Virus record (IMG/VR): IMGVR_UViG_2713896737_000023
Reading direction: 5' to 3' (one strand)
DNA: 4,816 nucleotides
DNA from: a virus
Lineage: Duplodnaviria > Heunggongvirae > Uroviricota > Caudoviricetes
Part shown: piece by piece, positions 1 through 4,816 of the stretch
Numbering within the stretch: the stretch's first letter is position 1
Layout of the letters: every line of letters starts with the position of its first letter
The notes under the pieces: generated by a model
The model's database searches: none
What the model was told of the DNA's origin: nothing
Seen by the model: the letters and a program-made list of their open reading frames with translations, nothing else
Program-made: the position numbers and the translations under genes

Positions 1-35
1 AAAATGTCAGCCAGCTGCTTTTTGTTGACTTCCAT
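1..35 (-). CDS. nu1: Terminase small subunit Nu1, N-terminal fragment (start codon at 35-33, gene continues beyond the window start)
   Basis: Reverse complement of 1-35 reads ATG GAA GTC AAC AAA AAG CAG CTG GCT GAC ATT = MEVNKKQLADI, which matches the N-terminus of lambda Nu1 as I recall it. It sits immediately downstream (in late-transcription direction) of the cos site, as in lambda. Confidence 0.8.
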   Translation of the reverse strand, partial: MEVNKKQLADI

Positions 36-260
36 TGTTCATTCCACGGACAAAAACAGAGAAAGGAAACGACAGAGGCCAAAAAGCCCGTTTTCAGCAC
101 CTGTCGTTTCCTTTCTTTTCAGGGGGTGTTTTAAATAAAAACATTAGGTTACGGCGAAGAAGAACGGAAACGCCTTAAACCGGAAAATTTTCATAAATAG
201 TGAAAAACCGCGAGGTCGCCGCCCCGTAACCTGTCGGATCGCCGGAAAGGACCCGCAAAA
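36..260. other. cos: Lambda-type cos region: cosB with Nu1-binding R-like repeats (GGAAACGACAG at 65-75, inverted copy CTGTCGTTTCC at 101-111, CGGAAACG at 165-172), cosN cohesive sequence 213-224, cosQ-like AGGACCC at 248-254
   Basis: Positions 213-224 are AGGTCGCCGCCC, the exact reverse complement of the lambda 12-nt cohesive end GGGCGGCGACCT. Flanking sequence on both sides closely matches the lambda left end (cosB, Nu1 start) and right end (CGTAACCTGTCGGATC) as recalled. R-element and cosQ positions are assigned by analogy and are approximate. Confidence 0.8.
213..224. other. cosN: cosN 12-nt cohesive-end sequence (terminase nicking site)
   Basis: Exact 12-mer AGGTCGCCGCCC (reverse complement of lambda GGGCGGCGACCT), seen directly in the sequence. 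Confidence 0.8.
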
Positions 261-275
261 TGATAATAATTATCA
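261..275. promoter_or_regulatory. Perfect 7-1-7 palindrome TGATAAT-A-ATTATCA matching the Fur-box consensus (candidate Fur operator; could instead be a packaging-related element beside cosQ)
   Basis: Seen directly: a 15-bp perfect inverted repeat identical to the 7-1-7 Fur-box core (TGATAATnATTATCA). It lies about 10 bp from the cosQ-like motif and about 150 bp upstream of the ylcI-like ORF. From memory, lambda carries a near-identical palindrome at the equivalent position. Confidence 0.35.
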
Positions 276-423
276 TCTACATGTCACAACGTGCATCTAC
301 GCCATCAAACCACGTCAAATAATCAATTATGACGCAGGTATCGTATTAATTGATCCGCATCAACTTAACGTAAAAACAACTTCAGACAATACAAATCAGC
401 GACACTGAATACGGGGCAACCTC

Positions 424-618
424 ATGTCAACGAAGAACAGAACCCGCAGAACAACAACCCGCAACATCCGCTTTCCTAACCAAATGATTGAACAAATTAA
501 CATCGCTCTTGATCAAAAAGGGTCCGGAAATTTCTCAGCCTGGGTCATTGAAGCCTGCCGTCGGAGGCTAACGTCAGAAAAGAGAGCATATACATCAATT
601 AAAAGTGATGAAGAATGA
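424..618 (+). CDS. ylcI: YlcI-like small ribbon-helix-helix-type protein (64 aa, DUF3950-like), cos-proximal accessory gene
   Basis: 64-aa ORF with a basic N-terminal tail (STKNRTRRTTTR) followed by a beta-strand/helix/helix pattern (RNIRFP, NQMIEQINIAL, NFSAWVIEACRRRL) typical of RHH DNA-binding proteins. Length and position match ylcI of the K-12 DLP12 prophage, whose gene order (rzpD, borD, ybcV, ybcW, ylcI, nohD) this window mirrors. The symbol is assigned from synteny and length, not from a sequence alignment. Confidence 0.6.
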   Translation: MSTKNRTRRTTTRNIRFPNQMIEQINIALDQKGSGNFSAWVIEACRRRLTSEKRAYTSIKSDEE

Positions 619-782
619 ACATCCCGCGTTCTTCCCTCCGAACAGGACGATATTGTAAATTCACTTAATTACGAGGGCATTGCAGTAATTGAGTTGCAGT
701 TTTACCACTTTCCTGACAGTGACAGACTGCGTGTTGGCTCTGTCACAGGTTAAGTAGTTTGAATGATTAGCAGTTATGGTGA

Positions 783-989
783 TCAGTCAACCACCAGGGA
801 ATAATCCTTCATATTATTATCGTGCTTCACCAACGCTGCCTCAATTGCCCTGAATGCTTCCAGAGACACCTTATGTTCTATACATGCAATTACAACATCA
901 GGGTAACTCATAGAAATGGTGCTATTAAGCATATTTTTTACACGAATCAGATCCACGGAGGGATCATCAGCAGATTGTTCTTTATTCAT
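783..989 (-). CDS. ybcW: YbcW-like small acidic protein (68 aa), function unknown
   Basis: 68-aa ORF on the minus strand with a GGAG Shine-Dalgarno about 7 nt upstream of the ATG at 989. Length and position (divergent from the ybcV-like gene, between it and ylcI-like) match DLP12 ybcW and a lambda right-end ORF. Synteny-based assignment. Confidence 0.6.
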
Positions 990-1274
990 TTTGTCGCTCC
1001 ATGCGCTTGCTCTTCATCTAGCGGTTAAAATATTACTTCAAATCTTTCTGTATGAAGATTTGAGCACGTTGGCCTTACATACATCTGTCGGTTGTATTTC
1101 CCTCCAGAATGCCAGCAGGACCGCACTTTGTTACGCAACCAATACTATTAATTGAAAACATTCCTAATATTTGACATAAATCATCAACAAAACACAAAGA
1201 GGTCAGACCAGATTGAAACGATAAAAACGATAATGCAAACTACGCGCCCTCGTATCACATGGAAGGTTTTACCA

Positions 1275-1685
1275 ATGGCTCAGGTTGCCATTTTTAAAGA
1301 AATATTCGATCAAGTGCGAAAAGATTTAAACTGTGAATTGTTTTATTCTGAACTAAAACGTCACAATGTCTCACATTATATTTACTATCTAGCCACAGAT
1401 AATATTCACATTGTGTTAGAAAACGATAACACTGTGTTAATAAAAGGACTTAAAAAGGTTGTGAATGTTAAATTCTCAAGAAATACGCATCTTATAGAAA
1501 CGTCCTATGATAGGTTGAAATCAAGAGAAATCACATTTCAGCAATACAGGGAAAATCTTGCTAAAGCAGGAGTTTTCCGATGGGTTACAAATATCCACGA
1601 ACATAAAAGATATTACTATGCCTTTGATAATTCATTACTATTTACTGAGAGCATTCAGAACACTACACAAATCTTTCCACGCTAA
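1275..1685 (+). CDS. ybcV: YbcV/YdfO-like DUF1398 family protein (136 aa); lambda right-end accessory ORF homolog
   Basis: ORF in the same frame as the 177-aa track ORF. I place the start at ATG 1275 because GGAAGG lies 8 nt upstream, giving 136 aa, the length of K-12 YbcV. Alternative upstream ATG at 1233; the track start at 1152 is TTG and probably not used. It sits directly upstream of bor in the same orientation, as in DLP12 and lambda. Confidence 0.65.
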
Positions 1686-1976
1686 ATCATCACGTCCGGT
1701 TTCTTCCGTGTCAGCACCGGGGCGTTGGCATAATGCAATACGTGTACGCGCTAAACCCTGTGTGCATCGTTATTAATTATTCCCGGACACTCCCGCAGAG
1801 GAGTTTCCCTGTCAGGGCTGCGGACATAGTTAATCCGGGAATACAGTGACGATCCTTCGCATCTGACATACATTAATAAATATTAACAATATGAGATTTC
1901 AACTCATTGTTTAGGGTTTGTTTAATTTTCTACACATACGATTCTGCGAACTTTAAAAAGCATCGGGAATAACACC

Positions 1977-2270
1977 ATGAAAAAAATGCTACTCGCTACT
2001 GCGCTGGCCCTGCTTATTACAGGATGTGCCCAACAGACGTTTACTGTTCAAAACAAACCGGCAGCAGTAACACCAAAGGAAACCATCACCCACCATTTCT
2101 TCGTCTCTGGAATTGGGCAGAAGAAAACTGTCGATGCAGCTAAAATTTGTGGCGGCGCAGAAAATGTTGTTAAAACAGAAACCCAGCAAACATTCGTAAA
2201 TGGATTGCTCGGTTTTATTACTTTAGGCATTTATACTCCGCTGGAAGCGCGTGTGTATTGCTCACAATAA
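1977..2270 (+). CDS. bor: Bor outer-membrane lipoprotein (serum-resistance lysogenic-conversion protein, Iss homolog)
   Basis: 97-aa product MKKMLLATALALLITGCAQQTF... with a signal peptide and lipobox (LITGC), essentially identical to lambda Bor as recalled. Convergent with Rz, as in lambda. Confidence 0.92.
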   Translation: MKKMLLATALALLITGCAQQTFTVQNKPAAVTPKETITHHFFVSGIGQKKTVDAAKICGGAENVVKTETQQTFVNGLLGFITLGIYTPLEARVYCSQ

Positions 2271-2276
2271 TTGCAT

Positions 2277-2302
2277 GAGCTGCCCATCGATATGGGCAGC
2301 TC
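2277..2302. terminator. Perfect 10-bp-arm inverted repeat (GAGCTGCCCA / TGGGCAGCTC, central ATCGAT) between the convergent bor and Rz stop codons; probable transcript-end hairpin
   Basis: Seen directly: 26-nt palindrome 7 nt after the bor stop and abutting the Rz stop. No strong U-tract on either side, so terminator strength is uncertain. Confidence 0.4.
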
Positions 2303-2763
2303 TATCTGCACTGCTCATTAATATACTTCTGGGTTCCTTCCAGTTGTTTTTGCATAGTGATCAGCCTCTCTCTGAGGGTGAAATAATCCCGTTCAGCGGT
2401 GTCTGCCAGTCGGGGGGAGGCTGCATTATCCACGCCGGAGGCGGTGGTGGCTTCACGCACTGACTGACAGACTGCTTTGATGTGCAACCGACGACGACCA
2501 GCGGCAACATCATCATGCAGAGCATCATTTTCAGCTTTCGCATCAGCTAACTCCTTCGTGTATTTTGCATCGAGCGCAGCAACATCACGCTGACGCATCT
2601 GCATGTCAGTAATTGCCACGTTCGCCAGCTTCAGTTCTCTGGCATTTTTGTCGCGCTGGGCTTTGTAGGTAATGGCGTTATCACGGTAATGATTAACAGC
2701 CCATGACAGGCAGACGATGATGCAGATGAGCAGAGCGGAGATAATCGCGGTTATTCTGCTCAT
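2302..2763 (-). CDS. Rz: Rz i-spanin (inner-membrane spanin subunit)
   Basis: 153-aa product [48 protein letters not shown]..., near-identical to lambda Rz as recalled. It has an N-terminal TMD and a coiled-coil periplasmic domain, and its start overlaps the R stop (ATGA). Confidence 0.92.
2361..2543 (-). CDS. Rz1: Rz1 o-spanin (outer-membrane lipoprotein), embedded in the +1 frame of Rz
   Basis: 60-aa product [24 protein letters not shown]... with a lipobox (VVGC) and a proline-rich mature region (PPPPPAW...PPPDW), near-identical to lambda Rz1 as recalled. Fully nested inside Rz. Confidence 0.85.
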
Positions 2764-3236
2764 ACCTCACTCTCTCTGACCGTTCCGCCAGCTTCTTTGA
2801 ATTTTGCAATCAGGCTGTCAGCCTTATGCTCGAACTGACCATAACCAGCGCCCGGCAGTGAAGCCCAGATATTACTGCAACGGTCGATTGCCTGACGGAT
2901 ATCACCGCGATCAATCATAGGTAAAGCACCACGCTCTTTAATCTGCTGCAATGCCACTGCGTCCTGGCTTTTGGGGGAGAAGTCTTTCAAACCAAGCTGT
3001 TTACGGTAAGCATCCCACCAGCGTGAAAGAAGCTGATAACGTCCGGCGGCTGTTGATTTGAGTTTGGGGTGTAGCGTGACAAGTTTGCGAGGGTGATCGG
3101 AGTAATCAGTAAACAGTTCGCCGCCAACAATAACATCATAACCGTGGTTACGTGTCGGTTGTCGCCCGTTATCCGTTCCTTCTGACCACGCCAACATATC
3201 GAGGAAGGCTTTACGCTGAGGATTAAGATTTTGCAT
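2760..3236 (-). CDS. R: Endolysin R (lambda-type lytic transglycosylase)
   Basis: 158-aa product ...[20 protein letters not shown]...[25 protein letters not shown]... matches lambda R over almost its whole length as recalled, including the catalytic Glu19 in the AWSEGTD context. The N-terminal ~6 residues differ from lambda. The start overlaps the holin 3' end by 14 nt. Confidence 0.92.
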
Positions 3237-3540
3237 TTTTCACCCCTGTCAGTCGTTCCCAGAAGTACGTCAGTGCAACCGAACCCATCGCACCACTAAT
3301 CCCCGCTGTCGCGAGAATCATGTAAATACTGAATCCACTTTCGATGCTGATCAGGCCACCAATAACACCGGTGAATCCTGATACCACTATTTGAGCCAGA
3401 GCATTTATCCAACTCCACGTTGCTTTACTCTGCTTCACATCTATCAGGTAGCGGACCAGACCGCCCCAACCTGCGATGATCAGCAAAACGAGCCAGAACG
3501 CTCCGGCAAGGCTCTCTTTTTCGTGCATATGAATAGCCAA
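3223..3540 (-). CDS. Class I holin (three predicted TMDs), not lambda S-like
   Basis: ORF immediately upstream of and overlapping R. Three hydrophobic segments (LAGAFWLVLLIIAGWGGLV, WINALAQIVVSGFTGVIGGLI, GFSIYMILATAGISGAMGSVAL) and a charged C-terminus ([11 protein letters not shown]). The codon at 3540-3538 is TTG (weak GGCGG about 7 nt upstream); the first ATG is at 3528-3526, giving 101 aa. The start is therefore ambiguous. Confidence 0.7.
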   Translation of the reverse strand: MAIHMHEKESLAGAFWLVLLIIAGWGGLVRYLIDVKQSKATWSWINALAQIVVSGFTGVIGGLISIESGFSIYMILATAGISGAMGSVALTYFWERLTGVKNAKS

Positions 3541-3642
3541 TGTTTCGCCGCCGACAAAAGGCCGGGACGTTAAATGTCAGAAATCAGGCTCACGGGGTAA
3601 TTTAACGACAAAGCACGGAGTTGATGCTCCCCACAAGCCTGG

Positions 3643-3668
3643 AATAAAAAAGCCAGCATGTAGCTGGC
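3643..3668 (-). terminator. Intrinsic terminator (distal, minus strand): stem GCCAGC/GCUGGC, loop UACAU, then UUUUUUAUU
   Basis: Seen directly on the minus strand: perfect 6-bp GC-rich stem (plus 3652-3657 / 3663-3668) followed by a U-tract (plus A-tract 3644-3651), between the Q-like gene and the holin. Confidence 0.6.
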
Positions 3669-3744
3669 AACAGAGGGCTAAGCAATATCAACTCAACAGC
3701 TGAAGACCCCCTGGCTGGGGTAGGTTGGAAGGCTACTCACCGTT

Positions 3745-3780
3745 CAGAAACAGAAAAGCCCAAGGCTTTAAACCTCGGGC
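3745..3780 (-). terminator. Intrinsic terminator (proximal, minus strand; candidate tR'): stem GCCCGAGG/CCUUGGGC, loop UUUAAAG, then UUUUCUGUUUCUG
   Basis: Seen directly on the minus strand: 8-bp stem with two G-U pairs (plus 3773-3780 / 3758-3765) followed by a U-rich tract, about 55-85 nt downstream of the candidate late promoter. Confidence 0.6.
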
Positions 3781-3837
3781 TTGAATTTGGATTACTGCCA
3801 GTGCGTACAACATTGGCAAAATATCAGATTTACATAA

Positions 3838-3866
3838 AATATATGATTTTTAATCCAGTTTTGCAA
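3838..3866 (-). promoter_or_regulatory. Candidate sigma70 late promoter (pR'-like): -35 TTGCAA (3866-3861), 17-bp spacer, -10 TATATT (3843-3838)
   Basis: Minus strand reads ...gaTATTGCAAaactggattaaaaatcaTATATTttatgtaaatctgatatttt.... The -35 overlaps the Q-like stop codon, as in lambdoid pR' arrangements. A -10-like GATATT/TATTTT in the initial transcribed region could act as a sigma-dependent pause element. Motif-based only. Confidence 0.4.
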
Positions 3867-4539
3867 TATCTTGCTGTGAAAATGTGGTCTTTTGTTTTGA
3901 ACGTGTTTTCGTTAAAAGCAATAAAGCTTGGCTATCAAGCTGTAGAAAAATGTGTTTCATTGCAACCCAGCGTTCAGTAAATGTCTCAGACCAGTTTTTT
4001 GATGTCACTCCCACCAGTGATGCCAGCTCCTGGTATTCATAGGTCTTACGCCCTGCCAGCTCGTTCTTCACATCCTGTGCCGCCAGCCAGATCAACTTCT
4101 TCAAACGTTCCAGTGTCTTACCTGCAATTTTCCTGGTACCCAACAGAGTCTTAAACTCGCTCCATGCCCACTGCGTTATGGTGACCTGATGTTCCCAGCG
4201 AACACTTTCGCTGTAACTCCACAGCAACCACGCTTTCTGATGTTCTTCGAGAGACAGAACCGCGCGGCGCCATGACGAGGTTGAGAACTCAACCTGGCTG
4301 ACCAGTGCAATGGATGAACCTTTTGCGTACGACTGCTTACCGGAAATCGGCGGATTATCCAGCGTAATCATCCTGCCAGTTACCTCATCCAGAATGCGCG
4401 GCTTCTTTCGTTTGTATGTACCAGTATCAAATTGTGCATGCTCCAGCCAGGCTTCAAGCTGTCCTTTCGTTGCTCCGCTCAAATCAGCGGTAGCCACAAT
4501 GAGTTGCTCGCGGACATACTGTAAATATTGGGTATTCAT
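3850..4539 (-). CDS. Putative late-gene antiterminator Q (229 aa, non-lambda type, no cysteines)
   Basis: 229-aa ORF with an AGGAG Shine-Dalgarno 7 nt upstream. It is directly upstream of a promoter, tandem terminators and the lysis cassette, which is the canonical Q position. It has no similarity to lambda Q as recalled and lacks any Cys, so it is not a zinc-finger Q-lambda type. Assignment is by synteny. Confidence 0.55.
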   Translation of the reverse strand: MNTQYLQYVREQLIVATADLSGATKGQLEAWLEHAQFDTGTYKRKKPRILDEVTGRMITLDNPPISGKQSYAKGSSIALVSQVEFSTSSWRRAVLSLEEHQKAWLLWSYSESVRWEHQVTITQWAWSEFKTLLGTRKIAGKTLERLKKLIWLAAQDVKNELAGRKTYEYQELASLVGVTSKNWSETFTERWVAMKHIFLQLDSQALLLLTKTRSKQKTTFSQQDIAKLD

Positions 4540-4676
4540 GCGGCAGCTCCTTTCAGTGTTTTGGCGTAATTCTTCAGTATCCGGTAATCGGTCAAAACAG
4601 AACCAGGAAAACGATATAAGCGCAGGCGCATCCAGCGGTGGCGAAGACGTTCTGCCATATAAGACTCAAACATCAT
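4536..4676 (-). CDS. Small basic ORF (about 46 aa; YlcG-like by size and position), translationally coupled to the Q-like gene
   Basis: My own translation of the minus strand: ATG ATG TTT GAG TCT TAT ATG GCA GAA CGT ... GGA GCT GCC GCA TGA = MMFESYMAERLRHRWMRLRLYRFPGSVLTDYRILKNYAKTLKGAAA. Its TGA overlaps the Q-like ATG (ATGA), and GGGGA lies 4-7 nt upstream of the two candidate ATGs. It is below the ORF-track size cutoff. DLP12 has a 46-aa ylcG directly upstream of its Q homolog. Confidence 0.4.
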   Translation of the reverse strand: MMFESYMAERLRHRWMRLRLYRFPGSVLTDYRILKNYAKTLKGAAA

Positions 4677-4689
4677 TCATTCCCCAGTT

Positions 4690-4816: not shown

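Follow-up and report, generated by a model that had tools for sequence, protein, structure and literature searches.

Why does a perfect Fur-type palindrome stand immediately beside the cohesive-end site of a lambdoid prophage, and what might it do there? The question was raised by a DNA of 4,816 nucleotides (the whole stretch analyzed, hereafter the window), in which an earlier note, made from the letters alone, had pointed out a 7-1-7 inverted repeat identical to the core of the Fur operator. On the basis of the open reading frames and Pfam matches, the window was identified as the late region of a lambdoid prophage in reverse orientation (Table 1). The repeat (hereafter the box) is present exactly as described, as the 15-mer TGATAATAATTATCA at positions 261-275. 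Its complementary arms reach 8-1-8, with ATGATAAT at 260-267 and ATTATCAT at 269-276. The box matches the 7-1-7 consensus TGATAATNATTATCA at 14 of 14 positions, and the classical 19-bp Fur box GATAATGATAATCATTATC at 16 of 19 positions (256-274). It is the sole Fur-type match at such a level in the window. Overlapping 7-1-7 registers are found at -6 (255-269) and at +6 (267-281), each with 9 of 14 matching positions.

The earlier note had held that such a repeat is very unlikely to occur by chance in 4.8 kb, and the calculation bore this out. The exact 15-mer is expected from base composition at 4.6e-5 copies per window. With a tolerance of up to two mismatches, the mean number of matches in 200 shuffles that preserved the dinucleotides was 0.03, and none of the 200 contained two matches. 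For perfect 7-1-7 inverted repeats irrespective of sequence, on the other hand, 0.31 are expected per window and one was observed, namely the box itself. The improbable part is therefore the identity with the Fur consensus, and not the palindromy. The expectation of about 5e-5, together with the conservation in 18 sequence contexts described below, ruled out a chance palindrome. Other types of element were also rejected. As for an IHF site, the best matches to WATCAANNNNTTR near the box carry 2 mismatches (271-283 on the plus strand and 256-268 on the minus strand). The half-sites of an FNR site would stand 7 bp apart, not 4. From the sequence, a hairpin of RNA or DNA cannot form with a 7-bp A/T stem and a 1-nt loop.

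Table 1. Features of the window (positions are those of the window; position 1 is its first letter)
Feature	Position	Strand	Details
Nu1 / NohD-type small terminase gene, 5' end	1-35	-	ATG at 35-33, MEVNKKQLADIF...; read directly
cosB core, 26-nt inverted repeat I1	60-85 / 91-116		85% complementary; contains AGAAAGGAAACG R-type repeats
cosN cohesive-end 12-mer AGGTCGCCGCCC	213-224		Reverse complement of lambda bases 1-12
cosQ AGGACCC	248-254		Reverse complement of GGGTCCT; sequence and coordinate mapping
Extended Fur site array, probable	255-281		A-run at 258-260 and overlapping 7-1-7 registers
Sigma-70-like promoter match	260-287	-	-35 GTGACA (287-282), 16-bp spacer, -10 TATCAT (265-260)
Core Fur operator, very probable (perfect 7-1-7 palindrome)	261-275		Equivalent to lambda 48466-48452
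ylcI-like gene, DUF3950	424-618	+	Pfam E = 5e-20; neighbor of the box, outside the conserved unit
Bor	1977-2270	+	ORF/Pfam
YbcV-like protein, DUF1398		+	ORF/Pfam
YbcW		-	ORF list
Rz with embedded Rz1		-	ORF/Pfam
Lysozyme	2760-3236	-	ORF/Pfam
Holin		-	ORF/Pfam
Antiterminator Q	3850-4539	-	ORF/Pfam

The cos landmarks of the window were located by comparison with phage lambda. The region at bases 1-700 is about 97% identical to lambda. Positions 225-700 align to lambda 48502-48027, and the end of the lambda record corresponds to position 225, so that a window position x is converted to lambda 48727-x. cosQ corresponds to lambda 48473-48479. The box lies 6 bp outside cosQ. It starts 36 bp past the mature DNA end, which is the right end of lambda DNA, and it ends 149 bp before the ATG of the ylcI-like gene at 424; the distances given in the earlier note, about 35 bp and about 150 bp, were thus close to those measured. 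The lambda variant that it named was also as described, since lambda carries TGATAATGATTATCA at the same place with a central G replacing A. Many O157:H7 genomes have prophages that match bases 1-700 at 100% identity, with the genes annotated as ylcI and nohD, and records of identical or nearly identical sequence annotate the start of Nu1 as nohD or as terminase subunit Nu1. The cos site is composed of cosQ, cosN and cosB, of which cosQ is a highly conserved 7-bp site and cosB has the architecture R3, I1, R2 (PMC4669245). From this architecture we infer which R sites the cosB repeats of the window represent. The box stands outside the defined cos subsites, on the far side of cosQ from cosN and cosB.

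The sequence turned out to have a history in the literature. The earlier note had supposed that this element was not characterized as a Fur site. This part did not hold, because the copy in the cryptic prophage DLP12 of E. coli K-12 is the published nohB Fur site and the lambda-type copy in the cryptic prophage Qin is the nohA site. In these two prophages, the homologues of Nu1 are encoded by nohA and nohB (the latter now nohD). The palindrome is therefore an already known Fur site, described for E. coli from 1994 onward under the names nohB and nohA. The nohB locus was positive in the Fur titration assay (FURTA) of 1994, performed with a multicopy plasmid, according to the account given in PMC2189734. 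In the work of Chen et al. (2007, PMC2189734), nohB is scored at 25.3 bits, with 4 sites in 28 bp at coordinate 579824, and ranks third in the table of strong predicted Fur clusters. The nohA site is scored there at 22.3 bits, with two sites 6 bp apart at 1634624 and 1634630 (PMC2189734). The same source states that nohA was originally selected in vivo (Vassinova and Kozyrev 2000, as cited in PMC2189734). An oligonucleotide of nohA, which is the Qin/lambda variant, showed a gel shift with 150 nM Fur (Chen et al. 2007, PMC2189734), and the exact variant of the window, which is that of DLP12, was scored at 25.3 bits only.

The identity of these sites was confirmed by coordinates. The palindrome of DLP12 is the same TGATAATAATTATCA as that of the window and is centered at 580601 (NC_000913.3), and the palindrome of Qin, TGATAATGATTATCA, is that of lambda and is centered at 1636600 (NC_000913.3). 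The gene coordinates of nohA given by Chen et al. (2007) yielded a version shift of 1976, with which 1634624 falls exactly on the center of the Qin palindrome. In the 5 kb around the DLP12 box, and likewise around the Qin box, no other strong Fur-type match was found. Subtraction of IS5, the size of which we take to be 1199 bp, from the shift of 1976 leaves 777, and this value puts 579824 exactly on the center of the DLP12 palindrome. A mismatch was found in the position of nohB relative to its gene, which is -133 in the published table versus -233 measured from the current nohD start. The DLP12 site shares with the window not only the 15-mer but also its position relative to cosQ, cosN, ylcI and nohD, with 3 differing positions over window 200-330. 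Nothing of substance distinguishes the two, the window being an O157:H7-type prophage copy and DLP12 a K-12 one. The Qin site has the homologous position and the same arms, and is identical to lambda 48452-48466. It differs in the central G instead of A and in 9 substitutions in the surrounding 70 bp or so. Since the 15-mer is identical to the DLP12 nohB Fur site, the suggestion of a Fur-type operator was well founded, and the palindrome is almost certainly a genuine operator for the host Fur.

One-genome-per-species contigs and IMG/VR were searched with an anchor consisting of the left half of cosN and cosQ, CCGCCCCGTAAC-N13-GGAAAGGACCC. The search returned 145 instances, which were clustered on the sequence 30-130 bp beyond cosQ into 28 distinct contexts. 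In 18 of the 28, a match to the 7-1-7 consensus of at least 11 of 14 positions starts 4-7 bp after cosQ, and in 14 of the 28 the match at that slot is at least 12 of 14. The background rates, determined in 20-position windows of the same loci, were 0.3% for 11 of 14 and 0.07% for 12 of 14. The carriers include lambda, phi80-like and N15-like contexts, and the claim that the element is conserved across phages was accordingly upheld. The box of phi80 is the identical 15-mer at the same position. That of N15, also at the same position, is CGATAATAGTTATCG, and the stop codon of gp59 lies inside it. The Stx1 prophage Sp15 has kept cosQ and the box, and its cosN is diverged. The Nu1 homologues of the box-carrying contexts range from 37% to 100% identity.

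The variation within the box was then compared among the 18 lineages. The motifs GATAAT and TTATCA (positions 1-6 and 9-14) are conserved in 15 to 18 of the 18. The center is free (G in 11 and A in 7), the outer T is relaxed, and the spacer of 4-7 bp to cosQ is variable. The AAA at -3 to -1 is conserved. So is T-T-R-C-A at +16 to +20, which fits a second Fur register 6 bp away. As judged from these alignments, the variation among homologues is the pattern expected under a constraint by Fur. A conserved rightward promoter with T-T-R-C-A as its -35 element was considered and rejected, because no consistent -10 element was found across the lineages.

The survey also bears on the genes that the operator could serve. 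The earlier note had proposed that the box could place the cos-proximal accessory genes, namely the ylcI-like gene and possibly bor by read-through, under iron control. A ylcI homologue, however, was found within 3 kb of the box in only 2 of the 18 box-carrying contexts, and the neighbors are variable. The box is thus tied to cosQ-cosN and not to ylcI. In L030 (one of the surveyed contexts), Sp15, N15 and phi80, a gene in the late direction directly precedes the box, and no outward-facing gene is present. In the window itself, the ATG of ylcI is as far from the box as given above, and a consensus scan of bases 1-1200 found no plus-strand promoter-like site. An operator specific to ylcI is largely ruled out by this survey of gene neighborhoods. 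What is new here is that the box travels with cosQ-cosN and not with ylcI. It is a conserved neighbor of cosQ in lambda, phi80, N15, Sp15 and about two thirds of the lambda-type cos contexts. The cos context of this top-ranked predicted E. coli Fur site was not found stated in the literature searched, and the tie between box and cos is an under-appreciated, testable puzzle.

Does the box then serve cos itself? This was the other suggestion of the earlier note, in the form of a site for terminase or a host factor that happens to resemble a Fur box. In the form considered here, Fur, or a phage protein sharing the sequence, would act on the DNA 6 bp outside cosQ. It might pause or mark the terminase motor before cosQ when packaging is ending, or it might organize or protect the right end, which is the first to enter the cell. 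The tight position at 4-7 bp from cosQ in 18 contexts, across different neighbor genes and Nu1 types, is consistent with such a role, as is the retention of the box in Sp15 despite the diverged cosN. From the sequence geometry, the packaging motor reaches the box immediately ahead of cosQ, and the phi80 record labels a 55-bp stretch including the box as 'cosQ; aka R4 region'. The minimal cos inserts of the Feiss laboratory (lambda 48446-182, with XbaI at 48442) also contain the box, and those constructs therefore do not constitute a test of its dispensability.

The survey, however, weakened this suggestion. [quoted passage not shown] Three of the box-less contexts (L052, L053 and L054) have a Nu1 about 99% identical to NohD, so that the same type of terminase works there. 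The box is thus not obligatory for packaging, and the lambda-type terminase evidently works without it. In one box-less context, represented by 12 loci, an intrinsic terminator aimed at cosQ occupies the box slot. The spacing to cosQ varies by 3 bp, which corresponds to about 100 degrees of helical phase. In addition, fur mutants are not known to be anything other than ordinary lambda hosts. The literature searched, which lay mostly outside the subscription journals, yielded no link between a Fur box and cos. Termination needs only cosQ, cosN and I2, and cosQ is defined as 7 bp (PMC4669245). Taking these facts together, we regard a cos function of the box as unlikely.

The box and cosQ (with R4) are immediate neighbors 6 bp apart, both are on the right-end side of cosN, and they are co-conserved in 18 of 28 contexts. 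They differ in that cosQ is a 7-bp element required for termination (PMC4669245), and the box is external to cosQ and is lacking in 10 of the 28 contexts, where cosQ is intact; no packaging phenotype of the box has been reported. A precedent for the site of a host DNA-binding protein inside lambda cos is the IHF site I1 in cosB (PMC4669245). This site, however, is flanked by R3 and R2 and separated from the box by cosN, and its part in assembling the terminase has been demonstrated (PMC4669245). That Fur beside cosQ is an unrecognized cos host factor, acting as a brake or marker of the motor, as a protector or organizer of the right end, or as a sponge for Fur amplified by replication, seems to us improbable.

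Occupancy by Fur in cells was analyzed by mapping supplementary Fur ChIP-exo peaks from Gao et al. (2023, PMC10164565), obtained under iron-replete conditions, onto the homologous boxes. In strain CFT073, peak P53 (1424699-1424711) overlaps the box GAGAATAATTATC. This box stands 5 bp after the cosQ of the prophage, and the sequence beyond it is unrelated to lambda. In strain Sakai, peak P90 (2918933-2918945, NC_002695.1) is situated in Sp15, with Rz on one side and the small terminase gene on the other. The Sp15 box, TGATAATGGTTATCA, is centered at 2919064 (NC_002695.2). Since these positions refer to different versions of the record, the offset between NC_002695.1 and NC_002695.2 was calibrated by classical sites, which gave +127 for ydiE, +124 to +138 for cirA and +144 for mntH. 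After this calibration, P90 lies at most 13 bp from the center of the Sp15 box. A zero offset, with which an 11 of 14 match at the start of stx1A would fit peak P91, was ruled out by the same three sites. In MG1655, a ChIP-seq summit at 1634625 (FNR ChIP-seq), at nohA, has been grouped with nine classical Fur-repressed operons (Myers et al. 2013).

At the perfect boxes of MG1655 (DLP12 and Qin), of W3110, and of lambda-DE3 in BL21(DE3), where a peak would be expected near 768432, no ChIP-exo peak was called (Gao et al. 2023). Multi-mapping of reads was ruled out as the reason for the missing K-12 peaks, since 9 positions near the box distinguish the DLP12 copy from that of Qin. The case of O157 is different from that of K-12. 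The region is present in 6-13 copies per O157 genome, so the copy of the window itself is probably unmappable, and multi-mapping is a plausible cause of missing peaks for the O157 copies.

The regulatory output was analyzed on the basis of published RNA-seq data of delta-fur strains (Gao et al. 2023, PMC10164565). Among the genes listed for CFT073, the terminase operon rose by +1.3 to +2.1 log2 in delta-fur. The unit on the side away from cos rose most strongly (C_RS07340 and C_RS26755, +2.3 and +2.9 log2, 5-8 fold). In Sp15, the terminase-side genes ECs2961-2963 rose by +1.05 to +1.57, and ECs2976 near Q also rose by +1.05, again among the genes listed. It is worth noting that the rise of ECs2976 matches that on the box side of Sp15, so that more spontaneous induction in the delta-fur strain, and not derepression at the box, could explain the increase in Sp15. 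In MG1655, ybcV, ybcW, ydfO, nohD and nohA were unchanged in delta-fur, and nohD, nohA, ybcW and ydfO were nearly silent. In W3110, the same flanking genes fell in delta-fur rather than rose.

With these data, iron control of ylcI and bor can be assessed further. As a general role it was not sustained, in view of the 2 of 18 contexts with ylcI and the unchanged expression in MG1655; the change in W3110 is a decrease. A weaker form of it stood in CFT073, where the strongly derepressed unit is the one on the side away from cos and the start of an open reading frame encoding a signal peptide is no more than about 100 bp from the box. Other observations also speak for accessory-gene control. In W3110 delta-fur, ylcI/ybcW/ybcV and ynfO/ydfO shift together, and a joint rise of ybcVW and nohB under stress by a DNase toxin has been described in the literature. 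The Fur-controlled stx1 of lambdoid phages (peak P91) provides a precedent. On balance, we consider it quite unlikely that the box serves as an iron-responsive operator for accessory genes that lie next to cos and are transcribed away from it, here the ylcI-like gene and perhaps also ybcV and bor.

The inconsistency of the regulatory output across strains invites another reading, in which the box is an AT-rich palindrome that Fur binds but that has no selected function for the phage, and that is inherited along with the cos module. The contexts that lack the box and the three strains without a called peak would fit it as well. Simple inheritance, however, does not account for a core that stays fixed when the spacer, the center base and all sequence from about 7 bp outward have diverged. 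Among the 18 contexts the flanks are entirely different, and the variable positions are those that Fur tolerates. The absence of any selected function therefore appears very unlikely.

The reading that we prefer is that the box is a Fur operator which damps weak sigma-70 transcription at the edge of cos. In the consensus scan of bases 1-1200, the best match was on the minus strand, with 10 of 12 consensus positions and the -10 element inside the box. As a consensus match, it would point across cosQ/cosN toward Nu1. The corresponding hexamers of lambda and Qin are weaker (GTGATA and TATCAC). A minus-strand consensus match with its -10 element in the box was found in only 6 of the 18 lineages, in three different registers, and no consistently placed promoter was found across the 18. 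The promoter, the direction of its control and a benefit to the phage are what we infer from these matches and from the delta-fur data. Taken as a whole, the statement of a Fur operator with Fur-damped transcription at the cos edge is, in our judgment, reasonably probable.

In terms of mechanism, the box would be a high-affinity site of Fur, the ferric uptake regulator of the host, with dimers of Fe2+-Fur on the perfect 7-1-7 core and on one or more overlapping registers at a distance of 6 bp. As a conserved accessory of the lambda-type cos neighborhood, it stands as near to the terminase operon as is possible outside cosQ, cosN and cosB. Under iron-replete conditions, the bound Fur would most likely damp weak sigma-70 transcription that starts in or beside the AT-rich box of the prophage. 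One direction of this transcription would cross cos toward lower window positions and enter Nu1/A, with the -10 element inside the box in the present case. In some prophages, transcription may also run outward into the adjacent accessory gene. The cos edge would thus possibly carry a weak, bidirectional promoter region that is damped by Fur.

A known counterpart is the Fur box of the stx1 promoter, which is likewise a Fur operator on a lambdoid prophage and is bound in ChIP-exo (P91, Sakai data). In Sp15, both this box (P91) and the cos-adjacent box (P90) are bound. The stx1 box has a defined promoter directly upstream of the toxin gene and shows clear iron regulation, whereas neither a promoter nor a target is defined for the box beside cosQ. 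If Fur controls transcription of the terminase operon, or affects packaging, the behavior of prophages, including that of Stx phages, would be tied to the iron of the host, and this would be a second iron route besides the stx1 promoter. If Fur acts as a cos factor, or the amplified boxes as a sponge for Fur, there would be a link from iron status to packaging of the DNA or to the iron regulon of the host.

For the sponge, the idea is that replicating phage DNA, at 100 copies or more, soaks up Fur and derepresses the host iron regulon, as well as stx1 in Stx1 phages. The discovery of nohB by titration of Fur from a multicopy plasmid (FURTA), as recounted in PMC2189734, is in line with this idea. 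It is otherwise pure inference, and it leaves unexplained both the fixed position beside cosQ and the single cluster per genome. We consider it extremely unlikely. The number of region copies would also favor a sponge: of 5426 complete E. coli genomes, 4620 carry the region, at a median of 2 and a maximum of 14 places per genome with many in O157 strains, and genomes of pathogenic E. coli have as many as 14 copies of the box.

The palindrome next to cosQ (the Fur box) is also found in other lambdoid phages. The Fur box of N15 (L151 415-429, the N15 locus) contains the stop codon of the late-direction gene gp59. In the phi80 record, a 55-bp annotation reading "cosQ; aka R4 region" (L152 485-539) takes in the box. 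The cosN region of the Sakai Stx1 prophage Sp15 is diverged (cgcgcccgcccgccccgtgttcagg...), while the same segment (L147 1600-1680) retains AGGACCC-GCAAAA-TGATAATGGTTATCA-TTTGCAAC. cosQ and the box are therefore conserved as a unit in spite of the differing cosN.

The slot of the Fur box is occupied by another element in one cos lineage. In locus L034 and 11 related loci it is filled by A8-GCCGGATTTCTCCGGC, which is located 0-35 bp after cosQ. Read on the late-direction strand, the slot of this lineage consists of GCCGGAGAAATCCGGC followed by T8, a canonical intrinsic terminator that points towards cosQ. The terminator suggests a role for the site immediately beyond cosQ in restricting unscheduled transcription into cos and the terminase genes.

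The genome contig search also matched the lambda cosN-cosQ core in assemblies of Oceanobacillus, Neobacillus, Shewanella, Leeuwenhoekiella and Raphidiopsis, with further matches in Archangium, an Alicyclobacillus "plasmid" and several MAGs (loci L007, L008, L013, L014, L017 and L020-L023). The coverage of these contigs, where stated in the contig name, was low (about 1-5x), and several of the matches were located at contig ends. The lambda core in these assemblies almost certainly stems from contamination with lambda spike-in or vector DNA.

The response of the genes around the box to the loss of Fur differed between two K-12 strains (Gao 2023, Dataset 3). In W3110 delta-fur, ybcV, ybcW, ylcI, nohD, ynfO and ydfO, which flank the boxes of both DLP12 and Qin on both sides, were lowered, whereas the same DLP12 and Qin genes were unchanged in MG1655 delta-fur. 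appY was likewise lowered in W3110 delta-fur (-4.1 log2).

In the CFT073 prophage (L004), a 106-aa ORF starts close to the Fur-bound box (see the table below), and an internal ATG, which opens a predicted signal peptide, is about 100 bp away from it. The 106-aa ORF possibly corresponds to the former locus C_RS07340, the expression of which was raised by 2.33 log2 in delta-fur. A gene for a TonB-family protein is also found about 1 kb from cos in this prophage (L004 1-281).

An anti-FNR ChIP-seq summit at MG1655 1634625 (NC_000913.2; about 2101 in L003, the Qin locus) was reported and grouped with nine other classical Fur sites (Myers 2013). The summit is 1 bp from the centre of the Qin palindrome. 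The Qin box is not FNR-like, the spacing from TGAT to ATCA being 7 bp and not 4. That strong Fur sites should give an FNR signal is odd in itself.

Further features of the window and of the CFT073 prophage
Feature	Location	Strand	Remark
13-nt inverted repeat, ATCAATTATGACG / CGTATTAATTGAT	window 322-334 / 342-354		85% complementary
60-aa ORF	window 2361-2543	minus	out of frame within Rz; lipoprotein-type signal
106-aa ORF	L004 645-965	minus	start 31 bp from Fur-bound box

Lambda also carries the inverted repeat. In the window it precedes the ylcI-like gene by 70-100 bp, and it may serve ylcI as an operator or promoter element. The 60-aa ORF corresponds to the outer-membrane spanin Rz1/RzoD, an ordinary component of the lysis cassette of the window.

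Follow-up and report, generated by a model that had tools for sequence, protein, structure and literature searches.

The three small genes between bor and cos of an O157-type prophage are known lambda right-end genes and probably independent cargo

Three small genes lie between the bor lipoprotein gene and cos in the prophage DNA analysed here (4,816 nucleotides in full, hereafter the window), and they raise the question of whether they form one gene set, perhaps with a function in defence, or are separate pieces of cargo. The preliminary description had recognised them as ylcI-like, ybcW-like and ybcV-like genes in an accessory slot reaching from the lysis genes to cos, and their coordinates, strands and identities all hold. 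The ylcI-like gene occupies positions 424-618 on the plus strand (64 aa); the ybcW-like gene, which is lambda p79, occupies positions 783-989 on the minus strand (68 aa, pI 4.9); and the ybcV-like gene, lambda p78, occupies positions 1275-1685 on the plus strand (136 aa, DUF1398, pI 9.2). The cos region (213-252) comprises gaggtcgccgccc, the lambda cosN cohesive end, followed by lambda right-end sequence with cosQ (ggaaaggaccc). Position 225, where database records beginning at cos start to match, supports this placement. The Nu1 start codon, read from the letters of the window, is at 33-35 on the minus strand, and bor, an accessory neighbour transcribed in the same direction as ylcI and ybcV, is at 1977-2270 on the plus strand (PF06291, 1e-30). 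With the late genes (Q, holin, R and Rz/Rz1) encoded on the minus strand, it was also right that ylcI, ybcV and bor are read against the late strand.

This interval is 97.8% identical in DNA sequence to lambda 46739-48502, and in O157 genomes with a 100% match to the window the genes carry the PGAP names ylcI, ybcW and ybcV. The ylcI-like gene corresponds to lambda 48109-48303 (complement), where NC_001416 has no CDS, an omission in the lambda reference annotation; its product differs from the lambda copy at one residue. YbcV differs from p78 at two residues, and the YbcW of the window, lambda p79 and K-12 YbcW are identical at 68/68 residues. The genes ylcI, ybcW/p79 and ybcV/p78 are already catalogued at the lambda right end. 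It is probable that they are three separate non-essential accessory genes (morons), each working alone, in a variable cargo slot between the lysis cassette and cos/terminase. The interval consists of lambda's own genes, namely an unannotated ylcI-like ORF, p79 and p78, probably carried as independent cargo.

All three ORFs exceed chance expectation and show purifying selection, as judged by Nei-Gojobori dN/dS against diverged alleles, with values of 0.03-0.20 for ylcI, 0.19-0.37 (about 0.2-0.4) for ybcV and 0.25-0.85 for ybcW. It is highly improbable, in our estimate, that at least one of them is not functional and is conserved only because the region is recent and near-clonal in E. coli prophages, although such a reading would accommodate the dN/dS of up to 0.85 for ybcW in some comparisons and the observation that, in the alleles sampled, coding DNA is no better conserved than intergenic DNA. 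Much of the database 'diversity' is, moreover, sequencing noise from lambda control DNA: the YlcI and YbcW homologue collections and the YbcV search (1.8 billion representatives) were overrun by noisy sequences derived from lambda, on contigs about 3.5 kb long, and a distant-DUF1398 profile was the only route to a usable diverse set for YbcV. Against this reading stand 16 synonymous versus 2 non-synonymous changes in ylcI of allele L051, the excess of synonymous over non-synonymous changes per site in ybcV, and a YbcV family that reaches proteins 25-45% identical with conserved residues and includes one solved structure. Similarly, variation in YbcW is concentrated in residues 1-19, while residues 20-68 are almost invariant (p = 2.6e-4), and the p79 protein has a demonstrated biological effect (bioRxiv 10.64898/2026.09.04.749371). 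At the RNA level, an Rfam search gave no match within 424-1685, and folding of 335-430, 640-782 and 1020-1080 on both strands gave z-scores of only -2.2 to +0.2.

Whether the three genes belong together was addressed by surveys anchored on YlcI (71 dereplicated viral loci), on YbcV (58 dereplicated metagenome loci) and on Nu1. The YlcI-anchored loci carried both ybcW and ybcV in 37/71 cases, ybcW only in 7/71 and neither in 27/71; around YbcV, ylcI and ybcW were both present in 19/58 loci, ylcI/ynfO only in 21/58, ybcW only in 14/58 and neither in 4/58. Nearly every gene combination was found across the three surveys. None of the three genes was present in prophages with an 83-88% identical Nu1 from Citrobacter, Enterobacter, Kluyvera and Klebsiella, which carried unrelated cargo instead, and a NohA-anchored genome scan of other genera detected neither these genes nor a comparable small RHH gene at the same position. 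The slot between Rz and cos/terminase thus contains different cargo in different prophages, which is the presence and absence pattern of morons, and the literature shows p78 and p79 to be dispensable. The earlier notion of a gene set does not survive these counts; the three genes come and go independently among related prophages and therefore are not one new system.

A more specific grouping would make the three genes, or the pair ylcI/ynfO and ybcV/ydfO, one module, possibly a type II toxin-antitoxin or abortive infection system with the RHH protein as antitoxin-repressor and the DUF1398 protein as effector. In Qin, ydfO indeed follows ynfO by 57 bp on the same strand, the classic antitoxin-toxin layout; in the window, too, ylcI and ybcV are read in the same direction, and YlcI has a weak HicB-like antitoxin match (phrog_497, E = 0.016). 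However, ylcI is absent from 18/58 YbcV-anchored loci and ybcV from 34/71 YlcI-anchored loci, so that adjacency and co-inheritance are not obligate, and the distant DUF1398 genes (Shimwellia, Pseudocitrobacter) stand singly in the chromosome, without an RHH gene beside them. A fold search with YbcV found no resemblance to any known toxin, disruption of ybcV is tolerated, and natural loci exist that have ybcV and lack ylcI. The co-occurrence counts and the stand-alone distant homologues led us to reject the two-gene module, which they largely refute and which we consider very unlikely indeed; the antitoxin-like role first proposed for YlcI is contradicted by the absence of an obligate partner. 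PADLOC-DB 2.0 gave no meaningful model match to any of the three proteins, and its marginal values were 0.017 for YbcW (Mem_04) and 9e-4 for YbcV (REase_II, 16.7 bits over a partial region), with none for YlcI. The suggestion that the genes are candidates for anti-phage functions finds no defence model behind it, and the analysis gives no indication of a new type of system. These genes, present in the most studied phage, in E. coli K-12 and in the lambda control DNA of nanopore sequencing, are to be studied singly, not as an operon or a defence system.

The assignment of the ylcI product is secure at the family level. It matches PF13132 DUF3950 (5.4e-20, 71.4 bits, cutoff 25), phrog_949 (4e-35) and NF041551 YlcI_YnfO_N (36.6 bits, cutoff 30), its 64 aa fall within the family size of about 60-80 aa, and the Nu1 start lies 389 bp away on the other strand, all of which places it in the YlcI/YnfO family. 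From its sequence and predicted structure, YlcI is most likely a small basic DNA-binding protein, with a ribbon-helix-helix (RHH) dimer as its likeliest form. It has a pI of 10.5 and a basic N-terminal arm with six K/R in residues 1-18, and it is under very strong purifying selection. The AF2 monomer (pLDDT 69) consists of coil (1-18) and two helices (19-32 and 34-63), which together with G33 fit the RHH topology, and all 13 of 13 Foldseek matches in the PDB are RHH-fold proteins. The monomer is without a beta-strand and its helix B is longer than usual; the missing strand is expected only if the strand pairs in a dimer, and does not itself argue for one. By sequence, no RHH family in Pfam was matched at E <= 1, the PDB gave no match and CopG could not be aligned; hhalign paired RNIRFP of YlcI with FNLRWP of Arc (P = 0.039, probability 1.3%). 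An N-terminal arm followed by an RHH core (RNIRFP, helix 19-32, G33 and a helix from residue 34 onward) is the probable architecture.

Directly upstream of ylcI, positions 338-423 form a constrained non-coding stretch, a candidate promoter, operator or 5' UTR. In allele L051, 5/86 of its positions differ, as compared to 16/43 synonymous sites in ylcI (Fisher p = 1.4e-5). An imperfect inverted repeat at 322-334 and 342-354 (ATCAATTATGACG N7 CGTATTAATTGAT) overlaps this stretch with its right arm and is a candidate for repeated operator half-sites, and its left arm is not conserved in L051. A plus-strand promoter scan upstream of ylcI gave no sigma-70 consensus match, and RNA folding of 335-430 showed nothing unusual. 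As a working model, ylcI would be transcribed from the prophage strand, against late transcription, and YlcI would be a repressor that controls its own gene through the constrained 86 bp 5' of the start codon. A weaker possibility is that YlcI, as an RHH regulator encoded by the prophage, has host genes among its targets.

The position of ylcI also allows for YlcI being a cos-associated DNA-binding factor that aids lambda-type packaging or cos cleavage and is kept beside Nu1 and cos for that reason. Nu1 adjoins ylcI in 61/65 YlcI-anchored loci, which could mean a functional tie to cos and not mere linkage, and both the almost invariant first 49 residues of YlcI and the constraint on the 86 bp between ylcI and cos would suit such a factor. 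Nevertheless, we judge it very unlikely. The gene is read against late transcription, and it is missing both from the prophages of other genera with Nu1 83-88% identical and from an Escherichia prophage (L088) whose Nu1 is 99% identical. Cosmid work has shown that minimal cos fragments are packaged without the ylcI region in cis. Half of the lambda-DLP12 recombination junctions adjoin cos (PMC3945230), and therefore tight linkage to cos alone could retain a gene 200 bp away. An obligate link of YlcI to Nu1 and cos was rejected on the NohA-anchored scan, in which the three genes were absent from other genera.

The spacer between ybcW and ybcV (990-1274) measures 285 bp, as had been claimed. The TTGACA hexamer to which attention had been drawn is present at 1171-1176 on the plus strand but has no weight as a promoter: two copies were observed in the window against 4.0 expected by chance, a promoter scan at the site found no matching -10, and the sequence 5' of ybcV that includes it is not retained in the Qin-type or L207-type contexts of ybcV. 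More generally, a consensus promoter scan for ylcI and ybcV on the relevant strands, this spacer included, gave no match, and terminator-like sites in the interval are weak. A perfect 9-bp inverted repeat at 1038-1063 (TCAAATCTT N8 AAGATTTGA), located some 50-75 bp 5' of the ybcW start codon, is mostly conserved among the close alleles sampled and folds only mildly more stably than shuffled sequences (z = -1.4 and -2.2). The documented cis element of the spacer is a PdhR box at 1197-1213 on the minus strand (ATCTGGTCTGACCTCTT), 62 bp upstream of the ybcV ATG and identical to the K-12 ybcV-ybcW site, an exact match with 0 expected by chance. The box marks the left boundary of the ybcV/ydfO cassette in every context where this cassette occurs, and in Qin the last codons of ynfO (QVRPD) are read across it.

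Although PdhR generally represses its targets, the K-12 data point to activation at this box. SELEX located a PdhR site between ybcV and ybcW in K-12, and both mRNAs fell about 10-fold when pdhR was mutated (PMC7660256). At least 50% of K-12 RNA-seq samples also show convergent transcripts of ybcW and ylcI that overlap (PMC12288877), and overexpression of T4 MotB raised DLP12 ybcV and ybcW more than 1000-fold, which its authors link to altered H-NS repression (PMC7827196). Expression outside lytic growth, as proposed for ylcI and ybcV, is plausible, given that ybcV and ybcW mRNAs are detectable from the 98%-identical DLP12 copy (PMC7660256) and that ybcW and ylcI transcripts occur as a pair in K-12 (PMC12288877). 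Because ybcW and ybcV travel with their shared spacer even beside a different terminase (L189), they may share regulation.

YbcV matches PF07166 DUF1398 over the whole profile (2e-46, 157.4 bits, cutoff 22; positions 1-119 of 119) and the solved YdfO structure, PDB 2HH8, by sequence (1.6e-70), which gives it the YdfO fold. The structure search that had been proposed for the DUF1398 protein thus led to a solved homologue, and the fold, a tandem duplication of a two-helix, three-strand module, is an orphan. The family has no conserved catalytic motif; invariant residues at the surface are Y35, W103, R112 and Y114. The gene has a GGAAGG ribosome-binding site 8 nt upstream, and its product is predicted to be soluble. 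A 177-aa reading from a TTG at 1152, as in the lambda p78 annotation with its 41-codon N-terminal extension, finds no support: the DUF1398 match begins only at residue 8 of the shorter, 136-aa product, K-12 YbcV is annotated with 136 aa, the solved YdfO chain aligns from query residue 1, and Qin-type and L207-type loci have unrelated sequence 5' of the conserved ATG. Neither this TTG start nor the labels 'head protein' and 'putative envelope protein' attached to lambda p78 are supported. Lambda p78 scores as non-essential (PMC10695390), and lambda phages that took up ybcV::Kan from DLP12 stay active and can lysogenise (PMC3945230). The PdhR box, the 62-bp leader and the ORF of ybcV/p78 together make up one self-contained cassette, and YbcV, a basic alpha/beta protein with the duplicated YdfO fold that is predicted to be soluble, may act as a binding or modulator protein made from the prophage under host control, PdhR-dependent and possibly silenced by H-NS.

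The ybcW gene lies on the same strand as late transcription, with a GGAG ribosome-binding site 8 nt upstream, and its product matches phrog_657 (7.5e-48) and no Pfam family. The preliminary description held that all three functions were unknown; this still applies to ylcI and ybcV and fails for ybcW, since lambda p79 activates the Vulcan NADase defence, co-expression of Vulcan and p79 being toxic (bioRxiv 10.64898/2026.09.04.749371, a preprint). In the same study, p79 was deleted in 7/7 Vulcan escape phages, which are viable, and the other phages that Vulcan blocks are without p79. A CRISPRi block in p79 stops plaques only via polarity on the late transcript, p79 being otherwise non-essential (PMC10695390). 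The Vulcan phenotype applies directly to the present prophage because the protein is identical. We infer that ybcW/p79 is expressed from the pR' late transcript during lytic growth and, from the DLP12 data, that it would also be expressed in the prophage state in a PdhR-dependent manner. A tentative and on balance doubtful extension is that p79/YbcW is a late-expressed counter-defence or host-takeover effector whose activity, or whose complex with a host target, is sensed by Vulcan in a guard-like manner. If so, the variation in residues 1-19 beside an invariant core would record an arms race between evasion of the sensor and function. An anti-defence role of p79, like a role of YlcI in regulating host genes, would be of moderate interest to phage biologists if true.

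Among known systems, the lambda right end (lambdap78, lambdap79 and the ylcI-like ORF; lambda 47042-48303) agrees with the window in gene content, gene order and strands; the window differs in belonging to an O157-type prophage, in its Q/nin region and in the IS3-family element at its right edge. The lambda RefSeq annotation is unlike that of the window in omitting ylcI and in giving p78 the extended N-terminus. In K-12, DLP12 has the same arrangement, ylcI (b4589), ybcW (b0559) and ybcV (b0558) between borD and nohD, with YbcW and the PdhR box identical, YlcI one residue off and YbcV two; this prophage is defective and has no late transcription, so that its expression data (PdhR, MotB/H-NS, convergent transcripts) describe the prophage state only. 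In contrast, Qin has no ybcW, its ynfO and ydfO stand in tandem, YnfO has a different and longer C-terminal tail than YlcI, and GnsB, YnfN and CspI take the place of bor. YlcI is similar in size to Arc, Mnt, CopG, ParD, the N-terminal domain of NikR and the C-terminal domain of HicB, and it appears to share with RHH repressors and antitoxins a basic N-terminal arm, a strand-like RNIRFP, a helix, a glycine turn and a second helix. Finally, p79 resembles the capsid, portal or terminase proteins that Avs, CapRel or Lit sense in being a phage protein that sets off an abortive-infection defence: its presence alone triggers NAD+ depletion, and phages escape by losing it (bioRxiv 10.64898/2026.09.04.749371). 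Unlike those triggers, which are conserved structural or essential proteins, p79 is a small, dispensable accessory protein.

The three small genes at 424-1685 are already known genes of lambda and of E. coli K-12. Identity is 97.8% between positions 225-1990 of the window and lambda 46739-48502, and 98.6% between the full segment 1-1990 and other lambda-like phages; O157-type E. coli prophages, whose genes are called ylcI, ybcW and ybcV by PGAP, match the whole window at 100%. The same gene arrangement is present in the K-12 prophage DLP12. YbcW, lambda p79 and K-12 YbcW are identical proteins, YlcI carries one change relative to the lambda copy (D30E), and YbcV differs from lambda p78 at two residues. 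The lambda RefSeq record annotates p79, lists p78 as a 177-aa 'head protein' and contains no CDS for the ylcI-like ORF. YlcI gave strong family matches to DUF3950 and NF041551, and YbcV to DUF1398 and PDB 2HH8 (1.6e-70); the sole match of YbcW was a PHROG family of unknown function, beyond which no family was detected. Codon-level comparison with diverged alleles shows purifying selection on all three genes, with dN/dS values of 0.03-0.20 for ylcI (16 synonymous versus 2 non-synonymous changes in the most diverged allele), 0.19-0.37 for ybcV and 0.25-0.85 for ybcW.

The apparent spread of these three families is inflated by probable contamination. On ~3.5 kb ENA contigs there are thousands of 'homologues' of all three proteins with slightly garbled sequences, and lambda-identical Nu1 is also found in assemblies under such labels as Kitasatospora, Paenibacillus, Pseudomonas, Oceanobacillus and a plant. 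These misplaced or garbled copies likely derive from lambda control or spike-in DNA; the nanopore control amplicon spans the lambda right end.

The window corresponds to a lambda-like prophage's right end in the orientation opposite to late transcription. Q (3850-4539), the holin gene, the endolysin gene (2760-3236) and Rz/Rz1 (2302-2763) are on the minus strand, and are followed leftward by bor (1977-2270, +), the ybcV-like gene (1275-1685, +), the ybcW-like gene (783-989, -), which is read in the late-transcription sense, and the ylcI-like gene (424-618, +). From lambda's known ends, we take the cohesive-end region to lie at ~213-252, left of ylcI, and the first Nu1 codons to occupy the minus strand at the left end of the window. 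The coordinates, strands and 285-bp ybcW-ybcV spacer of the preliminary description were all correct, and its observation is confirmed; its interpretation was partly supported. A sub-threshold Rfam match to the Hfq-binding sRNA isrJ (30.4 bits versus a gathering score of 37, E = 0.009) lies at 3755-3834 (-), between the holin gene and Q in the late-promoter leader region, and the last part of the window (4744-4816, +) is the beginning of an IS3-family transposase orfA. No Rfam family was found within 424-1685, and RNA folding of the three spacers revealed nothing unusual.

Although the genes had been described as a set, loci sampled from three independent anchors contained nearly every combination of them. 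Among 71 dereplicated YlcI-anchored viral loci, 37 had both ybcW and ybcV, 7 had ybcW only, and 27 had neither, with bor directly after ylcI. The 58 dereplicated YbcV-anchored metagenome loci were divided among ylcI plus ybcW (19), ylcI/ynfO only (21), ybcW only (14) and neither (4). In the Qin prophage, ydfO starts 57 bp after ynfO and ybcW is missing; one locus (L189) has the ybcW-ybcV pair beside a different small-terminase gene, without ylcI, and two others (L207 and L209) have ybcV alone. None of the three genes was found in Citrobacter, Enterobacter, Kluyvera and Klebsiella prophages with Nu1 83-88% identical, where the same slot holds unrelated cargo. In Shimwellia and Pseudocitrobacter, distant DUF1398 genes (25-40% identical) stand singly in the chromosome; they have long spacers upstream, and none has an RHH (ribbon-helix-helix) gene beside it. 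These mixed combinations indicate that the interval is a cargo slot with three independently mobile genes, and that ylcI, ybcW and ybcV behave as three separate morons. The slot is also an IS target: other O157 strains carry an IS1203 copy between bor and ybcV (7874-9087 of locus L004).

A reading of the three genes as a toxin-antitoxin or defence module is not tenable, since they assort independently; PADLOC defence models gave only marginal matches. Nu1 adjoins ylcI in 61 of 65 loci. A packaging role for YlcI is possible, and linkage is the simpler explanation, because cos is a recombination hotspot (PMC3945230) and ylcI is 200 bp from it.

YlcI is probably an RHH protein, and the 'clear' RHH signature originally claimed was too strong a wording: the sequence fits, and every formal test fell below significance. 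Its RNIRFP motif aligns with FNLRWP of Arc, so that N14 and R16 fall at the positions of Arc N11 and R13, which are base-contacting residues in the Arc-operator structure; the motif leads into two helices separated by a glycine. With a pI of 10.5 and six Lys/Arg within residues 1-18, the protein is basic; residues 1-49 are almost invariant among alleles and common to YnfO, and the YlcI and YnfO types differ solely in the C-terminal tail. No Pfam RHH family or PDB sequence matched YlcI, and neither the HicB-like phrog_497 (E = 0.016) nor Arc by hhalign (P = 0.039) was counted as significant. The AF2 monomer had a pLDDT of 69 and no strand; its Foldseek matches were all RHH-fold proteins, yet with E = 3.7-8.5. 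Relative to the most diverged allele, the 86 bp before the ylcI ATG (338-423) are changed at 5 of 86 positions versus 16 of 43 synonymous sites (p = 1.4e-5), making this segment the best candidate promoter or operator for ylcI. The alleles differ by indels at 255-337, and an imperfect inverted repeat at 322-354, whose left arm is not conserved, overlaps the segment.

In the ybcW-ybcV spacer, the TTGACA noted earlier is present at 1171-1176 but uninformative: the window has two copies versus four expected, this one has no -10 partner, and its surroundings are missing from other ybcV contexts. Unlike TTGACA, the PdhR box is an informative element. The sequence ATCTGGTCTGACCTCTT at 1197-1213 is an exact copy of the K-12 ybcV-ybcW PdhR site, and both mRNAs were ~10-fold lower in a pdhR mutant of K-12 (PMC7660256). 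In all contexts, the ybcV/ydfO cassette is bounded on the left by this box; the ynfO reading frame of Qin ends across it (codons QVRPD, stop; ~2975-2995 of L006), and in L207 and L209 it is reduced to the half-site CTGACCAGAT. Overexpression of T4 MotB raised DLP12 ybcV and ybcW >1000-fold, which its authors link to altered H-NS repression (PMC7827196), and ybcW and ylcI are reported to be transcribed convergently, with overlapping transcripts (PMC12288877). An ionic liquid transiently induces ydfO, and YdfO overexpression is cited as affecting resistance to oxidative stress. Upstream of ybcW, 1038-1063 contains a perfect 9-bp inverted repeat, TCAAATCTT N8 AAGATTTGA, which as RNA is only slightly more stable than shuffled sequence (z = -2.2 for the plus and -1.4 for the minus strand). 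Some curated lambda records list a 40-aa ORF at 1075-1197 (-) as a 'hypothetical protein'; it overlaps TTGACA and the PdhR box.

In the lambda RefSeq record, the p78 start codon is a TTG that lies 41 codons 5' of the conserved ATG (window 1152-1274, lambda 47453-47575). This N-terminal extension is unsupported and the 136-aa start preferred, because DUF1398 begins at residue 8 of the shorter form, K-12 YbcV is annotated as 136 aa, the alignment with the solved YdfO chain begins at residue 1 of the query, and Qin-type and other contexts have unrelated sequence 5' of the ATG. The names 'putative envelope protein' (older records) and 'head protein' (RefSeq) are likewise unsupported, since YbcV, a dispensable protein (PMC10695390, PMC3945230) encoded on the anti-late strand, has no hydrophobic segment or signal peptide. 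Its invariant residues (Y35, T41, N43, A96, G99, V100, W103, R112 and Y114) are mostly aromatic, basic or glycine and form no catalytic-looking motif.

In lambda CRISPRi, p79 scored as 'essential' solely via polarity on the late transcript continuing to Nu1 through J (PMC10695390), which confirms that late transcription crosses this gene in the sense direction. YbcW is acidic (pI 4.9), and its variable positions are concentrated in residues 1-19 (11/19 versus 6/49 elsewhere, p = 2.6e-4), notable variation for a protein sensed by a defence system. Vulcan is a NIR-domain NADase system with which p79 is toxic when co-expressed; p79 was deleted in 7/7 lambda-vir escapees, with recombination with Qin as the likely route (bioRxiv 10.64898/2026.09.04.749371, September 2026). 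Such a route fits the lambda-Qin homology that flanks ybcW, through ylcI/ynfO on one side and from the PdhR box into ybcV/ydfO on the other. Of the three morons, p79 is the one for which an interaction with a defence system has recently been defined.

Follow-up and report, generated by a model that had tools for sequence, protein, structure and literature searches.

How did a lambda-type endolysin and spanin pair come to stand behind a holin that is not lambda's, and what is the meaning of the two start codons of that holin? The locus lies in a stretch of 4,816 bases (the window), which covers the end of a lambdoid prophage that holds its late-regulatory and lysis genes and is read on the minus strand. 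The first-pass annotation had described it as a non-lambda holin joined to lambda-type R, Rz and Rz1. We conclude that it is very probably a standard lambdoid late-operon lysis module that was assembled from at least three sources.

Lysis genes of the window and identity of the holin

Judged from its sequence, the prophage is of the E. coli O157:H7 type; over positions 3100-3860 it is 100% identical to a prophage that adjoins icd in O157:H7 strains. At high coordinates lies the left end of an IS629-like element (from about 4690 up; orfA ATG at 4743), followed by ylcG (4536-4676) and by the late-gene antiterminator gene Q (3850-4539, minus strand, 229 aa). The Q product matches Pfam PF06323 Phage_antiter_Q (E = 1.4e-94) and bears the annotation antitermination protein Q at identical O157:H7 loci. 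The 310-bp gap between Q and the holin gene contains a pR'-like promoter and two intrinsic terminators. The putative sigma-70 promoter (TTGCAA-17-TATATT, 3838-3866, minus strand) was detected by consensus scan only, and its placement directly downstream of Q would fit the lambdoid late-operon plan. A predicted short leader RNA (3755-3834, minus strand) ends in the first terminator (stem 3782-3756), and the second one is found at 3668-3652 on the same strand; the terminator scan gave 5 sites vs. 0.9 expected. The Rfam isrJ match at the leader RNA was sub-threshold (30.4 bits vs. a gathering score of 37).

The holin gene (3223-3540 from a TTG or 3223-3528 from an ATG, minus strand, 105 or 101 aa) is placed directly upstream of the endolysin gene and overlaps it, in a Q-dependent late operon; ST64T, PS3, RAH1 and the GTDB loci described below have the same holin-endolysin layout. 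R (2760-3236, minus strand, 158 aa) encodes a lambda-type lytic transglycosylase and shares 14 nt with the holin gene (ATGCAAAATCTTAA). Next come the i-spanin gene Rz (2302-2763, minus strand; PF03245, E = 5e-53) and, embedded in it in the +1 frame, the o-spanin gene Rz1 (2361-2543, minus strand; PF06085, E = 2.8e-20), whose product carries a lipobox-like VVGC in its N-terminus. The ORFs of R, Rz and Rz1 are all intact. The bor lipoprotein gene (1977-2270, plus strand; PF06291) is the start of a lambda-like right arm, with homologues of ybcV, ybcW and ylcI, followed by cos and the beginning of Nu1, on its low-coordinate side.

The holin matched the Pfam profile PF16083 Phage_holin_3_3 over positions 2-78 of 78 (77.6 bits; cutoff 28.4) and phrog_785 (E = 1.2e-39). 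An NCBIfam scan of holin, R, Rz and Q gave no match at E ≤ 0.001. Searches by tblastn found 35 carriers of the holin among phage records, with 84-86% identity in a set of temperate phages of Klebsiella and E. coli and 64% in Serratia phage Eta; gene 13 of Salmonella phages PS3, ST64T, ST160 and L showed 72-73% amino acid identity over the full length. Three hydrophobic stretches were visible in the hydropathy plot (about 11-29, 45-66 and 70-94 in the 105-aa numbering), followed by a basic C-terminal tail. A single-sequence AlphaFold model (helices 3-31, 35-64 and 68-93) was of low confidence (pLDDT 66) and was used for the helix count only. We assign the protein to the gp13 type of PS3, ST64T and phage L, probably a class-I-like holin with three transmembrane domains (TMDs), which agrees with the non-lambda three-TMD holin of the first-pass annotation. 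In phage L, the classical lysis-defective mutant 13-am43 carries TAG in place of CAG at codon 50 of the gp13-type holin (PMC8022706), and Gln50 is an invariant column in our alignment of six holin family members. No other experimental evidence on the function of this holin type was found. By homology to phage L gene 13, the holin of the window is probably needed for lysis.

The holin could be a highly diverged lambda S that arose by vertical divergence rather than by module replacement. Both holins are three-TMD proteins of about 105 aa that overlap R, and PF16083 and PF05106 share the Pfam 'holin superfamily III' naming scheme. However, the comparison of the holin with lambda S showed no real similarity (BLASTP E = 9; the global alignment was noise), no cross-family HMM matches were seen, and the holin did not match PF05106 Phage_holin_3_1, the family matched by lambda S and by the SOI121 holin. 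In addition, similarity to lambda rises abruptly, over a few bases, from none to 77-98%, and four unrelated types of endolysin accompany the same holin. We rejected the holin as a lambda S variant on the family difference (PF16083 vs. PF05106) and the BLASTP result, and regard vertical divergence from S as extremely improbable.

Replacement of the holin as a module, the reading that we prefer, is illustrated by its partners. The holin family has at least four types of endolysin as partners, and the geometry of the overlap is mostly the same. GH24 endolysins follow it in RAH1, Eta, CUPF06 and six GTDB loci, and an M15-like peptidase does so in ST64T/PS3 (Pfam 23.6 bits, below the cutoff of 25). 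An endolysin with GH108 and PG_binding_3 domains is found behind it in 716R3, KPP5665 and Klebsiella ATCC 13883, where the overlap is 4 nt long; the lambda-R type follows it in the window and in an Enterobacter prophage. An N-terminal hydrophobic segment was absent from all examined endolysins paired with this holin family, which fits a large-hole holin better than a pinholin.

Position and age of the holin/R joint

R matches the lambda lysozyme structures (PDB 1AM7, E = 2.2e-100 over residues 2-158; PDB 3D3D, E = 4e-99), and it was identified via these PDB sequences, as no Pfam model matches lambda-type R. The AWSEGT motif is kept, with Glu19, which we take to be the catalytic residue of lambda lysozyme. 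The N-terminus of R is polar and has neither a signal nor a SAR sequence. R is thus likely to be a cytoplasmic endolysin dependent on a large-hole holin.

A megablast search of 50,697 phage records placed the start of lambda similarity at window 3219. In the local alignment with lambda it begins at 3224, runs ungapped for 1.4 kb and extends to window 248, via cos into Nu1. Upstream of the holin, Q region included, no similarity was found in the alignment with the lambda locus. The near-identity to lambda described previously holds for the spanins (nucleotide identity 98.5% for Rz and 98.9% for Rz1) and for bor (98.3%), but not for R, which is 88.5% identical at the DNA level with the divergence concentrated in its 5' third. 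The two R proteins differ at 9 of 158 residues. Four of these are residues 2, 3, 4 and 6, and the contrast noted earlier between MQNLNP in the window and MVEINN in lambda was confirmed. Nearly all R differences in the variable-site table fall in third codon positions.

Identity to lambda rises in steps. Positions 3236-3219 have 8 mismatches in 18 and show no real similarity; the next 105 nt (3218-3114, R nt 19-123) have 24 mismatches (77% identity), the following 207 nt (3113-2907) have 19 (91%), and from 2906 to 1811 about 25 of 1,096 positions differ (98%). The simplest reading of the steps from 77 to 91 and 98% is a later homologous exchange within R. Over nt 13-330 the closest known R genes are those of phage mEp460 (95% identity), of SfIV/SfV and of E. 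coli prophages such as SOI121 and H7; in the whole gene, mEp460 R has 25 mismatches vs. 55 for lambda R. The R alleles of mEp460, SOI121 and H7 match the window almost perfectly from R nt 13 on. The sequence thus assigns the 5' end of R to the mEp460/SOI121 allele group, not to lambda's own. The description of the locus as a foreign holin fused to lambda R is correct as to the mosaic junction; the R part needs revision, since the first 120 nt of the gene are only ∼77% identical to lambda and belong to another allele group. Alignment with the lambda S-R pair also showed that the divergence is not evenly spread.

The junction was located by comparison with both kinds of relative. The stop codon of the holin (3223-3225) coincides with the onset of lambda homology at 3219-3224 in the megablast and pairwise alignments. 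In an E. coli-wide blastn search with a joint-spanning probe, holin-only matches (E. coli alleles with another lysozyme) ended at probe position 171 (window 3230), and R-only matches (alleles behind lambda-family holins) began at probe positions 164-174 (window 3237-3227). Because these ends and starts bracket the joint, the sequence comparison puts the holin/R crossover within 3236-3222, that is, in the 14-nt overlap plus one base. The earlier placement at the holin/R overlap was thereby narrowed.

The R alleles behind lambda-family holins start with ATGCAGG...AATCCTCAGCGT, or more fully ATGCAGG(A/T)ACTAAATCCTCAGCGT, encoding MQELNP or MQVLNS. The window differs from them only at R nt 6, 7, 9 and 12, all inside the overlap that encodes the last residues of the holin (N-A-K-S-stop). 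Same-family holins with other endolysins (RAH1, CUPF06, ST64T and PS3) all end in ...GA(A/T)GAA(A/G)A-ATGCAAA, and ATGCAAA is kept in every holin/endolysin pair with a 14-nt overlap. This shared ending implies that the endolysin Shine-Dalgarno (SD) sequence (GGGGTG in the window), the ATG and the second codon, CAA, belong to the holin module; the joint lies just inside the endolysin gene because the holin module carries the ribosome binding site and start codon of the endolysin. An N-terminus of the form MQxLNPQRK is common to the R of the window and the mEp460/SOI121 group and is native to that allele group, with the holin overlap dictating only R codons 2-4. ATGCA is common to both parental types and may have served as microhomology, although five bases could be a coincidence.

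We examined the age of the joint through its distribution. The joint-spanning probe was covered to at least 80% in 1,005 of 5,426 complete E. coli genomes, and the holin start region was present in 1,006. The holin and R travel together in otherwise different prophages: the Q genes differ, cargo between Q and holin is present or absent, and the spanins vary as well, the window having lambda Rz/Rz1, S88 and LR4 having other 'lysis protein' genes and STS63 having DUF2570. A scan of one genome per GTDB species gave 11 holin loci. One of them, in an Enterobacter intestinihominis prophage (L021), has a holin and R that are ∼76% identical to those of the window along the whole of both genes, without a break at the joint, the same 14-nt overlap (ATGCAAACAATTAA), and then an Rz-like gene. 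The Enterobacter pair without a step, together with the 1,005 E. coli genomes, indicates that the fusion predates the divergence of these lineages. By these comparisons, the joint is old and inherited as a unit, not a recent lambda-specific event.

A recent recombination of lambda, or of a nearly identical phage, with a foreign-holin phage by a single crossover at the S/R overlap would account for lambda homology that runs for about 3 kb from 3219-3224 at up to 98%. It is contradicted by the graded identity of R, in which the 105 nt next to the junction are the least lambda-like and are matched almost perfectly by the mEp460 and SOI121 alleles, and by the finding of the same joint both in Enterobacter, where identity is 76%, and in ∼1,005 E. 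coli genomes whose flanks are unrelated. We rejected a lambda-specific recent event on this evidence and consider it highly unlikely.

An older fusion followed by a later exchange would involve three sources. The first would be a holin module of the PS3/ST64T gp13 type, extending from about 3573/3559 to about 3230, whose 3' end brings the ribosome binding site (GGGGTG) and the first bases (ATGCAAA) of any endolysin that follows. The second would be a lambda-R-type transglycosylase gene of the mEp460/SOI121 allele group, joined to the holin module long ago inside the overlap, plausibly via the shared ATGCA. The third would be a lambda-like right arm, comprising the 3' part of R together with Rz/Rz1, bor, cos and Nu1, that was acquired later by homologous recombination within R. 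The suggested order of these events follows identity gradients, not a phylogeny.

The holin start region

The two in-frame start codons of the holin (TTG 3540 and ATG 3528) are four codons apart, and the first-pass annotation had proposed that they might form a holin/antiholin arrangement analogous to lambda S107/S105. In the relatives of the holin, the start region consists of GGAGG, 4-8 nt, and ATG GCT AAA CGT ATG, encoding M-A-K-R-M; Eta and an Erwinia locus have the variant M-K-R-M and a Klebsiella group has M-A-K-H-M, and Met5 is invariant among the relatives. This region fits the sequence definition of a dual-start holin, as in lambda S107/S105, and the annotation of phage Eta flags a 'possible dual start motif'. 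The window reads GGCGG ... TTG GCT ATT CAT ATG, without Lys or Arg between the starts. Compared with the relatives, the central A of the SD sequence is lost, ATG is changed to TTG, Lys to Ile and Arg to His.

Among the E. coli alleles, the upstream codon is TTG in 798 records that are identical over 71 nt, GTG in PEC414 and GCG in the S88 type (141 records in the matching 80-90% identity band). TTG and GTG are able to initiate translation; GCG is a non-start codon. A-I-H-ATG is constant in all E. coli alleles examined and ATG 3528 never varies. PGAP annotates a 101-aa holin from ATG 3528 in identical loci. No recognisable SD sequence was found within 5-10 nt of ATG 3528. Based on these alleles, ATG 3528 is likely the sole functional start. 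TTG 3540 appears to be a vestigial upstream start, a remnant of an ancestral dual-start motif, since both basic residues are lost, the SD sequence is weakened, and the first codon is TTG, GTG or GCG in the E. coli clade.

A working holin/antiholin pair at TTG 3540 and ATG 3528 would be in line with the canonical-looking GGAGG plus M-A-K-R-M or M-K-R-M and the invariant Met5 of the relatives, with the Eta annotation, and with the initiation-competent TTG and GTG as the commonest E. coli alleles and a retained SD hairpin. Positive charge is what makes lambda S107 an antiholin. The A-I-H extension adds none, as noted previously, which makes an antiholin from the TTG unlikely even with some initiation there; the SD sequence is reduced to GGCGG, the S88-type GCG cannot initiate, and ATG 3528 is the same in every allele examined. 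We judge a working pair to be quite unlikely. The dual-start motif looks genuine in the relatives and would survive in the window as a vestige.

The degenerate SD sequence (GGCGG, 3552-3548) is carried on the 3' arm of a 7-bp hairpin (3546-3569, minus strand). In an RNAalifold consensus the hairpin is conserved across 14 family members, with weak to moderate evidence, and the single-sequence folds of the window and RAH1 agree with it. One of its pairs is A-U in 8 members, G-C in 3 and G-U in 2, with the G-C pairs all from the E. coli clade. Folds of the whole holin initiation region were no stabler than shuffled sequences (z = +0.6 and +1.0), and conservation was limited to the local hairpin. 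The SD hairpin recalls the sdi structure of lambda, although with one covarying pair the evidence is thin.

The start region could also be decaying because the prophage is defective and its lysis cassette non-functional. The SD sequence is degraded, as is the upstream start, IS629 borders directly on the late region (about 4690 onward), truncated neighbours occur at a sister O157 locus, deletions are seen in sister strains, and R is frameshifted in PhiR47_2. However, the holin ORF is intact, as are R, Rz and Rz1, and the holin protein is identical across diverse prophages (WP_000544528.1, 101 aa). Compared with the S88 allele, the holin has 16 synonymous changes and 1 non-synonymous change (dN/dS 0.016), and the ratios vs. 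the Klebsiella, Enterobacter and Salmonella relatives are 0.07-0.08. Strong purifying selection acts on the holin. Decay in a defective prophage is therefore considered unlikely.

As a tentative proposal, which we hold to be possible though somewhat less than even in likelihood, the E. coli clade may have dispensed with the antiholin isoform, timing lysis without a dual start and initiating the holin in a non-standard way at an ATG that has no nearby SD sequence, while the SD-sequestering hairpin and strong purifying selection are retained. In that case, roughly one in five sequenced E. coli genomes would carry a canonical-type holin timed without a dual start, and the initiation route would be unusual, e.g., through standby binding to the hairpin or through coupling with a short reading frame upstream.

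In a functional cassette, homology and gene layout suggest the following course. Q would modify RNA polymerase at pR' (3866-3838), so that transcription passes the terminators at 3782-3756 and 3668-3652. Holin made from ATG 3528 would collect in the inner membrane as a three-TMD protein (N-out, C-in, with loop 1 and the C-tail basic) and trigger at a set time to form large holes. The signal-less cytoplasmic R would escape via these holes and cleave the murein, and Rz/Rz1 would disrupt the outer membrane, completing lysis. The ancestral antiholin isoform (M-A-K-R-M) would have been lost in the E. coli clade.

Comparison with known lysis cassettes

That lambdoid phages exchange holin, endolysin and spanin genes as modules has long been established. 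Phage L, ST64T and P22 are textbook cases (PMC8022706), the lysis cassettes of Stx phages have been catalogued (PMC8136144), and work on Shigella lambdoid phages has discussed holins with and without a dual start (PMC3851460). The particular holin-R joint was not described in the literature that we found on lambdoid and Stx-phage cassette mosaicism and on dual-start holins; hundreds of RefSeq genomes carry annotations of the exact cassette. The mosaic boundary is ordinary lambdoid gene shuffling, which is already known; the one point of mild novelty is that the dual-start motif has degenerated in the E. coli clade. The locus provides a clean, finely mapped case of the modular exchange of lambdoid lysis genes at gene boundaries. 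For annotation, the holin should be called from ATG 3528 (101 aa) and the TTG should not be read as an antiholin start, nor should the R of the window be treated as lambda's own allele. Beyond annotation the significance is small; the loss of the dual start is a small testable point for research on lysis timing.

Gene 13 of PS3, ST64T, ST160 and L has the same 318-bp length as the holin gene of the window and the same 14-nt overlap with an endolysin start ATGCAAA, and it occupies the same position after Q and the late terminators. The Salmonella phages pair gp13 with a 132-aa M15-like peptidase (Pfam score slightly below cutoff), whereas the window pairs it with a lambda-type transglycosylase, and they keep GGAGG and M-A-K-R-M where the window has GGCGG and TTG-A-I-H-M. 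The lambda S-R-Rz-Rz1 cassette resembles the window in gene order, in the overlap of holin and endolysin genes and in Q-dependent late expression, and its R, Rz, Rz1 and bor are homologous to those of the window at 88.5-98.9% nucleotide identity. It differs in having a holin of another family and another allele in the 5' third of R, and the Q of the window is of the PF06323 type. In the cassettes of mEp460, SfIV/SfV and E. coli prophages such as SOI121 and H7, a PF05106 holin gene ends 3 nt before R with no overlap, and the spanins differ from those of the window. The Enterobacter prophage has the same holin family and a lambda-type R as in the window, but has retained the intact GGAGG and M-A-K-R-M.

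Initiation region of the holin gene

The holin gene starting at ATG 3528 (minus strand) is strongly conserved. The 20 nt upstream of this conserved ATG read gaaacattggctattcat; no purine-rich Shine-Dalgarno sequence is present 5-10 nt upstream of the start, and the closest SD-like element lies 19-20 nt away. A conserved 7-bp hairpin occupies 3546-3569 (minus strand), with the holin Shine-Dalgarno sequence in its 3' arm. The hairpin was found upstream of the holin in 14 family members, and a single one of its pairs covaries (A-U, G-C, G-U). Such an SD-containing hairpin recalls the sdi structure located upstream of S in phage lambda.

Ends of the window and the related phage PhiR47_2

Positions 1-248 (minus strand) contain a lambda-like cos region followed by the first codons of Nu1 (near 40, minus strand; ATGGAAGTCAACAAAAAGCAG). 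The window thus reaches through the lambda-like cos into Nu1, and the 98% lambda-like block comprises the R 3' end, Rz, bor, the ybcV/ybcW/ylcI homologues, cos and Nu1. At the other end, the left end of an IS629/IS3-family element (TGAACCGCCCC...) was located at about 4690-4816 (plus strand), with its orfA starting at 4743 (plus strand; MTKNTRFSPEVRQRAIRMVLESQD). The element is inserted 13 nt ahead of where ylcG begins, and the nin region has been truncated by the insertion. A different rearrangement was observed at the same place in the sister O157:H7 strain PV15-279.

Escherichia phage PhiR47_2 (locus L002; PV340567.1) is the sole phage record with the exact cassette of the window, matching it at 98.7% over 1,651 nt. 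Its R gene (L002 4665-5140) is split by a frameshift into two CDSs; either the endolysin is defective or the frameshift is an error of sequencing.

The Q-to-holin gap

A sub-threshold Rfam match to isrJ, a Salmonella sRNA, was detected at 3755-3834 (minus strand), scoring 30.4 bits against a gathering score of 37 (E=4e-4, computed on a 201-nt stretch). The match occupies the interval from the pR'-like promoter (3866-3838, minus strand) to the first terminator (3782-3756, minus strand). Positions 3755-3834 resemble a short leader RNA from pR', similar in type to lambda 6S and StxS. In Gifsy-1, the Q-like gene has IsrJ and IsrK downstream of it (PMC4825925), and the pR' sRNA of Stx phages has been described (PMC7547250).

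The gap carries no insert in the window. Related E. coli prophages contain cargo genes in their relatives of window 3541-3849 (L012 514-1317, L028 1-517, L013 46-861 and L027 1-562 among the compared loci). Those encoding DUF3800 and TIR-domain proteins are on the opposite strand to the holin; the gene for an ATP-binding protein in L027 shares the holin's strand. The cargo may represent defence or moron genes. In Stx phages, stx occupies the same position between Q and the holin as these cargo genes.

Follow-up and report, generated by a model that had tools for sequence, protein, structure and literature searches.

For the lambdoid prophage whose right arm is studied here, the question arises which late regulatory system lies between its Q gene and its holin gene and, in particular, whether Q protein, promoter and terminators form a set of their own that is unlike the one of phage lambda, as had been proposed in the initial annotation. 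The window, i.e., the complete stretch of 4,816 nucleotides that was analyzed, carries this right arm along its minus strand. A ylcG-like gene (orf45, 4676-4536) is the upstream neighbor of the gene for a 229-aa Q antiterminator (3850-4539), which is separated by a non-coding leader of 309 nt from the first late gene, encoding a LydA-type holin (3223-3540; Pfam PF16083, in line with how RefSeq annotates the identical locus of EDL933). Further downstream, lambda-like R, Rz/Rz1, bor, a DUF1398 gene, cos and the start of nu1 follow. Positions 1-4689 exhibit 100% identity with a prophage of E. coli O157:H7 EDL933 that is integrated at emrE/ybcK (a DLP12-type locus), while positions 4690-4816 belong to the terminal part of an IS3-family element (IS1203/IS629-like), which abuts 13 nt upstream of ylcG, where EDL933 features the 3′ end of rusA. 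Of 5426 complete E. coli genomes, 816 contain the 330-nt leader sequence, 688 of them with an identity of at least 99%. Open reading frames within the 309-nt leader comprise 21-29 codons, mostly begin with TTG and each overlap an RNA structure element; on these grounds, none was considered a credible gene. Rfam matches to miRNA families near cos (55-121) scored far below threshold and were taken as chance.

With regard to the Q protein, the Pfam search yielded a single match, PF06323 (Phage_antiter_Q), which covers residues 4-220 of 229 (E = 1.4e-94), while the lambda-type family PF03589 was not matched. The Q82 (PF06323) and Q-lambda (PF03589) families have been described as sequence-unrelated, and the proposed distinction from lambda therefore holds true for the protein family. 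It does not hold in the sense of a new set, because the module as a whole is an already known one, the late regulatory system of phage 82, which has served for decades as a textbook model for sigma70-dependent pausing and Q antitermination. The protein from the window and phage 82 Q (X92588) are identical in 225 of 229 amino acids (98%), and the four exchanges are all found at the C-terminus. As the X92588 record ends at the Q stop codon, direct comparison with phage 82 is limited to the part of the promoter that overlaps the gene (-35 through -19), which is identical. Downstream of the stop codon, identity with phage 82 rests on published descriptors and on a proxy, the viral contig L026, the Q protein of which is 100% identical to that of phage 82.

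The promoter pR′ that had been suggested to overlap the end of Q on the minus strand is present at 3866-3838. Its -35 hexamer TTGCAA (-35 to -30, 3861-3866) falls into Ile-Ala-Lys codons of Q, its 17-nt spacer (-29 to -13, 3844-3860) contains the last Q codons as well as the stop codon TAA (3852-3850), and the -10 hexamer TATATT (-12 to -7, 3838-3843), which was identified by consensus scan and conservation, lies outside the coding sequence. For phage 82, the Q-binding element (QBE) has been placed between -35 and -10, within the region from -31 to +30 (Wells et al., 2016; PMC4914094). The interval between the hexamers corresponds to 3860-3844 in the window, and the spacer is thus presumed to harbor the QBE. 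Among the different Q types, the spacer occurs in subtypes represented by AACTGGATT, AACCGAACT, AAGTCAATT and AAATGAACT. The spacer in the window agrees with X92588 through -19 and, compared to the phage 82 proxy, carries T instead of G at -15, while the stretch between the -10 hexamer and the start site differs from the proxy at -5 and -2.

Transcription is predicted to start at A3831, the first base of an initial AAA (3831-3829). The wild-type 82 pR′ transcript starts with AAA and shows stuttering there (Bird et al., 2016; PMC5001585). According to the same study, the -10-like pause element of 82 is closer to TATAAT than that of lambda and is combined with an extended -10 motif, sigma70 engages at an RNA length of 21, GCC at +15 to +17 is followed by an A/T-rich stretch, and pausing occurs at +25, a U, and at +26. 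A 1-nt insertion at +18 leaves G at the pause end, from which it follows that +24 is a G. The positions of GCC, of G at +24 and of U at +25 fix the register to +1 = A3831, and with this register every published descriptor of the 82 promoter is found in the window, including the A/T-rich stretch at +18 to +24, G3808 (+24) and T3807 (+25). In addition, the end of the hexamer TATTTT plus seven positions gives +21, in agreement with the published engagement of sigma70. The start of the Rfam isrJ model, discussed below, lies 3 nt upstream of A3831.

Judged by its sequence, the window's TGaTATTTT (+6 to +14) would constitute the sigma70-dependent pause element. It is composed of TG (+6 and +7, 3826-3825) and TATTTT (+9 to +14, 3823-3818) and is followed by GCC (+15 to +17, 3817-3815; 3815-3826 in total) and then by AAUGUUG, which fits the description given by Bird et al. 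(2016). The promoter-proximal pauses would be expected at +25 (U) and +26, i.e., at 3807 and 3806 (T3807, A3806). The initial annotation had also recognized a -10-like repeat in this region, GATATT, which is indeed present at 3825-3820 (+7 to +12), albeit out of register by two bases. This became apparent from 47 distinct variants, in which +12 varies freely (T in 25, C in 12 and G in 10), as does +13, while +14 is T in 46. The other positions of the element are similarly fixed (T6 in 44 of 47, G7 in 46, T9 in 46, A10 in 46 and T11 in all 47), and the resulting pattern, TGnTATnnT, is the signature of an extended -10 motif plus a -10 hexamer. A second copy, TGATATTGC at 3690-3682, was considered as a distal pause element and rejected: the invariant last T of the hexamer is missing and a counterpart upstream of the second terminator was not found in more distant leaders that contain this terminator. 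Both minimum free energy and centroid folds predict a 5′ stem-loop of the leader RNA (UUGCCA...UGGCAG, +13 to +37, 3795-3819), and hairpins of differing sequence are found at this position in most subtypes of the initial transcribed region.

For comparison, 107 usable loci encoding Q82-family proteins with 58-100% identity were collected from viral contigs and from genomes of Kluyvera, Citrobacter, Enterobacter, Klebsiella, Raoultella and others. They provide a set of natural variation with 43 distinct variants of promoter and initial transcribed region (47 when -35 to +60 is taken into account), each with its matched Q protein. In nearly all of the 107 loci the -35 hexamer TTGCAA starts 17 nt before the final base of the Q stop codon; -35, 17-nt spacer, TATATT and AAATCTGATAT follow each other in this order. 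Over the 47 distinct variants, mean conservation amounts to 0.98 for the -35 and 0.95 for the -10 hexamer, 0.91 for +1 to +5 and 0.85 for +6 to +14, and is 0.59 for +26 to +40 and 0.46 for +41 to +60.

The promoter is supported by this conservation and by the fit to the published data on phage 82, not by its resemblance to the consensus. Were the latter the sole basis, TTGCAA and TATATT could well be a chance match, with late transcription starting elsewhere: the pair matches the consensus at 9 of 12 positions, the window contains nine promoter-like sites with 8.2 ± 2.9 found in shuffled sequences, the score by itself is thus no better than chance, and a site on the opposite strand (TTGGCA-16-TAAAAT, 3813-3840) scores higher with 10 of 12 matches. 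Position, spacing and sequence of the minus-strand pair are, however, kept in the 107 loci down to a Q identity of 58%, the fit to the published anatomy of the 82 promoter is exact, and the 5′ end of the Salmonella RNA IsrJ has been mapped at the homologous site. The opposite-strand site, on the other hand, has lost its -10 hexamer in the phage 82 proxy (TAAAAT to TGAAAT) and its -35 hexamer occurs exclusively in initial transcribed regions of the 82 type, such that it was dismissed as fortuitous. Taken together, a start of late transcription elsewhere appears extremely improbable. A CII-dependent antisense promoter, paQ, was considered as well and would be expected to consist of a TTGC-N6-TTGC box flanking the -35 region and a usable -10 hexamer about 13 bp downstream. 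The sequence TTGCAATATCTTGC is present at 3861-3874 on the plus strand, and the phage 434 record annotates the same spot as paQ and CII site. Downstream of the box in the window there is no convincing -10 hexamer, and more distant relatives no longer possess the box; as it is situated within coding sequence, its conservation is ambiguous.

Two intrinsic terminators had been postulated between promoter and holin gene, and the two best terminator-like sites of the window are indeed found there, among a total of 13 such sites compared to 5.2 ± 2.2 expected. The first, T1 (+50 to +86, 3746-3782), consists of a stem of 12 pairs (3782-3756), six of them G-C, with the loop UAA, and an imperfect U-tract (UUCUGUUUCU; tail TTCTGTTTCT at 3755-3746), and has a folding energy of -18.4 kcal/mol (z = -4.3). 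The second, T2 (+164 to +189, 3643-3668), has a shorter stem of six pairs (GCCAGC/GCUGGC, 3668-3652; five G-C) with the loop UACAU, a U-tract reading UUUUUUAUU (tail TTTTTTATT at 3651-3643) and a folding energy of -11.9 kcal/mol (z = -4.0). When calculated from +1 = 3831, the ends expected at T1 and T2 correspond to RNAs of ~80-85 and 187-189 nt, respectively, very close to the two short RNAs of about 80 and 185 nt that had been envisaged originally. Short terminated RNAs from the late promoter of phage 82 are cited in the literature.

Both stems are maintained by compensatory exchange. In an alignment of T1 from 18 homologs, 97.2% of the cells are paired and five of ten pairs are changed on both sides; none of 500 shuffled alignments reached such a value and slid controls collapsed. 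For T2, compensatory changes affect four of six pairs in 10 homologs, with the stem variants GCCAGC/GCUGGC, GCCCGC/GCGGGC, CCCGGC/GCCGGG and CCUGGC/GCCAGG all followed by the near-invariant sequence UUUU(U/C)UAUU. On a wider scale, 57 of 65 distinct leaders possess a hairpin with U-tract no later than +100, and 31 of the 65 contain at least one further terminator before the first long open reading frame. The U-tract of T1 is interrupted by C and G while that of T2 is near perfect, which suggests that T1 is probably leaky and that T2 may serve as a backstop. The tail of the laboratory terminator t500 may resemble that of T1, which reads GGGCUUUUCUGU, a lead that we do not count as evidence; t500 has been described as possessing an 'imperfect, GC-containing U-tract' and an efficiency of ~31%.

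The tandem arrangement is very probably a property of phage 82 itself, since the leader on contig L026, with its 82-identical Q, is identical to that in the window from +1 to +48 and features T1 and T2 at the same positions, T1 differing by a single C-to-U wobble. Based on these findings, we regard the region as an almost identical allele of the late regulatory module known from phage 82, residing in an emrE/ybcK-locus prophage of an O157:H7-like E. coli, and assign a probability of roughly 90% to this interpretation. The layout of a Q-dependent late operon, which had been assumed from the outset, is supported by the near-identity of Q to that of phage 82, the fit to the 82 promoter, the conservation across 107 loci and the covariation of the stems.

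As judged by the homology breakpoints between relatives, the leader is a mosaic. Homology breaks off shortly after the promoter and pause unit: leaders of the phage 434 type depart at +15, another E. coli type at +25 and those of PPompW/Stx2a-associated phages at +36. This mosaic structure bears on the role of T2, which was originally seen as part of the terminator set of this Q family. T2 is in place before the holin gene; however, it is not specific to the Q82 family. Together with ~60 nt downstream, it also immediately precedes the holin gene in phages with unrelated Q genes, namely in mEp237 with its Qin-type Q and in the P22-like phage UPF_BP1, and belongs to a mosaic lysis-cassette segment. 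Within Q82-family loci its distance varies from +156 to +380, and T1 in turn recurs independently, for example as the annotated first late terminator of phi80 and in Klebsiella phages. It could thus be argued that just one of the hairpins is a working pR′ terminator, T2 having arrived with the lysis cassette as a module-boundary element, serving as an insulator against whatever transcription reads in from upstream or for mRNA end formation or stability, and not as a planned second stage of this Q circuit. We consider such a division of roles rather unlikely. Phi80, too, has two annotated terminators in its late leader, 31 of 65 distinct leaders keep a second terminator, and T2, whatever its origin, is met by all pR′ transcripts that get past T1 and must be read through for the lysis genes to be expressed. 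A conserved long-range stem element (+191 to +247, 3585-3641), which is not part of the module proper, follows T2 upstream of the holin gene. All of 10 homologs fold independently into the same closing stem of 12-13 bp (z = -2.4 to -6.1) with covarying arms, and the element travels with T2 and the lysis cassette. A scan against Rfam gave no match for it.

Comparison with established systems places the module next to Q, pR′82 and qut of phage 82, the model system of the Roberts laboratory. The two have in common the -35 hexamer, the spacer as far as -19, the start at AAA, the pause element with its extended -10 motif, GCC at +15 to +17 and U at +25. Apart from the exchanges in Q and the promoter changes relative to the proxy, the module differs from phage 82 by its location in an apparently cryptic prophage of the O157:H7 type, where an IS element lies a short distance upstream. 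Like phage lambda, the module is predicted to combine a constitutive late promoter beside Q with a presumed QBE inside this promoter and a -10-like element for sigma70-dependent pausing, and a short leader of ~190 nt, ended by termination, would precede the lysis genes in both; R, Rz, bor and cos of the window are lambda-like. In lambda, however, the pause occurs at +16/+17 with the -10-like element at +1 to +6, whereas it is expected at +25 in the window with the element at +9 to +14, i.e., 8-9 bp further downstream, and two terminators as well as a LydA-type holin set the window apart. Phage phi80 shares the two annotated tandem terminators between pR′ and holin gene. Its first terminator resembles T1 (94% over 35 nt) and the second ends in TTTTTTATTCC, like T2. 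The antiterminator of phi80, on the other hand, carries a lambda-Q-like annotation, and neither its promoter nor its initial transcribed region is related to the counterpart in the window.

A further relation emerged from Rfam. The isrJ model (RF01393) matches the window over its full length at 3834-3755 with 30.4 bits (E = 0.0092), a score below the gathering threshold of 37 bits. When 18 related loci were scanned, 14 passed this threshold with 41.6-100.3 bits, and in 13 of these the match starts 16-19 nt after the stop codon of a Q82-type Q gene. The remaining one is Gifsy-1 of Salmonella, in which a cassette consisting of isrK, C4-antisense and anrP is inserted between Q and the isrJ promoter. 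There, isrJ is preceded by TTGCAA-AACTGGATTAAAACGGC-TATATT and begins with ...AAATCTGATATCG, which identifies its promoter, on the basis of sequence, as a pR′ of the 82 type with pause element. The Gifsy-1 promoter and that of the window share TTGCAA, AACTGGATTAAAA..., TATATT and 13 of 17 spacer bases, and the RNAs share the first 11 transcribed bases including TGATAT as well as the arrangement of a 5′ hairpin and a terminator at about +47 to +72. After +11 the two diverge (UUUGCCAAUG... in the window vs. CGUCGCCAUAG... in IsrJ), the 5′ stems are UUGCCA/UGGCAG and GUCG/CGAC, respectively, and the terminator stems are different. The T1-terminated RNA of the window is best classified, by sequence, as a sister subtype of IsrJ, the Rfam family of which proves to be the leader of Q82-type pR′ promoters. 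In Salmonella, IsrJ is a mapped RNA of 74 nt that ends at the T1-equivalent terminator and thereby provides independent support, obtained in vivo, for initiation from such a promoter at this site and for termination by the first hairpin. The literature examined treats IsrJ as a stand-alone sRNA, and a designation as pR′ leader was not found there.

These observations also allow for a different emphasis, according to which the main product of the region is the short T1-terminated RNA, constitutively made as a trans-acting, Hfq-binding sRNA of the IsrJ family, with antitermination being secondary or defunct. The full-length isrJ match, the 14 loci above threshold in Q82-type context and the stability of IsrJ, for which an invasion phenotype has been reported in Salmonella, all speak for it, and the combination of a 5′ stem-loop with a terminator hairpin is a typical sRNA architecture. 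Furthermore, short RNAs derived from pR′ can act as sRNAs, as exemplified by StxS, which, as would the RNA considered here, originates from early termination at a constitutive, Q-antiterminated late promoter in an EHEC prophage. StxS stems from another type of Q and promoter, though, and sRNA function has been demonstrated for StxS while it is no more than a candidate function for the RNA from the window. The IS element upstream of ylcG-Q may silence Q, which would leave the short RNA as the product. On the other hand, the RNA of the window does not reach the isrJ gathering threshold, it departs from IsrJ in its 5′ half beyond +11, and conservation peaks in the DNA elements for Q loading (-35 to +17) and not in a plausible seed region. 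A role as sRNA is, moreover, compatible with the antitermination mechanism. In sum, we view a predominant sRNA function as possible, yet more doubtful than convincing.

Returning to the interpretation as a phage 82-type antitermination module, we infer the following course of events in this prophage, from the activity of the promoter through the pause and the loading of Q to the efficiency of the terminators. RNA polymerase with sigma70 would start constitutively at A3831 from pR′ (TTGCAA-17-TATATT). Sigma70 would be retained on the polymerase and re-bind to the non-template TGaTATTTT (+6 to +14), upon which the complex would scrunch and pause at +25/+26. If present, the Q82-type protein would recognize its DNA site within the spacer of the promoter, bind there and load onto the paused complex, and the Q-modified polymerase would then read through T1 and T2 into the genes for holin, endolysin and Rz and into the packaging genes. 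Without Q, transcription would stop at T1, probably with some leakage, and the remainder at T2, giving rise to the RNAs of ~80-85 and ~187-189 nt. The early region is absent from the prophage in this genome, and the prophage looks cryptic. With the IS3-family element close to ylcG, expression of Q may fail and the switch may never be turned on, such that only the short RNAs would be left.

As the module is a textbook model, its recognition in this prophage adds no new biology in itself. What it does offer is an explanation for the origin of IsrJ, namely as a pR′ leader RNA. A more far-reaching proposal, which we put forward tentatively and deem rather improbable in its entirety, would be that the ~80-nt T1 leader is a functional, constitutive and Hfq-dependent sRNA of the IsrJ family in ~15% of E. 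coli genomes including O157:H7, that the Rfam isrJ family as a whole represents the leader RNA of Q82-type pR′ promoters, and that the stem at 3641-3585, passed on together with lysis cassettes, is a cis-regulatory RNA not described so far, by which the expression of the holin or the processing of the transcript is set. With regard to the Q proteins, it has been suggested that Q82, unlike Q21 and Q-lambda, may not work as a closed nozzle (Yin et al., 2022). No solved structure exists for the Q82 family (PF06323), and it is the sole Q family for which neither a structure nor a settled mechanism is available. It is for this reason that the set of 43 variants with matched Q proteins is useful: it constitutes a ready-made co-variation set for mapping the specificity between Q82-type proteins and their QBEs.

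The RNA family isrJ of Rfam (RF01393), that of the Salmonella sRNA IsrJ, is the leader RNA that runs from Q82-type pR' promoters to the first terminator. In 13 enterobacterial loci it scored above threshold 16-19 nt past the Q stop codon, e.g., at about 2206-2280 in the related loci L102, L110, L108, L092 and others. It also exceeded threshold in Gifsy-1 (locus L004, 2502-2608), where Q and the isrJ promoter are kept apart by a cassette comprising isrK, the C4-antisense RNA and anrP. Several related prophages have a second sRNA of Rfam, STnc100, above threshold in their late leaders, 3' of the isrJ-type RNA (L095, 3171-3358; L006, 1427-1619; L087, 2171-2368). These leaders frequently contain tRNA genes too, and neither STnc100, according to the Rfam scan, nor any tRNA gene is present in the window.

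The leader RNA itself, transcribed from the minus strand, carries a 5' stem-loop at +13 to +37 (window 3795-3819), the 5' arm of which takes in the discriminator-like bases GCC. Hairpins of differing sequence recur at this position in the majority of initial-transcribed-region subtypes. Directly 3' of the second terminator, T2, a conserved RNA element is located at 3585-3641 on the same strand, in which a long-range stem of 12-13 bp formed by CAGGCUUGUGGGG and CCCCGUGAGCCUG encloses a loop of about 30 nt including the conserved GCTTTGTYGTTAAAT. The same fold with covarying arms was found in all ten homologs, situated upstream of holin genes and accompanied by different Q families; the element is without a match in Rfam.

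On the plus strand opposite pR', the sequence TTGCAATATCTTGC at 3861-3874 constitutes a CII-type box with a perfect TTGC-N6-TTGC pattern. The palindromic TTGCAA is common to this box and the pR' -35 element. The record of phage 434 has paQ and a CII site annotated at the equivalent position. The box is lost in relatives from Klebsiella and Citrobacter. A promoter-like site on the same strand (3813-3840; TTGGCA-16-TAAAAT) agrees with the consensus at 10 of 12 positions. It is antisense to pR', with an overlap that includes the pR' -10 and the pause element; it is not conserved in the phage 82 proxy and therefore probably due to chance.

Upstream of Q, the end of an IS3-family element similar to IS1203/IS629 occupies 4690-4816, with its transposase gene oriented away from Q. 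The insertion point lies 13 nt upstream of ylcG; at that place E. coli O157:H7 EDL933 carries the 3' terminus of rusA. The exact junction found no high-identity match among complete E. coli genomes. The element may isolate Q from transcription arriving from upstream.

The pR' spacer (3844-3860, with equivalents in L006, L090 and L093-L111) also serves as the last Q codons and the stop codon. Spacer sequences sort into the discrete classes AACTGGATT, AACCGAACT, AAGTCAATT, AAATGAACT and AAGTAGATT. Because these classes follow the divergence of the Q protein, sequence comparison suggests that the specificities of Q and its presumed binding element, QBE, are co-evolving.
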